Both the position numbers and the translations under genes were made by a program. Shown here in pieces: positions 1 to 64,000 of a DNA stretch of 64,000 nucleotides. The stretch lies in sequence record OZ196285.1; one strand, given 5' to 3'. Within the stretch, counting starts at the first letter, position 1; the number at the start of each line of letters is the position of its first letter. The notes beneath the pieces were generated by a model, which was not told the DNA's origin, searched no databases, and saw nothing but the letters and a program-made list of their open reading frames with translations.

Positions 1-273
1 GATGCATGGGCAATTCGCGAGTCTCAACCTGGGTTTGACGTTGAATCGCTTGGCATGAACGTGTACATCACTGCGGGTTACGAAGACAAACATCGCCTTA
101 TGATTCGCTCAAGTGTTGTTACACTGAAGGAAATCGAGCGCGAATTCGGTCATATGCGTATCAACTCTCAAAAAGAAGCTGTTCATCGCAACAAAGCAAC
201 AATGATTGTTTCTGGTCTTTCTGTGAAAGAAATCGTCGATACAATTGAACAATTCAAAGTTCTTAGCAATTAA
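1..273 (+). CDS. Hypothetical protein, 5'-truncated by window edge
   Basis: Frame 1 is open from base 1 (DAWAIRESQPG...) to TAA at 271-273. Confidence 0.6.
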   Translation, partial: DAWAIRESQPGFDVESLGMNVYITAGYEDKHRLMIRSSVVTLKEIEREFGHMRINSQKEAVHRNKATMIVSGLSVKEIVDTIEQFKVLSN

Positions 274-308
274 TGTGAACTAAATCACAAAAAAGTAGCT
301 TTCGGGTA

Positions 309-337
309 TTGACTCTAACACAGTAATACCCGATAAT
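309..337 (+). promoter_or_regulatory. Sigma70-type early promoter
   Basis: TTGACT-17bp-GATAAT, followed by A/C-rich leader ending gagaacattATG. Confidence 0.75.
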
Positions 338-383
338 AGACACATCAAAACGAAACACACAAACTACTTAAAGCGAGAACATT

Positions 384-1190
384 ATGACAATCACTAAACA
401 AGAAATGACAGCAATCGCACTTGACCTTATGTCTGGTAACAACTTAATGCAACGTGACCTACTTGCTGAAGGTTGGGTATTTGGTTGGTCAACTCGCACT
501 GCTGCACTAGGTGATTGTTCATACCGCGATAAAGAGATTCGTCTTTCTTCAAAGTTTCTGAATGCACGTACTAAAGAAGAGCAAATCAACACAATCACTC
601 ACGAAATGGCTCACGCAATCGCATGGACTGATTTCAACGAACGTGGTCACGGTGCTATCTGGAAACGTGTTCATCGTCAACTTGGTGGTAATGCCGAGCG
701 TTGTTCAACAGTTAGCAACCCTGAAGCAGTTGAAAGCAAATACACGGTGTTCTTCATCAACGCTAACGACGAAATCGAAGTGATTCAAACAACTGAGCGT
801 ATGACTCGTAAGTTTCGCCCACAAAACATCAAAACACTATACTTGGGCCGCCGTAAAGCTGAAACTCAAGGTAAGATTCGCTGTGTAGCTACATCGACTT
901 TCAAATCAATCAAAGCTGATCATGAAGCATCTAAAGCATCTAAAGCTGCTCCCGTTGCTGCACCTGCTCCTAAGAAAGTAGAAAAGAAAGCTGCACCTGC
1001 TAAGAAAACAACTGCACGTGGTGAAGCTGCACGACGCGAAATCGAAGCACATGTAACAGCAACAATGGGCTTCTCAAACGTATCATTCGAACAGCGTGGC
1101 AAGTACAAAGACTGGTACATCACTGCAACAGTAAACGGTAACATGTTTGAGCAACGTCTAGACGCATTCAAAAAGAAAAACGGTTTATAA
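384..1190 (+). CDS. SprT-like zinc metalloprotease with Ala/Lys/Pro-rich linker
   Basis: THEMAH (HExxH) followed by GHGAIWKRV, the SprT signature. Confidence 0.85.
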   Translation: MTITKQEMTAIALDLMSGNNLMQRDLLAEGWVFGWSTRTAALGDCSYRDKEIRLSSKFLNARTKEEQINTITHEMAHAIAWTDFNERGHGAIWKRVHRQLGGNAERCSTVSNPEAVESKYTVFFINANDEIEVIQTTERMTRKFRPQNIKTLYLGRRKAETQGKIRCVATSTFKSIKADHEASKASKAAPVAAPAPKKVEKKAAPAKKTTARGEAARREIEAHVTATMGFSNVSFEQRGKYKDWYITATVNGNMFEQRLDAFKKKNGL

Positions 1191-1208
1191 GATTTACGAG
1201 TAGAGCAT

Positions 1209-1229
1209 AGCCCCGAAAGGGGCTTTTTT
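1209..1229 (+). terminator. Rho-independent terminator
   Basis: AGCCCC-GAAA-GGGGCT followed by T-run. Confidence 0.85.
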
Positions 1230-1251
1230 AGGTTTGAGGCTCGAAAATTGG

Positions 1252-1308
1252 GCATCATCTTAGTAGAATTAGTGCTCTTAGTGATATTAGAGTAATTAGG
1301 AGTATTAG
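1252..1308. repeat. TTAG-N5 tandem array, copy 1 (6 units, 9-bp period)
   Basis: TTAG at 1260, 1269, 1278, 1287, 1296, 1305; 23-bp GCATCATCTTAGTAGAATTAGTG identical to 44423-44445. Confidence 0.9.
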
Positions 1309-1337
1309 TTTAACGCACCCCGTATCTGTCATATAAT
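1309..1337 (+). promoter_or_regulatory. Candidate promoter of the GTTTAAC class
   Basis: TTTAAC-17bp-TATAAT; same layout at about 5347, 14785, 25102. Confidence 0.55.
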
Positions 1338-1357
1338 AGATGTCGAGGTGATGAACA

Positions 1358-1597
1358 ATGATAACAATCTATACAATTCCTAACTGTGACGGCTGCCGTC
1401 ACGCCATTTCCCTCTGTAAGTTCAAGAAAATTCCATTCGAAGAAATCGTCATACAGTCTCAAGCTGACATCGACAAGCTTCATATTAAACTAGGTGGAGT
1501 GCGCAACGTTCGCGTACCATTAGCGATGCATGGCGACGTTTACATCGGGCATCTGCCAGAGCTTAAACGTTACGTTGATAGCAAGCTGTATAAATAA
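1358..1597 (+). CDS. Glutaredoxin (NrdC/NrdH-like)
   Basis: 79 aa; IYTIPNCDGC (CxxC), VPL motif, YIG near C-terminus. Confidence 0.85.
   Translation: MITIYTIPNCDGCRHAISLCKFKKIPFEEIVIQSQADIDKLHIKLGGVRNVRVPLAMHGDVYIGHLPELKRYVDSKLYK
1589..1596 (+). promoter_or_regulatory. T4-type late promoter
   Basis: Exact TATAAATA 59 nt upstream of the gp24-like ORF. Confidence 0.8.
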
Positions 1598-1654
1598 AGT
1601 AAATCAAGTACATTCTTCCGCTGAAATGCGGCAATAAATTAAAGGAACGAACAA

Positions 1655-2554
1655 ATGACTGTATCTATCGGTAACGGTTTACCAGACATTGTGGCAGTTC
1701 AGAAAAAGCTTTATCCGTTGATTTTTACGGACATCGTTTCAGAACAACCAACAAAACAACCAATCGCAACTGCATATGGATTCAAAGCGTCTGAAGACAC
1801 TGACGATTCAAGTGATTGGAAAGCATTCAAGTTTACACTAGACCGCTGGGCAGCTAAAGTCGAATCGACAAAGCTAAAAACTGAAATTTCATTAGAAACT
1901 ATTCAAGACCTTGAAGCTCTTGGGTTGAGTGTCGACCTAATCACTGAGTCACTTGCTGATCAAGTCGCTGATGACATCAACACAACAATCGTAGAATCGT
2001 TGAACGCGATTTCTTCTATTGGCACTGCGTTCGATGTATCGACTATCACTAATGACTTCGACAAAGGTCGTGAGCTTTACGCTAAACTGCATAAAGAATC
2101 ATCGGCTATCGAAAAATCAACGGGCTGTCAAGCTTCTTACGTGATTGCGGGTACTGATTCATTCGGCTTGCTAATCGGTTCAGGTATGGCAAAGCGCGTG
2201 ACTGACACGAACTTATACGTTCTTGATTCGGGTATGAAGTTGGTGCACGATAAATATGCAACCTCTGAATATATCACAATTGGCGTTAAAAAGCCAATGG
2301 GTGATTACGAAATTTCAAGTTTAATCTTCAGTCCGTACAACTTTGATGGTGATGTAGATAGCGGTATTGCTTATCAGCATCTTGGTATGGATCCTAAGTC
2401 ATTTCACCCAGTGTTTGGTCTAATTGCACGATTTGCACTGACTGTATCACCGCTTGGTGTTGATCAAACTGGCGTACATGAAATCGATTGGGACAATCTT
2501 GGTGATTTAGCAAACAGCTCGAAATTGTCTTACACTCACGCAGTAACTGTATAA
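1655..2554 (+). CDS. 24: Capsid vertex protein gp24-like (gp23/gp24 fold)
   Basis: LYPLIFTDIVSEQPTKQPIATAYGFK resembles the gp23/24 'DI.GVQP..P' motif; late promoter upstream. Confidence 0.7.
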   Translation: MTVSIGNGLPDIVAVQKKLYPLIFTDIVSEQPTKQPIATAYGFKASEDTDDSSDWKAFKFTLDRWAAKVESTKLKTEISLETIQDLEALGLSVDLITESLADQVADDINTTIVESLNAISSIGTAFDVSTITNDFDKGRELYAKLHKESSAIEKSTGCQASYVIAGTDSFGLLIGSGMAKRVTDTNLYVLDSGMKLVHDKYATSEYITIGVKKPMGDYEISSLIFSPYNFDGDVDSGIAYQHLGMDPKSFHPVFGLIARFALTVSPLGVDQTGVHEIDWDNLGDLANSSKLSYTHAVTV

Positions 2555-2562
2555 GGTGTAAC

Positions 2563-3084
2563 ATGAAAACTCATTATGTAGATAATAAAGCTCTATACGC
2601 ATCACTTTGCGTGTGGAAAGAAGAAATGAAGAATGCTGAAGAGGGCGTGTTTGTACCCGTTCCTGATTTCGTAGCATCGAGCATCATGAAGATCAGCGAG
2701 AATTTAACTCGTCGTTACAACTTCAGTGGGTACACTGCAACGTGGAAAGAAGAAATGGTTGGTGATGCTATTGAGCACTGCCTACGCTATGTTAAGAACT
2801 TCGACACGGAAAAGTACAAAAACCCGCACGCATATATCACACGTATCTGTTTCAATGCATTTGTTCAGCGCATTAAGAAAGAACGTCAAGATACAGCGAT
2901 TAAATATAAAGTATTCTTATCCGACTCATCGAACTACGCGGTTGAGGGTGAAGAGACTGATTTTGACTTCCTACAGCAAATGCTTGAACGTGTGAACTCA
3001 TACGATGAGTCACGCAAATCGAATAAGTCGCCGGTCGCAGACGGGAAACAAGAAACTCTTAACTTACAAAAATTTTACGATTAA
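2563..3084 (+). CDS. 55: Late-transcription sigma factor gp55
   Basis: HYVDNK, RYNFSGYT..WKEEMVGDAIE, NFD...KNPHAYIT.ICFNAFVQRIKKE. Confidence 0.97.
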   Translation: MKTHYVDNKALYASLCVWKEEMKNAEEGVFVPVPDFVASSIMKISENLTRRYNFSGYTATWKEEMVGDAIEHCLRYVKNFDTEKYKNPHAYITRICFNAFVQRIKKERQDTAIKYKVFLSDSSNYAVEGEETDFDFLQQMLERVNSYDESRKSNKSPVADGKQETLNLQKFYD

Positions 3085-3093
3085 GGAATTAAC

Positions 3094-4539
3094 ATGATTG
3101 GTAACTTTGACTCATTCTTGAGTGAAAACAGCCGCCAAACGAAGAGTGGTAAAATCTACCCTAAGTTTGGTCAAGTGTTTGTTGAATTGGGGCTTGCACC
3201 GACTGAATTCAGCAAAGACAAAGGCGTAGAAACATCTATCGCGATGATGCGTGAAGCTAACGAGCTGAACGCTACATTGCGCAACAAACTCGTCGAAGAT
3301 GTTAGCATTGACAGCGACAACTTTGACATGAACCTTAGCGAAAACGTTTCCGCTGTAAACATGTTGATGGAAAATGAATTTCTGTCAGTTAAGCCAACTG
3401 ATCTTGCTCAACTGAAATCAATGATTCTGTGCAGTGAAGCGCGTCGTCCTAGCCTTGTTATCAAGGGAGGTGAACTTAACGACATCGTAACTGAAGCAAC
3501 TAAGCTGGGTTATAGTAAGCGTGACATTCACGTCGTGTTTAACATGAACGAAATGAAAGTTGAATTCGCCGACACTGAGAAGCTTGTAATCGAGCGTATG
3601 ACGTTTGATAAGAACACAGCGACTGAGACACTAGCAATGGCATCTACGCTTAATCTAGGTGACGTATACATCACAAGCGAATCGGTTCAGTCTAAAGCTG
3701 AACTTGTTGGCGTTAATGAGATCAAAATCAAGTCGGGTTCTCGCGGCATGACTCTTGGTGCTCTTAATCGTCATGTAATGAGCTGTCTTGTTGTTGCCGA
3801 ATCAGCAGAATCGAGCTTCGTTCCGTCTGGTCGTGCTGACACTGGTCTGCCAATGCTCGAAGGCTTCAAAGCATACGAATTGAAACCGAACGTAACAATG
3901 ATTGAGCACGCACAAAACGCGTTCAGTAAAGACATTGTTGATGCTCCGCTGAATTCAGTCGCATGGGAAAAACTTCAAGCAGTAAACGAAGTTTATTTCG
4001 GCAATGGATGGAAACTGAAGCATGATTCGAGAAATCTTGTGCTGACTGAAGCTGTTAACGCGATGCGTGCCGGTCGCGAGTGTCAAGAATATCGCATCGA
4101 ATTGTCTGAAGCAGGTTATCCACTTCTTGATCTAATCGCGATGATGGAACGCAGCGAGTCAACTCGTTGGTCATGTGAAGCACTAGCCGAAGCGATTTTG
4201 AATTTTGATGGATGCGTAACACCAGAACGCCAAGTAATCAAGGCGTATAACACTGTTGTTGAGTCAAATCGCGTATTTCACCCACGCATTATGTCTGAAC
4301 TTCGTCCTGTTACTGAAGCAGTGAATGACGTTGACAGCTTGATTCGTGCGGTAGCGAACGATCAGTTCAAATCATTCAAGATTGGTCAGTCATTCGCTGA
4401 AACAATGCTTGATAAAGAAACAATTTACTCGATGATGAATCACATTGTTGAGAACGGTATCGATGTTAATGTCGATGGCGATATGGTTGAGTTCAAAGTT
4501 AACGCCACGAACTACAACATCATTTTTGACATCAAATAA
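3094..4539 (+). CDS. Hypothetical 481-aa protein, candidate internal head/processed virion protein
   Basis: N-term MIGNFDSFLSE resembles the T4 capsid-targeting sequence; many (L/I/V)-x-E sites. Confidence 0.55.
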   Translation: MIGNFDSFLSENSRQTKSGKIYPKFGQVFVELGLAPTEFSKDKGVETSIAMMREANELNATLRNKLVEDVSIDSDNFDMNLSENVSAVNMLMENEFLSVKPTDLAQLKSMILCSEARRPSLVIKGGELNDIVTEATKLGYSKRDIHVVFNMNEMKVEFADTEKLVIERMTFDKNTATETLAMASTLNLGDVYITSESVQSKAELVGVNEIKIKSGSRGMTLGALNRHVMSCLVVAESAESSFVPSGRADTGLPMLEGFKAYELKPNVTMIEHAQNAFSKDIVDAPLNSVAWEKLQAVNEVYFGNGWKLKHDSRNLVLTEAVNAMRAGRECQEYRIELSEAGYPLLDLIAMMERSESTRWSCEALAEAILNFDGCVTPERQVIKAYNTVVESNRVFHPRIMSELRPVTEAVNDVDSLIRAVANDQFKSFKIGQSFAETMLDKETIYSMMNHIVENGIDVNVDGDMVEFKVNATNYNIIFDIK

Positions 4540-4548
4540 GAGGCGATC

Positions 4549-5274
4549 ATGAGTAAGAAATTCGATGTTTTCATGGAATCAATTACGCCAGTAGCTGAAG
4601 GCGCAGCGGGTCAATACCCCGCTCCGTTTGACTATGCGTTCCATACATTCACATTAGATTCGAAGTTCACCTCTGCTGCAACTTCAATCAACAACAAAGT
4701 AAACGTTAACTTCTTGAAAGCAGTTAAGCAGCATTTCGCGCCAGGTTCTACAGTCATCGATTACGGTGCGGGTAAGTACGGTCGTGTTGCTAATGAGCTT
4801 CGTGAAATGGGTTACAAAGTATTCGCATACGACCCATTCAACGGTAAAGCAGGTGCTGATGGTTGGACTGAAGTGTCTAAGTCACTGCCTAGCGGTATCA
4901 AGTTTGAACATGGCTTCAGTTCGTTCGTATTGAACGTTGTTGATGCTGACATTCAGAATCACATCGTGAAAGAAGTTGAGAGCTACGTTACCGGTAAGAT
5001 CATTCACATCGTACGTGGGGCTGATATCGTACCAACAGTTCAGAACGTGCTAAGTGGTAAAAGCAAAAACCCATACATCATGGGCTATGTTGAGCTACAC
5101 CACCCCGATCTTCTTCAGAAGATTGTTAACGGTAAAGCGACTAAAGAAGACGCTAAATGGCTATCAGTTAATGGTACAGCAACGAAAGTTGACTCGTTTC
5201 AACGTTGGCCAGACCTTGCAGACATGGGCTATAAGAAGTCAGGTCCTGCGGGCGCTACAATCTGGGTAAAATAA
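4549..5274 (+). CDS. Class I SAM-dependent methyltransferase with CTS-like N-terminus
   Basis: VIDYGAGKYG (motif I), FAYDPF (motif II), FSSFVLNVV (motif IV-like). Confidence 0.75.
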   Translation: MSKKFDVFMESITPVAEGAAGQYPAPFDYAFHTFTLDSKFTSAATSINNKVNVNFLKAVKQHFAPGSTVIDYGAGKYGRVANELREMGYKVFAYDPFNGKAGADGWTEVSKSLPSGIKFEHGFSSFVLNVVDADIQNHIVKEVESYVTGKIIHIVRGADIVPTVQNVLSGKSKNPYIMGYVELHHPDLLQKIVNGKATKEDAKWLSVNGTATKVDSFQRWPDLADMGYKKSGPAGATIWVK

Positions 5275-5280
5275 TTAAAC

Positions 5281-5332
5281 AAAAGGGTTGCTTCGGCAAC
5301 CCTTTTCTGTTTTAATAGCTCTATCGAAACGA
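5281..5332 (+). promoter_or_regulatory. Stem-loop/promoter cassette (PeSL-like), copy 1
   Basis: AAAAGGGTTGC-TTCG-GCAACCCTTTT with TTGCTT in the stem, then AGCTCTATCGAAAC; near-identical at 19991 and 49569. Confidence 0.8.
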
Positions 5333-5401
5333 AACGACGAAAAAAGTTTAACGCTTAAACAATATACATTATACTAGCATTTCATTGAGAGAGATTACAT
5401 T

Positions 5402-5896
5402 ATGAACTACATTCAAATTTCTGACATTCTATCTGACGACACTCTAGCATTCAGCCTAGCAGGTGCGCCACGTATCGACACTCTTCCTGAAGATGAGCGC
5501 AACAACGTGCTCAACAAAGCAGTCGAAATCTCATTGTATGAGCGTATGCCATCAACTGCGGTTCTCGACTTTCTAATTGCAAGCGGCATAGACTTCATCG
5601 GTATTTTAAGCGATGTCGAAGCAATTGCTATGCAGCAATCTGTGTGGTTAGAAGCAATCTCAAAACACAACAAAATCGACATCAAGTACACTGCAATGTC
5701 AGACGTTGAATTCGGGCGCGATTCACTAACAAGTGAAAGCAATCTACTGATTTGTGCTGATCGTAAAGAACTGACTCGTCATGCACTTGGTGGTGGTCGT
5801 ATGTTGCCTTTCTCAACTGAGACACAATTCGAATTTATCATTGAACAACTGACTAACGCACAAGCAGGTGATTATGCAACCCCAGACGCTAAATAA
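5402..5896 (+). CDS. Hypothetical protein
   Basis: 164-aa ORF with RBS, after GTTTAAC-class promoter. Confidence 0.7.
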   Translation: MNYIQISDILSDDTLAFSLAGAPRIDTLPEDERNNVLNKAVEISLYERMPSTAVLDFLIASGIDFIGILSDVEAIAMQQSVWLEAISKHNKIDIKYTAMSDVEFGRDSLTSESNLLICADRKELTRHALGGGRMLPFSTETQFEFIIEQLTNAQAGDYATPDAK

Positions 5897-6296
5897 CGAC
5901 AACGATATCATGGACATTGTTTCTGCAATGAGTGTTCGTGAAGTAGCAGAAATGCTCAGTAAACAAGCAGAAACTGAAGAAGAACGCACTGCGATTCAAG
6001 AAATGGCAGCCGCTCATCGACAGCATGAAATCGAGAAAGAGGCAAATCGTCGTGTTCGTAAGAACAAACGTGAGATTGCTCGTCTACGTAAACATGCTGA
6101 AGCTTGTCTGTTCAGTGAGAACAAAGAAGGCTACATATACGCAATCGGTAAGCTACGTGAATTCACTGGCAACCCTGTTAGTCGCGATGTGCTTGAAACG
6201 CTGTGGGAAACAAGCCATGAACAAGTAGTGAAAATCGCTACGTCATTCGCTGAAGCTAAGGCAAACTTGCCTGAGGGTCAGAACTTTAGTCAATAG
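5868..6296 (+). CDS. T4 a-gt.4-like conserved protein (true start may be ~5910)
   Basis: VRKNKREIARLRKHAE....ENKEGYIYAI.KLR...LWET resembles a-gt.4; syntenic between 55 and 47. Confidence 0.65.
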   Translation: MIMQPQTLNNDNDIMDIVSAMSVREVAEMLSKQAETEEERTAIQEMAAAHRQHEIEKEANRRVRKNKREIARLRKHAEACLFSENKEGYIYAIGKLREFTGNPVSRDVLETLWETSHEQVVKIATSFAEAKANLPEGQNFSQ

Positions 6297-6303
6297 GTAT
6301 TAA

Positions 6304-6753
6304 ATGAACATTAAATCTGGTGCTGGTTATCCAGCCAGTGCTTTGTCTAACTTTGCACCTCACCCGTTCGTCGTTGATGGCGTCGAATGTGCGTCGATGG
6401 AAGGCTTTCTTCAGAGTCTGAAGTTTAGTAACCCTGCTGTACAGCGTCAAGTTTGTTCGCTTGTTGGTAAAGTCGCGAAATCGCGTGGTGCAAAGAAAAA
6501 CTGGCAACGCACGCAAACATTGTATTGGAAAGGCAATCCTATTCACCGCACTTCTCGTGGTTATCAAACGCTGTTAGACGACGCGTACCTTGCACTGAGC
6601 AAGAACGATAAGTTCAGGCGTGCTCTTATTGCGACTGGCAATGCTACTCTAACGCACTCTATCGGGCGAAAGAAACAATCTGAGACCGTTCTAACGGTTC
6701 AAGAGTTTTGCAGTCGTCTGCACACGCTGAGGGATCATTATTATGCGAGTTAA
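6304..6753 (+). CDS. Phage NADAR family protein (T4 gp30.3-like)
   Basis: ALSNFAPHPFVVDG....SMEGFLQSLK, TLYWKG, L.HS, TILT-like VLTVQEF. Confidence 0.8.
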   Translation: MNIKSGAGYPASALSNFAPHPFVVDGVECASMEGFLQSLKFSNPAVQRQVCSLVGKVAKSRGAKKNWQRTQTLYWKGNPIHRTSRGYQTLLDDAYLALSKNDKFRRALIATGNATLTHSIGRKKQSETVLTVQEFCSRLHTLRDHYYAS

Positions 6754-7249
6754 TGCAGTAAAATTGATGCTTCAGTCGATTTTCGCGGCTGGCAAACAAG
6801 AAAAGCCGATTCTGTACTTCGATATGGACAATGTTCTTGTCGATTTTCAGTCTGGTATTGACTCTCTCAGCCTATGGGAGCGAAATCAATACGACGGTAA
6901 GTTCGATGAGTGCCCAGGTATTTTCGCTCAAATGCGACCGTTCGTCGGTGCAATTGCTGCATGGACTTTGTTGAACAAGCACTTCGATTGCTATATACTG
7001 TCTACTGCGCCTTGGGACAATCCTGGTGCATGGATGGACAAACGACTGTGGGTTGAGCGTTATCTAGGCGCAGATGCTAAAAAACGTTTGATTTTGTCAC
7101 ACAACAAGAACTTGAACTTTGGTCATTATCTGATTGATGACCGCACTGCTAATGGTGCAGGTGAGTTCATGGGCGAACATATTCATTTCGGTACTGACGA
7201 ATACCCTGATTGGGGTTCGGTCGTTCAGTATCTTTTGAGGAAAATTTAA
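6743..7249 (+). CDS. 5'(3')-deoxyribonucleotidase (NT5C, HAD family)
   Basis: LYFDMDNVLVDF, ILSTAPW, LIDDR. Confidence 0.9.
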   Translation: MRVNAVKLMLQSIFAAGKQEKPILYFDMDNVLVDFQSGIDSLSLWERNQYDGKFDECPGIFAQMRPFVGAIAAWTLLNKHFDCYILSTAPWDNPGAWMDKRLWVERYLGADAKKRLILSHNKNLNFGHYLIDDRTANGAGEFMGEHIHFGTDEYPDWGSVVQYLLRKI

Positions 7250-8289
7250 TGGCATTAGTTGCACTATTAGGAGACTTGCATATCGGTCAGCGAGACGACG
7301 ATATGTGGGTCCAATCCTATCAAAAGAAATTCTTTCAGTTCATGGTAGATGAGCTTGAAGAGCGAGGCATAAAGCAGATTATACAACTAGGCGACTGGTT
7401 TGATGTGCGACGTGGCGCAACTCAAGAAACTTTGATGTTTCAGCGTACGTTCTTGAATGACTTACTCAAGCCATACGACACGCACGTTCTAGTCGGTAAC
7501 CATGACATGCACATGCGTGAGCATATCGTACCGAACACTCCTTACGAAGTTCTGAGCTTATTGCCGAACATGACGATCTACGAAAAGCCGACAACTGTTG
7601 ACTTTGGTGGCGTTAAAATCGACATTATCCCTTGGATTTGTAAAGAGAACTCGAAAGAGATCGGTGAATTCATCGACGCGTCAACAAGCGAATACTGTGT
7701 AGGTCACTTTGAACTAAACGGTTACTTGTTTGCTCGTGGTCAGAAATCAACTGGTATCGATGCGGGCTTCTTGAAGAAATACAAGCAAGTTTGGTCTGGT
7801 CACTTTCACACTCAGTCTGAAGCAGGTAACGTGCAGTATCTTGGTACTCCTTACACGCTGACGCTTGCCGATGCTGATGACAAACGTGGTTTCTTTATCT
7901 TCGATACTGAGACTCATGAACTTGAGTTCGTAGAAAACCCTGATTGTTGGCACACGAAGCTGTATTACGATGCAAACACGTTTGACCCTGCGACTATTGA
8001 AAGTTACGCAGACAAGAACGTCAAAATCATCGTAAATCGACGCTCAAGCGACTCTAACAACATTTCGTTTGATGTGGTTGAAGAACGTATCGCTTCTATC
8101 GCTCATGCGTGTCAGACGCTCGATGAGCTTGATATCGTGGCTGATATAGCTGACGGTGTTAAAGACATCAAAGATATCGACGACTACGTTGGTGAGTATG
8201 CAGATACGCTTGAAGAATCGACTGATGTCAAAGAGCAAGTGAAGGCGATCTTCTCTTCTCTACGTGCTGAAGCGTTGGAGAATTCGTAA
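7249..8289 (+). CDS. 47: Recombination endonuclease subunit gp47 (Mre11-like); ATG at 7249
   Basis: GDLHIG, LGDWFD, VGNHD, GHFE, GHFH metallophosphoesterase motifs; TAATG coupling. Confidence 0.95.
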   Translation: MALVALLGDLHIGQRDDDMWVQSYQKKFFQFMVDELEERGIKQIIQLGDWFDVRRGATQETLMFQRTFLNDLLKPYDTHVLVGNHDMHMREHIVPNTPYEVLSLLPNMTIYEKPTTVDFGGVKIDIIPWICKENSKEIGEFIDASTSEYCVGHFELNGYLFARGQKSTGIDAGFLKKYKQVWSGHFHTQSEAGNVQYLGTPYTLTLADADDKRGFFIFDTETHELEFVENPDCWHTKLYYDANTFDPATIESYADKNVKIIVNRRSSDSNNISFDVVEERIASIAHACQTLDELDIVADIADGVKDIKDIDDYVGEYADTLEESTDVKEQVKAIFSSLRAEALENS

Positions 8290-8516
8290 TGGCTGATTTG
8301 AAACCTTGTAAAGTATGCGGTCTGCCGCCCCATGTAATGGAAACTAACATTCATGCACATGGCACGGCATTTCGTGGTTGGGTTGTTGAGTGTACATTCG
8401 ACGACGAAGATCACCGAAATCCTCCGAAAGTACCGCCATTCGTCGATCATTCGTTAGAAGTTTACGGTGCTACTGAAAAAGAAGCAACTGAACGTTGGGA
8501 GCAACTAAATGATTAA
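8289..8516 (+). CDS. Small Zn-finger protein, Lar-like N-terminus
   Basis: LKPCKVCG...WVVEC. Confidence 0.5.
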   Translation: MADLKPCKVCGLPPHVMETNIHAHGTAFRGWVVECTFDDEDHRNPPKVPPFVDHSLEVYGATEKEATERWEQLND

Positions 8517-10746
8517 GTTCAAGAGCGTCACATATAGCAATATCATGTCAGTCGGCAACACGCCGATTACTGTGTCGCTAGATGGGTTTAACAAGACGCT
8601 AATCACGGGTACGAATGGTGCGGGTAAATCGACTTACATTGAGGCAGTTTGTTTTGCCTTGTACGGTAAGCCGTTTCGTAACATCAAGAAAACTCAGATT
8701 GTTAACGCAGTCAACAAGAAAAAGCTGCTTGTTGAAATCGAATTTCAAGATAAGCGACACGTTTATAAAATCGTGCGTGGCATTAAGCCCAACAAATTCG
8801 AAATCTACAAAGACGATGAGCTGATTCCACAAGAAGCTGCTGTCGCTGACTATCAAGACATGCTTGAAAAGAACATCTTGCAGATGAGCATGAGCACGTT
8901 CAAACAAATTGCTGTGCTCGGTACAGCGGGTTTCACGCCATTCATGTTGCTACCAGCCGGTAAGCGTCGTGAAATCGTGGAAGATTTGCTTGATATCGGT
9001 ATTTTCTCTGATATGGCATCGATTAACAAGCTTGCGATCAAAGATCTTAACACTAAGATTTCCGAGACTGAAGCTGATATCGAACGACGTATGAACGAAC
9101 TTCGTTTACACGTTGAGTTTCAGAAAGAGCAGCAAAGCAATCGCGATGGTGATTTGGCTCAATTAGAGTCGCGTCAAACTGAAGCTGAAACAGAGCTGAA
9201 GCCGTTAGAAGAGCAGATTTCGTGTGCTGAAGATCAGATTCACTCTGATTCTGTTGCACTGCGCGTGCTGAAAGATAAGCTTGAAGAAGCATTGGCTGAA
9301 GCGAATCAGATTCAACTTGATGAACTGACTCAACTTGATGCTGCACACTCTGCCAATGCCAAAGACCTTCAAGATCAGCACACTGACGAAGTAAACGCAC
9401 TGAAAACGAAGCACATATCGGCACAAGATGCGATTGATGCTGAATACGAAGCTGACTTGCTAGAATTCGACCGCGTTCAAGCAGAAAACTTGTCTACTTT
9501 CGACAAAGAGACTGCTAAACTGACGCCAGAAGAAGTTGATAGCGACAAGATTGGTACTGACACTTCAACGTTCTTGATGCACAAGAAAGAGATCACTCAA
9601 CTCAAAGAGAATAAAGCATTCTTCGAAGAGAACGGTGACTGTGAATGTTCAACGTGTAAGCAAACAATCTCGTCTAAGTTCGCTCAAGATGTGATTGATA
9701 TGGCTGATAAACGCATTGAAACGCTGACAGCCGAAGCCAAAGCACTTGGAGCATCGATTAAAGCGGCTCAAGAGAAAGCTAAAGCACGCACAGCGTTTAT
9801 TAGCGAACGGGCGACTGAACGTTCAACTTTCGAGTCAACACAGCGCACAGAGCGTTCTACGTACGTTCAGACTCAATCAACTGCTCGTCAAGCGATTGTG
9901 AGAGCACAGCAAGAAGAAATGAACATGCTTGTTGGTGATGTGCATAACCCTGCTGTTCGCGAACTAAACGCTGCTCAGTCAAAAGAGCGTGCAGATTTGG
10001 TAGCGAAACATGCTGAATATAATGCTGATATCACTAAAGCCGATGCGTCTGCTCGTGAAGAGCTGACAGCTAACATTGGTAAAGACAAAGCGACTCATGC
10101 TTCAGCGGTAGCGAAGCAAGATAGTCTGATGCGTACAATCAGCACAATCAAAGCTGATATTGCAGATGTGAAATCTAAAGCAGCGACCGAAGACCGTTCT
10201 GACCTTATCAAAGAGCAGACGGCTGATGTGAAGCGCGTTAAGAAAAACTTAGCAAACGACTTGCAAACTAAGCACTGTCGTAGCATCGTAGCAACGTTAT
10301 TGAAAGATGATGGTGTAAAATCGATGATTGTTAAGCAGTACATCCCGTTGATCAACAAGTACATCAATGATTACTTGAAGACAATGAACGCGAACTACAA
10401 CTTTGTTCTTGATGAAGAGTTCAATGAGACAATCAAATCTCGTGGACGTGACGACTTCAGCTACACGTCGTTTAGTCAAGGTGAACGCTGTCGTATCGAT
10501 TTGGCATTACTATTCTCGTTCCGAGATCTGGTAAGTGCTCGTACTGGTTCGATGACTAACTTGTTGGTGCTTGATGAGGTGTTCGACTCTGCGGCTGATA
10601 CTGATGGGGTAGACTCAATCAATCAGATTCTTGGTACTATCAAAGACAACGTGTTTATTATTTCTCATAGCGAGAAGCACGAACAGAGCATGTTCGATAA
10701 GCACATCAAATTCACGAAGAAAGGTAATTTTACCCGAGAGGTTTAG
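8509..10746 (+). CDS. 46: Recombination endonuclease subunit gp46 (Rad50-like)
   Basis: Walker A GTNGAGKS, Zn-hook CSTC, signature FSQGE, LLVLDEVFD. Confidence 0.97.
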   Translation: MIKFKSVTYSNIMSVGNTPITVSLDGFNKTLITGTNGAGKSTYIEAVCFALYGKPFRNIKKTQIVNAVNKKKLLVEIEFQDKRHVYKIVRGIKPNKFEIYKDDELIPQEAAVADYQDMLEKNILQMSMSTFKQIAVLGTAGFTPFMLLPAGKRREIVEDLLDIGIFSDMASINKLAIKDLNTKISETEADIERRMNELRLHVEFQKEQQSNRDGDLAQLESRQTEAETELKPLEEQISCAEDQIHSDSVALRVLKDKLEEALAEANQIQLDELTQLDAAHSANAKDLQDQHTDEVNALKTKHISAQDAIDAEYEADLLEFDRVQAENLSTFDKETAKLTPEEVDSDKIGTDTSTFLMHKKEITQLKENKAFFEENGDCECSTCKQTISSKFAQDVIDMADKRIETLTAEAKALGASIKAAQEKAKARTAFISERATERSTFESTQRTERSTYVQTQSTARQAIVRAQQEEMNMLVGDVHNPAVRELNAAQSKERADLVAKHAEYNADITKADASAREELTANIGKDKATHASAVAKQDSLMRTISTIKADIADVKSKAATEDRSDLIKEQTADVKRVKKNLANDLQTKHCRSIVATLLKDDGVKSMIVKQYIPLINKYINDYLKTMNANYNFVLDEEFNETIKSRGRDDFSYTSFSQGERCRIDLALLFSFRDLVSARTGSMTNLLVLDEVFDSAADTDGVDSINQILGTIKDNVFIISHSEKHEQSMFDKHIKFTKKGNFTREV

Positions 10747-11193
10747 ATGAAAATAATCCCAATGCGGATTGATTACACGGCTGATATTCGCACTATGTGC
10801 GAGTATCTTCTACGCTGTGAACTTCATGACCCTGCATACATTCAAAGTGAACAGCTCATTGGTCGATTTCAAGTAGGTCGAGCGACGGGTCATACAACGT
10901 CACTGAAGTCCGTAGCAGACAGCTTTCGTAAACAAGGTCTACATGTACTTGAAGTGTATGGCAACCGCGAGGAACTGCGTGCGCGTGACGATGACGAGGC
11001 AATCCATTACTCGAAATTCTCGACGCACAATCGATTCTTGCGATTAGGTACAGGCGCACCAGATTTGGTTCTGTTTGACGCTGCGAGTCACTTCATCCCG
11101 CGATTAAACGGCGTCGAGGAAGGCATCGATAATTTCATGATGTATTTGCATCGCGACATTAAAAAAAGAACTGTGTTTTTCTACGTTCAGTAA
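10747..11193 (+). CDS. Hypothetical protein with degenerate P-loop-like motif
   Basis: VGRATGHTT and DLVLFD. Confidence 0.5.
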   Translation: MKIIPMRIDYTADIRTMCEYLLRCELHDPAYIQSEQLIGRFQVGRATGHTTSLKSVADSFRKQGLHVLEVYGNREELRARDDDEAIHYSKFSTHNRFLRLGTGAPDLVLFDAASHFIPRLNGVEEGIDNFMMYLHRDIKKRTVFFYVQ

Positions 11194-11247
11194 GTTTAGA
11201 CCTGTAAATATCTGTGTTAATATAAGCACAGCTTTTGAGGAAACACT

Positions 11248-11463
11248 ATGAGCACAACACTTGATAATCACATGTCAATGCCTGATGTCAAACATTGGGT
11301 TATCGTTGACAGCTTTCGTGGTGAAGAGAAAATCTTGCCTGAAGCACAATTGCTAGAAGTCTTCGGCGAAGACAGATGGCGCAAAATAACGTCTGGTCTT
11401 GACGACTACTTTACGGCGTACGAGTATAACTTCGAGTATACCGAGCGCGGCTTTAATCTCTAA
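11248..11463 (+). CDS. 45.2: gp45.2-like protein
   Basis: 71 aa, directly before gp45; F....W.KI.SG..DY.TAYEY pattern. Confidence 0.6.
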   Translation: MSTTLDNHMSMPDVKHWVIVDSFRGEEKILPEAQLLEVFGEDRWRKITSGLDDYFTAYEYNFEYTERGFNL

Positions 11464-11498
11464 TTGAACAATATATCATAATTTTTGAAGGTAAAAGA

Positions 11499-12164
11499 AT
11501 GAAACTTAACAAATCAACTATTGAAGTGCTAAAAAACTTTGCAGGCATCAACAACGGCATGGTTATTCACGCAGGCACTCGTTTGCGTACTCAAGACAAC
11601 TTGAACAAGCAAATCGCTTACGCAGACATCGAAGATACGTTCCCTGCTGAATTCGCAGTATACGATCTGGGTGAGTTTCTAAGCGCATTGAACTTGCTTG
11701 ATAACGCTGAACTTGATTTCCAAGAGAAATACGTAGTCGTTACTGGTGACGGTGGTACTAAACTAACGTTCCAATACGCAAACGCTGAGTTCGTAACTGA
11801 AGCACCTGAAAACGTGAACTTCCCAACTGACCTTGCGGGTGGCGCTGAGTTCGACCTGAAAGGTGAAGATCTGCAACGCGTTAAGAAAGCATCGGCAACA
11901 CTTGGTCTTTCTGATATCTGTGTTCGTACCGACGCGGGTTCTGACAAAATTACATTGTCTGCGACTGACGCTCAAGGTTCTAGCAAGCACAAATTCGAAA
12001 TCAACGTTGGCACTGCTGCTGCTGATACGAAATATGAGTTCTTCTTTAAAGCAGAACGCTTGAACATCGTTGATCAAGATTATCACGTATCGATTCACCC
12101 TGCTGGTATCTCACGCTTCGTTGGCGTGTCACTTGAATACTTCATTGCAATCGAAGCACTTTAA
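11499..12164 (+). CDS. 45: Sliding clamp gp45
   Basis: MKLNKSTIEVLKNFAGINNG, FAVYDLGEFL; synteny. Confidence 0.97.
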   Translation: MKLNKSTIEVLKNFAGINNGMVIHAGTRLRTQDNLNKQIAYADIEDTFPAEFAVYDLGEFLSALNLLDNAELDFQEKYVVVTGDGGTKLTFQYANAEFVTEAPENVNFPTDLAGGAEFDLKGEDLQRVKKASATLGLSDICVRTDAGSDKITLSATDAQGSSKHKFEINVGTAAADTKYEFFFKAERLNIVDQDYHVSIHPAGISRFVGVSLEYFIAIEAL

Positions 12165-12176
12165 GAACAAACGTTA

Positions 12177-12197
12177 CGGGGCGTAACAGCCCCTTTT
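12177..12197 (+). terminator. Terminator-like hairpin after gp45
   Basis: GGGGC-GTAACA-GCCCC-TTTT. Confidence 0.6.
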
Positions 12198-12223
12198 GAA
12201 CAATTTATTATGGGAAACATGCA

Positions 12224-13174
12224 ATGAACTTTGATGCAAAAGAGCTACTATGGGAACAGAAATATCGCCCGCTTTCAATCTCTGACTGTGTTCTACCTGA
12301 ACGCGTTCGTGAACACTTCACGACAATGCTTGAAAAGGACGAAATCCCGAACATGCTATTGGCAAGCTCTTCACCGGGTACTGGTAAAACGACTGTAGCG
12401 CGTGCGCTGTTAAATGACTTGGGTTACGATGTTCTATTCGTTAACGCTTCGTCTAGTCGTGGTATCGGTCTTGTTCAAAATGATTTACCTGCATTCTGTT
12501 CGACTGTTTCATTCTCTGGTAAGCCTAAAGCGGTAATTCTAGACGAAGCAGATAACCTAACGGCTGATGCTCAGAAAGCATTACGTGGTTTGATTGAGCA
12601 GTACAGCAAAAACGTTCGCTTTGTTCTTACGTGTAACTACGCACAAAAGATTCTAAAGCCGATTCGTTCACGTCTTCAAACGTTCGAGTTTGTCTATGAC
12701 AAAACAGAGCAGCTATCTTGCATCAAGCAGATGATTGTTCGCTCGATGCGGATTTGTAAAAACGAAGGTATCACGGTATCAAACGCTGCTGTTCTCAAAG
12801 AGCTAGTGAAGCGTAACTACCCTGATAACCGAGCAACAGTTGTGGCATTGCAGAACTATTCGCGTAATGGCGTTATTGATGAGGGTATCTTATCAATCAT
12901 CACCGCCAACGACGACATTTCTGAAATGATCGCTGCACTGAAAACGAAAGATTTCAAGACAATTCGTGCTCTAATTCCGAAATACTCTGGTGATATTGCA
13001 TCGTTTCTTCATAATCTTTACAAAGCAGCATATACAGACCTAGATGGCAATAGTATCCCTGTATTCATTCAATTGGTTGGTGAAGCAAACAACAACGCGA
13101 CGACTTGTGTCGATACCGAAATTCTTTTAGCGTACACTCTAGTGCAAATTATGCTTGAATGTACATTCAACTAG
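12224..13174 (+). CDS. 44: Clamp loader large subunit gp44
   Basis: WEQKYRP, SPGTGKTT, ILDEAD, SRL sensor. Confidence 0.97.
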   Translation: MNFDAKELLWEQKYRPLSISDCVLPERVREHFTTMLEKDEIPNMLLASSSPGTGKTTVARALLNDLGYDVLFVNASSSRGIGLVQNDLPAFCSTVSFSGKPKAVILDEADNLTADAQKALRGLIEQYSKNVRFVLTCNYAQKILKPIRSRLQTFEFVYDKTEQLSCIKQMIVRSMRICKNEGITVSNAAVLKELVKRNYPDNRATVVALQNYSRNGVIDEGILSIITANDDISEMIAALKTKDFKTIRALIPKYSGDIASFLHNLYKAAYTDLDGNSIPVFIQLVGEANNNATTCVDTEILLAYTLVQIMLECTFN

Positions 13175-13183
13175 GGGGTCATC

Positions 13184-13669
13184 ATGGACATCTTTGAACT
13201 TCTAGCGAAAGGCGAAGAGGCTGAAGCTGCTCAGAAAGCAGAAGAAGAGCAATTCGAAGAGGAAATGAAAACGGCGAAAGTGAAAAAGCTATCGCCATTT
13301 GATTTCTTGAATAGTATCTACATGAAAGATCGTGTTGCAGATGAACAAATCGCGAACTATACGCCATTCATGGTGAATCGTGGTCTATCAAACGGCATCG
13401 ATACAGTTGTTCATGCGTATGTCATGGATCAAGTAGGCAGTAAATTGCCGAAAGACATGCAGTATGATTATCTGTTTCATGGTGTTCGCAAAGGCAAGCG
13501 ATACAATTCGTGGGCCAAGAAGTCGAAATACGATTACGTCGAAGAAATCATGGACATCTATGAACTTTCAGAGACTAAAGCAATCGATGTTCTTAATCGT
13601 CTAAGTGAATCTGAACTTGAGCAACTAATCGAATGGTACGCCGCTCGAAAAGGGGGCGTGACGCGCTAA
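13184..13669 (+). CDS. 62: Clamp loader small subunit gp62
   Basis: Y.PFMVNRGLS, QYDYL...V.KGKRY..WAK. Confidence 0.93.
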   Translation: MDIFELLAKGEEAEAAQKAEEEQFEEEMKTAKVKKLSPFDFLNSIYMKDRVADEQIANYTPFMVNRGLSNGIDTVVHAYVMDQVGSKLPKDMQYDYLFHGVRKGKRYNSWAKKSKYDYVEEIMDIYELSETKAIDVLNRLSESELEQLIEWYAARKGGVTR

Positions 13670-13704
13670 TAAATACTGTTTTATTATGCTGTTGAGATTT
13701 AAAC

Positions 13705-14085
13705 ATGGACATTATTAACAAACTTGAAATTCAATTACCAGACGACGATGCCTTTCTAAAGATTCGTGAGACTCTTACACGAATTGGCATCGCCAATAAC
13801 AAAACGAACACGCTATATCAATCGTGTCATATTCTTCAAAAACGTGGCGTTTACTACCTAGTGCATTTCAAAGAGCTTCTTGCTCTTGACGGTCGCTGTG
13901 TGGAAATCACTGCTGAAGATATCGAGCGTCGTAACAACATTGCGAAACTGCTTGAAGATTGGAGCTTGTGTTCTATCGCACACCCTGAGTCACATGAGTT
14001 CAGCGGTGACAATAAATTCCGTGTTATTTCTTTCCGTGAGTCTAAAAACTGGACTCTACGTTACAAATACAAAATCGGGGGTTAA
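13705..14085 (+). CDS. regA: Translational repressor RegA
   Basis: FLKIRETLTRIGIAN, LYQSCHILQKRG.YY.VHFKEL. Confidence 0.97.
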   Translation: MDIINKLEIQLPDDDAFLKIRETLTRIGIANNKTNTLYQSCHILQKRGVYYLVHFKELLALDGRCVEITAEDIERRNNIAKLLEDWSLCSIAHPESHEFSGDNKFRVISFRESKNWTLRYKYKIGG

Positions 14086-14089
14086 ATGC

Positions 14090-14188
14090 GTGAAGAAAAT
14101 GAAGGTTGGTCGTGAAGAGGACTGGGGTCTTGAAGTCGGTCGAGAAGAAGACTGGCTATACATTGGTCGCGAAGAAGACTGGTTTTAA
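14090..14188 (+). CDS. Small peptide with three GREEDW repeats (GTG 14090 or ATG 14099)
   Basis: MKKMKVGREEDWGLEVGREEDWLYIGREEDWF*; repeats use different synonymous codons; terminator follows. Confidence 0.65.
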   Translation: MKKMKVGREEDWGLEVGREEDWLYIGREEDWF

Positions 14189-14196
14189 CTGAAATG

Positions 14197-14217
14197 GGGC
14201 TTAATTGCCCCTTTTAT
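14197..14217 (+). terminator. Terminator-like hairpin
   Basis: GGGGC-TTAATT-GCCCC-TTTT. Confidence 0.7.
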
Positions 14218-14231
14218 TTGAGTATTATATT

Positions 14232-14783
14232 ATGCAAGAACAAGAGTATTTCGATAAACAACTAGTGCGTGGCGGTATCTTCGAAGATGCAGTCGTACCA
14301 CTACTCTCCAACATGTTTAGAGCGCGTGATGAACATAACAACGTTCCACAAGAACAGTTCAGCACGATCATAAACACCGCAACATCAAAAACAGACAGTG
14401 AGCACGGGCGCGGACAGCGTTTGATGTACTGTACTGACAATTCTTGTAGTTACATGTTACCTGACGTATTCATATTCGCTCAGGGTAAGCAGTATGCAGT
14501 CGAAATTAAGGTCAAAAAACGCTTCTATCGTCACACAGACGGTTATTTGTACGGTGTGATAGATTCATACAAGATTGAAGACTACGACGGCGCTGTGCGT
14601 CTCATGGGCTTTAATTCGCTATTGTATGTATTTGGTGCTGAGACTGAAGATAATAACGTTTATCTTGGTCAACCATCACAAGCACGAGAGATCGTAATTC
14701 ATGATTTCCGCGATAAGAAGAACCCAAAGGGGTTGTTTCATGCATGGCGAATTAACGATATGCAAACAATCGGAAAATGGTAG
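14232..14783 (+). CDS. PD-(D/E)XK-fold nuclease-like protein
   Basis: G.IFED helix, LPDVFI, AVEIKVK; ATG at 14232 preferred over TTG 14205. Confidence 0.6.
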   Translation: MQEQEYFDKQLVRGGIFEDAVVPLLSNMFRARDEHNNVPQEQFSTIINTATSKTDSEHGRGQRLMYCTDNSCSYMLPDVFIFAQGKQYAVEIKVKKRFYRHTDGYLYGVIDSYKIEDYDGAVRLMGFNSLLYVFGAETEDNNVYLGQPSQAREIVIHDFRDKKNPKGLFHAWRINDMQTIGKW

Positions 14784-14843
14784 TTTAACACTCTCATATA
14801 CGCTGCTAACATACACTCAACGACTAACTTGTGAAGGACTAAA

Positions 14844-17396
14844 ATGAGCATTTATACATCAATTGAACGAATCGGATCTAATCTCTGCGAACGCTACATC
14901 GACGACGATGGCAAAGAGCACATGCGCAAAGTGAAGTATGAGCCGACATTGTTCATTCACTGTAACGAAGAAACTGGTTACAGCGACATCTACGGACGCA
15001 ACTGTCGCCCGAAGCTGTTTGATTCTATGGGCGATGCATCGCGCTACGTAAAAGAAACGAAACAATTCAACGAAGTGTTAGGCATGGACGATTTCGTCGT
15101 GACTTACATTTCTGATCAGTACAAGCAACGCGAATTTGACATGAAGCGCATTCGTATTGCTAATATCGATATCGAAACACCGTCAGTTGAGTTCCCAGAA
15201 GCTGTACACGCGCCAGTGCCAATTACATCAATCGGTCACTACGACAACATCGAAGACAAATTCTTCGTGTACGGTATTCCATCGAACACTGAATGGTCAC
15301 GCGAAAGCTCAATCGTTAAGCCTGAGTTGCTTGATAAGACAGTGTACATTCGCTGTGCAAACGAAAAAGAGTTGCTGGTCAAGTATCTTCAGTTCTGGCG
15401 TGAAAACACACCTGCAATCGTTACTGGTTGGAACATCGAATCGTTCGATATGCCGTACATCGCGAATCGTTACAAGAAGATTTTCGGTGAGAAAGTGATG
15501 AACAGCTTGTCGCCTTGGGGTAAAGTGAACATCACGAATACAGTGAACGACTACGGTCAAGAAATCTGTAAAGTGAACATCTTAGGTGTTGCGGAACTCG
15601 ATTACATTCAACTGTACAAAAAGTTCACGTATCAGACTCGTCCGTCGTATCGTCTTGATTACATCGGTGAAGTTGAGCTAGGTGAGAACAAGGTTGAATT
15701 CGCGCAAGCAAACTACCTTGAGTTTTACGAACAAGATTATCAGAACTTCATTGATTATCAGATTCAAGATGTTAACTTGGTTAAGCGTCTCGATGAGAAG
15801 CTTCAACTGTTGCTTTTGACTGTATCACTTGCGTACTACGCGGGTATCAACTATCAAACGGTACTTGGTACAATCAAGCCGTGGGATGCTATCATCTTCA
15901 ACTCTCTGAAGTCTCAGAAGAAAGTTGTACCGATGATGCGTTCTCATGAGGGTGGTCGATTCATGGGTGCATTCGTTAAAGCACCTCAGGTTGGTTATCA
16001 TCGCGGCATTGGCTCTTTCGATTTAACGTCACTATACCCGTCAATCATTCGTGAGTGTAATATCTCGCCAGAAACGATTGTTGGTCAGCTTGACTACGAT
16101 GGTTCACTTGAAGATCGTATCGATAAGATTGTTGATTATGCAGTGTCATTCCCTGCTGATGAGCTTTCGAACAGTGCTAACGGCATGCAGTATCGCAAAG
16201 ACGTTCGTGGCGTAATCCCGATTGAGATTGAAAAGGTCTTCTTTCAGCGTAAAGATAACAAGAACAAGTCTTTTGAGTATCAACAGCTTGCTATTGACAT
16301 CGAGAAGCGCATTGCAGACGAAGGTGGCGATGACGCGCTGATCTCTGAACTTGCCGAAGCTAAACATCAAGCGAAAATCTACGATGTTCAGCAAATGGCT
16401 CGTAAGATTCTTATCAACTCGCTTTATGGCGCGTTAGGTAATGAATATTTCAGATTCTACGATCTACGTAATGCAGAAGCGGTAACAGCATATGGTCAGC
16501 TTTCTATCAAATGGGTTGCGCGTGACGTGAACATTTGGTTGAACAAGATGTGTAAAACAACTGACAAAGACTACGTGATTTATGGCGATACCGATTCAAT
16601 CTACGTTAACTTTGATCCGCTGCTTGAACTGCTTGGCATCAATAAGCTTGAGGGTGACGCGTACACTGACAAGTTTAGTAAAGTGTGCGAAACTGTCGAG
16701 AAGAAAGTTATCAACCCGTCTTACGACGCGCTGCACAAGTACATGAACACGTACGAACGTCAAATGTTCATGGATCGTGAGGTACTTGCACGTACTGGCT
16801 TCTTTATCGCGAAAAAACGTTACGCGCTTGACGTACAAGATAATGAGGGCATTCGTAAGCCGAAGCTGAAAATCATGGGTATCGAGACTCAACGTAGTTC
16901 AACGCCACCGCTATGTCAGAAAGGTCTTAAAGAGTCGATTCGTTTGATTCTGCAAGACGGACAAGACAGCTTGCAAGCGTACGTGAAAGACTACGAAGTA
17001 GAGTTCAAGAAAGCGCCTTATCAAGAAATTTCGTTCGTGTCTAGTGCAAACAACATGGCGAAATACTCTGATGATAAAGGCAATCCTGGTAAAGGCTGCC
17101 CGGGTCACGTGAAAGGTGCGCTGTACTACAACAGACTTGCCGAAGAACATGGTTTTGACAAGATCAATGAGGGCGACAAAATCGCTGTTGTGTTCTTGAC
17201 TCGAAACAAGCATGGTATTGATCGAATTGCTTACCCGTCTGGTGGTCGTTTGCCCGATGCGATAACGTACCTAATCGACCATATTGATTACAATCGTCTG
17301 TACGAAGATAAGTTCATCAAGCCGCTTAACGCGATTGCTGAAGCTATCAAGTGGGACTACAAGAAAACGATTACGTTGGAGAGTTTCTTTGGGTAA
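14844..17396 (+). CDS. 43: Family B DNA polymerase gp43
   Basis: DIET exo [25 protein letters not shown]; uninterrupted 850 aa. Confidence 0.99.
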
Positions 17397-17655
17397 TGTA
17401 GATGGAATTGCGTACAACGAGTCTGACGATGTGACACCGATTGGTATCGTGTCGTCTGACTATGTACCGACAGTGAGCGAATACAAAGTGGCAAATGATA
17501 CAGTTCTCGATATTGATTCGTGGGCTGTTTATCATGATGTTGTCGAAATCACGCTAAAGAACAAGACGCATACTCAATATGGTATTGAACATCCCGCGAA
17601 GGTAATAATTGATCGCGTGAAGTTGAAAGAATTCCTGAAAGATGTGTTAAAATAA
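17389..17655 (+). CDS. Hypothetical protein (TTG start with GGAG RBS)
   Basis: Open frame fills gap between gp43 and rnlA promoter. Confidence 0.45.
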
Positions 17656-17658
17656 CGA

Positions 17659-17687
17659 TTGACAGTGTGCATCGAAGAGTGTACACT
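17659..17687 (+). promoter_or_regulatory. Sigma70-type promoter of rnlA
   Basis: TTGACA-17bp-TACACT. Confidence 0.75.
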
Positions 17688-17719
17688 GTTAAAACGCTTT
17701 TATTATAGAGAAAAATATC

Positions 17720-18889
17720 ATGGAAATGAAGAAGTTCACACCGAAAAAATTATACGCTGCTTTGATGGCGCTGAACAACGATGAATCTGCTGATGGCAAG
17801 TTCTTCTTTGCCGACATTGTATCACCTCAGGGTGAGAACTTCCGTCTTTTCAGCTATCACATTGCATCGTACTCAGATTGGTTGCTCGACGCTGCTTTAG
17901 AGTCGCGTGGCATCATGTTTCAAGTCGATGAGGACGGTAATTTCATTCGTATCGTATCACGCCCGATGGAAAAGTTCTTCAACTTGTTTGAGAACCCGTT
18001 CACGATGGGTCTTGATCTGACTACGACTGTTCAAATGTTAGACAAAGCCGATGGTTCACTGATCAGCACTTACTTGACTGGTGATACGTTCGCGCTGAAG
18101 TCAAAAGGCTCAATCTACTCAGAGCAAGCAGTCGCAGCAAACCGCTACATCAAAGCCGATGAGAATCGCGATCTATGGGAATTCTGTCACGACCTAGCTA
18201 CGGCTGGTTTCACAGTGAACATGGAATGGGTAGCACCGAACAACCGTATCGTTCTTGAGTACGATGAAGCACGCTTGATCATCTTAAACATTCGTAACAA
18301 CGAAACTGGCGAATATATGTCGTTCGACGACATCCCTGTTGGCGCGTTTCAGCGTATTCGTGGTTGGATTGTTGATGAGTACGACCCGACTATTGCCCAT
18401 GCACCAGAGTTTTTCGACGAGTTGCGTGCGAAAACTGGTATTGAGGGCGTGATCTTGCGTCTAGCAAGCGGTCAGTCGCTTAAAATCAAGACTCAGTGGT
18501 ATGTTGATCTGCACTCGCAGAAAGACTCAGTGAACGTGCCTAAACGTTTGGTGACTACTATCTTGCACAACAATCACGATGACTTGTACGCGCTGTTCGC
18601 AGACGACAAGCCAACTGTTGCTCGTATTCAAGAGTTCGATAAGCACGTTGTGTCTGTCGTTAACACGACGTTCCGCGCTGTGTGTGATTTTTATCGCGAC
18701 AATCGTCATCTTTCTCGTAAAGACTTCGCGATCAAAGGTCAAGCTGTATTGAAGCCGTGGGAATTCGGTGTATTGATGAAAGTGTATCAAGCACAATCGC
18801 TTGAAGGCGCAATGCAAGGCACGATTGATGTTTACTTACGTAAGCCTGAGTTGTGTGTACCTGAGAAATACCTAAACGAGGGCAAGTGA
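17720..18889 (+). CDS. rnlA: RNA ligase 1
   Basis: ESRGIMF, SRPMEKFFN, DKADGSL (KxDG), NRIV, IEGVI, LKIK. Confidence 0.96.
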   Translation: MEMKKFTPKKLYAALMALNNDESADGKFFFADIVSPQGENFRLFSYHIASYSDWLLDAALESRGIMFQVDEDGNFIRIVSRPMEKFFNLFENPFTMGLDLTTTVQMLDKADGSLISTYLTGDTFALKSKGSIYSEQAVAANRYIKADENRDLWEFCHDLATAGFTVNMEWVAPNNRIVLEYDEARLIILNIRNNETGEYMSFDDIPVGAFQRIRGWIVDEYDPTIAHAPEFFDELRAKTGIEGVILRLASGQSLKIKTQWYVDLHSQKDSVNVPKRLVTTILHNNHDDLYALFADDKPTVARIQEFDKHVVSVVNTTFRAVCDFYRDNRHLSRKDFAIKGQAVLKPWEFGVLMKVYQAQSLEGAMQGTIDVYLRKPELCVPEKYLNEGK

Positions 18890-18890
18890 T

Positions 18891-19112
18891 ATGCACGTTG
18901 ATCTAAACGAATTCAGTCAAAAAATGCCGCCATTTCTAGACGCACTTAAAACGCGGCTAGACGCAGACAATCGCGGTGGTAAAATCATCTTCGCAGGCAC
19001 AACTCAGGCTCATAACTTGGTTGGATTTGATGTGCATATCGAAGACAAGAATGGCTTGGTGTCGAAGTTCTTTATCGACCCCCTCACCAATTCGTGGGAG
19101 CCAGTTTACTAG
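18891..19112 (+). CDS. Hypothetical protein
   Basis: 73-aa ORF with RBS. Confidence 0.6.
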   Translation: MHVDLNEFSQKMPPFLDALKTRLDADNRGGKIIFAGTTQAHNLVGFDVHIEDKNGLVSKFFIDPLTNSWEPVY

Positions 19113-19119
19113 ATAAATA
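19112..19119 (+). promoter_or_regulatory. Late promoter-like element for spanin genes
   Basis: GATAAATA 31 nt upstream of i-spanin ATG. Confidence 0.55.
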
Positions 19120-19149
19120 CTCCTGTATATTGAATATAGGAGGAATATC

Positions 19150-19533
19150 ATGTTTGCGAAATACAAAATCTACTTCATATTCGCAGCGATTCTTGCGTCT
19201 GTGCTGACTATTGGCTATTTGAAAGTTCAGAACATTGGGCTTGAGAAGGACATTGTGAGCTTAGACGCAGAAGTAGCGGTCTTGACTGAAGACAAAACCA
19301 GACTACAGACGTTGATCGAAGGGAAGAATGACACAATTGCCGAATGGCGAGACGTGTACTTTGAACAGTCTGTTTACCGAAAGGCACTTCAATTCGAGCT
19401 TGATACGACTACAGCTACGCTTGAGCGATACAAATCGCGCCAAGACGTTGTATTCAAAAAGCCGGGATTAGTTCAAATCAAGGAGCAACGCGCCCTTGAT
19501 AAGTTCTTTGATGAGGTGCGTAATGAAAAATAA
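19150..19533 (+). CDS. Inner-membrane spanin (Rz, PseT.3-like)
   Basis: N-terminal TM, coiled coil, KPGLV motif; overlaps lipoprotein gene. Confidence 0.85.
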   Translation: MFAKYKIYFIFAAILASVLTIGYLKVQNIGLEKDIVSLDAEVAVLTEDKTRLQTLIEGKNDTIAEWRDVYFEQSVYRKALQFELDTTTATLERYKSRQDVVFKKPGLVQIKEQRALDKFFDEVRNEK

Positions 19534-19858
19534 CATTCTAGCGTTACTTGTTGCTGTTTTCTTGGCTGGGTGTATCGGAACACCTAAGCCAGAAGTCGTG
19601 GTGAACACAACAAATGAGATAGTGCATCCGTCCTTGCCTACTCCGCCACCAAATCCCGGGGTTAAGATACTAGTAATCACTGAGGAAAACATCAAATCAG
19701 AGCAGGCGTATGTTGGCTTTACTTATGATGAGTGGCTAGACTTTGCAAAATGGATGCATAGTTTTAAATCGTACAATGCAGATCTTCGCCATGTGATCGA
19801 ATTGTATAAGAAGCAAGACCCTGCTTTCGCGGATGAAGAAGAGGTAAAAGGTGATTGA
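19523..19858 (+). CDS. Outer-membrane spanin lipoprotein (Rz1, PseT.2-like)
   Basis: Signal peptide with lipobox LAGC, Pro-rich segment. Confidence 0.85.
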   Translation: MKNNILALLVAVFLAGCIGTPKPEVVVNTTNEIVHPSLPTPPPNPGVKILVITEENIKSEQAYVGFTYDEWLDFAKWMHSFKSYNADLRHVIELYKKQDPAFADEEEVKGD

Positions 19859-19988
19859 GTTGTTTTATGTCGTATTGTTAATTGCGGCTACACTCGGTGT
19901 TTTCGCTTTCGGCTATATGATTGAGTGGGCGATTAATCGCGCTGCTGAGTCATATGACCGAGTTTTGAAAGAATTGAACAAAAAATAA
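19851..19988 (+). CDS. Small membrane protein (45 aa)
   Basis: GAGG RBS, GTG start, MIELFYVVLLIAATLGVFAFGYM...; not in ORF track. Confidence 0.55.
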   Translation: MIELFYVVLLIAATLGVFAFGYMIEWAINRAAESYDRVLKELNKK

Positions 19989-19990
19989 AG

Positions 19991-20040
19991 AAAAGGGTTG
20001 CTTCAGCAGCCCTTTTTGCGTATTATAGCTCTATCAAAAC
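19991..20040 (+). promoter_or_regulatory. PeSL-like cassette, copy 2
   Basis: Hairpin containing TTGCTT-17bp-TATTAT then AGCTCTATCAAAAC. Confidence 0.8.
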
Positions 20041-20055
20041 AAACTAGAGCACAAT

Positions 20056-20358
20056 ATGATCGAATTTAAACGTCTGAATCTTTGTCCTGAGAGCAATTAC
20101 CCGCTTTATGTGTACGACTCGATTGACGAGCACAAGCCTGAAAACGTGCTCGATCAGCTCGACGCACGCAACTTCTGGGAGCCTAGCACGGGTAAAACAC
20201 ACACGACGCTTCGCATTTGCAAACACATGAATATGTGGACGCTTCGTGCGACGGGTAATGAATTTGCCAAACTAGATATCGTGAAAGACGATTTCAAAAC
20301 TAAGAAAGCTGCTATTGAGTACGTAAACAAACACTATGTAAATCGTGAGGAAAAGTAA
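20056..20358 (+). CDS. Hypothetical early protein
   Basis: 100-aa ORF behind PeSL promoter. Confidence 0.65.
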   Translation: MIEFKRLNLCPESNYPLYVYDSIDEHKPENVLDQLDARNFWEPSTGKTHTTLRICKHMNMWTLRATGNEFAKLDIVKDDFKTKKAAIEYVNKHYVNREEK

Positions 20359-21488
20359 TGTCTACAAACAAACAAACACTACAAACTGCATTCGGTATCG
20401 CTGATGTTCAGTTCGATCAATTCGGTTCAGTTAACGAGCCAACGCTAATGCGTCTAATCGATGCACTAGAGCCACACGATTCTGTTGCGTCTGACGCAGC
20501 ACGCGAAGAGATCAAGCAATACGATGTACTCGGTGCAGAATCGTATCAACGTCTCTTAGAAGCTGCTAAAAACGCTCTAGCACCGACTGTATACGTTACT
20601 GTTGGCGTTCCTGCGTCTGGTAAGACGACATGGGCTGAAGAAATGTGTGCAAATGACGCAAATATCGTCAATGTGAATCGCGACGACGCACGCCAAGAGC
20701 TATTTGGTCCGTTTAAATGGGGCGAATACAAGTTCTCTGACAAAAATGAAAAACTTGTGACTAAAACTTGTAATGAACGTGCTATGATTGCTCTAACGCA
20801 AGGTAAGAGCGTGATTATCTCAGATACGAACTTGTACCCTGAGTTTCGCAACAAGTGGGCTTCGATTGCTACAGAGTTTGGTGCGAAGTACGAAGAAGTT
20901 CTATTTCATATCAACTATGAAGTAGCAGCAGCGCGTGATGCAGCGCGTGACATGACAGTCGGTAAGAAAATTCTTACTAACATGCTTCAAAAGTACCACA
21001 ACCTGAACCGCGACTTGATTGTCAAGCACTTCAAAGAGAAGCTAGAAGCTGCATGGGCTGGCATTCACGAAGAGATCGTATTGAGCGACATCGACGGCAC
21101 AGTAGCAGAAATGCACAAAGGCGTTAAAGGTAAGCGTTCACCATTCGAATGGCTACGTGTTGGCGAAGATACACCACGCACGAACGTTCTATTCGCGCTT
21201 GGTTTGTATGCTGAACACTACCCGGTTTGGTTCATGAGTGGTCGTGATGGTGTATGTGAGTCACATACGACTGAATGGCTTAAAGAACATGCTCCGTTCT
21301 ACACTGGTTTAGTCATGCGCAAGCCTAGCGATTCTCGCCCGGATTGGGTAATCAAACTTGAGCTATTGCTTGAGCTTGCAGAAATGGGCATTAAGCCTGT
21401 CGTGATGTTCGATGATCGCGATCAAGTAGTGAACACACTACGTGAAGTTGGCGTCGAAGTATGGCAGGTACAACCTGGTAACTTCTAA
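20358..21488 (+). CDS. pseT: Polynucleotide 5'-kinase/3'-phosphatase with N-terminal extension
   Basis: GVPASGKT, NRDDAR, IISDTN, HAD DIDGT, FDDR.QVV. Confidence 0.95.
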   Translation: MSTNKQTLQTAFGIADVQFDQFGSVNEPTLMRLIDALEPHDSVASDAAREEIKQYDVLGAESYQRLLEAAKNALAPTVYVTVGVPASGKTTWAEEMCANDANIVNVNRDDARQELFGPFKWGEYKFSDKNEKLVTKTCNERAMIALTQGKSVIISDTNLYPEFRNKWASIATEFGAKYEEVLFHINYEVAAARDAARDMTVGKKILTNMLQKYHNLNRDLIVKHFKEKLEAAWAGIHEEIVLSDIDGTVAEMHKGVKGKRSPFEWLRVGEDTPRTNVLFALGLYAEHYPVWFMSGRDGVCESHTTEWLKEHAPFYTGLVMRKPSDSRPDWVIKLELLLELAEMGIKPVVMFDDRDQVVNTLREVGVEVWQVQPGNF

Positions 21489-21497
21489 AAAGGTAAA

Positions 21498-21773
21498 TTG
21501 ATGGAACTCGCACTAATTATTGCGTTTATCATCTTCGCGATAGCAGTCATTGTGACTGCTAAACGCAAGACGAAACGCAATGTTTCAAACGCTGCTGCTG
21601 AAGAACTAGCAGCAAATCGACATCGTGAGCAAATCGAGTGTGTGCGTGCTATTAGCTCTGCACCGCATCGACCATCACGAACGTCTGAATTCAAGCGACC
21701 ACGTTCTGCCGAGTCTAGCCGCTCACGCAGTTCTGATATGTCGCATTCAACACACGACACATTTGGAGATTAA
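21498..21773 (+). CDS. Membrane-anchored hypothetical protein
   Basis: N-terminal TM, Ser/Arg-rich tail. Confidence 0.6.
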   Translation: MMELALIIAFIIFAIAVIVTAKRKTKRNVSNAAAEELAANRHREQIECVRAISSAPHRPSRTSEFKRPRSAESSRSRSSDMSHSTHDTFGD

Positions 21774-21775
21774 TC

Positions 21776-22294
21776 ATGATTGTCGGTACTCAAAAAGGTG
21801 ATTTAGTCGCGACATTAGAACGCGCTATCGCAACCCCTAAAGATGAACGAACGTTCTACATGGGTCATGGTTGTAACTGTTTCGTGACTCAAGGCTCTGG
21901 TATTGCAGGTCAATTGCGACGCTTCCCAGAGATTTTTCAAGCTGATGTATTGAATGCCCGTTCAGGGGACCCGCTCAAGCTTGGTACTGTTTCTAGCGCA
22001 TCGTTTGGTGATGACATTGACGCTAATAGCGCGGTCGTGTTCAACATGTACACACAGTTCAGTATGGGTACTAATGAACGACACGTCGAATATGCAGCAG
22101 TCGCTCAGGCAGTATCTGATGTATGTGAAGAAATCAGCGCAAAACAGATGAATGACGTGCTATATCTACCAATGATTGGTGCAGGCCTAGCGGGTGGCGA
22201 TTGGGCGATTCTGTACGAAGTTATTGATCGAGCGTCTGGTGGTCAGCGTGTTATTATCGTCGATTTCGAGCCAAACACTATTATCGACTGGTGA
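21776..22294 (+). CDS. Macrodomain protein (Tk.4-like ADP-ribose binding/hydrolase)
   Basis: GDL, HGCNCF...GSGIA, NMYTQ, PMIGAGLAGGDW. Confidence 0.9.
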   Translation: MIVGTQKGDLVATLERAIATPKDERTFYMGHGCNCFVTQGSGIAGQLRRFPEIFQADVLNARSGDPLKLGTVSSASFGDDIDANSAVVFNMYTQFSMGTNERHVEYAAVAQAVSDVCEEISAKQMNDVLYLPMIGAGLAGGDWAILYEVIDRASGGQRVIIVDFEPNTIIDW

Positions 22295-22298
22295 TTGC

Positions 22299-22448
22299 AT
22301 GAGTATTTGGGCTGTTATCGGGTGCTCAGTTGTAGTGGGAGCCGTTTTTACCTGGGTTGTGACGAAACTTATTGACATGCACGATGCGCGTATGCTAAAG
22401 TTACGTCATAAATTAATTCGTGAACGAGCGAAGAAGAAACTACCATGA
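22299..22448 (+). CDS. Small membrane protein
   Basis: MSIWAVIGCSVVVGAVFTW..., basic tail. Confidence 0.5.
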   Translation: MSIWAVIGCSVVVGAVFTWVVTKLIDMHDARMLKLRHKLIRERAKKKLP

Positions 22449-22675
22449 ATGACAACTACGACAAAAATCAGAAACTAGCAGACGCATTTGATGCATGGCG
22501 CGTCGTACCGCGCTTGTTAGTTGGTCTATATGGCTACTTGCTTTATGTCGCGTCTACATGGTTCATGAGTCTACCCGACCCTACTAATACGCAAGCAGCA
22601 TTTATATCGACTATGTTCGGTGCTGCTGCTGCAATCTTCGGTCTTTATACTAATTCAGGTAAGAAAGGTAACTGA
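22445..22675 (+). CDS. Two-TM membrane protein (holin-like topology)
   Basis: DAWRVVPRLL-TM-W.F..L.DP-TM, basic C-terminus. Confidence 0.5.
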   Translation: MNDNYDKNQKLADAFDAWRVVPRLLVGLYGYLLYVASTWFMSLPDPTNTQAAFISTMFGAAAAIFGLYTNSGKKGN

Positions 22676-22676
22676 T

Positions 22677-23018
22677 ATGACTGACAACGAAATTTTACAA
22701 CCCACATACGGTGATTACGAAGCAGTGTCTGTTGAAATCCTCAACGATGATATCGATTCTGATAGATTCGATGATTTCCCTGCATACGTAATGCAAGCTG
22801 AAGACACTGAGCGCAGCCATTACATGAATGCGTATTTCAGTGCTGATTTTCTTGTGATTGACATTCAAATAGAAAAGATTCAGTTTGTTAAACGCAACCC
22901 TGAAGCAAATGCTGCTGATTTCGAAAAGTATATGACAGAATTTTATGCATGGTACAAAGCTAAAGCTGAAGAGTTCTTTTTAATCAAAGAAATTGAGTTT
23001 TTAATTGAACCAGTCTAA
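22677..23018 (+). CDS. Acidic hypothetical protein
   Basis: ORF with AAGG RBS. Confidence 0.6.
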   Translation: MTDNEILQPTYGDYEAVSVEILNDDIDSDRFDDFPAYVMQAEDTERSHYMNAYFSADFLVIDIQIEKIQFVKRNPEANAADFEKYMTEFYAWYKAKAEEFFLIKEIEFLIEPV

Positions 23019-23021
23019 ATA
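23014..23021 (+). promoter_or_regulatory. Variant late promoter
   Basis: TCTAAATA upstream of CTS-bearing ORF; CCTAAATA variants precede other CTS genes. Confidence 0.5.
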
Positions 23022-23051
23022 ACTGCATGTACATCAACAACGGTTATTTTA

Positions 23052-24758
23052 ATGAAAAAATTTAGAAACTTCTATAGTGAAGTTCGACTAGATGAAATAT
23101 CTGATCGAGCTAACATTGACATAGATTGGGATTTTGGTGCTGATAACGGCACAAGCGACTCGACTGCTAATTTCAATGCAGGCGGAGAACGATTCAACGT
23201 TGAACTAAGTGAAAGTAACCCGGGTTACTTCACAGTCACGTTTCAGAACTCTGGTGGATATTCACAGACTGGTCAACAAGGGCATGGTGCCGCTGCTGTA
23301 TTCTCTGGCGTATTAACGTGTTTGCGTGAGTTCACCGAGCGTTACGAAGAAGAAATGGCAATGAATCCATATGAGTTTGACTTCAGTGCCGCGTATGAAC
23401 TTCCGCGCACTCATGAGCATTATAAAGATGCATCATCACATGCAGGTCGTAACAAGCTTCTACAATTGCCACTTGACGAACAGAAAAAGTTACTTAAAGA
23501 CTTAATTTCTCGTCCGATGCTGTATTACTCTCTATCGCTGTCTTTCGGTAAAGAGCAAGGCTATTCTACTCACATGAATGACCGTCTATTGCGACATTTG
23601 TGTGGCAATGCTGATGACTTCAGATCTGTTCGTAAGAACGCAACGCGTACTATAGTTGCAATGGACGAGCAAGCAGTTGCCAATGCATTTGCACAAGCAA
23701 CGGGTAGTGTTTCATTCACACTAACAAACGATCATCAAAGTTCGTCTGATTATGACGCACCGTTCGGTGAAGCTAATCTTGAAGATGCAATCGAAGACGC
23801 GAGTGAAGAACAAGTACAAGCGTGGATTAATGATGGTCGAGAAGACGACATCTTAGAGCACGCCGATTGGCAAAAGCTCGTAGAGATTGCGGGTTGGGGC
23901 TTGATGCATGACGAGCTAATCAAACACGATGACGAAGATGTTCGTGCCGCAGTTGTGAACAACGACTACGAAATGGGCGATACTCTTGCAGAGTCAGACG
24001 AATGGGAACATCGTAAGCAAGCTGCTGAAATGGGCTTCATGACTCATCAACTGACACACGATGCTGACGATGACGTTCGAGAAGCTGCGTGGGAGTACGC
24101 TCGTGAGGCATTCGATTCTGAAGAACTAATCGATATGGCGAAGGGGGTTCAACGCAATCTTGGTAATGAATCTGCGCATGATGTGTGGGATTACATGATC
24201 GATTGGGGTGATGACGAACAGAAAATCTATGTTGCATACGAAGGATATGGTATCGATGAGCTGATGAGCGACGATGATAGCGATGTTCGTGAAGCTGCAA
24301 TGGCGCAAGCGTTTGATCAATACGATACGAATGAAGCCGTTGATTTCATCATGTCGCATTCGGCTGATGAACGCCAATATAACTTCGAATGGATCATGAG
24401 CCAAAGCTATGGCCCGGGTGCCGAAGAATATGCACTTGAGAAAGCGAAAGAAAATGGTCTAGATGTCGATGAATACGAAGACGAAGACGGGGACGAAGAT
24501 CCGGGCGTAACTGATTACACAGTTACGCCAAAGGGTGACACGAACACGTCTAAGTTGCAGTTGGATTTCACTGACAGCGACGGCGATGAACAAGAACTTA
24601 CCATTGAGCGCGATCACGACCCGAAAGGTTATCGTGTAATCGACGACAGTGGTACGTCTGACTTCAGCTATGCATGGGAAGTGTTTACTTACCTTGAGCA
24701 AGAGCATGGTCTGTTGATAACATCTAACAGCGATTTCATTGATTTCATGAAATACTAA
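23052..24758 (+). CDS. Acidic 568-aa candidate internal head protein with HEAT-like repeats
   Basis: MKKFRNFYSEVRLDE N-term; repeats LIKHDDEDVRAAVV, LTHDADDDVREAAW, LMSDDDSDVREAAM. Confidence 0.6.
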   Translation: MKKFRNFYSEVRLDEISDRANIDIDWDFGADNGTSDSTANFNAGGERFNVELSESNPGYFTVTFQNSGGYSQTGQQGHGAAAVFSGVLTCLREFTERYEEEMAMNPYEFDFSAAYELPRTHEHYKDASSHAGRNKLLQLPLDEQKKLLKDLISRPMLYYSLSLSFGKEQGYSTHMNDRLLRHLCGNADDFRSVRKNATRTIVAMDEQAVANAFAQATGSVSFTLTNDHQSSSDYDAPFGEANLEDAIEDASEEQVQAWINDGREDDILEHADWQKLVEIAGWGLMHDELIKHDDEDVRAAVVNNDYEMGDTLAESDEWEHRKQAAEMGFMTHQLTHDADDDVREAAWEYAREAFDSEELIDMAKGVQRNLGNESAHDVWDYMIDWGDDEQKIYVAYEGYGIDELMSDDDSDVREAAMAQAFDQYDTNEAVDFIMSHSADERQYNFEWIMSQSYGPGAEEYALEKAKENGLDVDEYEDEDGDEDPGVTDYTVTPKGDTNTSKLQLDFTDSDGDEQELTIERDHDPKGYRVIDDSGTSDFSYAWEVFTYLEQEHGLLITSNSDFIDFMKY

Positions 24759-24760
24759 AG

Positions 24761-24797
24761 AAAAGGGTTGACTTCGGTCAACCCTTTCGTGTATTCT
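24761..24797 (+). promoter_or_regulatory. PeSL-like cassette, variant
   Basis: AAAAGGGTTGAC-TTCG-GTCAACCCTTT with TTGACT in stem. Confidence 0.75.
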
Positions 24798-24831
24798 GCG
24801 TACAGACACATTCAAAAAAAGAGAGAAAATT

Positions 24832-25101
24832 ATGACTATCATCACTGATATCAATAAGCTTGACGAAGTATTCATCAACTTTAATGATGAGTACGATTCT
24901 GACTCAGCAATTACACGCATCGAACGCGTCGCTGATCATGATAGCGTTCACGCGCTGATCATGCCGTTCACGCAAGGTATTTCACTGTTCATCGAAGACA
25001 TCATCGATAATGAACTGACACTAGACGAGTACAAAACGTTTCTGACGACTGCTCTGAATAAAGAATTCGGTACAGAAATCAACAAAATCGAGTTTTTATA
25101 G
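24832..25101 (+). CDS. Acidic hypothetical early protein
   Basis: gagagaaaattATG leader. Confidence 0.7.
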   Translation: MTIITDINKLDEVFINFNDEYDSDSAITRIERVADHDSVHALIMPFTQGISLFIEDIIDNELTLDEYKTFLTTALNKEFGTEINKIEFL

Positions 25102-25160
25102 TTTAACGCCTCAGTTGAACGCGATATACTGTACGTATATTAATCAATTGAGGCAATACT

Positions 25161-25376
25161 ATGGGACATTACGATTGCAGACACTGTGGCACTTTTGGTT
25201 GCTTCGGTGAGTGTAAGACTGAAGAAAATAAAGCGATTGCACGCGAAACGGAAAATCGTTTGGCGCGGGCTTCGAAATGGCAAGCTGTTTTGCGAGCCGA
25301 AGAACAACGACTTGCTGACCTTGAAAAAGCACGTGCTTTCTTTTTAGTTCACGACAAAAATGGTAATCCTATATGA
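25161..25376 (+). CDS. Small Cys-rich protein
   Basis: CRHC..GC..EC then coiled coil; GAGG RBS. Confidence 0.65.
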   Translation: MGHYDCRHCGTFGCFGECKTEENKAIARETENRLARASKWQAVLRAEEQRLADLEKARAFFLVHDKNGNPI

Positions 25377-25750
25377 TTCACAAGTGGGTTGACCATTACC
25401 ATATGAACATGATAAACTACATGTCATCACAGTTTAACACAGATACTACTTTTCTGGGGTTCTTGCCAGTTACGGCGTCCAACGATTCTTGGGGTCTTTC
25501 AGTGCCTGAGAGTGACCATCGTTGGACTGCCGTTCATTTTTTTGATAGCGAGAAGCACGAAACACGTTCAGAAGAAGAAGAGCGCGAACAAAAGAGAATT
25601 GACAAAGGTTACACTTGGTTAGTTGTTTTTTATGGCGTAGATAACACTTCTTACATGAAACGGTTTAAATCTCGAAAACAGGTGTTAGAATGGTGGTACA
25701 AAACAAAGACATTGCACACGCTCGATGGTCTTTTCTTTTACAACAGCTAA
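25373..25750 (+). CDS. Hypothetical protein
   Basis: ATGA-coupled ORF. Confidence 0.65.
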   Translation: MIHKWVDHYHMNMINYMSSQFNTDTTFLGFLPVTASNDSWGLSVPESDHRWTAVHFFDSEKHETRSEEEEREQKRIDKGYTWLVVFYGVDNTSYMKRFKSRKQVLEWWYKTKTLHTLDGLFFYNS

Positions 25751-25763
25751 TTGAGAGTAAATT

Positions 25764-26378
25764 ATGAACGTACAAAAGGCATTAAACGCACTGAACATCG
25801 TTTCGAATAACGTATACACGCAAGTGATCAACGAGTCGATGAAGCCTTTGCTTGTCGGTGTCTATGAGCATATGACTGATAAGTTCGAATATGGTCAAGA
25901 AGTGTGGTATGGTGATGCTGACGTGTACGTGAGTGTTGAAGAGGGTCATGAACGTTTCGGTGATATGCACGACGTTATTATCATTCGCAACGTTGTGAGC
26001 TGCTGTGATGAACCGTACGTTACTGCTGTAATCAACCGCAATACTAAATTCATTTCAACAGTCAAGAACGTATCACCGCGTGGCAAAAAGAACGAATTCA
26101 ACTTTGGCGATCATCGCGATTGGGATGTGTGTGGTCTAGATACGCTCCGTGACCACAAGTGGGAATTTGGTTATAATGACTTGCGTGATGACCATCTAGT
26201 GTTTCACTTAGACGAAATTTGGGCAAATCATCCTAAGATCAATAAGTCGTACAACGGTTGGTCGCGTTATGACAGTCATTGTGGATATCATGTTCATGAC
26301 CTGCTGTATGCTCAACGAGAAATCGAGTATGCACATCGAATGATTGTCGAACATGGTGATTATACTGTATGTGAATAA
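25764..26378 (+). CDS. Hypothetical protein
   Basis: 204-aa ORF with GAGAG RBS. Confidence 0.7.
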   Translation: MNVQKALNALNIVSNNVYTQVINESMKPLLVGVYEHMTDKFEYGQEVWYGDADVYVSVEEGHERFGDMHDVIIIRNVVSCCDEPYVTAVINRNTKFISTVKNVSPRGKKNEFNFGDHRDWDVCGLDTLRDHKWEFGYNDLRDDHLVFHLDEIWANHPKINKSYNGWSRYDSHCGYHVHDLLYAQREIEYAHRMIVEHGDYTVCE

Positions 26379-26404
26379 AAAAAGCAGCCGATTGGCTGCT
26401 TTTG
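26377..26404. terminator. Bidirectional terminator
   Basis: AAAAAAAGCAGCC-GATT-GGCTGCTTTT between convergent genes; near-identical at 50403. Confidence 0.85.
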
Positions 26405-26407
26405 CGT

Positions 26408-27463
26408 TTATGAGCGGTAGATTACGAAGTCGCGCCCCATTGAATCCCATGAACCGAAGCTCATACCGTTCTTGACTGCTTGCATTAAACTGTCGTTGCT
26501 GCGAATCGCGGCTTTTGGTAGACAAACAAGACCGCTTGTTTTAATCGCCAGTAGCTCAAGAGCTTCGAGTAATTCATCACCATCATTGCCAGGGTATGAG
26601 AACTCACTGAACCAATAGCCAATCTTCTTGTACTTCATGTCTTGCGTGTAAGTCACGTCAAACCCACGAAGAGCGCGTTTCAAGTCGCTATCTTTACCAT
26701 TGAACGCTTTCTTTGTCTCGCTGTGTTCAGCACCTGCACGAGAAAGCAAACGTTTCTGTTCACCAGTCGAGATATTATCCCAACCGACGAAATTGCCTTT
26801 GAATTGATTAAACCAAGCTGCTGCTGTCATCGGGCTATTGTGGAATGCTTTCTTGGTATCAGCGATGGCTTGCGCGTATCGAGCGTTAATCTCATGCGAA
26901 TAGTTCTGATATTCAGCGTGTGTCGCATCACGACCGATCTTAGCGTTGTTGACTAGTGCTTTATCGACATAAGCGCGTTTCGTCCCTGAGTGCGTGTACG
27001 TGCCATCTGCGTCGGTTGTTTCAAAGTCATCAACATCACCAGAACGCCAGTTATCGTATGCATGTTGCAGTTCGTGCAATGCAGTTGATTCGATGCTGTC
27101 TTTCTGAACTGCAAACTTTGGTATGATCTGTGACACTGATGTAATGCCCTGCAAATCGACAGTAAGCATCAAATGCCCTGCTTCAACTGCGTCTGGCTTG
27201 TGTAATGCCCCGTTCCACGAGCCTAGCGTCAAGCTGCCAGTGTTATCGAGCTTCAGGTATGCAATGATACCCCTTTCTAGTAACGCGTCTAGTTCGCGCT
27301 CTTCAGTGCGAAAATGCATGCCTTTCGTATTGGTAGCAAGGTTGTTCGGGTCGAATGGTCTAGTGCGTAGTGCAGATTCTAGTTTCTGCTCAAGGTCGTT
27401 GACAATTGTCTTGGCAACGTCTTCTAATGCTCGTTGTGATTTCACGCTTTCAAAAATAATCAT
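26408..27463 (-). CDS. Zincin-like metallopeptidase, candidate internal head protein
   Basis: ALHELQHAYD (HExxH) plus downstream HEINA; MIIFES N-term; CCTAAATA upstream. Confidence 0.65.
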   Translation of the reverse strand: MIIFESVKSQRALEDVAKTIVNDLEQKLESALRTRPFDPNNLATNTKGMHFRTEERELDALLERGIIAYLKLDNTGSLTLGSWNGALHKPDAVEAGHLMLTVDLQGITSVSQIIPKFAVQKDSIESTALHELQHAYDNWRSGDVDDFETTDADGTYTHSGTKRAYVDKALVNNAKIGRDATHAEYQNYSHEINARYAQAIADTKKAFHNSPMTAAAWFNQFKGNFVGWDNISTGEQKRLLSRAGAEHSETKKAFNGKDSDLKRALRGFDVTYTQDMKYKKIGYWFSEFSYPGNDGDELLEALELLAIKTSGLVCLPKAAIRSNDSLMQAVKNGMSFGSWDSMGRDFVIYRS

Positions 27464-27481
27464 ATTAATGCTCGAATGTGG

Positions 27482-27510
27482 TTGACTGTATTATCTATTT
27501 AGGTTAATAT
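27482..27510 (+). promoter_or_regulatory. Early promoter containing an opposite-strand late promoter
   Basis: TTGACT-17bp-TAATAT on +; CCTAAATA on - at 27496-27503. Confidence 0.7.
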
Positions 27511-27540
27511 CTATCTCATCGAAACGAAACAGAGAAAATT

Positions 27541-28209
27541 ATGACTATTAAAAATATCGAAGCAATTGAGTACATTCACGAATGTTTGAGAACACGCATG
27601 TACAAGCCTCAACTGCATGTAGAAGCGATGAAGAGGAGTGGTATGGATATCGTTCTTCGCAAAAACACGCCGTATACGATTGCGCTAGTTAATCATGAAA
27701 AAGAATCAGCATGTTCTTACTACACACGTGATGTGAAACGCATTTGCACGATTATCACAGAGCCACGCGACATCATGGCTCGTACGATCATTGAAAAGCG
27801 TCGTGAATATGCTGAATACATGAAAAAGACTGCGATTGATTTCGAATATGATGTCGCTGAACCTGCGGTAGCTATCATTCAAAAGATGATAACTAAGCCG
27901 CATCGCTTTCACATCGAGCGTACTATCGATCCACATCTATGCTACAATGAGAACAACTGCACGACGATCTTGATTGACAAAGACACTAAAGTGAAGTTTA
28001 TTACTAAGATGCCGCCGGGTCATCGATATGTACATGATGTCATCTTGCCGAGTGTATTCAATTCACAAGAAAACGAAGTAATCTCTTCACTCATCGCAAA
28101 GATTGTTCGTGACACCGCGAACGAACGTCATGAAAAAGAACTGGCACGCAAAGCTAAACGCATCGCAAAACACCGCGCTGAACTAATGACACAATACGGA
28201 GTAGAGTAA
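27541..28209 (+). CDS. Hypothetical early protein
   Basis: 222-aa ORF after promoter and conserved leader. Confidence 0.7.
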   Translation: MTIKNIEAIEYIHECLRTRMYKPQLHVEAMKRSGMDIVLRKNTPYTIALVNHEKESACSYYTRDVKRICTIITEPRDIMARTIIEKRREYAEYMKKTAIDFEYDVAEPAVAIIQKMITKPHRFHIERTIDPHLCYNENNCTTILIDKDTKVKFITKMPPGHRYVHDVILPSVFNSQENEVISSLIAKIVRDTANERHEKELARKAKRIAKHRAELMTQYGVE

Positions 28210-28210
28210 C

Positions 28211-28603
28211 ATGGCTTATCAAGTAGTTAACGGCAAATTGCGCAAAGTACAGAAAGAGAAACCGATCAATCATGAAAAAATGTGGGCTGAACATCAACGT
28301 CAGCAAGAAATCACAAATGAAATCAGTCGTCGATTTGTCGAACGCTCACAGATTGAGCGCCTTGATACTCGTGAGCGCCACGAAGCGATGATCGACTTAG
28401 CAAAGACGAATGAACGTAAAGGTAAGAAAGGAGGTGACTGTAACGTAACTCAGTGCCAAAAGCCGGGTGCAAGCTCTTACAACACAGCGATGAGAGCATA
28501 TTACTGTGAGTCATGTGCTCAAGATATTTGGCAAGCAGGTCAACGCGACCGTCGCGACTTCATACGCCCGACTCCTGATTACACTTACAAGTACGAGGGA
28601 TAA
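28211..28603 (+). CDS. Zn-finger-containing hypothetical protein
   Basis: CNVTQC...YYCESC. Confidence 0.65.
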   Translation: MAYQVVNGKLRKVQKEKPINHEKMWAEHQRQQEITNEISRRFVERSQIERLDTRERHEAMIDLAKTNERKGKKGGDCNVTQCQKPGASSYNTAMRAYYCESCAQDIWQAGQRDRRDFIRPTPDYTYKYEG

Positions 28604-28606
28604 GTC

Positions 28607-28858
28607 ATGGCAGAACTATTTCAAGCACTGGCGATCACTTTGATTATCTTCGTGAACGTTGTTGGATTTATCTTAATGCTGTTGCGACTAATAGATGATG
28701 AATGGACAATCTTACGTGCAATCGTTATGGTTCTCGGCTTTGTCGGATCCGCTGCTGCTGCAATTTTCTTCTGGGCTTGTTGGTTATGGGAAGGCGTGAT
28801 CATTCCATCAAAGTTATGGGAAGCATTAACAGAGAAAAGAGGGAAAAAACATGAATGA
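28607..28858 (+). CDS. Two-TM membrane protein
   Basis: Two hydrophobic helices. Confidence 0.65.
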   Translation: MAELFQALAITLIIFVNVVGFILMLLRLIDDEWTILRAIVMVLGFVGSAAAAIFFWACWLWEGVIIPSKLWEALTEKRGKKHE

Positions 28859-29102
28859 ACTACCTGTATACGCTGCATTTATCATACTGGCTATCGTTTT
28901 ATGTAGCATAGTTTCAATCTTCTTGCCAATCTACATGGCGTCTGAACACAGCTATGCGCCTATTATGTTCGTCGTCATGGTAATCGGATTACCTGGCACA
29001 ATCGTTGGGTGCGGCATTGTATTGATTCTACTGTTTATGCAGTACCTAGACGATAAAAACTGGTGGAACAGATTCACATCAATCAGAGACTTCAAACAAT
29101 GA
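28851..29102 (+). CDS. Two-TM membrane protein
   Basis: Two hydrophobic helices; GAGG RBS. Confidence 0.65.
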   Translation: MNELPVYAAFIILAIVLCSIVSIFLPIYMASEHSYAPIMFVVMVIGLPGTIVGCGIVLILLFMQYLDDKNWWNRFTSIRDFKQ

Positions 29103-29428
29103 GAACATTGTCAGTGCACCACGCACAAAACACAACAGCATTAGTCGTTGAACGCACAATTGATATTCGTGGACAATACGGTATGCGATTTCGTGAATTA
29201 GCTGATCTCAACGTTCTATTCGTTGAAAAGACGGACGGTTGGCAATTGGTTAAGTGTCGATATCTATCGACTGAAACGGTGAAAGATCTACGTTTCTGCA
29301 CAATCAAAGGTGCAGTGACGTTCTTGAACGCGATTCTAATCGACGTTGGTCAAGAAACAATCAAAAGTGTGTTTGAAACAGCCACTGTAACTGCAACAAT
29401 CCATACACTCAGAGAGGTGAAGCTATGA
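29099..29428 (+). CDS. Hypothetical protein
   Basis: ATGA-coupled start at 29099. Confidence 0.6.
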   Translation: MRTLSVHHAQNTTALVVERTIDIRGQYGMRFRELADLNVLFVEKTDGWQLVKCRYLSTETVKDLRFCTIKGAVTFLNAILIDVGQETIKSVFETATVTATIHTLREVKL

Positions 29429-29703
29429 CATTTGAAACAAAGAAAATTGGCTACTTTGCACAAGTAACTGAAATCGAATTCGGATGGGGTTCTCGACCAG
29501 ATGGTATCGTAATTGCAGGCTCGAAAGAGGGCATTGAAAAGCTTCGTCAGGTATTCGACACAACGAAGAGCGAATATGGATACAACACGATTGGTGAAAT
29601 TCACCAGTTCGAGCCGAATCACAAAGCAGAATCTACACTAGGCGAACGTGACTACGCTTGGTGTAATGAAAATCACGTCACAAAATACGGCACACGTTTA
29701 TAA
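29425..29703 (+). CDS. Hypothetical protein
   Basis: GAGG RBS; EIEFGWGSRPDG motif. Confidence 0.65.
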   Translation: MTFETKKIGYFAQVTEIEFGWGSRPDGIVIAGSKEGIEKLRQVFDTTKSEYGYNTIGEIHQFEPNHKAESTLGERDYAWCNENHVTKYGTRL

Positions 29704-29712
29704 GGGAACATC

Positions 29713-29946
29713 ATGGGACTACTATTTTTACTATCACTATTCATCGGCATTTGGCTTCTTGCTCACTTACCAATCAAACAGTCAATATACATCACGCAGC
29801 CTCGCAAGTTGTGGGCTGAGTTTACACGTCTTCAGCAATTAGTCGCGATTCTCGGCATTGTTGGCGTGCTTGCATACGCAGCGATCATCGGTATCTATCG
29901 TCTTGCTATGAAAATTCAGAACTCTGACTTCAACAATAAGCGTTAA
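29713..29946 (+). CDS. Membrane protein
   Basis: Two hydrophobic segments. Confidence 0.6.
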   Translation: MGLLFLLSLFIGIWLLAHLPIKQSIYITQPRKLWAEFTRLQQLVAILGIVGVLAYAAIIGIYRLAMKIQNSDFNNKR

Positions 29947-29948
29947 CT

Positions 29949-30116
29949 ATGATTCTGATCTATAGTGAATCAGAGAATCAGTACATTGTACAGCTCGGGT
30001 GTGATGTGTGTATGCACCCGCGCAAAGACAAAGCGACTGATTTCAAGCTGCGTTCTAACGCTCAAGCGTACATCGACAAGTGGGACTTGTGGGACTGGGA
30101 GATAGTCGAATGCTAA
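29949..30116 (+). CDS. Small hypothetical protein (55 aa)
   Basis: Fills gap, overlaps next start; not in ORF track. Confidence 0.45.
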   Translation: MILIYSESENQYIVQLGCDVCMHPRKDKATDFKLRSNAQAYIDKWDLWDWEIVEC

Positions 30117-30448
30117 TCAACAATCATGTAATGCGCATTCAGAAAGACGACGCAAAGTTTGAACGCTATCGACGCGGGCAAGCAGCACGTCGCATCATGG
30201 GTGAGCTGATACGCAACATGGCTAAAGATCATATGCGATTCACGGTAGCAACGTACGTGCTGTATAAAGAACATGACATTGATATCGTCGAAAAGCTGCT
30301 GCGATACAACGACATCGAAGCGCGTGTCAAAGTCGTTGATGTTGTCGGCAAACTACCCGATTGCGTGAACGAGATTCATGGCATTGGATTTGAAGTTGAC
30401 CGACACAAGCCGAAGCTGAAGAACGCGCTCCAGCGATTTTTAAAGTAA
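30110..30448 (+). CDS. Hypothetical protein
   Basis: GGGAG RBS before ATG 30110. Confidence 0.6.
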   Translation: MLINNHVMRIQKDDAKFERYRRGQAARRIMGELIRNMAKDHMRFTVATYVLYKEHDIDIVEKLLRYNDIEARVKVVDVVGKLPDCVNEIHGIGFEVDRHKPKLKNALQRFLK

Positions 30449-30472
30449 CCGACATTCATTGAGGGTTAAATA

Positions 30473-30757
30473 ATGATAGTTAACATTGCTCATCACTCAT
30501 TTGATGTCTATATCGGTCGTGGCACTCCATTTGGAAATCCATTCAAATCGGGAGTTGACGGCACTCGAAGCGAAGTAATCGAACTTTACCGATATTGGCT
30601 ATTGGAACAACTCAAAGACGACGAATTTAAACGCGCCTTTCTTGCACTGAAAGGCAAGATTCTCGGGTGCCACTGCAAGCCTAAAGCTTGTCATGGTGAT
30701 GTCATTCTCCAAGAACTGAGTAGATTAAGCAGCCCATTAAACAATTTCATAGGCTAG
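30473..30757 (+). CDS. DUF4326 family protein
   Basis: DVYIGRGTPFGNPF...LKGKILGCHCKPKACHGDV. Confidence 0.9.
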   Translation: MIVNIAHHSFDVYIGRGTPFGNPFKSGVDGTRSEVIELYRYWLLEQLKDDEFKRAFLALKGKILGCHCKPKACHGDVILQELSRLSSPLNNFIG

Positions 30758-30760
30758 TTT

Positions 30761-31549
30761 ATGATTATTTTCAACCAATTAAACGAAAAAACATTCGATA
30801 TCGATGATGAAGTCGATTATCTGTATGACTTGTTTTTCCGAGAGTTTATCGAATCATTCGATCCGAACGACTTGCAAGTTCTACCATCAAACTTTGGCGC
30901 GATTTCGGGCCCTGACTTCGTTGAAGACTCAAACAATCCAGACATTGAAGAAGCGCATGACCGCATTTGGCTAGAAGAGATCACTACGAACGTACGACGT
31001 GGTAACGTGTATGTGCCAAGCGGTGGTGAAGCATCAATCAACTTCTCAATTCCGTCAAGTGCTTACAAAGCATACGAAGCAGGCATCGTCAGACAGCTAT
31101 CAGCTAAAGACCAGAAAGCAATCAAGAATGAAATGACCGAAGCACGCATGAAAGGTACGATTATGCATGAGCTGTCGCACTGGATGAATGATGCATTTGG
31201 TAATCAGTTCTTGTCGAAGCGTAAGCGCAAAGCAGACTTGAGTGGCAACGCGAATAAGACACTGAATCAAGGTAAAGCACGCGGTCATCAATTCTTGACT
31301 GACTATGAGCTTGATGCTCAGATTCACGCGATATACCAATACCGACGCTCTAACCCGCGTAAATGGGAAACAATGACGCTAGGCGAAGCTCTAGAAGAAA
31401 TGCCATTCCATAGACCTCTTGAAGACTCATTGACTCGCAAAGAGTACAAAGAGTGGAAGAAGTACATGTACACACGACTTGCACGTGAAAACATGCTAGG
31501 TCGTCGCATGAAGAAAGCTCGTAGTTTAGACGAAGCAGAGGTGAAGTGA
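30761..31549 (+). CDS. Zincin-like metallopeptidase, candidate internal head protein
   Basis: IMHELSHWM (HExxH) plus YELDA; MIIFNQLNE N-term. Confidence 0.6.
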   Translation: MIIFNQLNEKTFDIDDEVDYLYDLFFREFIESFDPNDLQVLPSNFGAISGPDFVEDSNNPDIEEAHDRIWLEEITTNVRRGNVYVPSGGEASINFSIPSSAYKAYEAGIVRQLSAKDQKAIKNEMTEARMKGTIMHELSHWMNDAFGNQFLSKRKRKADLSGNANKTLNQGKARGHQFLTDYELDAQIHAIYQYRRSNPRKWETMTLGEALEEMPFHRPLEDSLTRKEYKEWKKYMYTRLARENMLGRRMKKARSLDEAEVK

Positions 31550-31842
31550 TGAGAGAAGCAATCGCATTAATCAACAGCTCCAAGATGTCTTGTACTGACC
31601 TAAGTGCATTCGGCGACCCTGTTATGTACGTACACGCGGGGCATGAGACGATTCTCAAGGTTCAATATACCGAAGACTGCTATTCATTCTTAGACTATCG
31701 CACTGATTATCTGTTCACAGAGCAGAGCATCGACGATCTTGAACTGCATATTAAATCTATCGAAGTCGGTCTCGAAGACGATCTTGACCTGAACGGCAAC
31801 ATCGACCACGATACAATACCAGACGGGGTATTTCTACAATGA
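31546..31842 (+). CDS. Acidic hypothetical protein
   Basis: GAGG RBS, coupled to neighbours. Confidence 0.6.
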   Translation: MMREAIALINSSKMSCTDLSAFGDPVMYVHAGHETILKVQYTEDCYSFLDYRTDYLFTEQSIDDLELHIKSIEVGLEDDLDLNGNIDHDTIPDGVFLQ

Positions 31843-32690
31843 AATTCAGTGAATATCAGGCGCAATTAGACGAAGCGTTCGATACACCAGTCAAAATTGA
31901 CCGACGTAATCTGCGTTCGTCTCACTTTAGAATTGATGATGTTGAATACATGATTGAGTATTACGACAACTATGAGGGCACGCTTGACGTGTCGTTTATG
32001 GCTCGTGATGTTGGAGAAGCAGCGTACAAGTATACACTTCGTCACTCAGACACCAAAACAGCACTGAAAGTGTTCAGTACCGTGATATCAGAGACGCAAC
32101 ACCGCATTGACAACGCAGAAGTTGAGTATTCGAAGATCAAGTTTAGTGCATTCGAAGATGACGACAAGAAAGAAGCTGCTAAACGCGCCCGTTTGTATAA
32201 GCGCATGGCTGAACGATTCGCCGCAAATGGCGATTGGAAGCTCCGAGTGTATGGTGGCGATTCATTTGTATTAACCAAAACGGTGAAACTGCCAGACGCG
32301 ACGGGATACTCAAAGTCGTTCGGGCAAGAGCATCTTGATCTATACAACATCAACGACGCGGCGATCATTGAAGTGATTGGTCAGAGCAGCGCGGGCGTGT
32401 GGAGTCTTGCTAATAATGAGCGTCTACGCATCACTAATGGTGTTGTTAGCTTATCGAGCGGCTCGATTCAGTCACTAGACAGTTGGTGGGATGCATTCCA
32501 CGAGCTAGAATGGTACGACGAAGAGAATGGTGAACAGTTCTACGATACGAATCAACGTATCTGTGAAATCGCTGGTAAAATCTGGGTCGTTGGTGACATG
32601 ACCATCACTGTATGGCCAACACTGAACGCACTTGAGCGTGAATCTGACATGGAAGTGTCGTCAGTTACATCAATGATGCTCGAATTTTAA
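31839..32690 (+). CDS. Candidate internal head protein
   Basis: MKFSEYQAQLDEAF CTS-like; VFSTV...IKFSA...LY segment resembles N-domain of 23052 ORF. Confidence 0.6.
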   Translation: MKFSEYQAQLDEAFDTPVKIDRRNLRSSHFRIDDVEYMIEYYDNYEGTLDVSFMARDVGEAAYKYTLRHSDTKTALKVFSTVISETQHRIDNAEVEYSKIKFSAFEDDDKKEAAKRARLYKRMAERFAANGDWKLRVYGGDSFVLTKTVKLPDATGYSKSFGQEHLDLYNINDAAIIEVIGQSSAGVWSLANNERLRITNGVVSLSSGSIQSLDSWWDAFHELEWYDEENGEQFYDTNQRICEIAGKIWVVGDMTITVWPTLNALERESDMEVSSVTSMMLEF

Positions 32691-32696
32691 TCAAAC

Positions 32697-32769
32697 AGCC
32701 CCGAATAGGGGCTTTTTTAGGTCTAAACGATAGAAAGCGGTTGCGTGAACTATCAATAAACCCTATTAT
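32697..32769 (+). promoter_or_regulatory. Terminator followed by early promoter
   Basis: AGCCCC-GAATA-GGGGCTTTTT; TTGCGT-17bp-TATTAT at 32741-32769. Confidence 0.7.
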
Positions 32770-32806
32770 AGCTCTATCGAAACGAAACAACGAAAGAGAG
32801 AACAAC

Positions 32807-33106
32807 ATGGACATTACAGGTAAGATTGAAATCAACCCAAAGCAGTTCGTGAACTTGCCTTGGTCGAACGTGAAGACACACGTGATTGTGGGTCAATCAA
32901 GTGAGCACATCAACGAACGATTCAATCAGCCAGGCGAGATCGAAACGTCAAACATCAATTACATTGACATCGTAGGAAACAACGTGTACGCTATAACGCA
33001 TTCTAAGAGTCGTTACTTGCTTACCAACGTATCAGTCGAAGAAGTGACTGAAATGGTCGCTGAAGCGAAAGAGCGCGACATCAACATCGCTATTTACACT
33101 GCCTAA
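32807..33106 (+). CDS. Hypothetical early protein
   Basis: gagagaacaacATG leader. Confidence 0.7.
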   Translation: MDITGKIEINPKQFVNLPWSNVKTHVIVGQSSEHINERFNQPGEIETSNINYIDIVGNNVYAITHSKSRYLLTNVSVEEVTEMVAEAKERDINIAIYTA

Positions 33107-33130
33107 TCAATTACTTTAAAGAGAGAACTT

Positions 33131-33448
33131 ATGTCTATTCTAGTTAACTACACTGCTGCTATCGAACTATCAACTAAAACTTTCGCTGCTGACGCACGCA
33201 TCGTAGGTCGTTTCTTTAACTCTCACGTCGGTCACGAACAAGGCGAAGAAACTAAGACAGCTCCTGTCAAGTCTTTTAAAGTAATCGACAACAAAGTCTA
33301 CGCTGAAACTGCGTGCGCTGTGTTTCACATTCGCGGCATGAACTCAGTGTCTCTAGCTAACTTCAACACACTGAATCTACCAGTGTACATCAAGAAAGCT
33401 GATCCTGAGTTTGACGAAATGGTTCGCTCAGTTCGCGCAGAAAGCTAA
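33131..33448 (+). CDS. Hypothetical protein
   Basis: gagagaacttATG leader; strong codon bias. Confidence 0.7.
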   Translation: MSILVNYTAAIELSTKTFAADARIVGRFFNSHVGHEQGEETKTAPVKSFKVIDNKVYAETACAVFHIRGMNSVSLANFNTLNLPVYIKKADPEFDEMVRSVRAES

Positions 33449-33906
33449 TGTTCCCTCGCAATAAGCAATATTATGACTTGGTGTTTCTTGACATCGCCAA
33501 GTCATTTGCAAAGAAAAGCACTTGCAGACAGAAGTCTGTGGGTGCTGTCATCGTCAAGAACGATAGAATTATTTCACACGGTTACAATGGCGTGCCTAGT
33601 GGCGTCGAACACTGTAATCAAACTGAGTCGTACGGCGACTTAACTCACCGTGAATGGTCAGAAATTCACGAAATACATGCTGAACAAAACGCAATATCAT
33701 ACGCAGCACGAGCAGGCATAGCAACAGATGGGGCTACAATGTACGTGACTACCTCACCATGTCATACGTGCGCGAAACTTATCGTTGCATCGGGTATCAA
33801 AATCTTAATTGTCGGTTCAATCTATAGTGGCTCACAGCCCGATTGGTATCAGTGGTTAGAACAGCGCGGTGTTACTGTAATCAGCTTTGATGAAGAATAT
33901 GTTTAA
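33448..33906 (+). CDS. cd: dCMP deaminase
   Basis: S.C...VGAVIV, GYNG, HAEQNA, SPCHTCAK. Confidence 0.93.
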   Translation: MFPRNKQYYDLVFLDIAKSFAKKSTCRQKSVGAVIVKNDRIISHGYNGVPSGVEHCNQTESYGDLTHREWSEIHEIHAEQNAISYAARAGIATDGATMYVTTSPCHTCAKLIVASGIKILIVGSIYSGSQPDWYQWLEQRGVTVISFDEEYV

Positions 33907-33955
33907 TATAAGTAATTCGGACTTATAATAAACTATCAATATAGAGAGTAATATC

Positions 33956-34849
33956 ATGAAAAGTACAATGTTTCTTCAAAACGTCACTGTTATAGATCAC
34001 GCGTGGGTCGATGACAAAGGCGAAATCAACGGCAACAGCTATAATCTGTGTGTCGAAATCACTGGCGAAATCGATGAACAAGAACAAGTCGTAATTGACT
34101 TCAGTGGCTGTAAGAAAGCAATCAAACATCTTGTAGATGATTCTGAGTTCGCTATCGATCACCGTCTTGTAGTCGTCAATGGTCTATCTGACGCAATTGT
34201 CGTGACTGAAGCTGGTAAAATGCATGTCGATACGCCAGTATTCAGTGCAGAAAGCACAGTAAGCGATTGGGTTCAAGTCATCAAGCCGTATCAGTTGTTC
34301 GAAAAGAATCTGTTGATTCCAGTAGACACGAAATACATGAACTACGTGACTGAATACCTAGAGCAAATGCTTCAAGAGCAGCTTGTTAAGCTAGGATACC
34401 CGGTCACACTCGTCACTGTAGAGCTATCAGAGAAGTTTGACCTCCCATCTTGGTCAGAATCACACGTCGAGTTTAATTACGCTCACGGACTGCGTTCAAG
34501 CACTTCATACGGCTGTCAGAACATCGCTCACGGTCACCGTTCATACATTGCTGTTGACGTGAAGACGGGTCCAACGGGTCGCAAAGAGCTGAAGCGCATC
34601 GCTGAAGAAATGTCTGGCTATCTTGCTCACGCAGATAACATCGCAGGTGATCGCTCAGTTGAATACGTATCGGGTCGTGGTTACTTCAGAATGCAGCACG
34701 AAAACACAATCTGGTTGCCAAATGAAACGACTGTTGAGAACTTAACAGAGTTCATTGCACGCAAGTACAAAGACGAGTTTGAAGCAATGGGCGCGAGTCG
34801 TCTATGGGTTTCTGAGGGTCTGAGTAAAGGCGCTGTTGTTTCACTATAA
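33956..34849 (+). CDS. queD: 6-carboxytetrahydropterin synthase, bimodular QueD-like
   Basis: N-half VIDF..K...DH; C-half CQNIAHGH and TTVEN; cluster context. Confidence 0.8.
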   Translation: MKSTMFLQNVTVIDHAWVDDKGEINGNSYNLCVEITGEIDEQEQVVIDFSGCKKAIKHLVDDSEFAIDHRLVVVNGLSDAIVVTEAGKMHVDTPVFSAESTVSDWVQVIKPYQLFEKNLLIPVDTKYMNYVTEYLEQMLQEQLVKLGYPVTLVTVELSEKFDLPSWSESHVEFNYAHGLRSSTSYGCQNIAHGHRSYIAVDVKTGPTGRKELKRIAEEMSGYLAHADNIAGDRSVEYVSGRGYFRMQHENTIWLPNETTVENLTEFIARKYKDEFEAMGASRLWVSEGLSKGAVVSL

Positions 34850-34919
34850 GTAAAACTCAATCGAAGTTTAATAGCACGCATTGTCGTGCTATTATTGTTT
34901 TCTACAATGAGGAAATGAA

Positions 34920-35588
34920 ATGTTAGACAGAAAAAAAACTAATCCTGAGCTTGGAGCTCAAGTTGAAGCGCATCTTAAATCTATCGGGATGCACACGCCG
35001 ACTGTGAATAACGGTCTAACTGATGAACAAAAGCGTGACATTCTTGAAGAAAAGTTCACTGAAATCATGACAACACTTGGTCTCGATCTGAGCGATGATT
35101 CGCTGCAAGATACGCCAAATCGTTGGGCTAAGATGATGGTGAACGACTTAATGGCAGGTCTATCTCCCGATCTGTTCCCTAAGTGTACGGCAGTTGACAA
35201 CAAAATGAACTACGATCAGATGGTTTGTGAGAAAGGCATTAGCGTGTTATCGCAATGTGAGCATCACATTCAGACGATTGACGGCTTCGCGACTGTTGCT
35301 TACATCCCGAAACAAAAGGTGCTAGGTCTTTCTAAGATGAATCGCATCGTCGAGTATTTTTCTCGTCGCCCGCAGATTCAAGAACGTCTGACTGTTCAGA
35401 TTGCTGAAGCTCTGAAATTCATTCTTGAAACTGACGACGTGGCCGTTCTGCTAGATTGCAAACATTACTGTGTGAAAGCACGAGGTGTAGAAGATAGCGG
35501 CTCAAGCACTGTGACTAGTCATCTTGGTGGAGCCTTTCGTAACGAAGCTGATGCACGTGCCGAATTCATGTCTCTTTCAAGAGGTTAA
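34920..35588 (+). CDS. folE: GTP cyclohydrolase I
   Basis: LQDTPNRWAKM, SQCEHH, GLSKMNRIVE.FSRRPQIQERL, HYCVKARG. Confidence 0.97.
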   Translation: MLDRKKTNPELGAQVEAHLKSIGMHTPTVNNGLTDEQKRDILEEKFTEIMTTLGLDLSDDSLQDTPNRWAKMMVNDLMAGLSPDLFPKCTAVDNKMNYDQMVCEKGISVLSQCEHHIQTIDGFATVAYIPKQKVLGLSKMNRIVEYFSRRPQIQERLTVQIAEALKFILETDDVAVLLDCKHYCVKARGVEDSGSSTVTSHLGGAFRNEADARAEFMSLSRG

Positions 35589-35591
35589 TTG

Positions 35592-36965
35592 ATGATAATT
35601 GAATATGTGATGTCAGCGACTGGTCATGCTCGACTAGGTGCGGCACATAAATTGATGGACGTCGTGGATACATCGTATCTGCGCGACATCTTGAACACTG
35701 CACAAGATCTTGATGGTGTACACAAAATCTCAATGCTATACAACGCGTATACTGAGAAGAAAGTGGGACATCAAATCAACGACTTGTTCGGTGATTCAGT
35801 GTACAAGGTACACGTCGATTCTGGTGGTCTGCAAATCGTCAACTTAGGCTTAGAAAATACGCCTGTTCTGCGTAAAGCAGTATACGAGAATCAAGCTGAG
35901 TCGGGTGATATTGGCATGTGCTTCGATGAAATCCCGTTGCACAATGAAGCCAAAGGTGGCGGGGCTGCTCGTATCAACACGAAAGACAAAGTGTTCATGT
36001 ACGATCTAGCATTCGCTTACGGTGCTAAGACTGGTAAGAACATTCGCGCTCAAATCGAGACGTACATCGAGACTGGCAGCGACTGTAAGCCTTACATCAT
36101 ATTGCAAGGCAACTCAGAAGCTGACTTCATCGCGTTCAGTGACGGCATTATGTCAGAACTTAAAGGTGTTGAGCACTACATCGCGGGGTGTGCTGCTGCC
36201 GATACATGTATTGGTAATGGCGTTCGTGAGTCTATCGACATGATGAGCGTTATTCGTAAGCTGAACATACCTGAACGCGCTAAGAAATCAGTGCATATGC
36301 TAGGTGTTGGCTCAGTTAAGCGTATGCTCCCTGCTGTCGCTCTAATGCGTAGTGGCTATTTCGGTGATGACTTTCATATCAGTTATGATTCAAGCACGCA
36401 CACGGGCTGTCTGACGAATCGTGAGTACACTAACAAGGTTGGTGCACGTAAGAAGATCAGTGGTCACGGCATCATGCGTAATGGCATTAAACAGCCGTCG
36501 CGTGAGCTTGATGAAATGCTTGATGAAGTGCATGGTCGTTTCGGTAAGTGTCTGCCTCGTTCGAAAGAAGAGTTCAAAGAGTTCGCGACACGCTTGTGGC
36601 TTAAAGAACTTGACAAAGAAACGATGACTGACGAAGATATTGTGTTTGAAGTAGCGTGTAACTTGTGTATAATCTTATCTCAAGTGAACAACTTCCAAGC
36701 AATCATTTCTGAAACATTCGACTTAAACACGCCAAAAGCTGCTGACTTATCAGCGTTCTTCGGTGCAGCAGTTGAAGACAAGCAGCCTCAAGAGGGCTTC
36801 AAGAAGTGGTCTAGCATTCGTCGTCTTGACGTTCTAGATAAATTGCTTGATGTGAACACGATTGATGGTTATGAACGTTGGCATACATCGTATGTTGATA
36901 GACTCCCGTCAATGCGTATTCGTCGTGGTCTGACTACAGACTATCCCGATTTTAAAGTACAATAG
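35592..36965 (+). CDS. TGT-fold guanine transglycosylase (DpdA/DpdA2-like)
   Basis: VDSGGLQ, CFDE, ILQG, HMLGVG, YDSS; no CxCxxC Zn site. Confidence 0.8.
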   Translation: MIIEYVMSATGHARLGAAHKLMDVVDTSYLRDILNTAQDLDGVHKISMLYNAYTEKKVGHQINDLFGDSVYKVHVDSGGLQIVNLGLENTPVLRKAVYENQAESGDIGMCFDEIPLHNEAKGGGAARINTKDKVFMYDLAFAYGAKTGKNIRAQIETYIETGSDCKPYIILQGNSEADFIAFSDGIMSELKGVEHYIAGCAAADTCIGNGVRESIDMMSVIRKLNIPERAKKSVHMLGVGSVKRMLPAVALMRSGYFGDDFHISYDSSTHTGCLTNREYTNKVGARKKISGHGIMRNGIKQPSRELDEMLDEVHGRFGKCLPRSKEEFKEFATRLWLKELDKETMTDEDIVFEVACNLCIILSQVNNFQAIISETFDLNTPKAADLSAFFGAAVEDKQPQEGFKKWSSIRRLDVLDKLLDVNTIDGYERWHTSYVDRLPSMRIRRGLTTDYPDFKVQ

Positions 36966-36993
36966 CGCCTACGGGCGCTCTTATGAGGTATAC

Positions 36994-37905
36994 ATGAGTT
37001 CAAACTATGATCAAGTGTCTGCTATTGCAGCAGAACATTTAGGCAAGAAAGCAGGTGATTACAGTGATTTCGTCGATATCGATACGGTTCGACCTGATTT
37101 ACTAGTGGCAATTCCGCGTGAGCTGAATCGTACTGACTATGACATCACGAACGATACGTTCTCTGGTGTTGACGTGTGGCACGGCTTTGAAGTATCAGCA
37201 CTGACAGACAATGGTTTGCCAGTATCGGGTATGGCTAAAGTCATCTACCCTGCTAACTCACCGAACATCGTTGAAAGCAAGTCGATGAAACTGTACTGGA
37301 ACAGCTTCAATATGGCTAAGATTGCAGCACATAAGAGTGACGTGCGCAGAACAATCGAAGTGACAGCAGCACATCATCTATCAGAAGTAATTGGTGCTAA
37401 GGTTGAAGTCGCATTCTTCACAGAGAAAGACACACAGCCGCATGGTATGACGGGCTTTGCTGAACTTGACAAGTATGTCAGTGACGCGACAGTGTTCGAC
37501 TCTGAGCAAGGCGCTGAACCTGATATTCTGCAACCATCGCACGTGAAACGCATGAAAGTGTTCACGCCAAATCTGCGCTCTAATTGTCGCGTTACTCATC
37601 AACCTGACTTTGGTGATCTGTACGTTGATATGGGCGGTGAATCGACGCCAACAGTCGATAGCTTGATGCAATACATTGTGTCATTCAGAAAAGAGAATCA
37701 CTTTCACGAAGAATGTGTGGAAATGATTTACAAAGCATTACAAGACAAATTCTCGCCAAGCTACCTAGTAGTTACGGCATTGTACACTAGACGTGGTGGT
37801 TGGAATATCTGTCCGTCACGCGCTTCAAGTTCAGGTCTTTTGCCAGAAGCATTGATCTCGACTCGTGTCTCGCACACTAACGGTAGTTGTTTATTCCGTC
37901 AGTAA
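36994..37905 (+). CDS. queF: NADPH-dependent 7-cyano-7-deazaguanine reductase, bimodular type
   Basis: ESKSMKLYWNSF NADPH motif, NCRVTHQPDF catalytic Cys, FHEEC, YTRRGG. Confidence 0.9.
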   Translation: MSSNYDQVSAIAAEHLGKKAGDYSDFVDIDTVRPDLLVAIPRELNRTDYDITNDTFSGVDVWHGFEVSALTDNGLPVSGMAKVIYPANSPNIVESKSMKLYWNSFNMAKIAAHKSDVRRTIEVTAAHHLSEVIGAKVEVAFFTEKDTQPHGMTGFAELDKYVSDATVFDSEQGAEPDILQPSHVKRMKVFTPNLRSNCRVTHQPDFGDLYVDMGGESTPTVDSLMQYIVSFRKENHFHEECVEMIYKALQDKFSPSYLVVTALYTRRGGWNICPSRASSSGLLPEALISTRVSHTNGSCLFRQ

Positions 37906-37960
37906 TAAGAGTTATGATGAGCATTCAATCGTGAGTGCTCATTTCCTTGAGAGGTTATAA

Positions 37961-38680
37961 ATGAAAAAAGTAGTATCAGTTCTAAGCGGTGGCTTAGACT
38001 CAACAATCCTTACATATACACTAGTAGATGAGTTCGGTGCAGACAACGTGTTCGCACTATCATTCTATTACGGTCAGAAGCAATCAGCAGAGCTTGAGAA
38101 AGCAAAACTGACTTGTCAAAAGCTCGGCATCGAGCATCGTTTAATCGATATCTCATTCTTAGGTGAAGTAGTAGCGCCAGTCTGCGCGAATATCGCAGGT
38201 TCAGACGTTGCAATGCCAACGATTCAAGACGTCCTGGGCGACCCTCAGCCACCCACAGAAGTACCTTACCGCAACATGTTGCTGAACACGATTGCATTCT
38301 CGTTCGCCCAAGCTAACGGCTGTCACGCTGTGTATACTGGCATTCAAGTGCATGATGCATACGGCTACTGGGACTGCACGCAAGGTTTCTTGACTGGCAT
38401 GAACAATCTATCGAGCCTGAATCGTCAACACGAGATCAGCTTAGAAGCGCCATTCGCTAACATGTCGAAAGCAGAAGAAATCGCCATCGGCGTTAAGCTA
38501 GGTGTGCCGTTTGAAGATAGTTTGACTTGCTACGACCCGAACGACAAAGACGAGAGCTGTGGCAAATGCCCGTCATGTTCTGAGCGCATCATGAACTTCG
38601 GCAAAGCAGGTATCAAAGACCCTGCACCGTACTCAGTTGACATCCCGTGGGATAGCATCTTCGCGAGGGCTGGTTATTAA
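37961..38680 (+). CDS. queC: 7-cyano-7-deazaguanine synthase
   Basis: SGGLDST, YGQKQ..E, VPYRN, DCT, TCY...CGKCPSC..R. Confidence 0.96.
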   Translation: MKKVVSVLSGGLDSTILTYTLVDEFGADNVFALSFYYGQKQSAELEKAKLTCQKLGIEHRLIDISFLGEVVAPVCANIAGSDVAMPTIQDVLGDPQPPTEVPYRNMLLNTIAFSFAQANGCHAVYTGIQVHDAYGYWDCTQGFLTGMNNLSSLNRQHEISLEAPFANMSKAEEIAIGVKLGVPFEDSLTCYDPNDKDESCGKCPSCSERIMNFGKAGIKDPAPYSVDIPWDSIFARAGY

Positions 38681-39288
38681 TGTGTGGACTATTTGCAGCA
38701 AAAACAAAGCGTGAGCTTGTCGAACTGGCAAAAAGTAATATACATCGTGGATCGCGTACTCATTCTGTGAGTACGTTTAACGAAGGTCGACTTACTGTGC
38801 AGAAATACAAAGGCTCGTTTGACGCTACGAATGTCCCTGAGACGGCAGATTTCTTCATTGTTCATGTTCAAGCACCGACTGGTACTTCAGCTAAAGCACA
38901 TCCCGCTTCGCTGATCATACACGGTGATGACGTTGCGTATTCATCAAGCGTATGGCACAACGGTATTTTAAAAGATCAATACATGGCGAATCAGACACAA
39001 TCATGGGACTCGCGTCACATAGCGTACGCAGTTGAGTATGATTTGTTCGATGAGCTTGATGGTACGTTTGCATGTTTTCACTTCGCTAGAGGTGTTCTGA
39101 GCGTGTTTCGCAATGAGATTAGCCCTATGTTCACGAACGAAGATACAAATGCGTTCAGTAGCACGAAGACAATCTTAACGCCATACCCAATTGAGCCAAA
39201 TAAAGTGTTTAACATCGACCTGAAGACGTTTAAAATGACAGTCGCACGAGAGTTCAAGACACTCAACAACCCCTATTTCTTTTTATGA
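38680..39288 (+). CDS. Class II (Ntn) glutamine amidotransferase-like protein
   Basis: N-terminal MCGLF, N..RG, H.QAPT, HNG, LDG.FA; TAATG-coupled to queC. Confidence 0.75.
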   Translation: MCGLFAAKTKRELVELAKSNIHRGSRTHSVSTFNEGRLTVQKYKGSFDATNVPETADFFIVHVQAPTGTSAKAHPASLIIHGDDVAYSSSVWHNGILKDQYMANQTQSWDSRHIAYAVEYDLFDELDGTFACFHFARGVLSVFRNEISPMFTNEDTNAFSSTKTILTPYPIEPNKVFNIDLKTFKMTVAREFKTLNNPYFFL

Positions 39289-39297
39289 GGTAACAAC

Positions 39298-39594
39298 ATG
39301 ATTGAAACTAACATTGACGACTTGCTGAAAAGCGGCGTCGTTGAATTTGAATTTGAAAAAGCCGACGGTACAGTGAAGCAAGTTCGCGCAACGCGTGACT
39401 TCAGTCACATCCCTGAAGAGTTTCACCCGAAGCCAAAGCCAGTACAGCTAGACGAAGACGGCAACGAAATCGTACCTGAAGTCAAAGAGAAAACCGAGAA
39501 GCAGAAAGCGACTTGTGGTTACTTTGACCTAGAAGCGCAAGGCTGGCGTTCATTCAAGCGTGCAAATCTAATCAAGATCGTATCGTTCGCTTAA
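39298..39594 (+). CDS. SH3-fold WYL_2/DUF2693-like protein
   Basis: FEFEKADGTV...AT...YFDLEAQGWRSF. Confidence 0.7.
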   Translation: MIETNIDDLLKSGVVEFEFEKADGTVKQVRATRDFSHIPEEFHPKPKPVQLDEDGNEIVPEVKEKTEKQKATCGYFDLEAQGWRSFKRANLIKIVSFA

Positions 39595-39618
39595 CAAATC
39601 ACTCGTGAGAACTACATA

Positions 39619-39822
39619 ATGGCTACAGACAAAGAAATGCTTGACAGTGTTGAAGACTACTGGATTGGATGGGACGGCCGGGGTAATAACCCTGTCGAAT
39701 ATGACCTAGAAGACGGTCCCAAACGTAAGAAAATGCGCGAGTTTTTAGAGCGCAAGAAAGCAGTCGATGCACGTCAAGCTGAATTCGAAAAAGCACAACT
39801 CAAATACAAAAGGCAAGAATAA
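39619..39822 (+). CDS. Hypothetical protein
   Basis: 67-aa ORF coupled to gp31. Confidence 0.6.
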   Translation: MATDKEMLDSVEDYWIGWDGRGNNPVEYDLEDGPKRKKMREFLERKKAVDARQAEFEKAQLKYKRQE

Positions 39823-40157
39823 TGGCATTAGTAGCACAAGCACTAGGTGAACAAATCATCATCGACACTCAAGCACTTAAAGAGGGTCAAGAAGTGGTTT
39901 CAGCAGGGGGCATCGTGATGGGTCGTGCAACGCAAGGCGAAGTACCTCTTCACGGTCGAGTAATCTCGGTCGGCGCAGATGTTGACAAAGATGTAATTGA
40001 TGTCGATGACATCGTTTTGCTACCGCAAGGTGCAATCAAGAACGTTCCAGATCCTCTAATCATTGAGGGTACAATGAAACAAGACGACGATAAGCGCGTT
40101 CTGTGGGTTCATACTCATTATCGTAACGTTGCTGCCGTCTATCGTGAGGCAGAATAG
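39822..40157 (+). CDS. 31: GroES-like co-chaperonin gp31
   Basis: ALGEQII, SAGGIVMG mobile loop, GRVISVG. Confidence 0.9.
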   Translation: MALVAQALGEQIIIDTQALKEGQEVVSAGGIVMGRATQGEVPLHGRVISVGADVDKDVIDVDDIVLLPQGAIKNVPDPLIIEGTMKQDDDKRVLWVHTHYRNVAAVYREAE

Positions 40158-40159
40158 AA

Positions 40160-40573
40160 ATGAATGACGACGTACGTCTATTAGAATTGAGCGCGACTGG
40201 CTATCACAGCAATTCGACTGAGACACACACGATGTGGGTTACTCAAGACTTCATTGACAAGTATGGTGACTGCATTCTAGCACAGACCATCTACTTTCAT
40301 GAACTTGACGGTAAGCACTCTGAAACAGAAGGCGAAATCTCGTTCCATAGTGATCTACAAGCTATGGCATTGGCGTGGGCTGATTCACGCGGTGAGTCTT
40401 ATAAAATTGAAGAAGTGTTTGATCACTTGCGTGGTGATTATGTCGGAGAGTTCGAAGACGGGCTTAACGATGCGATTGCTGAAATGACTGAATTGAACAC
40501 TGATTTGAATGAAACTATCGAAGTGACGAACATCACGAAAGTTACTATCGGTACTGAGACAGTTATCGTGTAG
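40160..40573 (+). CDS. Acidic hypothetical protein
   Basis: 137-aa ORF; ELDGKHSETEG motif. Confidence 0.7.
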   Translation: MNDDVRLLELSATGYHSNSTETHTMWVTQDFIDKYGDCILAQTIYFHELDGKHSETEGEISFHSDLQAMALAWADSRGESYKIEEVFDHLRGDYVGEFEDGLNDAIAEMTELNTDLNETIEVTNITKVTIGTETVIV

Positions 40574-40574
40574 C

Positions 40575-40603
40575 AAAAAGGGAGCAAATAGCTCCCTTTT
40601 TTT
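40575..40603. terminator. Bidirectional terminator
   Basis: AAAAAGGGAGC-AAATA-GCTCCCTTTTTTT between convergent genes. Confidence 0.85.
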
Positions 40604-40607
40604 AGGC

Positions 40608-41114
40608 TTATTCTTCGTCTTCGTAGCCATATTTGTTGCTGCGGAAGTCACAGCGCGGATTTGCTAAGAAACTCTTGCGATAAAGCTTCTCAAGATCAGC
40701 TTTCTTTGAACCGTCTTTGTACTTGATGCCGAGACTGTCCAGATGATCCTTTTGCTCTTGTAGCTTCAGTCTGCTGAATATCTTAGTCTGGTCTTTCGGG
40801 TGTTGTGGGTGAAAGTCGTTGTCCGAGTAATCAGCTTCTAGGTAATTTACTAGATTGCGTAGCCATTGTAAGTAATCCATGCCTTTGCCTTTCAAGCCAC
40901 TGCGCGTGAACTTGTGAATGACAACACCTTCGAACGTATTGCAGCCTGCACAAAGAATGCCACGAATATAACCGAGTTCATGATCATGGTCTGTGTGCGG
41001 TGTACGCTTCTCTTCACTGAGTTTCGTACCACAAAGCACGCATTTGTCCAATTGACTCATGCTTAACTCATTACGCACTTCAGTTAATTCAGATTGTTTT
41101 AATTGTCTGCTCAT
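40608..41114 (-). CDS. 49: Endonuclease VII (Holliday junction resolvase)
   Basis: CVLC, DHDH..G.IRG.LC..CN..EG, WL.NLV.YL..DY, FHP, C-terminal FSRL domain. Confidence 0.88.
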   Translation of the reverse strand: MSRQLKQSELTEVRNELSMSQLDKCVLCGTKLSEEKRTPHTDHDHELGYIRGILCAGCNTFEGVVIHKFTRSGLKGKGMDYLQWLRNLVNYLEADYSDNDFHPQHPKDQTKIFSRLKLQEQKDHLDSLGIKYKDGSKKADLEKLYRKSFLANPRCDFRSNKYGYEDEE

Positions 41115-41132
41115 CTTTTCCTCAAAAACATA

Positions 41133-41161
41133 TTGACTATACTACTGTTTATATGTAATAA
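41133..41161 (+). promoter_or_regulatory. Early promoter containing opposite-strand late-like promoter
   Basis: TTGACT-17bp-TAATAT on +; TATAAACA on - at 41146-41153. Confidence 0.65.
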
Positions 41162-41193
41162 TCTCTATGCAGAATCTAGATAAGGAATCTAAC

Positions 41194-41472
41194 ATGGCTC
41201 TATCAGAATCTATACGCACAGTGCGTATGCTACGCCAACGACTCGAAACACTCGCGCTTGATGAATTTAGCAGAGTAACCGTTACATACAAAGACAACGG
41301 CGAAGAAACATACAATCATAACGGGGTCAAATTTGCGTTCAATAAGCAAGTTCGTGTCTGTGTTATGACAAAATCAGGAACAGAACTGTTCACATACAAT
41401 GAGTGCGAAATAGATAAGGTCGTTGCTCAACTAGAAGAATCAGCTAAAGAAAAGTCATACTTAGGAATTTAA
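41194..41472 (+). CDS. Hypothetical protein
   Basis: AAGGA RBS before ATG 41194. Confidence 0.65.
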   Translation: MALSESIRTVRMLRQRLETLALDEFSRVTVTYKDNGEETYNHNGVKFAFNKQVRVCVMTKSGTELFTYNECEIDKVVAQLEESAKEKSYLGI

Positions 41473-41473
41473 A

Positions 41474-42469
41474 ATGAAATTTGTGAAATTTACATCATTA
41501 GAAAACAGCTACCGTCAACAGTTCGTCGAACGCTGTGAGCGCCTTGACGTGTCAGAGTGGGTATCACTTGAGAAGCTGCATGGCGCTAACTTCAACTTTA
41601 CAGTCGCGTTCGATCTTGAGAACGAACAGTTCAACATCACTCCTGGTAAACGTACTAGTTTTCTCGAAGCAGACGAAAACGGAATCTACGATTTCTACGG
41701 GTGTACTTCGGTCGTTGATGAGAATAGTCTCAAAAGTCGCAGAGTATCAGACTATTTGTGGGCTCGTGGAATCATCAATGACGGTGAAACTATCGTAATC
41801 TACGGTGAGCTTGTAGGTAAAGGCGTTCAGAAACAAGTTTACTACGGTGAAAAGGCGTTCTATGCATACGACATCTTCTTCCCTGAGACGGGCAAGTGGT
41901 GTGATTGGGATGACTGCGTAGAAGCGTTCAAACACGCTGAAATGCTCTACACAAACGAGCTGAGTCGAGGCACACTGACCGAACAGCTATCACGCGACCC
42001 AATGTTCCGAAGCACGCACACTCCCGCTGATTTCGACGAAGAGAACATCGCAGAGGGATATGTAGTTAAGCAGCTACGTAACGAACAGAAACTACATAAC
42101 GGATCGCGTGCTGTTCTCAAAGTCAAGAACGAGAAGTTCAAAGAAAAGAAGAACAAGGAAGGTAAAGTGCCGCGTCCTAAGCTTGTATTGACACCAGAGC
42201 AAGAAGAACTACACATGAAGTTCAGCTTGTACTTGACATCGAATCGCCTATCGAACGTGATGAGCAAGATCGGTACTGTAACTGGCAAGCAGTTCGGCAT
42301 GGTTGTTGGTAAGCTTATGCAAGACGCTAAGGTCGAGTTCGAGCGTGATGAGCGTGATGAAGTCGCAATCGACAAAGAAATATGGCAGGTGGTCAAGAAC
42401 CCGTTGACAAACCTAGCAAATGAGCTTGTACGAGCGCATTGGATTAAGATACTTGACGGTCAGTTCTAA
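41474..42469 (+). CDS. rnlB: RNA ligase 2
   Basis: F.KFTSLEN, EKLHGANF, YGE, EGYVVK, LKVKNEKFKE. Confidence 0.95.
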   Translation: MKFVKFTSLENSYRQQFVERCERLDVSEWVSLEKLHGANFNFTVAFDLENEQFNITPGKRTSFLEADENGIYDFYGCTSVVDENSLKSRRVSDYLWARGIINDGETIVIYGELVGKGVQKQVYYGEKAFYAYDIFFPETGKWCDWDDCVEAFKHAEMLYTNELSRGTLTEQLSRDPMFRSTHTPADFDEENIAEGYVVKQLRNEQKLHNGSRAVLKVKNEKFKEKKNKEGKVPRPKLVLTPEQEELHMKFSLYLTSNRLSNVMSKIGTVTGKQFGMVVGKLMQDAKVEFERDERDEVAIDKEIWQVVKNPLTNLANELVRAHWIKILDGQF

Positions 42470-42491
42470 GTAATATTAGAGCTAACAAGAA

Positions 42492-42519
42492 CAAAAAGCT
42501 CCCATGTGGAGCTTTTTTT
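42492..42519 (+). terminator. Rho-independent terminator
   Basis: AAAAAGCTCC-CATGT-GGAGCTTTTTTT. Confidence 0.85.
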
Positions 42520-42523
42520 ATAG

Positions 42524-42911
42524 GCGCAATTTAAAGAATTCTACGAAGCACTGACGGCTGTCGTTTATCATGGAACATCGTTGCCAGAAGCCCTCAGAGC
42601 CCACTGCTTTAGCTCGACGGTCGCCGATTGAATCATGTTCATCGAGCTAAAGCAGTGGACTATGGGCGTGGCGAGTATGCAGACGACTATGGAAATGAGC
42701 TAGAAGATCGCGTGTTCTCTGATAAAAAGCTATACCGAATGCATCTAAGTACATCACATAGATTCATGTTTGGCTGAAGAAAGGCGAAGACATGGGTCAC
42801 CTTGCAGGGTTAATTGGCGCAGCGCAAGCTAAATCAATTCCATTGTGGGTTTATGATGACCAAAGGCTACTTCGACTGACGCGTAAAGCTAAAGCGATAG
42901 CTACATATTAG
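42524..42911 (+). pseudogene. Degraded CTS-bearing, HGT-motif (ART-like) gene
   Basis: Three frames give QFKEFYEALTAVVYHGTS / LDGRRLNHVHRAKAVDY...ELEDRVFSDK / AIPNASKYIT*IHVWL...; no start codon, frameshifts, in-frame TAG. Confidence 0.65.
42601..42658. repeat. Perfect 17-bp inverted repeat with 24-nt loop
   Basis: CCACTGCTTTAGCTCGA (42601-42617) and TCGAGCTAAAGCAGTGG (42642-42658). Confidence 0.95.
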
Positions 42912-42921
42912 AGAAGACGTA

Positions 42922-43476
42922 ATGATTTTGGATAGTAAAGAGCTTGATATCGGTGATATCACTGAAGCTGACATGCAGTATGCAATCGCTGTGCAAAGCG
43001 CGTGGATCAACAAACGATACACAGCGATTGTACCGAACTGTTTCACGACAGTCACACACGACAACGAAGCTGACTTGTTCGCCATACGCCCCAGTGGCTT
43101 ATGTGATGAGATTGAAATCAAGGTTTCAAAGGCTGATTTTCGTGTAGACGAGAAGAAAACAGTGAAAGTGCTCAATGAAGAGCGTTCAACGCGATGGAAA
43201 CGCTACGACGACGTTCCGAAACGCACAGCATTGACCGATGGACACATGAGCAACTACTTCTGGTATGCGTTCCCTAAAGGGCTTGTAGACCACGCTGACG
43301 TGCCAGAATGGGCAGGTATCATCGAAGTAGATGGGTTACTCAACGCCAAAGAAGTCAGAATGCCGAAGAGACTGCATGGTCGCAAGATGACGATTGAAGA
43401 ACAGCTCAAGCAAATCAAAAAGCTTGGTTATCGCTTCTGGAATCTAATTCGAAGTCACAAAAAACGCAACAAATAA
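42922..43476 (+). CDS. MmcB-like PD-(D/E)XK nuclease-fold protein
   Basis: EADLFAI...EIEIKVSKADF..D, NYFWYAFP, PEWAGII. Confidence 0.75.
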   Translation: MILDSKELDIGDITEADMQYAIAVQSAWINKRYTAIVPNCFTTVTHDNEADLFAIRPSGLCDEIEIKVSKADFRVDEKKTVKVLNEERSTRWKRYDDVPKRTALTDGHMSNYFWYAFPKGLVDHADVPEWAGIIEVDGLLNAKEVRMPKRLHGRKMTIEEQLKQIKKLGYRFWNLIRSHKKRNK

Positions 43477-43565
43477 CAAAAAGACGCCATTGTGCGTCTT
43501 TTTTTGGTTGCAACGAACCAATCATCGTGTCAAACTGCGTGCATCAACTCAATAGGAGCAACATT

Positions 43566-44402
43566 ATGACACTCAAAGCAATCGATGCAGAAGCTGAACT
43601 TGACCAGATTATGAACTTCGTTCATGCAACATGGACAATCTCACACGAAATGGAAGATGGTTTCGTCGCAGCGTGTCAGTTCGCGTTCAATCAAGGGATG
43701 GAGCGTGGTCAAGATTGGAACGACATGACGAGTCACAAGATATCAAGCATGAGACACGACCGACTAATGCTGTGCATTGATCAAAAAGGTGACTGGCGTG
43801 ACAAAGACTCGTACTATGTCATGATCACAACAATCGATCAAATCGTAACGCATCTTCATGACAAGTGTCGCAAGAAGTGGAACTACTCTAGCGAAGCTGC
43901 ACGCATCACAAGACACACGAAGCGTTTAATTGGTACAATCACACCCAAGGGGTATGAAACACACGGCACAATGTCATACAGCGACATTAAAGACATATTC
44001 TGTGACTTTGATGACTTCGATTACTACGATAGTGGTGAACATGCGAAGCAAAAAGCAATGCTCAACTTGCATGACGCTAAAATGACAGCTTCATTACCTT
44101 TCATGGAGCGTATAGCAATGCACAATGTCATGCACAACGATGTGAATCAAGGTCTAACACCACATGATTCGTTGATGCACGCTGTATTCACTCATGGTTT
44201 AAACGTCGGTGAGCATAATGCATCATACGAGTTGATCAATCTGCTGAACAACATGGTTATTCCTGGTGAAGTCACGACTGCTGAAGTACCAGAACGTGAG
44301 CAATTGCGTAACATCGAGAAGCTTCAACGTGGTATAGCTTCAATCAACGAGAAGATTGAGCGCAAGAAACGTATTGACCGATTGATCTCGAATTGCGGTT
44401 AG
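43566..44402 (+). CDS. Hypothetical protein
   Basis: AGGAG RBS before ATG 43566; two similar helical halves. Confidence 0.7.
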   Translation: MTLKAIDAEAELDQIMNFVHATWTISHEMEDGFVAACQFAFNQGMERGQDWNDMTSHKISSMRHDRLMLCIDQKGDWRDKDSYYVMITTIDQIVTHLHDKCRKKWNYSSEAARITRHTKRLIGTITPKGYETHGTMSYSDIKDIFCDFDDFDYYDSGEHAKQKAMLNLHDAKMTASLPFMERIAMHNVMHNDVNQGLTPHDSLMHAVFTHGLNVGEHNASYELINLLNNMVIPGEVTTAEVPEREQLRNIEKLQRGIASINEKIERKKRIDRLISNCG

Positions 44403-44422
44403 GTGAGAGGCGGAAAAATTCC

Positions 44423-44479
44423 GCATCATCTTAGTAGAATTAGTGAACTTAGTAGAATTAGGGATATTAGGGATATTAG
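44423..44479. repeat. TTAG-N5 tandem array, copy 2 (6 units, 9-bp period)
   Basis: TTAG at 44431, 44440, 44449, 44458, 44467, 44476. Confidence 0.9.
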
Positions 44480-44495
44480 AGAATGCAAAAAGTTG

Positions 44496-44524
44496 TTGAC
44501 AGACTCTAATATCTCGCCTAGAAT
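44496..44524 (+). promoter_or_regulatory. Sigma70-type early promoter
   Basis: TTGACA-17bp-TAGAAT. Confidence 0.85.
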
Positions 44525-44561
44525 ACAAACTCTTGAAACGAACTATATTTTGTGGGGTCTT

Positions 44562-45074
44562 ATGAACGAACTAGAGCAAGAACTTGAACGCATGTCTTTT
44601 GACTCAGTAGACGAAGATGATATCGCAGTCACCGTCTCATGCGTAGGTATGAACAACTACTACACTGTTTGCCCTAGTGAATTCAAAGACTTTTTGGACG
44701 AACATGATGAGGTGACTTATGTAGCATTTGATTGGAACGCTATCCCAAATGAACTACAAACTGAACAGATTGACTATGACGAAATGATGGCATGGTTTGA
44801 CTCTGAACAGCGCGATATTGTAGAAATTCTTGTAAATCAACGCATCGCGATGTCATTCGAAGACGCTGATGAAATGCTTGTTCGAACAAGCATATTCAAC
44901 GGCTCAAAAGAAGACTATGCACGTGAATACGCTGAAGTGATGGGCATTGATGTTGATAAACTGCCGACACTCATTGCAAGTAACATCAATTGGGGTGATG
45001 TATTCATCGACTTAGACGCTGAAGGTATGATTTATCAGATAAGTCGTGAGAAATTCTTAACAGTAAATGGTTAA
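44562..45074 (+). CDS. ArdA-like antirestriction (DNA mimic) protein
   Basis: Very acidic 170 aa; F.G..EDYA.EY.E..G...LP..I..NINW...DL resembles ArdA C-terminal region. Confidence 0.6.
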   Translation: MNELEQELERMSFDSVDEDDIAVTVSCVGMNNYYTVCPSEFKDFLDEHDEVTYVAFDWNAIPNELQTEQIDYDEMMAWFDSEQRDIVEILVNQRIAMSFEDADEMLVRTSIFNGSKEDYAREYAEVMGIDVDKLPTLIASNINWGDVFIDLDAEGMIYQISREKFLTVNG

Positions 45075-45076
45075 TA

Positions 45077-45652
45077 ATGAGCAGCACGAAAGGTGTCGTC
45101 AATAAAGACGATTATTATGCGACTCCCGAGTGGTTAGTTAGAGAGTTTCTAGCAGCATTCGAGAGTCGCCTACAGTTCAAGCACAGTAAGTCAATGTCAG
45201 GTATGAACGTACTTGATCCTTGTTGCGGTGGTTGTTCTGAACATGGCGCTACTTACCCAATAGTCTACAAAGACATGTATCATGTTGATATCGACACTAT
45301 GGACATTCGAGAGGACAGTCACGCGCAATTGGTTGCGAACTATCTCGAAACACCTGCTGCGATGCAATATGACATGATCATGACTAATCCACCATTCAGC
45401 TCTTCAGTCGATTTTGCACTGAAAGCGTTATCCGAAGTCGATGATGGTGGTTACGTTGTAATGTTGCAACGTCTAAACTGGTTAGGTAGCATTAAGCGCA
45501 AGCCATTCTGGGATGCATCGCCTCTTAGAATGATATTTGTGCACCACAAGCGCCCTAGCTTTCACGGTACAAAAGGCACAGACTCAATCGAGTACGCGCA
45601 CTTTGTGTTCGAGAAAGGCTATGATGGCCCAACTGAACTGGTAGTTATATGA
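45077..45652 (+). CDS. DNA amino-methyltransferase (N6A/N4C)
   Basis: DDYYATP, VLDPCCG, MTNPPF. Confidence 0.88.
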   Translation: MSSTKGVVNKDDYYATPEWLVREFLAAFESRLQFKHSKSMSGMNVLDPCCGGCSEHGATYPIVYKDMYHVDIDTMDIREDSHAQLVANYLETPAAMQYDMIMTNPPFSSSVDFALKALSEVDDGGYVVMLQRLNWLGSIKRKPFWDASPLRMIFVHHKRPSFHGTKGTDSIEYAHFVFEKGYDGPTELVVI

Positions 45653-45852
45653 TCACCACTGTGGTGAGATTTGACGGTGACCTAGATGTATTCGACCAGC
45701 CACAATGTAAACGCACAGTGGCTGGTGCGAAGCACTACATCTTATTTGGTCGTACGTTATTCAAACGCAAGTTAACACTCGACATCGAATGCACGACGCA
45801 CGGTGAGAGTCCCTTTATGATGTACACGTACACAGTAGCTAAAATACATTAA
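45649..45852 (+). CDS. Hypothetical protein
   Basis: ATGA-coupled ORF. Confidence 0.55.
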   Translation: MITTVVRFDGDLDVFDQPQCKRTVAGAKHYILFGRTLFKRKLTLDIECTTHGESPFMMYTYTVAKIH

Positions 45853-45862
45853 GGAATACGCT

Positions 45863-46237
45863 ATGAGCAATAATCAAGTAACAGTGGTAAGTTCGTCTGG
45901 CAATGCGTCAGTGTCTATCAATGGTGAGACTTACACTGGTAGTACCGTGACAATGAGCAATGGCTCTGTCATCGTCGATGGCGTTAAGCAAGACAAAGTA
46001 AAATCACAGCGCGTGATGATCACTATCAATGGTGATATTGATAGCGTATCGTCTACTGACGGAACTATCATCGTTCATGGTGATGCTAAGACAGTACGCA
46101 CTACCAATGGCGATGTTGAGTGTGAAAACGTGACTGGTGACGTGACTACTACCAATGGCGACGTTGACGCGTGGGATGTGTATGGTGGTATATCTACTAC
46201 CAATGGCGATATCACTCACAAATATCTTGACGAATAG
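45863..46237 (+). CDS. Beta-solenoid repeat protein (DUF4097-like)
   Basis: Three TTNGD(V/I) repeats. Confidence 0.7.
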   Translation: MSNNQVTVVSSSGNASVSINGETYTGSTVTMSNGSVIVDGVKQDKVKSQRVMITINGDIDSVSSTDGTIIVHGDAKTVRTTNGDVECENVTGDVTTTNGDVDAWDVYGGISTTNGDITHKYLDE

Positions 46238-46287
46238 AAACAAACTGTGCGATACTCTTCTCAATCAACGAGAAGAGAGAGAACATT

Positions 46288-46425
46288 ATGATTGATAATA
46301 TGATCCGTGACATGATTGAGTCCGAGATCGACACTGAAGACATTTTGAGCCAACTAACTGGCGCTTACGAAATGTCTATCAGTGATGCGATTGACGCGAT
46401 TCATGAGGTCACAGCAACAATGTGA
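46288..46425 (+). CDS. Small acidic protein (45 aa)
   Basis: gagagagaacattATG leader; MIDNMIRDMIESEIDTEDIL...; not in ORF track. Confidence 0.6.
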   Translation: MIDNMIRDMIESEIDTEDILSQLTGAYEMSISDAIDAIHEVTATM

Positions 46426-46432
46426 GAACTAC

Positions 46433-48505
46433 ATGATTATTCAAACCCCTGAAACAACCGTACAAACGTCTGGTAAGATGCGTACGGCTGGCTTTAATAT
46501 GAAAGCTTCAGCAAAAGGCTTTCGTATCATTTCTACTACGCTTTACAAAGATCCAATTCTAGCTATTGTACGTGAGATCACGTGTAACGGTTGGGATGGT
46601 CATCAAATGAACAAGAACGTCGATACTCCGATTGAAGTACACTTGCCTAATCGTCTTGAGCCGTGGTTCTCGGTAAAAGATTTCGGCTGTGGTATGTCTG
46701 ATGACGAGATCTTTGGTGTGTACACGACTGTGTTTGACTCAACGAAAGACGACTCGAACGACGTTATCGGTGCGATGGGGCTTGGTTCAAAGACGCCGTT
46801 CAGCTACAACAACGGTCAGTCATTCACGGTCAAGTCAATCAAGAATGGTCTGAAAGCTGTATACTCTGCATATCTTGATAAAGGTGAGCCTGCAATTACT
46901 TGTATGTCTGAGCCTGCTCCGACTGATGAACCAGATGGTGTTGAAGTAATCGTGCCTGTTGTTGAAAGCGACTTTGAACGTTTTCGTCAAGCTGCTGAAC
47001 AAGTAATGCCGTTCTTTCGTTCGCCGTCTGTTAATGTGAACACGGACATGCGTAAACGTGACTTTACATTCGGTCACTGTGGTACTTACTTTACAGAGCC
47101 TGCTCGTAATCGATATCGCAGTGCTGATGTGTACGCAGTGATGGGTAACGTTTGCTATCCGTTGAGTTCGAATCATATTAACGACATTCATACGGTGCGT
47201 GCATACTTCAATAACGCTGATATGTACATCAACTTTCCGATTGGTGAGTTAGATGTAAGCGCATCACGCGAAGAGTTGCACTATGATGATCGTACAATCG
47301 AGAACATCAACAAGCGTGTTGAATCTATCAACAATGGCTTTCTTGAATCTGCGCAGAAATGGGTTGATGAACAGACATTTGAACATGAGTCTGACGCGTT
47401 TCGTGCAATCACTGGGCGCTTCTGCTCGAACGTTGCTCGTAAACTACATTGGCAAGGTAATGACATCTACGCTTACGAGACGCGCTTACTTGCCCCGTTT
47501 GCTCTTCAAGGTAGCGTTGTACTGATGAAGCCAGAGCATTCGAACAAAGATGGCGTTCGTCGTGTGACACATGTAAGCCGTGCGACGGAGATTCTAGATG
47601 CCAGTCGCGATTTTGTTGAGAATAAGATTCACATCATTCATGATGATCTGAAGTCTGGTGGTGTTGCTATTGCCAAAGAGCAGATTCGACGTTCACGCAA
47701 GGCGTACTACTATCAGCACGACGATAAATGTTCAACGAACAAGATCATTCCGTTCGTAACTGACCGTCTGCGTGATACTGAGTACGTGATCATTAAGACA
47801 AGTGAGCTGAAAGCACAAGGTGTCGTACCTGCGAAGAAAACAGTGCAGCGTGCAGCACCGAAGCCAACTATCTCGCTGTACAAGTACACGATTGAAAATG
47901 GTCTTGAAACTGCTGACGTTGATCGCAAGTTCTTGCGTGAAGGCACGTACGTGTTTGCTAACATGTTCCGTGACGACATCGTAACTGAGTTTGGCTCCCA
48001 AAGCGGCTCGACTGTGTATCAGTGCTATGGCATGTTTCAAGAAGCAATGCGCTTAAAAGGCATTGATGTACTGTACATTGCTCGAAGCACTGACTACAAA
48101 TTCATCGATGGTAACAAAAACGCTACGAATTTCTTCAAACTGAAGTTTAACAAGCGTGACTTGCGTAGTAAAATCAACTGGAAAGCGTACACAGTCGATA
48201 AGAAAGTTAACGAGTCTCGCTACTCGGTCAATTCATTGCACGACGCGTGGAAGTGTTCTGGTATGCGTGAGCACTTTGGTTTCAACGAGGGTCGTATCGA
48301 CTGTAGTACAATCGACCGCATGAAGCGTCACTTCCCGGAAGTTAAAGACGTTGCGAACAAAGAAACTGAGAAGCACTTTGATAAGCTGCTAGAGATTCAA
48401 AAGCAGCCTCGTTACAATTTGGCATTCGAGCTGATTGATTCATACACTCGTCGTGGCGTTGCTACTGACTTACTAAAACTATTGAGAGGAAAACGTAATG
48501 GTTAA
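46433..48505 (+). CDS. rIIA: RIIA protein
   Basis: GHKL ATPase: LYKDPILAIVREITCNGWD, DFGCGM, GAMGLGSK; precedes rIIB. Confidence 0.93.
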   Translation: MIIQTPETTVQTSGKMRTAGFNMKASAKGFRIISTTLYKDPILAIVREITCNGWDGHQMNKNVDTPIEVHLPNRLEPWFSVKDFGCGMSDDEIFGVYTTVFDSTKDDSNDVIGAMGLGSKTPFSYNNGQSFTVKSIKNGLKAVYSAYLDKGEPAITCMSEPAPTDEPDGVEVIVPVVESDFERFRQAAEQVMPFFRSPSVNVNTDMRKRDFTFGHCGTYFTEPARNRYRSADVYAVMGNVCYPLSSNHINDIHTVRAYFNNADMYINFPIGELDVSASREELHYDDRTIENINKRVESINNGFLESAQKWVDEQTFEHESDAFRAITGRFCSNVARKLHWQGNDIYAYETRLLAPFALQGSVVLMKPEHSNKDGVRRVTHVSRATEILDASRDFVENKIHIIHDDLKSGGVAIAKEQIRRSRKAYYYQHDDKCSTNKIIPFVTDRLRDTEYVIIKTSELKAQGVVPAKKTVQRAAPKPTISLYKYTIENGLETADVDRKFLREGTYVFANMFRDDIVTEFGSQSGSTVYQCYGMFQEAMRLKGIDVLYIARSTDYKFIDGNKNATNFFKLKFNKRDLRSKINWKAYTVDKKVNESRYSVNSLHDAWKCSGMREHFGFNEGRIDCSTIDRMKRHFPEVKDVANKETEKHFDKLLEIQKQPRYNLAFELIDSYTRRGVATDLLKLLRGKRNG

Positions 48506-49562
48506 TCTTAGCCTACACACAAAACGTTGCATCGTTCGCGCTTCTGCGAACGGTATGACACAAAAAGCAATCGCGGAAAAGTACGAGTCTTCACCGACTA
48601 CGGTACGTCGCGTGCTTGCTGAACATCGCGAAGGCAAGTTCAGCCTGAAGCCGTCAAAGCAGACTAAACCTGCAAAGGCTAAGACTAAAGCGAAAGCTAA
48701 TAAACAGAAAACTACACAAAAAGCACTGACTGACCTTGGTAAAGCTGCTGCTAAGATGGCTAAGGTGGCTGGTGGTGCTGAAGTGAAAGCAATCACTGAG
48801 GTCATCAAGCCTGAAGAAACTGACAAAGAGTTTGCGTATGTCATTACGCCAATGAACGTGTCGTTTACGTTTAATGGTGAAGCGTACTCTGCTGATATGA
48901 CGACACCTGACTATCAAGGCATCGTGGCAGCACTGATCGCAAACGATGGTGCTAAAGCAGTTAGCTTACTTGACCTAGCGACTGGCATTGACGAGTTTAT
49001 GCAAGGTCATGTGTCTGTATCAGGTGGCGTTGTTCGCTATCGTGGTCTTATTATCGATGGTGGTATGACTAATCGCATTATCGACGCGATGAAAGCGGGT
49101 GACCACGCTCAGGTTGAGAAGCTTGTAACGTTCTTCGGCAATCTAATCAACAACCCGAGTAAGCGTGCTATCGATGAGCTGTACGGCTTCTTGGAAGCTG
49201 CTGACATCGAACTGACTGATGATGGTCATTTCCTTGCTTACAAACGTGTACGTGACTCATTTAAAGACATTCACAGCAATACTATGTGTAACAAGCCTGG
49301 CACTACTGTATGGATGCAGCGTCACGAAGTAAACGACAACAAAGATCAAACGTGTTCGGCTGGTCTGCATGTATGTTCAAAGGGTTACTTGCCACACTTC
49401 GGTAACTGTGCGTCAAGTCGTACACTGTTGTGTAAAGTCAACCCGCGTGATGTAGTGTCAGTGCCGAGCGACTACAACAATACGAAGCTTCGATGTAACG
49501 AGTATCTTGTACTCACTGAGATTGACAAGAACTTCAAGCCAATCGTGACAAAAGAAAAATAA
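48498..49562 (+). CDS. rIIB: RIIB protein
   Basis: N-terminal HTH, NPS, FLAYKRVR, CSAGLHVC, VNPRDVVSVP.DY...K.RC..Y. Confidence 0.95.
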   Translation: MVNLSLHTKRCIVRASANGMTQKAIAEKYESSPTTVRRVLAEHREGKFSLKPSKQTKPAKAKTKAKANKQKTTQKALTDLGKAAAKMAKVAGGAEVKAITEVIKPEETDKEFAYVITPMNVSFTFNGEAYSADMTTPDYQGIVAALIANDGAKAVSLLDLATGIDEFMQGHVSVSGGVVRYRGLIIDGGMTNRIIDAMKAGDHAQVEKLVTFFGNLINNPSKRAIDELYGFLEAADIELTDDGHFLAYKRVRDSFKDIHSNTMCNKPGTTVWMQRHEVNDNKDQTCSAGLHVCSKGYLPHFGNCASSRTLLCKVNPRDVVSVPSDYNNTKLRCNEYLVLTEIDKNFKPIVTKEK

Positions 49563-49568
49563 TTGAAC

Positions 49569-49618
49569 AAAAGGGTTGCTTCGGCAACCCTTTTTGCGTA
49601 TTATAGCTCTATCGAAAC
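49569..49618 (+). promoter_or_regulatory. PeSL-like cassette, copy 3
   Basis: Hairpin with TTGCTT-17bp-TATTAT, AGCTCTATCGAAAC. Confidence 0.8.
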
Positions 49619-49637
49619 AAATCACAGAGAGAACATT

Positions 49638-50003
49638 ATGATGCAAACAATCCTAGCAGACCGTCGCGCTTCACAAGAGCTTATTGAACAGCGTGACGCA
49701 GCTATCGTGAAAACACAAGACTATCGCACATCAATTGCATTTGCATTTGGTTGTATGACGGCTGAACAGCGAGAAATGTTCAACTTGTATCACCGTCCTA
49801 ATCTTGTTGAGCATCGCGACTACTTGTACTGCTCAGATGAGCAATCGATAATTGCATTTGGTCACTTGAAAGCAGCAGTGAAGTACATCAAAACGATTCT
49901 ATCTGATGCTGACATTCGCATGCTGAAACATGAGTTTCAATTTTACATTGCTGAAATTGATTACGATTCTGAGGAAGTTGCAGGGAGAACATTCGATGCA
50001 TAA
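49638..50003 (+). CDS. Hypothetical early protein
   Basis: gagagaacattATG leader. Confidence 0.7.
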   Translation: MMQTILADRRASQELIEQRDAAIVKTQDYRTSIAFAFGCMTAEQREMFNLYHRPNLVEHRDYLYCSDEQSIIAFGHLKAAVKYIKTILSDADIRMLKHEFQFYIAEIDYDSEEVAGRTFDA

Positions 50004-50397
50004 GCTATTATCAGCTATTCTATTCACCGCGTTGATTGCAGGTTGTAGTGAGCCTGCAAAGCTACCCGATTCATATCAGCCGGGCGTTGGGCCTATCGAC
50101 AGCACGTTCGAGCCAATGGAAGTAGAGCAAGCGCCTGTTGTGTATCAAGACAATGAGCCCGAATACTACGAAGACGACTCTAGTATCGACTTTGGTGATG
50201 TTGCTCTTGGTTTTGTAGCAGCAGAGGTAGTTGATAGCATGTTCGATACACGCTCATCAAAAACTGATGTGATCATCATTGAGTCTGAGCCGAAAGCTAA
50301 AACAGCAGTTGCGCCACCAAAGCCGAAAGCTAAGAAGAAGCCAAAAGCTAAGAAGAAGCCAAAGGCTAAGAAGAAAAAGAAGAAAAAGAAACGTTAA
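49996..50397 (+). CDS. Lipoprotein with acidic core and poly-Lys tail
   Basis: Lipobox IAGC; C-term PKAKKKPKAKKKPKAKKKKKKKR. Confidence 0.7.
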   Translation: MHKLLSAILFTALIAGCSEPAKLPDSYQPGVGPIDSTFEPMEVEQAPVVYQDNEPEYYEDDSSIDFGDVALGFVAAEVVDSMFDTRSSKTDVIIIESEPKAKTAVAPPKPKAKKKPKAKKKPKAKKKKKKKKR

Positions 50398-50402
50398 GAC
50401 AT

Positions 50403-50430
50403 AAAAAAAGCAGCCAAATGGCTGCTTTTT
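50403..50430. terminator. Bidirectional terminator
   Basis: AAAAAAAGCAGCC-AAAT-GGCTGCTTTTT. Confidence 0.85.
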
Positions 50431-50442
50431 GCGTTTGTGTGC

Positions 50443-51009
50443 TTATTTTTTAGCGCGTTTGAGTGCTGATTTAGCTTTAGATGTGCGTTTTACCACTTCA
50501 TCTAACTCTTGTTCCATCTTCTCAAGTTCCATGATGAACTTGTCTGTCTGTTTGATGTCAGTACGAAACACGCCTTTCGATGAGCCGATGTCCATGTCAC
50601 TGTTTAGGCTCGTCTTGAGTTTGCGTGTCAAGAACAATGCTCGGTTCAAGTCAGTCTCGAACGATGCGACTGTCTTTGGTTTGATTTGTTTTGGTTCAAT
50701 CGTCTGGTACTTCTCTATTTTCTTCATGAGCTTTTTAAGCTCTTTGAAGTCTTTACGCGCTTGACCTCCTGCGAACAACGCGCCACCGATAAGCCCGTTG
50801 ATGCCCATAGAGACTGCGCCCCATGTTGCTAATGGGATTGCCAAAGCCAAGCCACCAGTAGCCAAGCCAGTAGCAGCACCCATGCCCAGAAGACCAACTG
50901 CGCCTCCAATTGCAGCGCCAGTCGCTGCTGAACGCCCCGCCCATTGCCCGATTGTTGCTTCATGTAGCTCGTTTGATTCCTTGAACTCTTCGAATGTCTT
51001 TAGTGTCAT
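50443..51009 (-). CDS. Candidate internal head protein with glycine-zipper hydrophobic segment and coiled coil
   Basis: MTLKTFEEFKESNELHEA; GAAIGGAVGLLGMGAATG...; CCTAAATA at 51120-51127 (-). Confidence 0.65.
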   Translation of the reverse strand: MTLKTFEEFKESNELHEATIGQWAGRSAATGAAIGGAVGLLGMGAATGLATGGLALAIPLATWGAVSMGINGLIGGALFAGGQARKDFKELKKLMKKIEKYQTIEPKQIKPKTVASFETDLNRALFLTRKLKTSLNSDMDIGSSKGVFRTDIKQTDKFIMELEKMEQELDEVVKRTSKAKSALKRAKK

Positions 51010-51168
51010 TGTTAATTCCTATAAAAAGCGGGATGGCGACCATAATAAAACCAATACTCGCTGTGACCAAACGATGAGCCATGGTCACGATCCCGAAACT
51101 GTGTATGTGTGTATCATAGTATTTAGGCACGTTACGCAACACACATGAGCAAAAACTCGAAAATAATG

Positions 51169-51197
51169 TTGACTCATTGTGTAAAACACTGTAGACT
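51169..51197 (+). promoter_or_regulatory. Sigma70-type early promoter
   Basis: TTGACT-17bp-TAGACT. Confidence 0.7.
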
Positions 51198-51234
51198 GAG
51201 CATATATTGAACAAACTAACTAAAAGAGCGACTT

Positions 51235-51696
51235 ATGAATACCAAACAATTTATGCGTGCATCAAATACTGTAGTATCTTCGCTACAAATCTTCCGTGGA
51301 GATATCTCAACTGCGGTTGTAGGTGCACCAGGTTCAGGTAAGAACATCATGCTGTATGGTCTAATGACATTACACGATCCAAGCGAAGTCGCATTCATTG
51401 CGACTGAAATGAACGTTGATCACGCAGCATCGCACGTTCCACAGGGTACAACTGTGTATCAATCACGATATGATAATTTCAATTCGCTATTCAGTATCGT
51501 TTGTCGTGCGCTTCAAGCAGGTCAAAAGTGTATCTTCATTGAGCATTTGAATCTACCTGTTGCGATGCAAGATATGGACTACATTGGTCTATTAGAAGAT
51601 GTAGTGAGTTCGCATGGCGGTCGACTTGTGTTCGGTCAGCAAGAAGCGCGTAAAGCTATCAACAAGAAAATTGAGGTAACTAGATGTCAGAGATAG
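51235..51696 (+). CDS. Small P-loop NTPase-like protein
   Basis: GAPGSGKN, FIATEM, CIFIE. Confidence 0.6.
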   Translation: MNTKQFMRASNTVVSSLQIFRGDISTAVVGAPGSGKNIMLYGLMTLHDPSEVAFIATEMNVDHAASHVPQGTTVYQSRYDNFNSLFSIVCRALQAGQKCIFIEHLNLPVAMQDMDYIGLLEDVVSSHGGRLVFGQQEARKAINKKIEVTRCQR

Positions 51697-52703
51697 TATT
51701 ATTCACGAGTCTGTTCGGCTCGAAACTGTATGGCACAGACACGCCAGAGTCAGATACTGACTACAAAGCTGTCTACTTGCCGAGTGTGAAGCAATTGCTT
51801 CGCGGTCGAGAGATCAAAAATTCGGTATCGTCTACTGGTTCAGACTTTTCGAAGAATGGAGCAGACGACGAAGACTTCGAAATGGTGCCTGTTCAAGTGT
51901 TCATGCGCGATTTTGTGTCTGGTCAATCATATGCGTACGAACTCGCGTTCAGCGCACTGCAAACACCTGACGAGGAAATTAATCCACGGTTCAAAGCGAT
52001 GTGTCGTTCGCTTGTGGATAACTATTTGACTGCTAACGTCAAAGCGATGACTGGTTATGCACTCAATCAAGCTCAGAAGTATGGTGTGAAAGGCACTCGA
52101 CTCAACAGTCTGATTCAGTTCAACGATGTGCTAAGAAAGCACTATGATGCGAACTTCAACAAGCGTATCGGTGATGTTGAGCAGCTTGTCGATGATCTTG
52201 ATTACTTGACGTTGCAAGACTCATTGATCGAGCGTGTGGCGTATCATGGTCCTAAGACTCGCGACCCTGCGAACTTAGTTGACCCTGCGTTCACTGTGTT
52301 AGGCAAAGTGTTTGGATTTGAAATCACTGTTGCTGATGCGACAGCGCGTATTGATACTATGCTGAAAAAGTATGGGTCGCGTGCGTATGAAGCTCAAGCA
52401 GCGAAAGGTGCTGACTGGAAAGCTATCTCACATGCATTGCGTGTAATCGATCAAGCTATCGACTTGCTAGACAATCATAAGCTTGTGTTCCCGTTACCAC
52501 TATGCGACTTCTATCGCGACGTGAAACGTGGTTTCTACACGTGGGAGCATATAGCTGAAGTCATCGAACAACGTCTCTTAGAGCTTGAGAAAGCGAAAGA
52601 GCGTACAACGTTGCGCCAACACTCGCCAGAGCTTGTGAATTCGTTCTACAAATGGAACGACGAGTGGTTAGATGAAATGTACTTCTCATCGTTCGAGCGT
52701 TGA
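51684..52703 (+). CDS. Pol-beta superfamily nucleotidyltransferase (NrdC.11-like)
   Basis: FGSKLYGTDTPESDTDYKAVY; DWKAISHALRV. Confidence 0.88.
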   Translation: MSEIVLFTSLFGSKLYGTDTPESDTDYKAVYLPSVKQLLRGREIKNSVSSTGSDFSKNGADDEDFEMVPVQVFMRDFVSGQSYAYELAFSALQTPDEEINPRFKAMCRSLVDNYLTANVKAMTGYALNQAQKYGVKGTRLNSLIQFNDVLRKHYDANFNKRIGDVEQLVDDLDYLTLQDSLIERVAYHGPKTRDPANLVDPAFTVLGKVFGFEITVADATARIDTMLKKYGSRAYEAQAAKGADWKAISHALRVIDQAIDLLDNHKLVFPLPLCDFYRDVKRGFYTWEHIAEVIEQRLLELEKAKERTTLRQHSPELVNSFYKWNDEWLDEMYFSSFER

Positions 52704-52711
52704 TATAAATA
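52704..52711 (+). promoter_or_regulatory. T4-type late promoter
   Basis: Exact TATAAATA. Confidence 0.75.
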
Positions 52712-52737
52712 CGTTAAACAACAATGGAGACATTCAA

Positions 52738-52992
52738 ATGAAACAAGGGTTTAACGAATTTCACGCGAAAGGCGAAGTACAGTTGCAAGAGACTGAGAAA
52801 GACTTCCATGAGCGTGTGATTAAACACAAAGCAATCGACGATAAGCGTTACCCAAGCCTAGCAGCGTCTGGTCTTGAGGGCCCGTATCAAGACCTGAATG
52901 GTCGTGTGTACTACTACGATACGCGTGAGGGTATGTTATACGACCCTGACACTGACATTTATCTGTCACACAAAGACTTACGTTTACCGTAA
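52738..52992 (+). CDS. Small late protein, candidate internal head protein
   Basis: MKQGFNEF...LQE; late promoter and GGAG RBS; terminator follows. Confidence 0.65.
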   Translation: MKQGFNEFHAKGEVQLQETEKDFHERVIKHKAIDDKRYPSLAASGLEGPYQDLNGRVYYYDTREGMLYDPDTDIYLSHKDLRLP

Positions 52993-53036
52993 CACAAAGC
53001 GCCTACGGGCGCTTTTTTATTGAGAGTAATATAATC

Positions 53037-53492
53037 ATGATCAAAACACACTTCGAAGAACAATCCCTATCAATCATGCTCGATGATACTGTGCTTCTAT
53101 CTGCAACATGGGACTCCTACACTGATCGCAATTACCATTGCGAAGCAATCACCGAATGCATCGTCGAAATCCCATCAATTGGCTGCGTATTAGTGTTCAC
53201 TGATGCTGATGAAGCTCAACGACTAATCGAAACGCTGTGTCTGTCGCGTGAACTGCGTGCTGATGAGTTCGAAATCATCGGAAATCTATTCCCTTATGTA
53301 TCAATAGCCCAAGACTACGACTCATGGGAGTGCGATTGCTGTGGCTATATCACAGACATCACCACATTCATCTTGAATGGCAACTCACGTGAGTCATTTC
53401 AGTGTTACCAAGACGGTCACTTTGCCGACTCTGAATCAATTACTGCTAACAGATTAGTGCAGTTCTGCGTCGATGGAGCTGCAATTGTTTAA
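53037..53492 (+). CDS. Hypothetical protein with CxCC motif
   Basis: WECDCCG. Confidence 0.65.
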   Translation: MIKTHFEEQSLSIMLDDTVLLSATWDSYTDRNYHCEAITECIVEIPSIGCVLVFTDADEAQRLIETLCLSRELRADEFEIIGNLFPYVSIAQDYDSWECDCCGYITDITTFILNGNSRESFQCYQDGHFADSESITANRLVQFCVDGAAIV

Positions 53493-53859
53493 CCCACGCG
53501 TGCTCGTGTGTGGAGGACGCAAGTTTAGTGACCGAAAACTTGTTTATGCTGCCCTCGATAAGCTGTACAATAGCAACTACATAGGTCGCATGACTATCAT
53601 CGAGGGCGGTGCACTTGGTGCTGATCGACTTGCACAAGATTGGGCTAATCAACTGCATATCGATGTTGAATTGCTGACGTGTCCTGCTGAGTGGGAACGT
53701 TACGGTGATGTGGCAGGCTATAAACGAAACACAAGCATGGCAGACATGAAGCCTGACGTGTGTCTCGCGTTCTTGGGCGGGCGTGGTACACAGAATATGG
53801 TTGATATCTGCCGTGAGCGCAATATCAAAGTGCATACGATTAATTGGAAACACAGATGA
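53473..53859 (+). CDS. SLOG family protein (DUF2493-like)
   Basis: VLVCGGR.F.D, IIEGGALGAD..A..WA, AG..RN..M, GT.NM. Confidence 0.85.
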   Translation: MELQLFNPRVLVCGGRKFSDRKLVYAALDKLYNSNYIGRMTIIEGGALGADRLAQDWANQLHIDVELLTCPAEWERYGDVAGYKRNTSMADMKPDVCLAFLGGRGTQNMVDICRERNIKVHTINWKHR

Positions 53860-53869
53860 GGAACACATA

Positions 53870-55135
53870 ATGGGATTGACATCGTGCCAACAAGGCGCAC
53901 ACGATACTTTCGTCGATGGTGAAGGTCACTTGACTGTATCGGGACCGGCTGGTTCTGGTAAGACATTCTTGATGAAGAGTATTCTTGCATCACTGAACGC
54001 TAAAGGCAAGAACGTTGTCATGGTAGCACCAACCCACCAAGCGAAGAACGTCTTGCACAAGATGACTGGTGAAGATGTAACGACTATTCATAGCTTACTG
54101 AAGATTCACCCCGACACGTACGAAGATCAGAAGCACTTTAAACAAGCAGGTGAAGTCGAAGGGCTCGACGAAATCGATGTGCTTGTTGTCGAAGAAGCGA
54201 GTATGATCGATGATGACTTGTACGATATCATGGGCAAGACAATGCCACGCAAGACACGCATACTTGGGGTTGGTGATAAGTTTCAGCTACAGCCAGTGAA
54301 GCATGACCCAGGCGTTATATCTCCGATGTTCACTAAGTTTCAAACGTACGAAATGCATGAAGTTGTACGCCAAGCGAAAGACAATCCATTGATTCAAGTA
54401 GCAACTGAAGTGCGTAATGGCGGTTGGTTACGCAACAACTGGTCAAAAGAGCTGCGTCAAGGTGTGCTTCGCGTGCCAAACGTGAACAAAATGCTTGATA
54501 CTTACTTGAGTAAGATTAAATCACCTGAAGATTTGCTCGACTATCGCATTCTAAGCTACACAAATGACTGTGTTGATACATTCAACGGTATTATCAGAGA
54601 AAGCGTGTACTCAACGTCTGAGCCGTTTATTCCCGGTGAGTATCTTGTCACACAGATGCCAGTGATGATGAGCAATGGCAAATATCCCGTGTGTGTTATC
54701 GATAATGGTGAGGTCGTTAAGATCTTAGACGTTAGACAGATACACGTTGAGGGGGCATTGCCGAAAGTAGACAACGAAACGTTCGATGTTGCTGTGCTGA
54801 CTATCGAGAAAGACGATGGTAATGTGTATGAGTTCAATGTACTGTGGGATGATGTGCAGAAAGAACGCTTTCAACAGTATCTGAGTCTTGCTGCTGGTAC
54901 ATACAAATCGATTCGTGGTAACACTAAGCGATACTGGCGTGCATTCTGGGGCTTAAAAGAGCAGATGATTGAAACTAAGTCACTTGGTGCGTCAACTACT
55001 CACAAAGCTCAGGGTTGTACTGTGAAAGGTGTGTGCATCTACACACAAGACATGGGCTACGCAGAGCCAGAGATTGTTCAACAGCTTGCCTATGTGGCAC
55101 TAACTCGACCTACCGAGTGGGCATTGTACAATTAA
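53870..55135 (+). CDS. dda: SF1 DNA helicase Dda
   Basis: SGPAGSGKT, APTHQA, TIHSLL, VVEEASM, GD.FQL.PV, TTHKAQG, YVALTR. Confidence 0.95.
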   Translation: MGLTSCQQGAHDTFVDGEGHLTVSGPAGSGKTFLMKSILASLNAKGKNVVMVAPTHQAKNVLHKMTGEDVTTIHSLLKIHPDTYEDQKHFKQAGEVEGLDEIDVLVVEEASMIDDDLYDIMGKTMPRKTRILGVGDKFQLQPVKHDPGVISPMFTKFQTYEMHEVVRQAKDNPLIQVATEVRNGGWLRNNWSKELRQGVLRVPNVNKMLDTYLSKIKSPEDLLDYRILSYTNDCVDTFNGIIRESVYSTSEPFIPGEYLVTQMPVMMSNGKYPVCVIDNGEVVKILDVRQIHVEGALPKVDNETFDVAVLTIEKDDGNVYEFNVLWDDVQKERFQQYLSLAAGTYKSIRGNTKRYWRAFWGLKEQMIETKSLGASTTHKAQGCTVKGVCIYTQDMGYAEPEIVQQLAYVALTRPTEWALYN

Positions 55136-55148
55136 TTGAAGAAAGTGC

Positions 55149-55177
55149 TTGACGGAGCGTTGAGATAAGCGTAATAT
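55149..55177 (+). promoter_or_regulatory. Sigma70-type early promoter
   Basis: TTGACG-17bp-TAATAT. Confidence 0.7.
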
Positions 55178-55211
55178 CTATCTCAACGCCTAACAACACA
55201 AGAGAAACATT

Positions 55212-55517
55212 ATGAAATTCAAACTACCGAACTGGCTCGACAACGTTGCCATCGCCATATCTGAAGCTAAGAACTATCCGAAAGTGACAGTCGCTGCACT
55301 CATCGTGCTTGCACTGACTGCTTATGTTGCTGTCACTCGTGTTCCTGCTATCGCATCATGCACGTACACTGCTGTTATCGATCAATCAGTGCCGTGGTCA
55401 GATTGGCGTCATAACATGTGGAACAACAACTGTCAATACTTCAATGGCAAACGTTGGATCGACATCAAAAAAGTTATGGACGTTGGTGCAGGTGAACTTG
55501 ATGAGATTGAGGGTTAA
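55212..55517 (+). CDS. Membrane-anchored hypothetical protein
   Basis: TM near N-terminus; periplasmic Cys pair. Confidence 0.65.
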   Translation: MKFKLPNWLDNVAIAISEAKNYPKVTVAALIVLALTAYVAVTRVPAIASCTYTAVIDQSVPWSDWRHNMWNNNCQYFNGKRWIDIKKVMDVGAGELDEIEG

Positions 55518-55520
55518 ATC

Positions 55521-55991
55521 ATGACACTTAAATCAATCACAGAGGGCTATTCGCTCTCTGAACTTGAAGAACTAGTAGCGCAACGCCGCAAAGAGTCTCA
55601 GTTCGTAGCAAAATGGGACGACCAAGAGACGTTCATCAACAAATGTGCTGCGTTAATCATGCCGCGCCATCAATCAGAGCTTGAGAATCGTACTGATGAT
55701 CTGCATGAGTTCTATTGTGCCATGATGCGAGTAGCGTTTGGTAATGACTACTTCGATAAGCTTGAGTCTCTTCATGGTTCAGTTGCAGGCAATGGTGGTA
55801 TCATTCGCACTGTTGACCAATACGAAGCCGAAGAGATTCGAAACAAAGTCGCAGAATGGATGCAGAACGGATCGGGCAAACTGATGTTCAGCAGTACAGC
55901 TTCAGTTGCTAGAGCAGCATACATGGAAGCTATTGCGAACAGTCGCGGGCTTACAATGTATGACACAGTAGAAAAAAGCAACAAAAAATAA
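55521..55991 (+). CDS. Hypothetical protein
   Basis: GAGG RBS; 156 aa. Confidence 0.7.
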   Translation: MTLKSITEGYSLSELEELVAQRRKESQFVAKWDDQETFINKCAALIMPRHQSELENRTDDLHEFYCAMMRVAFGNDYFDKLESLHGSVAGNGGIIRTVDQYEAEEIRNKVAEWMQNGSGKLMFSSTASVARAAYMEAIANSRGLTMYDTVEKSNKK

Positions 55992-56053
55992 ACATTTGTG
56001 CTGAAATGCGCACATATGATACAAAAACATCAAACAATAGTGAGTAAATACTA

Positions 56054-56815
56054 ATGAATATTGCAACAACTTCTGGACATCGCTTCGGTATGCTAGTTAA
56101 ATCAGTAACTAATGGCATTCAAGGCACAGTCATCGGCATTACTCAATGTATTGCAGGCTGTGAGTTACTTGAAGTCAAGTCGAAAGATTCAAAGGGCGTG
56201 AAACGTTCATACATCTTTAGCTCGAAGCTAGTCGAGATTGTCAACTCAGATAAAGTTGATGAGTACGAGCAAATCTTTAAAGACACTAATCAAACTATGC
56301 CGATTCGTCTTGGCGATGAAGTGAGTGATTCAGTGTCTGAAGAGAAGGGCATTGTTGTTGAGATTCAATATCAAGTGAACAGCGACCCTGTTGTGCTTAT
56401 GATTAAGCCATACAGTGAGCATGAATCAAATCTATTCGCAACTGCGCGTGTTATTAGCTGCGAAAAGACTGGTCATTCTATTCACGATAAGATTGTGAAC
56501 AATCGTCTTAAACGTGATCGCGGTGAACTTAACGTTGAACTCATGCAAAAGGCGCGCTGTCTAGCGACTGGCGCAACGGGGCTCGTAACCTCAATATTCA
56601 ATCAAGCAAACGGCACTATCTCTGTTGGTATTCAACCAGTGAGCACCGAAGATAAAGTCTTAGACTCTCACTTTACTGATATTGAGTTAGTAGAGATTGT
56701 GACTGAACAAGTGAAAGAGACAACTCAACCCGATGGTAAGAAGCATCGCCCAAGTGGTTGTCTGCGCTCACATGAGCTAACATCACTGCGCAACAGTCAC
56801 ATGCGCACCATGTAA
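56054..56815 (+). CDS. Protein with three SH3/KOW-like modules
   Basis: Three (L/F)G..V......G.V..I repeats. Confidence 0.6.
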   Translation: MNIATTSGHRFGMLVKSVTNGIQGTVIGITQCIAGCELLEVKSKDSKGVKRSYIFSSKLVEIVNSDKVDEYEQIFKDTNQTMPIRLGDEVSDSVSEEKGIVVEIQYQVNSDPVVLMIKPYSEHESNLFATARVISCEKTGHSIHDKIVNNRLKRDRGELNVELMQKARCLATGATGLVTSIFNQANGTISVGIQPVSTEDKVLDSHFTDIELVEIVTEQVKETTQPDGKKHRPSGCLRSHELTSLRNSHMRTM

Positions 56816-56855
56816 CGCGTCATCGTGCGTACCTTAACAACAAAAAGGTATTCAT

Positions 56856-57314
56856 ATGAGATATGTAACATTAATGCTAATCTTCATGTGTGCATTTGCG
56901 AATGCACACGTTCATGACGATTGGGCGACTATACACCGAGTTGGGTTGAGTGACCATGATATAATTCACGTTGCTTCTGTTATGAGCACAAATCGACAAG
57001 CAACACTGACGGTTGATTGTACTGATAACATGACATTTCATGAGTTCAGAAGATATGACAATGAACATGAATCATTGCTTTATGTCGCGTTTGATAGTGA
57101 TGATCGATATTTAGCAACTGATTATCACGAATCATTTGGACATCGTACAAAGAATTTAGATTCGATGTCTGTTGAGTCTCGACAGTCATTCGATACTCGA
57201 ACGTCTATTACATTTGAAGTTCAACGTTCTGATTCGACACTTGGAATATATGTGTTTAGTCTACGAGGCTTTACTGAAGCTCATGAACAACTAATGGAAC
57301 TATGCAATCAGTGA
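56856..57314 (+). CDS. Secreted/periplasmic hypothetical protein
   Basis: Signal peptide ending ANA. Confidence 0.65.
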   Translation: MRYVTLMLIFMCAFANAHVHDDWATIHRVGLSDHDIIHVASVMSTNRQATLTVDCTDNMTFHEFRRYDNEHESLLYVAFDSDDRYLATDYHESFGHRTKNLDSMSVESRQSFDTRTSITFEVQRSDSTLGIYVFSLRGFTEAHEQLMELCNQ

Positions 57315-57826
57315 AACTTATATTCTTAGACATCGATGGCGTTCTTAACAACGCACTCGAAGCTGATGAGCATAAAGATGTGTACCTGCAAGGCGAGTAT
57401 CAAGGCTTTTACTCGCCTCGCTGTGTCGAACGTCTCAATACGCTCACCGAACAAACAGACGCGAAGATAGTGTTTTCGAGCACATGGCGACACGGTCTGA
57501 CGCTTGAACAAGTGAATGAGCTATTCAGTAACATGAATATTAATGCGGAGTGCATTGGCATCACTGACAATCTCAATATGTACAAATGGGCATATCGAGG
57601 CAACGAAATACTCAAATGGATTCAAGACAACAAAGACTTGATTACTGATGAGTATGTTTACAGAACTTACGTCATCTTAGACGACGATACCGACATGTTA
57701 TTGTGGCAACGCGACAACTATGTCAACTGTGACCCAGAGATTGGCATGACTGATCGAACTGTGGCACTCGCAGCCTCTATTCTTAATCACGCCCCTTGCA
57801 GTGATACAGGACAAGAGTTTGCATAA
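57302..57826 (+). CDS. HAD_SAK_2-like phosphatase (RNA-repair associated)
   Basis: IFLDIDGVLN, IVFSSTWR, RGNEI..W, YVILDDD. Confidence 0.85.
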   Translation: MQSVKLIFLDIDGVLNNALEADEHKDVYLQGEYQGFYSPRCVERLNTLTEQTDAKIVFSSTWRHGLTLEQVNELFSNMNINAECIGITDNLNMYKWAYRGNEILKWIQDNKDLITDEYVYRTYVILDDDTDMLLWQRDNYVNCDPEIGMTDRTVALAASILNHAPCSDTGQEFA

Positions 57827-57863
57827 CAATTCATAACTAACGACAATTATTAGGGAGCCTATA

Positions 57864-58892
57864 ATGTCACATGCAATCTATATCGGACGCTTTCGTCCAT
57901 TCCACAACGGTCATCTATCAAGTATCACTCAAGCATTCAGTGATCTATCACTAGACAAAATGACTATCCTCGTCGGTTCATGCAATCGCCATCGCTCACC
58001 AAAGAACCCGTTCGTGTTTGAAGAAGTGCAAACGATGATTCTATCAAGCTTACCAACTGAGTTGATCAGCAAAGTAGAAGTCAAATCGTTGTACGACCAC
58101 TCAAGCAATGACGTGTGGGCAACTGAAGTGCGCGACAGGACAAAAGGTGCGACTCATATTGTTGGCTTCAATAAAGATGAAAGCAGCTTCTATCTTAAAC
58201 TGTTCCCTGAACTGAAGAACTACGAGCCAGTTCCGATTGCGCTTCATGGCACTCCTCTGTCTGCTCGTGATGTTCGTATTCATTACTTCAATGGTGATTT
58301 GTTCCGTGGCAGTAATGTTGCTGTTCGCTTACCTCAAGGCACGATTCAGTTCCTCGAAGAATGGCGACGCACAGAGCACTTCGAAGATATTCGTGCTGAA
58401 CACGTGAGTGCAGTGCGCGAAGAACAGAAATTCGCGAACTATCCTTATGAGGGTCACTTGAATATCGCGTGTGCTGATAACGTCGTAACGTGTGCAGGTC
58501 ATGTATTGCTTGGCGTTCGTAAGCATAACCCAGGTAAGGGATGCTACGCACTACCAGGTGGACATAAAGCAGACAACGAAACGTTCTTGACTGCTGCACT
58601 GCGTGAGCTATACGAAGAGACTAACATCAAAGTACCTGAAAAGGTTCTGCGTGGATCTATCGTTGATGAGAAGATGTTCGATGATCCAACTCGTTCATAC
58701 CCTCACACTCGTATCACTATGGCATATCACATCGACATCGCGCTTGATAACAACAACAAGCTACCTCGTGTGACCCCTGCTGATGATCTTGAGAGCGTTG
58801 CGTGGGTACCAATGAGCGAAGTGCGTGAACATCAACACCTGATGTATGATGATCACTACCAAATCGTTCAGCATTTCACTGGCATTTACTAA
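57864..58892 (+). CDS. natV: Bifunctional NMN adenylyltransferase / Nudix hydrolase (NatV, NadM-Nudix)
   Basis: IGRFRPFHNGH; KNPF; Nudix GG...ET...AALRELYEETN. Confidence 0.92.
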   Translation: MSHAIYIGRFRPFHNGHLSSITQAFSDLSLDKMTILVGSCNRHRSPKNPFVFEEVQTMILSSLPTELISKVEVKSLYDHSSNDVWATEVRDRTKGATHIVGFNKDESSFYLKLFPELKNYEPVPIALHGTPLSARDVRIHYFNGDLFRGSNVAVRLPQGTIQFLEEWRRTEHFEDIRAEHVSAVREEQKFANYPYEGHLNIACADNVVTCAGHVLLGVRKHNPGKGCYALPGGHKADNETFLTAALRELYEETNIKVPEKVLRGSIVDEKMFDDPTRSYPHTRITMAYHIDIALDNNNKLPRVTPADDLESVAWVPMSEVREHQHLMYDDHYQIVQHFTGIY

Positions 58893-58913
58893 AAATTGAT
58901 AGGAATATGACGA

Positions 58914-58950
58914 AAAGGGTTGCATTGTGCAGCCCTTTTGTGTTTTAATA
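58914..58950 (+). promoter_or_regulatory. PeSL-like cassette, variant
   Basis: AAAAGGGTTGCA-TTG-TGCAGCCCTTTT then TGTTTTAAT. Confidence 0.65.
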
Positions 58951-58978
58951 GAACTATCTTAACAAATCAGAGAACATT

Positions 58979-59329
58979 ATGAGAGCTTATCGCATTGTCA
59001 CTGACATCAAAGACCTTGGCATCATCAAAGGCGACTTGTATGTGCAATCACCATACGATACTGAACGCTATCATCTAGCGCGTCAGCCTAATCGTCCACC
59101 AACAGATGTGTCGCTGATCAAGCAGTTCATTCATTTGTATGAAGAGACTCACGTCCTAGAATACGAAATCCCTGCATTGATGAGCTTCTGGCGTGAGTTT
59201 GCACAAGCACAGTTCGATGCTAATATTCTGCTTATTGCTAGTCTCGAAGAACAGAAAGCGTTCATCGATGAACAAATCGAACGAGCACGTCGTCAAGCTG
59301 ATGCTGTTAAGGTAATGATCAGTGAGTAA
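58979..59329 (+). CDS. Hypothetical early protein
   Basis: gagaacattATG leader. Confidence 0.7.
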   Translation: MRAYRIVTDIKDLGIIKGDLYVQSPYDTERYHLARQPNRPPTDVSLIKQFIHLYEETHVLEYEIPALMSFWREFAQAQFDANILLIASLEEQKAFIDEQIERARRQADAVKVMISE

Positions 59330-59561
59330 TACAAAATACATCGATTGGGATGTGCTCAATAAGAAGATCATCGTTGGCGACATACTGATTGTAAAGATCA
59401 ACGATGGAGATACTATCTATGACCACTTTGGTGTTGAAATGGTATCTGTTTGTTATCTTCGCGTGAGTGAGTTCGAAGACACTGAGTTCACACAAGAGAA
59501 CTCACCAATGCTCGACTCATATGTGTATGGCGGCTATGCTACAAAAGAGAGTATCAAATGA
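59322..59561 (+). CDS. Hypothetical protein
   Basis: Overlap-coupled ORF (GTG start). Confidence 0.55.
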   Translation: MSNTKYIDWDVLNKKIIVGDILIVKINDGDTIYDHFGVEMVSVCYLRVSEFEDTEFTQENSPMLDSYVYGGYATKESIK

Positions 59562-59836
59562 ATATCAAACTGCTAATAAGAAACGAAGTAAGAAACAACG
59601 CGAGTCGTTACGTCACAACATACGACATCATGGACGATATGCTTGCTAAGTTCCCTCAAGCGCGTAAGAGTGAAGACAACAACGATGGCACGAAAGCCAA
59701 TTCAACGTTACGTCGTGAAATCGCTCGTGAACTTGATGACTCGTGCAACTGGACGTTTGAGTGCTTCAATCGCCAAGGTCGTAAACTATATCGTCGTGTT
59801 GAATCAAACGACCTCAAGGATTTTGTATGCAAGTAA
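59558..59836 (+). CDS. Hypothetical protein
   Basis: ATGA-coupled ORF. Confidence 0.65.
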   Translation: MNIKLLIRNEVRNNASRYVTTYDIMDDMLAKFPQARKSEDNNDGTKANSTLRREIARELDDSCNWTFECFNRQGRKLYRRVESNDLKDFVCK

Positions 59837-60363
59837 ACTACATGGAACTACTGCGCAATGGTGCTTGTCGTGATGGCGTGCTTCGATACGTGAAACAAAC
59901 AAACAGATTGCATAGCAATGTCGATGCTCTAACGCTAATCGATGGACATAACACGCGTGGTGATCTAATCTGGCTGCTCGACGTTAAACTGAGTGCTAGT
60001 GTCATGCGTGTGTTAGCAGCGAAAGCATGTAGTGAGTTGCTACCATACTTGAGAGGTGAGTTTGCTCATGAACTCGACTACGAACTTGTCCGTGATGCGC
60101 TTGCAGACTTAGATAACGTTTCACCAAATGCGTCGCTGACTCATGAAGCACGTGACATCACTCGACGTATTGTTTGTGATATGAATATGATGAACGCAGC
60201 GCGTAATCCTATGCGTGCTATTCGTCACGCGCTTGGCAACCCGAAGTTTCATTCGTATGATGCTTCAATCGAACTGTGCTTGGCATACGCTGAGAAACGC
60301 AACCGCACTGAACTAATCAACACAATCGACGAAGTAATTCGAGTAGGACTATCTCATGATTAA
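59827..60363 (+). CDS. Helical hypothetical protein
   Basis: AAGGA RBS; 178 aa. Confidence 0.65.
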   Translation: MQVNYMELLRNGACRDGVLRYVKQTNRLHSNVDALTLIDGHNTRGDLIWLLDVKLSASVMRVLAAKACSELLPYLRGEFAHELDYELVRDALADLDNVSPNASLTHEARDITRRIVCDMNMMNAARNPMRAIRHALGNPKFHSYDASIELCLAYAEKRNRTELINTIDEVIRVGLSHD

Positions 60364-60985
60364 GCCATACGACTTAGTAAAGAAAATGCAAGACGTTGTG
60401 AACTCTTGTACGACTGTTGAACAACTGCTCAACGCTAGAAAGTATCTGTTACGTTGTTACAAATATGCTGACACGCTAGAAGACAGTGGCGCGTTCTTAA
60501 CTGTGACGCTTGGCGCCGAAGAAATGGATGGCATTCTAACCAATAAACTGTGTGAGTTAAGCAGCACACGTGGCATGAGAGCTATCGACACTGGTGTTAT
60601 CAAACTCGGACTAGACATTCATGGCGTTATCGATAAAGCACCTGAACTGTTCACGCTAATTAGCAAACTACCAGTCGAAGTGCATATCATCACTGGCATT
60701 AAAGAAGAACTTGACGACCAAGTACCTGATGACCTAGAATACGATCACTGGTTCAGTATTCATCAACACTTAGAAGATGAAGGCGTTGAGTTCTCATACG
60801 ATGAGAAAGGCAGACCTTGGTGCGACCCTGCTCTATGGGATGGCGCTAAAGCTGAATACTGTAAGCGTGAGAACATCACTATGATTATCGATGACTCACC
60901 GAACTACGTCGATACGTTCAAAGCATTAGACACGATGTATCTGCAACTCACTAACACAACACGAGAGGATTGGCGCAATGTTTAA
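60356..60985 (+). CDS. Protein with C-terminal HAD-like domain
   Basis: LGLDIHGVID, HIITG, IIDDSP. Confidence 0.7.
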   Translation: MIKPYDLVKKMQDVVNSCTTVEQLLNARKYLLRCYKYADTLEDSGAFLTVTLGAEEMDGILTNKLCELSSTRGMRAIDTGVIKLGLDIHGVIDKAPELFTLISKLPVEVHIITGIKEELDDQVPDDLEYDHWFSIHQHLEDEGVEFSYDEKGRPWCDPALWDGAKAEYCKRENITMIIDDSPNYVDTFKALDTMYLQLTNTTREDWRNV

Positions 60986-61259
60986 CTCACATAAAGCAAA
61001 CGTCGTACGTGAAGCATCAAAACAAATCATAAGCGAAATCATCGCTGAACGTTTCATCGGGCGCGTGACTATCATGGACGTGACGTATGATTTCGATAAT
61101 CAACATTACGATGTGTCTGTTGCTCATAACGAATTGTTCGATGAATGCACCATCACTGCTGCTGACCTCAACACTCGACTTGAACTGAACCTACTCGGCG
61201 TGCAAAAAGATCTATATAGCTACACGCTTAAACATCTAACACAAGTAATGAGAGAATAA
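60978..61259 (+). CDS. Small early protein, paralog array member 1
   Basis: Helix then YD....Y.V.V strand pattern. Confidence 0.6.
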   Translation: MFNSHKANVVREASKQIISEIIAERFIGRVTIMDVTYDFDNQHYDVSVAHNELFDECTITAADLNTRLELNLLGVQKDLYSYTLKHLTQVMRE

Positions 61260-61261
61260 TC

Positions 61262-61492
61262 ATGTTTGATCCTAGACTAATCGGCTCACGTATCATGGAT
61301 GACTACTATCGTCTTGAATCAGCAGTGACTCAAGCGTGTCATCTAGAACAAAACGAATACATCACTAACATTGATCATTGCAAAATCACTGGCGTGTTCA
61401 CTGCTACTGTTGTTCATGGCGATTGCGTTGATACTATACAAGTTGACTCGCTTACCGTTGAACAAATACTAAGGGAAGACAATGACAATTAG
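61262..61492 (+). CDS. Small early protein, paralog array member 2
   Basis: Helix then F.A.VV....D pattern. Confidence 0.6.
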   Translation: MFDPRLIGSRIMDDYYRLESAVTQACHLEQNEYITNIDHCKITGVFTATVVHGDCVDTIQVDSLTVEQILREDNDN

Positions 61493-61736
61493 TGGAATTA
61501 ATCAACACGATATCGATAGAGTCATGCAAGGTCATGAAGTAATCGTACATGTCCTTGACCACATGATGAATCTCGCTGACAATCAATACACTGACTCGCT
61601 CGTGTATGATAAAGAACAAAAGATGTTCACTGTCACTGTCATTACTGAAACCGATGAAGATATTACATACGATGAAACGAAAGTAACTGCTGCTGCCGTC
61701 GCTGAATATATGGTGGAGAGACAACATGAACGTTAA
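61482..61736 (+). CDS. Small early protein, paralog array member 3
   Basis: YDKEQKMFTVTV...DE..V.A..V..YM. Confidence 0.65.
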   Translation: MTISGINQHDIDRVMQGHEVIVHVLDHMMNLADNQYTDSLVYDKEQKMFTVTVITETDEDITYDETKVTAAAVAEYMVERQHER

Positions 61737-61938
61737 AGCAATGCACGATGTCATGCAACTCGCTAATGAGTTCGAACGAATCGCTGTGCTCATCGCTAAA
61801 GAGCGCAGACCAACCGGCATTCTCGATACTGCTCTGTACATCGAATCAATGCAACAATGGGTAGTCGTGCTCGTTCTTAATGGCGGACGCTATAGAGAAA
61901 TCGTTTCTAACGATGAAATACTAAAGGCATTCAAATGA
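61726..61938 (+). CDS. Small early protein, paralog array member 4
   Basis: GGAG RBS; Y.E..QQW.V.LV pattern. Confidence 0.6.
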   Translation: MNVKAMHDVMQLANEFERIAVLIAKERRPTGILDTALYIESMQQWVVVLVLNGGRYREIVSNDEILKAFK

Positions 61939-62150
61939 CTCTAACTGATATCATTCAAGCTCATCGCTCTATCATGGAAGCTATCAGCGATATACTTGTT
62001 CTAAGTGCTTGCCAAGAACTCGTACACGCTACTTACGATGATGACACTCACTCTTTCGAATGTGTCGTCGAAACTGTTACACAAAACGGCACTGAAGTAG
62101 ATGAGTTCAGCCTGAGCGCATCACACGTCGAAACTTATATGGGAATCTAA
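61935..62150 (+). CDS. Small early protein, paralog array member 5
   Basis: YDDDTHSFECVV...DEF.L.A..V..YM. Confidence 0.65.
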   Translation: MTLTDIIQAHRSIMEAISDILVLSACQELVHATYDDDTHSFECVVETVTQNGTEVDEFSLSASHVETYMGI

Positions 62151-62151
62151 C

Positions 62152-62334
62152 ATGACTACTATCGTATTACCATCTTACCTAAGTCACGTGATCGTCGATG
62201 AAAACACTATCACCATCGACTCTGCACGCGATAAAGCATTAGTCGTTGACTGGCTTACAAGCAATAAAGCTAAGTTCACTATCACCACTAAAACAATCAG
62301 CCGATGTGTTATACACGTAAAGAGACTCAAATGA
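62152..62334 (+). CDS. Hypothetical protein
   Basis: GGGA RBS. Confidence 0.55.
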   Translation: MTTIVLPSYLSHVIVDENTITIDSARDKALVVDWLTSNKAKFTITTKTISRCVIHVKRLK

Positions 62335-62714
62335 ATATGAAAGGACTGCTGCAACAACTCAATAGCACTGAAGAAGCTATAGCTGATATGTTTGGTCTCG
62401 ATGAACTATGGCATAAGCTAATAGACTGTACTGGCTACAAATTCACATTCAATATCTGTACTGATGATGTTAAAGATGCATATACAATTCGCAATCAAAT
62501 AAGCGAAATCACATATGGCTTTAAAACAATACCTGATATCGATAAAGGCAATTGCTATAGCATTGAAGTATACGGCACTAGTGTATGGTTCGATGAAGAG
62601 AAACGATATGTACTCGTCGTAGCCGACTCGAACGGCGAACAAAACATGTATCTCTTCGACATGCAGAACAACAACAATCAAGAAGAATCAGAATACATCG
62701 AACAACAATACTAA
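62331..62714 (+). CDS. Hypothetical protein
   Basis: ATGA-coupled start at 62331; terminator at 62724-62757. Confidence 0.65.
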   Translation: MNMKGLLQQLNSTEEAIADMFGLDELWHKLIDCTGYKFTFNICTDDVKDAYTIRNQISEITYGFKTIPDIDKGNCYSIEVYGTSVWFDEEKRYVLVVADSNGEQNMYLFDMQNNNNQEESEYIEQQY

Positions 62715-62803
62715 AATAATTTCAAAAAAAGCGCAAATAACCATTGCGCTTTTTTTTCGTCTGATGTACAATAACTGCAAACAAGAGAACAAGAGATTGC
62801 ATT

Positions 62804-62953
62804 ATGCTTATCATATCTTCACTAGTGCTAACACTCATTGCTATAATGATGATAGTACAATCACTAAAGTCATTCAGCTTTATCATGTTCGCTCTAAGCG
62901 CACTTATAGGCTTTATCGCTTATGTTCTACTAGGCATGGGGATGCTATCATGA
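62804..62953 (+). CDS. Small two-TM membrane protein (49 aa)
   Basis: MLIISSLVLTLIAIMM...; ATGA overlap with next gene; not in ORF track. Confidence 0.55.
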   Translation: MLIISSLVLTLIAIMMIVQSLKSFSFIMFALSALIGFIAYVLLGMGMLS

Positions 62954-63120
62954 TCGCACTCACTGTAATAATTGCTATCATGATAACGATTCTTCTGTTC
63001 GATAACTTCGATAGCATTCTCAATAGAACAGAACGACAAATACTACTGATCTTTCTCACTATCGCGTCTGTCATCAACATCGCTAATGTAGCTGTGTTAG
63101 TAAAATATGGAGTATCATAA
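62950..63120 (+). CDS. Small two-TM membrane protein
   Basis: MIALTVIIAIMITILLF... Confidence 0.55.
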   Translation: MIALTVIIAIMITILLFDNFDSILNRTERQILLIFLTIASVINIANVAVLVKYGVS

Positions 63121-63350
63121 TGAAAGCTCAATCTCAACTCACGGCTACTTGCGTCGATGTATGCTCACCGCGTATAGACAAACCAAGCTCAAATGAAACT
63201 CCTACTGGGCTCACTGTTGGCAAAGATTACGTCGTTCACATGTATAACGCCAACAATGATAACAATAAAGCTGAACCAATGATTCGTATCACTAACGATA
63301 ACAATCAACGTGCGTCATACGTCGCTAGACGCTTCAACATTAAGAGCTAG
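63120..63350 (+). CDS. Hypothetical protein
   Basis: GGAG RBS; LTVGKDY.V SH3-like pattern. Confidence 0.6.
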   Translation: MKAQSQLTATCVDVCSPRIDKPSSNETPTGLTVGKDYVVHMYNANNDNNKAEPMIRITNDNNQRASYVARRFNIKS

Positions 63351-63473
63351 TCGAAACTAAGAGCATCGTCGCTTAACACAGCTAACAGCTCTTAGAATCG
63401 CTGTCAGAAGCTCTCAGACGTGATTTTCTATAGAGCAAATGATAATGTTTTTAATATCACGCACCACGCCTCG

Positions 63474-63591
63474 TTATCCACAGCGTGTTGTGTATAACTA
63501 CTGAATAACTCTCAGTGAATTGTGGATAACTTATTGATAGTCTGAGAGTAAAACAGAAATCAGTGGATAAGTCTGTGGGCAATGTGGATAA
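63474..63591. promoter_or_regulatory. DnaA-box cluster (candidate origin or DnaA sink)
   Basis: TTATCCACA 63474(+); TGTGTATAA 63489, TGTGGATAA 63521 and 63583 (-); AGTGGATAA 63562 (1 mismatch). Confidence 0.8.
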
Positions 63592-63786
63592 GAAAATACA
63601 GTTACAGAAATTGGTGGAGTGTCGTGCGCTCCGAGTAAGACAGAATTACTCAGAATAAGTCTAGATTGGCTGCGTTCAGTCGCGGATGGTAGACGATTTC
63701 GAAAAGGCGAAGACCACCCGCGGTAATGTCTAAGCACATCAAACAACATAAGTCAACCGATTCGAGAATGGTAGAGGATAATTGAA

Positions 63787-64000
63787 ATGAAGAAGATAAT
63801 TGAAGAGAAGTCGTTAGAGGCAGAGAAGTGCATCATTGACGTAGGTGAAGTGTACCCATGCCGAGTGCATAGCGGTGGTCACAATTACACTGGTCGTTTG
63901 CATCGTGTTAAGCATAGCGTATTGCCATTGACTGGTGATTTTGCAGCACCGATTTACTTGTTAGAGCATGGAGAGCATGTATCACGCTTGACTGAGTATG
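63787..64000 (+). CDS. Hypothetical protein, 3'-truncated by window edge
   Basis: GAGG RBS, ATG 63787, open to end. Confidence 0.55.
   Translation, partial: MKKIIEEKSLEAEKCIIDVGEVYPCRVHSGGHNYTGRLHRVKHSVLPLTGDFAAPIYLLEHGEHVSRLTEY

Follow-up and report, generated by a model that had tools for sequence, protein, structure and literature searches.

A micro-ORF with one to three acidic-tryptophan motifs follows regA in KVP40-like Vibrio phages

Directly downstream of regA, KVP40-like phages of Vibrio carry a micro-ORF of 8 to 32 codons, with one to three copies of an Arg-Glu-Glu-Asp-Trp motif. Comparison of its sequence between lineages identifies it as a genuine protein-coding ORF under protein-level purifying selection, whose translation we infer. 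It represents a new small-ORF family, confined to one vibriophage clade. The role that we tentatively favour for its product, in these KVP40-like (schizo-T4) phages, is that of an accessory, regA-coupled, disordered short-motif peptide, most likely a free docking peptide acting in trans.

Results

Three motif copies between regA and a hairpin in phage F86

The window, a stretch of 64,000 nucleotides, is 100% identical to the genome record of Vibrio phage F86 (OZ196285.1), a KVP40-like ('schizo-T4') myovirus. Window coordinates equal record coordinates minus 62000, and all features lie on the plus strand unless stated otherwise. The local gene order is 46, two small genes, 45 (clamp), 44 and 62 (clamp loader), regA, the micro-ORF, a gene for a 183-aa protein and 43 (DNA polymerase). 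The micro-ORF thus closes a clamp-loader/regA operon, with gp45, gp44, gp62 and regA encoded upstream, as the preliminary description of this DNA had it. The regA gene (13705-14085) encodes a translational repressor of 126 aa, whose homologues match Pfam Translat_reg; its stop codon anchors the micro-ORF in all relatives.

The triple-motif ORF spans 14090-14188, with 32 codons if read from GTG 14090 or 29 if read from ATG 14099, and its stop TAA lies at 14186-14188. The first two copies of the motif, G-R-E-E-D-W, are found at 14108-14125 and 14138-14155; the third, at 14165-14185, carries a terminal Phe (G-R-E-E-D-W-F), the 18-nt unit itself being 14165-14182. The three 18-nt units differ only by synonymous changes (CGT/CGA/CGC and GAG/GAA): translation reproduces the 32-codon peptide quoted before, and codon comparison its three synonymously spelled copies. 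The degenerate E-E-D-W 12-mer, GARGARGAYTGG, occurs three times in the 64-kb window, always in the micro-ORF, for 0.02 occurrences expected by chance. No similar motif was found in other F86 proteins across about 93% of the genome. The predicted structure of the 32-residue peptide shows no fold (pLDDT 51), which fits the acidic-aromatic short linear motif proposed in the preliminary description.

A Shine-Dalgarno-like GGGGG lies within the last regA codons (14077-14081), 8 nt before GTG 14090, as noted earlier, and 4 nt before ATG 14086; relatives have GGTGG, GGAG or GGCGG at this position. ATG 14086 abuts the regA stop, which is where the micro-ORF starts in relatives, and opens a 9-codon ORF (14086-14115) in a different frame, overlapping the start of the triple-motif ORF. 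Compared with two-copy relatives, the 5' end of the F86 form has two indels that do not add up to whole codons; for this reason the ancestral ATG now opens the other, 9-codon frame, and the triple-motif frame must begin at GTG 14090 or ATG 14099. ATG 14099 has no obvious Shine-Dalgarno sequence, GTG 14090 is well spaced from GGGGG, and three codons are candidates for the F86 start: ATG 14086, GTG 14090 and ATG 14099.

The micro-ORF is already present in the public record as VPHF86_0110, with its start at ATG 14099. That gene callers would miss it, as had been supposed, is therefore wrong for F86, and true for its relatives. The annotation alone proves little, because the record has a second call of 29 codons that coincides with a hairpin: the CDS VPHF86_0096 (5288-5377) covers a strong 9-bp hairpin with a T-run (5282-5305) directly after the preceding gene, and is probably spurious.

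An intrinsic-terminator-like element, GGGGC-loop-GCCCC with a T-run (14196-14219), follows the micro-ORF, in agreement with the terminator described earlier. Its 5-bp all-GC hairpin (14196-14211), continued by TTTTATTT, starts 7 nt past the stop codon and is equivalent in position to the hairpin directly after regA in T4 and D479. A gap of 2-13 nt between stop and hairpin is the norm for genes in the F86 window, so the spacing of the micro-ORF is not special.

Two further features of the locus were discarded. A minus-strand ORF (14056-14163, 35 aa) is a product of the F86 repeats only and is impossible in one-copy relatives. The small hairpin formed by each F86 repeat folds no better than shuffled sequences, and one-copy forms do not have it.

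Distribution in related phages

A BLAST search with the KVP40 slot aligned over the whole micro-ORF in 28 of 47 records from related phages. We read its sequence in 17 records or contigs, and deduced the form in the rest from identical alignment statistics. A one-copy form of 8 codons (Met, a variable residue, then R-E-E-D-W-F) occurs in KVP40, V09, PVA8, VH1_2019, V07, VS1, VS2, QD01, ValKK3, phi-Grn1 and nt-1. Two copies are found in K566, with 15 codons, and in D483 and 6E35.1a, with 16 codons and the ending W-L-I. These shorter homologues are unannotated in the other records inspected, those of KVP40, nt-1 and ValKK3 included.

Two more variants were recovered through the downstream protein. 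In a Logan contig, the closest known relative of F86 (its neighbouring protein is 74% identical), an ORF of 5 codons is linked through an overlapping ATGA to one encoding M-R-R-D-E-D-W-L-I, the stop of which overlaps the hairpin stem. The slot of Vibrio phage 1.081.O contains a 9-codon ORF ending E-E-L-W-D and a second, acidic ORF of 27 codons that ends just before the hairpin.

The position of the micro-ORF is constant: its start is always at the regA stop, and its end 0-7 nt short of the hairpin or, in the Logan contig, within the stem. Every lineage except F86 has an ATG 1-2 nt past the regA stop, preceded by a GG-rich stretch. D479 and T4 have no micro-ORF; there the hairpin follows regA directly and the regA stop is equally far from it. 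In 12 of the 47 records a minus-strand mob-type homing endonuclease (PEG79 of phi-pp2; PMC3468402) replaces both micro-ORF and hairpin, and in 7 a 145-aa ORF stands in place of the micro-ORF. Replaced or absent in related records, the micro-ORF is therefore dispensable.

The slot between regA and the next gene is itself a swap site, where the endonuclease or another ORF takes the place of micro-ORF and hairpin. In endonuclease-bearing genomes the 3' end of regA is recoded; PVA8 has the recoded end yet keeps the micro-ORF, in what looks like a co-conversion tract. We also observed that KVP40.0081, as annotated in RefSeq, starts in overlap with the micro-ORF stop and runs across the terminator hairpin; an ATG about 40 nt further downstream agrees better with relatives and with the protein alignment.

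Outside the clade, tblastn against phages, a search of a 5.8-billion protein set, phmmer against 1.84 billion representatives and two metagenome pattern scans returned no relative. In Pfam, PHROGs, Rfam and both large protein libraries the sole match was the query itself, and 79 distant regA loci from IMG/VR were all without a comparable ORF. When IMG/VR and GTDB were scanned for the exact EEDWF-stop spelling, unrelated hits came up about as often as expected by chance, and none from the genome scan was in Vibrio. Neither annotation of the short forms nor literature on them was found, and a literature search for the motif letters returned only noise.

The gene downstream, VPHF86_0111 (14232-14783, 183 aa), lies between regA and gene 43 and belongs to phrog_18573, with no Pfam match. 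Its model has a predicted PD-(D/E)XK fold like that of Hjc/RecU-type Holliday-junction resolvases (Foldseek E about 2e-4), with Asp78, Glu91 and Lys93 invariant. Homologues of VPHF86_0111 occur in this Vibrio phage clade only, and the gene does not co-vary with the micro-ORF. An immunity or inhibitor pair formed with the Hjc-like nuclease was rejected on these grounds: in ValKK3 another gene lies downstream of the micro-ORF, and in phi-pp2 and R11Z the nuclease is present but the micro-ORF is not.

Selection on the peptide and a possible constraint on its codons

Among 15 tabulated motif copies, the codon preceding the acidic block encodes Arg, spelled AGA, CGA, CGG, CGC or CGT, except for one Ser and one Asn; the chance of at least 5 Arg among 7 distinct spellings at that site is 8.5e-5. 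Elsewhere in the motif, copies differ by synonymous changes (GAG, GAT) or by conservative ones (Glu to Asp; Phe to Leu-Ile). The forms of KVP40, K566 and D483 differ in length by whole codons. Five spellings of one Arg, together with indels that keep the frame, indicate that selection acts on the peptide, and extend to relatives the earlier claim that the repeat is kept at the protein level.

Start, frame and stop are kept across lineages, with synonymous or conservative changes, the exception being F86, where the start has moved. The claim of a frame maintained in relatives accordingly holds for the whole-codon indels among KVP40, K566 and D483; it does not cover the 5' end of F86, with its two indels of a net length not divisible by three, although we do not regard the ORF as broken there. 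The internal copies are intact both in F86 (all three) and in K566 (both), though the neighbouring protein is only 54% identical between these phages. A rough count, rather than a formal estimate, would put dN/dS near 0.1.

The synonymous sites of the E-E-D-W-F block (window 14111-14185 and the copies of relatives) are more invariant than codon usage predicts. GAA accounts for 28 of 29 Glu codons, and every W-F copy has TTT, even though TTC is the Phe codon that the window prefers. Such unusual invariance hints at a superimposed nucleotide-level constraint, which may add to the selection on the peptide in this block.

Comparison with clamp-binding tails

The preliminary description had named the trimeric gp45 clamp among the possible docking partners. 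The clamp-binding tails of F86 end in LESFFG (gp43), LQKFYD (gp55) and LGKWV (gp33), with Leu-x-x-aromatic-hydrophobic in common. The peptide keeps the aromatic-hydrophobic pair and has Glu where the tails have Leu; two of its three copies are internal, and it does not conform to the tail motif. Since Glu occupies the Leu position, docking on the clamp is conceivable but unsupported, and from this comparison of tails the peptide is probably not a ligand of gp45. Two other observations weaken the proposed link: most relatives have a single copy, and the C-terminal Phe gives way to Leu-Ile in the D483 group and the Logan contig.

Discussion

A proposed free peptide acting in trans

The favoured reading can be put as a sequence of steps. 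Ribosomes would reach the micro-ORF by coupling to regA, through a start 0-2 nt past the regA stop or through a chain with another micro-ORF. The product would be disordered and strongly acidic, built from one to three units in which a hydrophobic residue comes after Arg-(Glu/Asp)-Glu-Asp-Trp. Each unit may dock its Trp and the adjacent hydrophobic residue in a pocket, and lay its acidic run on the basic rim, of a conserved phage or host protein, where the peptide would compete with the natural ligand of this partner, be it a nucleic acid or a protein tail. Duplication of the unit would then raise avidity; the occurrence of one, two or three copies in different relatives fits such a tuning of valency, already implied when the motif was called multivalent. 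The peptide would be an optional modulator rather than a core function.

Gene position designates two candidate partners, RegA and the gp45 clamp. RegA is a reasonable candidate because its RNA groove is basic and aromatic (PMC3014915) and because translational coupling would fix the stoichiometry of the two products. A bolder version, which we hold to be a long shot, takes the 8-residue form as a functional primary product, and hence as smaller than any phage gene known; the peptide, co-translated and stoichiometric, would modulate RegA or a replication/late-transcription hub, mimicking RNA or a protein tail by its acidic and aromatic residues, with the copy number of 1 to 3 as an evolutionary avidity dial.

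Several points count against action in trans. A free peptide of 8 residues may be short-lived in the cell. The F86 triple form depends for its translation on GTG 14090 or ATG 14099. To these must be added the dispensability of the ORF, its invariant synonymous sites and the restriction of the motif to this single product over the part of the F86 proteome covered.

Very small phage peptides with specific protein targets, in the host or in the phage itself, offer a precedent; the 26-residue Stp of T4 and the arbitrium peptides are examples. The micro-ORF product has no sequence relation to them and no signal or processing features, and its 8-residue form would be smaller than any of them as a primary translation product. 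The acidic C-terminal tips of single-stranded DNA-binding proteins (bacterial SSB, gp2.5 of T7) dock onto partner proteins. In general terms they resemble the micro-ORF peptide, as acidic runs ending in a hydrophobic or aromatic residue; unlike them, the micro-ORF has no fixed terminal residue (Phe, or Leu-Ile). The tail of F86 gp32 is acidic and without Trp.

Alternative explanations

The main rival to a trans peptide is a device in cis, for which the translation of the ORF is what matters. Ribosomes that continue from regA up to the base of the hairpin would protect the 45-44-62-regA message at its 3' end, or would cover the 5' arm of the hairpin and thereby adjust read-through into the nuclease-like gene and, beyond it, gene 43; release might in addition be slowed by the nascent peptide. 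We consider this unlikely, if a serious contender, since it accounts for both the position of the ORF, always between the regA stop and the hairpin (0-7 nt, or overlapping the stem in the Logan contig), and the invariance of synonymous sites at the nucleotide level. The regA stop of T4 and D479 lies at the same distance from the equivalent hairpin. There is also a precedent in the 7-codon mccA, where ribosome occupancy controls the adjacent terminator and the stability of the message (Zukher et al. 2014, PMC4231749). Against it, ribosome traffic alone needs neither a conserved peptide nor conserved internal copies, the short gap between stop and hairpin is a genome-wide norm, and some phages have lost both ORF and hairpin. 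No antiterminator pairing was found in the fold of 14060-14240 (z = -1.6), and the alignment of relatives has no conserved segment complementary to either arm of the hairpin. A classical attenuator was discarded for the same want of an alternative pairing and for the ordinary spacing. Attenuator, Trp-sensing and arrest leaders (of the trp leader or TnaC type) do resemble the micro-ORF, being tiny, with a Trp codon near the stop and a terminator just downstream. In contrast to them, it lies at the 3' end of an operon and its residues by the stop vary (W-F, W-L-I or W-D), while 8 residues, the commonest length, are too short to span the exit tunnel. The product is therefore a poor candidate for a ribosome arrest peptide: variable terminal residues and variable length fit a ligand better.

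The resemblance to mccA raises another possibility, already ranked low in the preliminary description, namely the precursor of a modified peptide: leaderless, microcin-C-like or modified by a radical-SAM enzyme, with one core per repeat. A 7-residue precursor encoded before a terminator is known (mccA, PMC4231749), and both loci have a functional or conserved ORF of fewer than 10 codons with a terminator hairpin directly after it. Yet MccA serves as substrate for an adenylating enzyme encoded next to it, has a C-terminal Asn and comes first in its operon, whereas the micro-ORF closes one, encodes an acidic-Trp motif duplicated in some phages and ends in Phe or Leu-Ile. Its neighbours are RegA and the Hjc-like nuclease; there is no adjacent MccB-like (E1/ThiF-type) or other maturase, and no export or immunity gene. 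Several radical-SAM proteins are encoded in F86, more than 60 kb away, and the ORF is all that separates sister phages such as KVP40 and phi-pp2. Finding no support for such a precursor, we hold it to be very improbable indeed. The F86 radical-SAM genes and an NAD-salvage cluster (record coordinates 138794-140812, 149776-150831 and 160347-161216) show no link with the micro-ORF.

A peptide that mimics clamp-binding tails would fill the ligand pocket of the gp45 trimer and compete with the tails of gp43, gp55 and gp33. Its encoding in the clamp/clamp-loader operon, its aromatic-hydrophobic end and the match of three F86 units to a trimeric clamp all suggest it, and known clamp ligands of T4-type phages are likewise short, with 'hydrophobic and acidic C-termini' (Geiduschek and Kassavetis 2010, PMC2988020), a description that the shared motif of the F86 tails matches. 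We nevertheless find it improbable: the micro-ORF product is a free peptide rather than a tail, it has internal copies and a Glu for the Leu of the F86 tails, and one or two units are usual among phages that share this clamp. Competition with the polymerase tail would moreover bring no obvious benefit, and the ORF is dispensable.

That the micro-ORF has no function of its own, and is a neutral or slowly decaying insertion between regA and the hairpin, open by chance or by recent common ancestry, would agree with its dispensability and restricted distribution, with a swap-prone slot that also hosts a homing endonuclease, and with the rearranged start in F86. We give this little credence, as the Arg codon was turned over with its residue kept (p about 1e-4), and the motif, with its duplicated copies intact, was kept between lineages as diverged as F86 and K566.

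An RNA element may be envisaged as well. The sequence directly 5' of a hairpin and U-run is laid out as in 3'-UTR small RNAs, and the purine-rich block GAAGAAGAYTGGTTT, upstream of the terminator and nearly invariant at synonymous sites, could be the seed of a small RNA derived from the 3' end, or a repeated protein-binding RNA site, with the ORF incidental. It is very unlikely in our view, for it leaves unexplained an Arg spelled in five ways, a conserved ATG and frame-preserving indels. There is no Rfam hit and no complementary site in sense orientation in F86, and the fold z-score of -1.6 (14060-14240) is not significant. An extension of RegA by read-through or frameshift is excluded, because the frame of the micro-ORF relative to regA is 0, +1 or +2 depending on the lineage.

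Significance

Even well-annotated reference phages, here KVP40, nt-1 and ValKK3, contain conserved ORFs shorter than the 30 codons at which gene callers set their limit. If the micro-ORF had its role in cis, it would be a phage case of the ribosome-terminator coupling known from mccA. If instead a peptide is produced that works in trans, its gene would be among the smallest functional genes of any virus, and it would itself be a natural motif peptide, whose valency differs between sister phages, in the best-studied gene cluster of the T4-type phages.

Follow-up and report, generated by a model that had tools for sequence, protein, structure and literature searches.

A hairpin-led TTAG module repeated in KVP40-like Vibrio phages and in Vibrio chromosomal islands, a candidate docking site for phage machinery

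What is the function of six TTAG units, repeated every 9 bp, that lie between two genes of a phage genome? We analyzed a window of 64,000 bp that corresponds to bases 62001-126000 of the 228,383-bp record of Vibrio phage F86 (OZ196285.1); the 3 kb around the array were 100% identical to F86. F86 is a KVP40-like T4-type phage that encodes rIIA/B, uvsY, gp55, Alc, Alt and AsiA. An earlier sequence-only reading had described the array and its surroundings and had proposed that it is independent of its neighbors, either acting in cis at the level of the genome or serving a shared regulator.

The array and its module

The features of the locus, and of a second array (array 1) in the same window, are as follows.

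1209-1229, + strand: terminator-like hairpin agccccgaaaggggctttttt ahead of the array 1 module
1234-1313, + strand: array 1 module, with lead-in at 1234-1259 and six TTAG units at 1260-1313
43566-44402, + strand: gene VPHF86_0164, 278 aa, no family match
44405-44430, + strand: conserved lead-in GAGAGGCGGAAAAATTCCGCATCATC, with hairpin and invariant TCATC
44431-44484, + strand: six 9-bp units TTAGTAGAA TTAGTGAAC TTAGTAGAA TTAGGGATA TTAGGGATA TTAGAGAAT
44496-44524, + strand: sigma-70-type promoter TTGACA-17-TAGAAT with an A-tract in front, reading into the downstream genes
44562-45074, + strand: VPHF86_0165, 170 aa, very acidic (pI 4.05), phrog_15771 (function unknown)
45077-45652, + strand: VPHF86_0166, DNA methyltransferase-like, phrog_799

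We found the TTAG cores where they had been reported, at 44431, 44440, 44449, 44458, 44467 and 44476, with an exact 9-bp period and six units spanning 44431-44484. The hairpin said to precede them is present (GCGGAA at 44410-44415, AAA, and TTCCGC at 44419-44424). It begins 13 nt ahead of the start previously given to the feature, and it can be extended to 44407-44427 with one mismatch. The promoter was also as described. That is, TTGACA (44496-44501), a 17-nt spacer and TAGAAT (44519-44524) follow the last TTAG after a 16-nt gap (44480-44495), and 11 of 12 positions match the consensus. The array is the AT-richest 50 bp of its neighborhood and its top strand is nearly free of C.

The stop codon of VPHF86_0164 abuts the module (2-3 nt before it), and we found no terminator between the two. 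On the 3' side of VPHF86_0166 there are small ORFs and then rIIA/rIIB. VPHF86_0165 matched phrog_15771 alone, and its description as a DNA mimic or antirestriction protein is only a guess.

The pattern TTAG-N5-TTAG-N5-TTAG occurs in the window only at 1260-1313 and 44431-44484, and it had no matches in 100 shuffles. The claim that the two arrays share unit number, period and lead-in proved correct. At array 1 the -10 (TATAAT, 1332-1337) is 72 nt from the array start, and the hairpin folds on the top strand only. The gene directly upstream of array 1 (window 384-1190) encodes a protein with a SprT-like metalloprotease domain (PF10263, E 1e-19) and a basic Ala/Lys/Pro-rich tail.

We aligned 32 distinct copies of the module from F86, KVP40, VH7D, nt-1, 6E35.1a, two metagenomic phage contigs and one island. 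The module is ~80-100 bp long and consists of a hairpin, TCATC and six 9-bp TTAG units. More fully, an optional terminator or GCGAAGC mini-hairpin is followed by the hairpin GAGGCGGAAAAATTCCG(C/T)(A/C)TC, TCATC and the six units. Most copies have a rho-independent terminator, the GCGAAGC mini-hairpin, or both upstream; the copy under study has neither. The lead-in consensus of the 32 copies is aGAGGCGGAAAAATTCCG(c/t)(a/c)TCATC and that of the array is TTAGTAGtA TTAGTagtT TTAGTGAaa TTAGagaTA TTAGnanTA TTAGnnnnn. TTAG was invariant in units 1-5 of all 32 copies and the five bases in between varied. Unit 6 was degenerate and often merged with a -35-like hexamer. Because the consensus differs from one unit position to the next, the array is one conserved sequence of 54 bp with a 9-bp beat and not a set of six equal iterons.

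The top strand of the array contained 24 C's in 1728 bases (1.4%) over the 32 copies, and the array was the local AT maximum (0.70-0.80, compared to 0.56 for the genome). The C-free strand, 54 nt long, carries TA-purine triplets with a super-period of 9 nt. When it is read in the TAG register, 43% of the triplets were TAG or TAA and 71% had a central A; only every third triplet was invariant. The main hairpin was 86.7% paired across the 32 copies, above both shuffled and slid controls. Double changes from GG/CC to CC/GG were present in 3-4 copies, reflecting few independent events, and 13 of 32 copies had a G.T wobble on the top strand. When folded as single-stranded DNA, the hairpin forms and the array remains unstructured.

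We considered a coding function for the array and rejected it. Two frames are open across it, but terminators, promoters and differing frames surround the copies. The frame of VPHF86_0165 is open upstream across the whole array to a GTG at 44403 (window 44403-45074). Small "hypothetical proteins" are annotated over arrays in several public records, for example VPHF86_0317, VPHF86_0343 and nt-1 ORF204. These small ORFs probably do not represent genes and arise only because the repeat leaves frames free of stops.

Copies, spacing and promoters in phage genomes

Had the array been confined to this isolate, the inference of a genome-level site would have failed. We mapped the copies and found the module at orthologous sites in every KVP40-like phage that we examined. 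There are exactly five copies in F86, at 21977(-), 63260(+), 106431(+), 195994(-) and 221954(+). KVP40, nt-1 and 6E35.1a have six copies each, at the same gene junctions. In F86 the genes that follow the five copies are uvsY, a glutaredoxin-like gene leading to gp55, the acidic protein/methyltransferase/rIIA block, gene 1 and wac. The copy under study is the one at the acidic protein/methyltransferase/rIIA (dam/rIIA) site, not the one at uvsY. The gene 1 (dNMP kinase) site follows gp3, and the uvsY copy is directly upstream of uvsY in F86, KVP40, nt-1 and 6E35.1a. The sixth copy, as in KVP40, precedes the lipoprotein gene KVP40.0252, whose ribosome-binding site and ATG follow the array without a break. 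F86 has kept a homologue of KVP40.0252, but has neither an intergenic gap nor a module at that place. The wac site of nt-1 has five units.

The module was present in 51 phage records, all from KVP40-like phages of Vibrio. A strict module pattern matched only KVP40 and VH7D in IMG/VR, none of 285 Vibrio species representatives, and four contigs in metagenomes. A generic five-unit TTAG pattern, searched in genome and viral contigs, yielded unrelated coding tandem repeats among the matches listed. In metagenomic relatives of F86, all differences were confined to the five bases between TTAGs. F86-like contigs from sponge, oyster and food metagenomes break at the module. The relative from a sponge metagenome has an 18-bp insertion (two extra TTAG units) at window position 44471, indicating that the number of units is not strictly six.

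We considered the possibility that the module is a mobile promoter/stem-loop cassette. Such PeSL-like cassettes of T4-type phages occur in many copies flanking variable ORF cassettes, and their positions differ between relatives. The module does not fit this description, because phages of several genera share its junctions and have no more than five or six copies.

The copies are uniformly oriented and evenly spaced. Every copy points in the direction of local transcription, and all five copies in F86 are co-oriented with the genes on both sides. The gaps between copies were 41.3, 43.2, 89.6, 26.0 and 28.4 kb in F86 and 26-54 kb in KVP40. The spacing was more even than expected by chance: the probability of a minimum gap of ~26 kb was 0.006-0.009 in genomes with six copies and 0.035 in F86.

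The distance between the module and the downstream promoter was not the same at all sites. From the array start to the -10 there are 72 nt at the gp55 site, 72-74 nt at uvsY, 85 nt at wac, and 88-99 nt at the dam and gene 1 sites. In every phage the distance remains 72-74 nt at uvsY and gp55, where the -35 overlaps unit 6. At the sixth (lipoprotein) site the start codon follows the array without an intervening promoter. Based on the variable distance to the -10 and the lack of a promoter at the lipoprotein site, the module is not a fixed part of one promoter type. Independence from the neighboring genes, as first proposed, is borne out by the five F86 sites, at which the same module stands before unrelated genes with different promoter layouts.

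The main rival to the reading that we favor (an origin of replication, see below) is that the module is an activator or enhancer array for a missing analogue of MotA, acting with AsiA on the downstream promoters, and that it might serve as an origin too, as at oriF of T4. We regard this as possible but less likely than not. The genes uvsY, gene 1 and rIIA/B are expressed in the middle mode in T4, and five of the six sites are upstream of sigma-70-like promoters that read in the same direction. The constant geometry at uvsY and gp55 (-10 at 72-74 nt from the array start and -35 overlapping unit 6) also fits an activator. We found asiA in F86 (PF09010 match at 166369-166614, E 3.7e-35) and in KVP40. 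Phages of the KVP40 type have a working AsiA and no recognizable MotA, and a functional analogue of MotA has been postulated (PMC2988021). Like the MotA box, the module is built on a phage-specific 9-bp motif that precedes the -10 of uvsY and other genes, in phages with AsiA (PMC2988021). Unlike the MotA box, which is a single copy centered at -30 that replaces the -35 (PMC2988021), it has six tandem units that extend from roughly -37 to -90 or further, at a variable distance and at only five or six sites per genome. Thus, of the properties of a MotA-box middle promoter, the presence of AsiA is met and the single box is not. A temporal class of promoters would need far more than five or six sites. 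In addition, sites differ by 13 to 27 nt in their distance to the -10 and share no helical phase, a promoter is lacking after the array of the sixth site, and even spacing over the genome is not expected of promoters. The compensatory changes in the hairpin suggest structure, not base-specific recognition of a duplex.

A copy of the module in Vibrio chromosomal islands

We found that the module is also present in integrative islands of Vibrio parahaemolyticus, which were identified through a weakly phage-like protein, phrog_16422. Where the module is present, each island carries one near-identical copy. The occurrence of the element in bacterial islands fits its independence from neighboring genes. 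The islands adjoin a peptidase M32 gene, end in a large serine recombinase, and share a conserved block of small genes plus iterons of their own. The family includes L324 (positions 8865-20564; V. parahaemolyticus GCA_054378275.1), L342, L343, L344 and L320. The search through phrog_16422 also led to islands in Vibrio sp. FJH11, and V. cholerae has proteins of the same cluster.

The module of the islands lies within a 1.3-kb non-coding region, with iterons and rep-side genes that belong to the island itself ~500 bp away. It has six units in L324, L320 and L319 and five in L342 and L343, and the order of the units is as in the phages. The iterons are ACAACTACG, present six times, in L324 and repeats of a GTACG type in L344. 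In L344 the module is precisely absent between two 120-bp direct repeats. Together with the absence of the sixth copy from F86, this indicates that single copies are dispensable.

Each island also has a swappable defense slot, occupied by a restriction-modification system and a TIR protein, by AbiC and GmrSD, or by Thoeris and a restriction-modification system. Two of the module-bearing metagenomic contigs had no similarity to F86 at E 1e-10 and carry Thoeris and a restriction-modification system. The absence of the module from the 285 Vibrio representatives and its rarity in IMG/VR and metagenomes indicate that the islands are strain-level and rare. In F86, the gene immediately following asiA (record positions 166647-166940) encodes a Tad2-like Thoeris anti-defense protein (PF11195, E 6e-24). 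This protein and the Thoeris system of a module-bearing island are a possible arms-race pairing.

Some islands carry gp45-like and gp48-like genes of the KVP40 type; L324 has a gp45-like clamp and a gp48-like baseplate tail-tube cap that is 61% identical to that of F86. The islands look like an undescribed family of satellites of T4-type phages. Their induction, replication and transfer are inferred. Like satellites, they are integrative, with a large serine recombinase, variable defense cargo, some helper-like genes (including a few structural ones) and a cis site from a virulent helper lineage. Unlike known satellites, they would have a T4-type, jumbo-sized myovirus as their helper. In P4, cos and the late promoters are cis sites derived from the helper. 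The origin of PLE, the subject of an arms race with ICP1, is another helper-derived cis site (PMC7145576). We found no description of such a satellite family of T4-type phages in the literature searched, which likewise contained no description of the module or the islands (the search did not cover the original KVP40 genome paper).

The islands also have a bearing on what the module does. Satellites copy activator sites of their helpers, as P4 does from P2, and they typically take over the cos or pac sites of the helper. That is, capture by a satellite is not specific to origins. A function in late DNA transactions could be considered, either in recognition by terminase (a pac-like site) or in loading of the sliding clamp for late transcription, with the satellites copying the module for packaging or expression. 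The gp45-like and gp48-like genes of KVP40 type in one island are in line with this, and even spacing suits a process at the level of the genome. Directional packaging would suit the dependence on orientation, and so would loading of the clamp on a specific strand, which occurs in late transcription of T4. Packaging in T4-type phages is regarded as a headful process independent of sequence, six sites per genome would be unusual for pac, and some islands lack the module. We regard a role in late DNA transactions as unlikely.

Promoter-like sequences flank the module in the islands, one ~85 nt upstream of it and another after the array. The latter is a further point for an activator array. The former would allow the module to be transcribed, as would be needed if it were an RNA element in which the hairpin and (UUAGNNNNN)6 bind an RNA-binding protein or control translation or decay. 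The wobble pairs of the hairpin are compatible with G.U on the sense strand, all copies are in the sense orientation, the array at the sixth site is the 5' leader and ribosome-binding site of the lipoprotein gene, and no terminator separates the copy under study from the upstream gene. Most copies, however, lie between a terminator and the next promoter and should be poorly transcribed. We know of no RNA element that resembles the module, a comparison that did not extend to Rfam. An RNA function seems quite improbable to us.

We give very little credence to the notion that the module is a selfish or recombination-prone repeat with no function for the phage. The repeat is dispersed, breaks in the assemblies of relatives fall on it, and in the islands it has been gained or lost between direct repeats. 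A selfish repeat does not account for the syntenic positions across several genera, the invariant TTAG, the fixed orientation, the even spacing and the capture by another mobile element.

Replication initiation as a tentative reading

Based on the conservation of the TTAG core, the fixed orientation, the even spacing, the independence from neighbors and the capture by a parasitic island, we infer that the module is very probably a functional cis site read by the machinery of the phage, with a reader that remains unidentified. These results support the original inference of a genome-level cis site or a site for a shared regulator. They cannot decide among replication, packaging, condensation, injection pausing and a regulator. 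There was no support for injection pausing or condensation.

We tentatively read the module as a docking and unwinding site, most likely an origin of replication, of which each genome would have several. There is no direct evidence of replication, no sequencing run of RNA or of infected cells that contains the region was found, and we hold this view with less than even confidence. T4 has at least five origins, one of which (oriF, also called ori(uvsY)) is at the uvsY promoter; they share no motif, and the choice of origins in T4-type phages is still unclear (PMC3016281). One T4 origin, oriE, contains evenly spaced short direct repeats that are kept in close relatives and whose role is unknown (PMC3016281). 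Initiation of replication is the best single reading of the module based on these origins of T4, the repeats of oriE, and the open, C-free, AT-rich strand beside hairpins.

Like the T4 origins, the modules are several per genome (five or six) and one is at the uvsY promoter. The T4 origins are coupled to a neighboring promoter, and oriF needs a MotA-dependent promoter with an unwinding element downstream (PMC3016281). Unlike in T4, one module recurs at every site, the array is upstream of a promoter of the sigma-70 type, and there is no recognizable motA. The 9-bp period and 4-bp invariant core also differ from the 12-nt repeats of oriE. The requirement of oriF/oriG-type origins for a MotA-dependent primer promoter is thus not met, the promoters being sigma-70-like. 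AT content peaks in the array, which precedes the promoter, and no extended AT-rich stretch follows downstream.

Several of these points count against an origin. The array is upstream of promoters, whereas the unwinding element of T4 oriF is downstream (PMC3016281). At two sites, with the -10 at +72 and the -35 overlapping unit 6, the array looks like an integral part of the promoter. In addition, the islands have their own iterons and the TTAG module need not be the island's origin. Nucleotide skew is unusable as evidence of replication in a replicon driven by recombination.

If the module is an origin, it could work as follows. It would sit in a gap that is usually shielded by a terminator from incoming transcription, just upstream of a promoter. 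Transcription leaving that promoter would underwind the DNA behind it. In underwound DNA, the AT-rich, C-free array would open more easily and the top strand would more easily extrude its hairpin. The phased units, with their TA-purine triplets in a 3-nt register, might then position an oligomeric protein, and a replisome could load. The replication function, the unwinding, and the existence and nature of a reader are all inferences.

We compared the module to other origins. Iterons are usually 17-22 bp long and spaced near the helical repeat, all on one face of the DNA. The module has a 9-bp period such that successive sites turn by ~50 degrees, a position-specific consensus, and no adjoining initiator gene, and in these respects it is unlike iterons. 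In the islands it neighbors bona fide iteron arrays. Like iteron origins (RK6 gamma, cited in PMC3016281, and lambda ori), it consists of tandem direct repeats in AT-rich, non-coding DNA. The TAG/TAA triplets with a G+C-rich element in front recall the DnaA trio (3'-GAT-5'), but only every third triplet is fixed. These elements of bacterial origins were reportedly described by Richardson et al. in 2016. No DnaA box (TTATCCACA, up to 1 mismatch) was found from -80 to +130 in any of the 32 copies, and no link to DnaA is shown.

We looked for the protein that reads the module and found no candidate for a cognate initiator or reader with a DNA-binding fold. The protein common to phage and islands, phrog_16422 (F86_0017), belongs to a small family of ~10 clusters at 50% identity, and its predicted structure is an all-helical bundle with no informative fold match. 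Its gene is 150 kb from asiA. It was set aside as the reader because the link is weak: it is also found in phage D479 and in island L344, of which the former lacks a periodic array and the latter the module. F86_0270 (243 aa) is translationally coupled to asiA. No family, no match to a PDB sequence, no lead in the Atlas and no relatives of known function were detected for it. A match between F86_0273 and a 77-aa island protein was discarded, as it looks like coiled-coil similarity.

It is conceivable that one shared module specifies all replication starts of KVP40-type phages, is read as a single strand by an oligomeric phage protein, may also be the target of the MotA analogue, and has been copied by unrecognized T4-type satellites that sense or exploit their helper. 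We consider this combined proposal speculative and unlikely to be right in full. Whatever probability the readings discussed above leave belongs to functions that we have not considered.

In contrast to T4, the KVP40 lineage has a single short module at all five or six of its evenly spaced sites, and a function as an origin or loading site could be tested directly with a 100-bp fragment. The module also bears on the question of what replaces MotA in phages that keep AsiA (PMC2988021). In addition, it flags Vibrio islands with swappable defense cargo (Thoeris, restriction-modification, AbiC/GmrSD or a TIR protein) as likely satellites of T4-type phages.

Two other T4-type phages have repeated elements of a different kind. 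Vibrio phage D479 (OZ195776.1), in which we found no TTAG arrays, has a promoter-plus-leader cassette (CTGTAATATGGGCTCTGTCGGCCGGGAACGGTCATTAAG) in at least 10 copies, which immediately precede start codons. These cassettes are unevenly spaced, at ~34.8, 56.7, 61.5, 69.8, 74.6, 86.5, 132.9, 137.8, 165.1 and 185.2 kb, and look like the mobile early-promoter/stem-loop cassettes of other T4-type phages. In Aeromonas phage Aeh1 (NC_005260), which has AsiA and no MotA, a TTAG-type array was not found. Aeh1 has a different conserved module of ~150 bp, with GC hairpins around an imperfect palindrome AAGACAAAATAAAATCTCTTATAGATCTTTAATGAGAATCTATTTTGTCTT, at seven loci (~22.4, 49.6, 90.0, 120.0, 148.9, 187.1 and 230.8 kb, with two tandem copies at 120.0 kb). 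The gaps are 25-44 kb and the minimum gap has a probability of ~3e-4 by the same formula. Aeh1 thus represents a second T4-type lineage that lacks MotA and has evenly spaced, dispersed modules, at positions other than those of KVP40.

Follow-up and report, generated by a model that had tools for sequence, protein, structure and literature searches.

Why should a T4-type phage keep a dense cluster of boxes for the DnaA protein of its host? T4 serves as the standard example of phage replication initiated without the host initiator, by means of R-loops and recombination, and little has been described of how its many relatives begin replication. A review of T4 initiation does not mention DnaA, a literature search found no report of DnaA boxes in T4-type phages, and the origin sequences of T4 are not shared among its relatives (PMC3016281). 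The cluster considered here lies in the genome of Vibrio phage F86 (record OZ196285.1, 228,383 bp), within the stretch from 62001 to 126000 of the record. This whole stretch of 64,000 nucleotides is referred to below as the window, and its own numbering is used unless the record or genome is named; megablast matched window positions 62000 to 64000 to record positions 124000 to 126000 at 100% identity. A preliminary description of this DNA had presented the cluster as oriC-like and had offered two explanations for it, a phage origin assisted by host DnaA and a datA-like sink that titrates DnaA, either of which was said to be unexpected in this family. The comparisons described below indicate that the array is real, conserved, and functionally constrained, and that it is “oriC-like” in architecture, not in ancestry. 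The occurrence of a conserved array next to an easily melted stretch suggests that this group of phages makes use of a protein of the host which T4-type phages had been believed to do without.

The phage and its non-coding module

F86 is a T4-type phage of the KVP40 group. The genes annotated in it cover the core of T4, with a terminase, a head protein of the gp23 type, gp55, gp33, gp45, gp44/62, RegA, gp43, UvsX/UvsY, gp59, gp32, gp41, gp61, rIIA/B, Alt, and an AsiA-like anti-sigma factor, so the earlier assignment to the T4 type was correct. The F86 DNA polymerase shares 93% protein identity with its counterparts in the 6E35.1a/D482 clade, 87 to 89.5% with those of KVP40, VH7D, QD01, and nt-1, 84.5% with that of phage 1.081.O, 66% with that of D479, and ∼43% with those of coliphage T4 relatives. 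No DnaA homolog encoded by F86 could be detected by tblastn with E. coli DnaA and its domain IV (best E value, 1 to 2), and the protein that was weakly matched in this search has no Pfam match.

The boxes sit in a 437-bp gap (63351 to 63787) within a long run of small plus-strand genes. The flanking genes have no Pfam match and belong to PHROG families of unassigned function, and no Rep or initiator gene could be recognized beside the module when the flanking proteins were compared with Pfam and PHROG. Two small minus-strand coding sequences, VPHF86_0202 and VPHF86_0203, are annotated across the gap in the record. Among relatives, the open frames over the array vary in extent and frame, so there is no conserved ORF, and a coding role for the gap was rejected; as the two annotated frames are not conserved, the claim that the region is non-coding holds in effect. 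A tRNA (ARAGORN, none within the 64-kb window) and a known RNA (Rfam at permissive thresholds, none in 63200 to 63900) were rejected as well. RNAalifold across relatives found no conserved fold in the left flank and, in the right flank, only a weak stem that spans the promoter described below and shows almost no covariation.

The F86 gap contains no sigma-70-like promoter on either strand (in a scan for the sigma-70 consensus only), no intrinsic terminator was called in it, and it has no GATC sites, compared with ∼1.3 expected. There is neither a GC skew feature nor a change of gene orientation at the locus; the skew maximum is at 166.7 kb of the genome, and GC skew is uninformative about an origin because in T4-type phages it follows the polarity of transcription. 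A genome terminus or pac site was considered and rejected: several related records are linearized inside the gap, but their ends join seamlessly, and no terminal repeat is present at the ends of the two related records that were checked. The linearization looks like a choice made by the assembly or by the authors.

In a 118-bp part of this gap, F86 has four perfect matches to the DnaA consensus TTATNCACA, one match with a single mismatch, and two with two mismatches (Table 1); relatives have 7 to 8 boxes. A pattern search reproduced all the box coordinates of the preliminary description, including those of the weak boxes at 63500 and 63574, and the AT-rich stretch to the left of the boxes and the CAGAA(A)T repeats to their right were found as described, the latter being locally enriched. 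The word TTATCCACA, which is the highest-affinity DnaA box, occurs 4 times in the window, where 0.43 copies would be expected, and 3 of these copies are in the cluster, as are 3 of the 5 perfect copies in the entire genome. Sites that differ from TTATCCACA by at most one mismatch number 46 genome-wide; 5 of them fall in the 118-bp cluster, and every other 150-bp stretch has 2 or fewer. In an order-3 Markov model, the genome-wide probability of four perfect TTATNCACA matches per 120 bp is ∼2e-8. Avoidance of boxes outside the cluster was considered and rejected, as the genome contains 14 matches to TTATNCACA (10 of them outside the cluster) versus ∼6 expected genome-wide.

TABLE 1 Features of the module in phage F86 (positions in the 64-kb window)
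Feature	Position	Strand	Comment
Imperfect inverted repeat CGAAACTAAGAGC ... GCTCTTAGAATCG	63352-63400		13-nt arms, 85% complementary; directly past the VPHF86_0201 stop codon
Left motif CTCTTAGAATCGCTGTCAGAAGCTCTCAGA	63389-63418	+	From alignments; relatives all have CTTAGAAT ... TCAGA
AT-rich patch, candidate DNA unwinding element	63421-63458		79% A+T
GC-rich anchor 16-mer CGCACCACGCCTCGTT	63460-63475	+	Most conserved element of the module
DnaA box TTATCCACA	63474-63482	+	Pattern search; sole plus-strand box; overlaps the end of the anchor
DnaA box TTATACACA	63489-63497	-	Homologous in position to box +26 of relatives
Degenerate box TTATTCAGT, 2 mismatches	63500-63508	-	Homologous in position to box +38
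DnaA box TTATCCACA	63521-63529	-	Box +61, offset identical in every box-bearing relative
Perfect IHF core consensus TATCAATAAGTTA	63527-63539	-	Overlaps box +61; 7 such matches in 64 kb
Four (A)CAGAA(A)T direct repeats	63553-63656	+	Starts 63554, 63605, 63641, 63651; possible second repeat class
DnaA box TTATCCACT, 1 mismatch	63562-63570	-	Homolog of box +105
Degenerate box TTGCCCACA, 2 mismatches	63574-63582	-	Homolog of box +117
DnaA box TTATCCACA	63583-63591	-	Homolog of box +126
Right motif GGATGGTAGACGATTTCGAAAAGGCGAAGACCACCCGCGG	63684-63723	+	Common to the D482 clade; core ATTTCGAAAAGGCG unique in the genome

The inverted repeat at the left end of the module is not followed by a T-run, and no terminator was called there. 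The left motif, which extends in the alignment as CTTAGAAT ... TCAGAGC, is followed by the AT-rich run and then by the anchor 16-mer. The 30-mers of the AT-rich patch rank among the 0.4 to 1.7% least stable ones in the window. In F86, nt-1, VH7D, QD01, KVP40, and D482, the anchor is preceded by the least stable 25-mer at an offset of -24 to -28, and in all six of these lineages, including the box-less ones, this 25-mer ranks in the lowest 0.3 to 3% of its locus; in QD01, the unstable patch is retained though its sequence differs. This candidate unwinding patch is short (25 to 38 bp). Directly after the AT-rich stretch, the 30-mer at the anchor reaches the 98.8th percentile of stability. The anchor is near-invariant across all lineages as CGCACCATGCCTCGTT and is unique in the F86 genome even with 3 mismatches permitted, and the 228-kb genome likewise has just one copy of the left motif and one of the right motif core. 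Their single-copy status distinguishes these elements from general signals for promoters or terminators. The window has 29 plus-strand copies of CAGAA(A)T, 4 of which fall here within ∼100 bp (corrected P of ∼2e-4, for a pattern chosen post hoc); these 4 are short, weakly supported candidates for iterons.

Two further properties of the cluster bear on its possible binding partners. The perfect IHF core is found only in F86, being absent from eight relatives, and carries little weight because of this lack of conservation. With regard to DNA modification, deazaguanine in nt-1 affects merely ∼0.1 to 0.2% of G (PMC6884629). Given this low level, and given that the F86 annotation includes neither a dCMP hydroxymethylase nor a glucosyltransferase, the boxes should be readable by DnaA, and modification as a bar to DnaA was set aside.

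Conservation and loss of the box array

A sensitive blastn search with the gap matched unannotated DNA in ∼30 Vibrio phage genomes. Upstream of the module, VH7D, KVP40, and D482 have a homolog of VPHF86_0201 (57 to 70% protein identity), which nt-1/CZ01 lack, and on the downstream side a homolog of VPHF86_0206 is found in VH7D, KVP40, D482, and nt-1; in F86, two extra genes are inserted between the module and VPHF86_0206. The gap is an orthologous single-copy non-coding module of the KVP40-like T4-type vibriophages, located at ∼125.4 kb in the F86 record and at ∼18.3 kb in nt-1.

Boxes are present in VH7D, phi-ST2, QD01, and VS2, members of the genus Schizotequatrovirus, as well as in nt-1 and CZ01, members of Mylasvirus. 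The eight boxes of these relatives start at +26, +38, +49, +61, +82, +105, +117, and +126 from the 16-mer, all in a single orientation, with their starts spaced by 12, 11, 12, 21, 23, 12, and 9 bp. They are thus arranged head to tail, 9 to 12 bp apart inside sub-arrays and 21 to 23 bp apart between them. The preliminary description had named conservation in relatives as a check on its reading, and the array proved to be kept at fixed positions in VH7D, phi-ST2, QD01/VS2, and nt-1/CZ01. F86 has good boxes at the homologous positions +29, +61, +102, and +123, degenerate ones at +40 and +114, and an extra box of its own, inverted and perfect, at +14; the words found at the site of this plus-strand box in relatives are weaker but box-like (TTTTCTACA in nt-1 and AAATGCACA in VH7D). 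Since the relatives have good boxes at the corresponding places, the two weak boxes of F86 are decayed homologs of real boxes.

Conservation of individual alignment columns was compared across three lineages, represented by nt-1, VH7D, and QD01. Of the 64 columns that the box consensus specifies, 59 are invariant, compared with 4 of the 8 columns at the free fifth (N) position and 22 of the 52 spacer columns (Fisher's test, P = 4e-9 for boxes versus spacers and P = 0.007 for boxes versus the N position). The words seen at the boxes are TTATCCACA, TTATACACA, and TTATGCACA, a variation that coincides exactly with what the classical consensus permits. This pattern indicates that the array is under purifying selection that matches the DnaA consensus TTATNCACA position by position and, because selection tracks the consensus in this way, that it is likely to be a functional protein-binding array. 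The selection pattern in the box columns is also the strongest evidence that the binder would be DnaA or a protein of the same specificity.

That the cluster arose by chance, or that it is an inert remnant of captured host DNA, is exceedingly improbable. Short motifs do recur, and this is the only point in favor of chance; the probability obtained with the Markov model argues against it, as does the invariance of the boxes in the face of spacers and flanking proteins that have diverged. The lack of homology to E. coli oriC also counts against capture of host DNA: a local alignment of the two regions recovers just one box, at a score no better than those of shuffled sequences, and a match to ATCGCAC upstream of R1 is not significant.

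The boxes have not been retained everywhere. In KVP40, VH1_2019, and PVA8, the flanks are conserved (∼65% identical to VH7D) and no box is left, the invariant columns of these phages being 31 of 64 in the boxes versus 28 of 52 in the spacers (P = 0.58). In the 6E35.1a/D482 clade, whose members are the nearest to F86, the 16-mer, the AT-rich run, and the right motif (ATTTCGAAAAGGC...) are retained and boxes are absent; their slot is occupied by eight tandem 10-mers, ACAGCCAAGA. D479 has no module at the syntenic place. Boxes at homologous positions are found in F86, in Mylasvirus, and in part of Schizotequatrovirus, and the simplest history would be that of an ancestral array with at least two losses, one in the KVP40 species and one in the 6E35.1a clade. 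These losses make the boxes dispensable in nature, and they look like an auxiliary part of the module that has decayed or been replaced while the flanks persist. In IMG/VR, a search with the anchor pattern returned, KVP40 aside, chance matches (VH7D being outside the filtered loci); a longer anchor pattern matched only KVP40 and VH7D there and nothing in metagenomes.

This diversity bears on the identity of the binder. A DNA-binding protein encoded by the phage itself, with a specificity that coincides with TTATNCACA and with host DnaA uninvolved, is highly unlikely. Most genes around the module lack an assigned function and could hide such a protein, the repeats of other types in the same slot of sister phages (for example, the eight copies of ACAGCCAAGA) fit lineage-specific binders, and the flanks are conserved in the absence of boxes. 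However, the DnaA consensus is matched exactly, with tolerance at position 5 only; F86 has no detectable homolog of DnaA or of its domain IV; and three perfect boxes of the highest affinity would bind host DnaA regardless.

Candidate functions of the module

The reading that we favor, at a little under an even chance, is that the module may be an origin of phage replication that is assisted by DnaA and in which the boxes play an auxiliary part. The wider proposition that KVP40-like vibriophages (at least two genera, plus F86) fire a dedicated early origin via host DnaA, and that this trait was lost at least twice, is put forward with slightly more reserve. We infer that DnaA is the binder and that unwinding, helicase loading, and the start of replication at the module would follow. 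Host DnaA would bind the strong boxes and oligomerize along the one-way array, and the resulting filament would stop at the GC clamp and help to open the neighboring AT-rich patch (63421 to 63458). The opened patch would load either the phage replisome (the gp59/gp41/gp61 homologs) or host DnaB, and this loading would start an early, origin-dependent replication that later gives way to recombination-dependent replication. Lineages without boxes would employ other repeats or another mechanism as a substitute.

Such an origin would be built much like the left, DUE-proximal half of a gammaproteobacterial oriC, as in E. coli (DUE, R1, R5M, tau2, I1, and I2). The AT-rich stretch followed by TGTGNATAA boxes on the same strand has the order of the DUE followed by R1/R5M, the high-affinity TTATCCACA is present, and the head-to-tail boxes are about one helical turn apart, an arrangement reported to guide DnaA oligomers (an 11-bp phasing of the low-affinity sites is reported by Rozgaja et al. 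2011). In contrast to oriC, the module lacks GATC/SeqA sites, a right-half array of opposite orientation, and a conserved IHF site; its AT-rich patch is shorter, and its carrier is a lytic phage with a replisome of its own. The label “oriC-like” of the preliminary description is therefore apt for the architecture and misplaced for the sequence, whose homology to E. coli oriC is limited to the boxes.

DnaA boxes are auxiliary and losable in the plasmid and prophage origins P1 oriR, pSC101, F oriS, and RK2 oriV, where they accompany AT-rich DNA and direct repeats of a second class. The module, too, combines its boxes with AT-rich DNA and a possible second type of repeat, with CAGAA(A)T (four copies in F86) and ACAGCCAAGA (eight copies in the D482 clade) as the candidate iterons. 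The difference is that no Rep or initiator gene could be recognized next to the module.

Among the origins of T4, oriE combines 12-nt iterons, whose role is unproven, with an early promoter (PMC3016281), and oriF and oriG consist of a MotA-dependent middle promoter and a downstream unwinding element. The module shares with them the phage family, its non-coding nature, the combination of a repeat cluster with an AT-rich part, and, in some relatives, a nearby early promoter of the sigma-70 type; unlike those of oriE, its repeats are host DnaA boxes and not phage iterons. Searches limited to the sigma-70 consensus found no promoter reading into the AT-rich patch in F86, VH7D, or nt-1, so R-loop priming of the oriF/oriG type is unsupported; in VH7D, the sole strong promoter lies ∼110 bp to the right of the array and faces away from the patch. 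As oriF and oriG rely on MotA promoters (PMC3016281), whereas KVP40 and nt-1 have no recognizable motA (PMC2988021), there is room in these phages for an origin of a non-T4 type. The T4 origins have no common motif and are each individually dispensable, which would make a natural loss of boxes tolerable.

The promoter to the right of the array brings up another possible role. In the Schizotequatrovirus relatives, a conserved TTGACA-18-(TG)GAGAAT promoter is found ∼110 bp to the right of the last box and points away from it, and the array could act as a DnaA-dependent transcription element, that is, as a roadblock or insulator between the upstream early genes and the downstream unit or as a modulator of the neighboring promoter. 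We consider this unlikely, even though the position of the array between two plus-strand gene runs is suggestive: in F86, VH7D, and nt-1, the DNA that separates the array from the upstream gene yielded no call of an intrinsic terminator, so read-through into the array is likely, and the eight boxes share one orientation relative to transcription. Complexes of DnaA with its box reportedly block RNA polymerase in an orientation-dependent manner, as is said to have been found by Schaefer and Messer for asnC. However, this role accounts neither for the conserved low-stability patch and GC anchor, which lie past the other end of the array, nor for the single-copy state of the module in a genome with many early transcription units. 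In addition, the promoter is too distant for simple occlusion, and no comparable one was found in F86 or nt-1. If the array did act on transcription, expression of the downstream early genes would be expected to track the DnaA status of the host.

Clusters of DnaA boxes outside oriC are also known from datA and DARS1/2 of E. coli, which act on the DnaA pool, are IHF dependent, and have few boxes in mixed orientation. The module resembles them in being such a cluster and differs from them in its long one-way array, its unconserved IHF site, and its conserved DUE-like flank. Among virulent phages, the closest precedent comes from T5-like phages, whose injection-stop (iss) region, an untranslated part of the left terminal repeat, contains a cluster of ∼8 consensus or near-consensus DnaA boxes. 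They form 3-bp-separated pairs in two inverted-repeat units (IRC/IRD) that have 52-bp spacers; binding of membrane DnaA by this region has been proposed, and a role as an origin has been argued against (Davison 2020, 10.1101/866236). Both systems are found in virulent phages, in conserved untranslated regions with box pairs 3 bp apart. In contrast to the T5 cluster, the boxes of the module are head to tail (the one inverted box being specific to F86), internal to the genome, and located beside a DUE-like patch. To call such boxes unexpected in the T4-type family, as had been done, is fair, although a comparable 8-box cluster had already been described for virulent T5-like phages.

By analogy with these systems, the module could be a sink that titrates DnaA and blocks further rounds from host oriC, as in datA, or a tether to membrane DnaA, as proposed for T5; we regard either as quite unlikely. 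Five to eight strong boxes per genome, multiplied by the phage copy number, would be suited to a sink, natural loss in some lineages fits an accessory function, and the conserved 8-box cluster of T5-like phages, argued to be no origin, provides a precedent (10.1101/866236). Further, the nt-1 array touches T5-type terminal repeats in blastn, in short matches, and the box pairs separated by 3 bp (12 bp between starts) occur here too. Nevertheless, a sink would need neither the fixed spacing nor the single orientation nor the conserved unwinding-prone neighbor, the IHF site that datA needs is present in F86 only, and T4-type phages own other means of host shutoff, such as the annotated homologs of Alt and of a host transcription inhibitor. 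An injection-stop role like that in T5 is unlikely for a circularly permuted T4-type genome, which presumably has no fixed order of entry.

Of the two explanations given in the preliminary description, which was right in its premise of a nonrandom cluster of consensus DnaA boxes in non-coding DNA of a T4-type phage, the origin fits the anatomy better than a datA-like sink, because the low-stability patch and the GC clamp flank one side of a head-to-tail array, because the module is single copy, and because iteron-like repeats occupy the same slot in sister phages. Several observations count against an origin all the same. The boxes were lost in the KVP40 species and in the 6E35.1a clade, and D479 lacks the module; the unstable patch is short; GATC sites and oriC homology beyond the boxes are missing; and there is no change of orientation or GC skew feature, although skew in T4-type phages tracks transcription. 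We know of no route from a bubble opened by DnaA to a T4-type replisome, and the similar cluster of T5-like phages is argued not to be an origin.

Implications for phage biology

For the KVP40-like vibriophages, the module provides a specific candidate origin that can readily be tested, and one of the box-bearing relatives, nt-1, grows on Vibrio natriegens, a fast laboratory host. If DnaA is used, this would be a new host dependency for the T4-type family, undescribed in Straboviridae, which would bear on host range and on the coupling of infection success to the growth state of the host; the box-less sister lineages would then constitute a natural experiment. Should the array prove to be a sink or tether, this would be the second case, beside T5, of virulent phages that keep arrays of DnaA boxes, and would point to a more general use of DnaA by phages.

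The use of DnaA-box arrays by phages may be wider than has been described. A search with a box-pair pattern matched unrelated contigs, with head-to-tail arrays of perfect DnaA boxes in unrelated viral contigs; such arrays are also seen in a microvirus, in which they come right after the replication initiator gene and ahead of an AT-rich stretch.

Tandem repeats, annotation and gene content at the F86 slot

In the intergenic slot equivalent to the F86 module, the 6E35.1a/D482 clade (18 records), which is nearest to F86, has an iteron-like array in which ACAGCCAAGA is repeated perfectly eight times in tandem; DnaA boxes are absent from that slot in this clade. The deposited annotation of F86 places two small CDS, VPHF86_0202 and VPHF86_0203, across the box array, and these look spurious because the relatives keep no conserved ORF there. 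Downstream of the module, F86 encodes paralogous families with three members of phrog_13976 and two of phrog_4354. Two of these paralogues (0204 and 0205) separate the module from the homologue of a small gene that, in the relatives, directly adjoins the module on the downstream side.

Several independently deposited genomes of relatives start or end inside the module, at points that precede the TTGACA promoter by 30-60 bp: R10Z (MT612988.1) and PVA23 (ON190025.1), both represented by sequence stretches L234-L237, as well as PVA8, PC-Liy1, and R11Z. The break point that these records share is probably a matter of assembly or of the authors' choice, since in the two related records checked the ends join seamlessly and carry no terminal repeat.

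Additional sequence signals and possible DNA modification

A perfect IHF core consensus, TATCAATAAGTTA, found in F86 and in none of the eight relatives examined, lies within the box array. To the right of the array, the Schizotequatrovirus relatives share a strongly conserved sigma-70-type promoter, TTGACA-18-(TG)GAGAAT, and a likewise conserved CTCATCGGCTCCTGTGT motif; F86 has neither the promoter nor the motif. Beyond the array, the 64-kb window contains a single perfect, isolated TTATCCACA, which is most likely a chance occurrence.

The two queC-like genes, the queE-like gene, and the GTP cyclohydrolase gene of F86 suggest that its DNA carries 7-deazaguanine modification. Phage nt-1 contains few such bases, about 0.1-0.2% of G (PMC6884629). 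How well the G-containing box strand is recognised in F86 could depend on the deazaguanine level there.

Locations of the features discussed (L-numbers denote sequence stretches, each with its own local coordinates)
Feature	Location	Strand	Remarks
ACAGCCAAGA array	D482, OZ195769.1, about 129433-129512		L009 2772-2851
VPHF86_0202	window 63457-63582	-	
VPHF86_0203	window 63650-63739	-	
F86 paralogue stretch	record 125787-128504		L004 25787-28504; first 213 bases are window 63788-64000
TATCAATAAGTTA	window 63527-63539	-	overlaps box at 63521
TTATCCACA	window 52013-52021	-	within nucleotidyltransferase gene VPHF86_0177
Promoter and CTCATCGGCTCCTGTGT	L008 2812-2841		homologous positions in KVP40, QD01, VS2, phi-ST2
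GTP cyclohydrolase and QueC-like genes	window 34920-39288		
Further genes of this set	record 136546-137247 and 160347-161216		beyond the 64-kb window
TGTGGATAA four-box array	bajarodmic virus 581, L241 415-460		

Similar box arrays in unrelated viruses

Bajarodmic virus 581 (Microviridae, PQ006781.1) contains four perfect head-to-tail copies of TGTGGATAA at spacings of 12, 12, and 11 bp; an unrelated ssDNA phage thus has a comparable array. It begins in the final bases of the replication initiator gene, extends beyond the stop codon, and is followed by an AT-rich stretch.

Tandem DnaA boxes with one and the same spacer, TGTGGATAA-GTC-TGTGGATAA, were also observed in several unrelated viral contigs from IMG/VR (L010, L011, L014, L022, L024, and others), in some of which the pairs are apparently located within genes.
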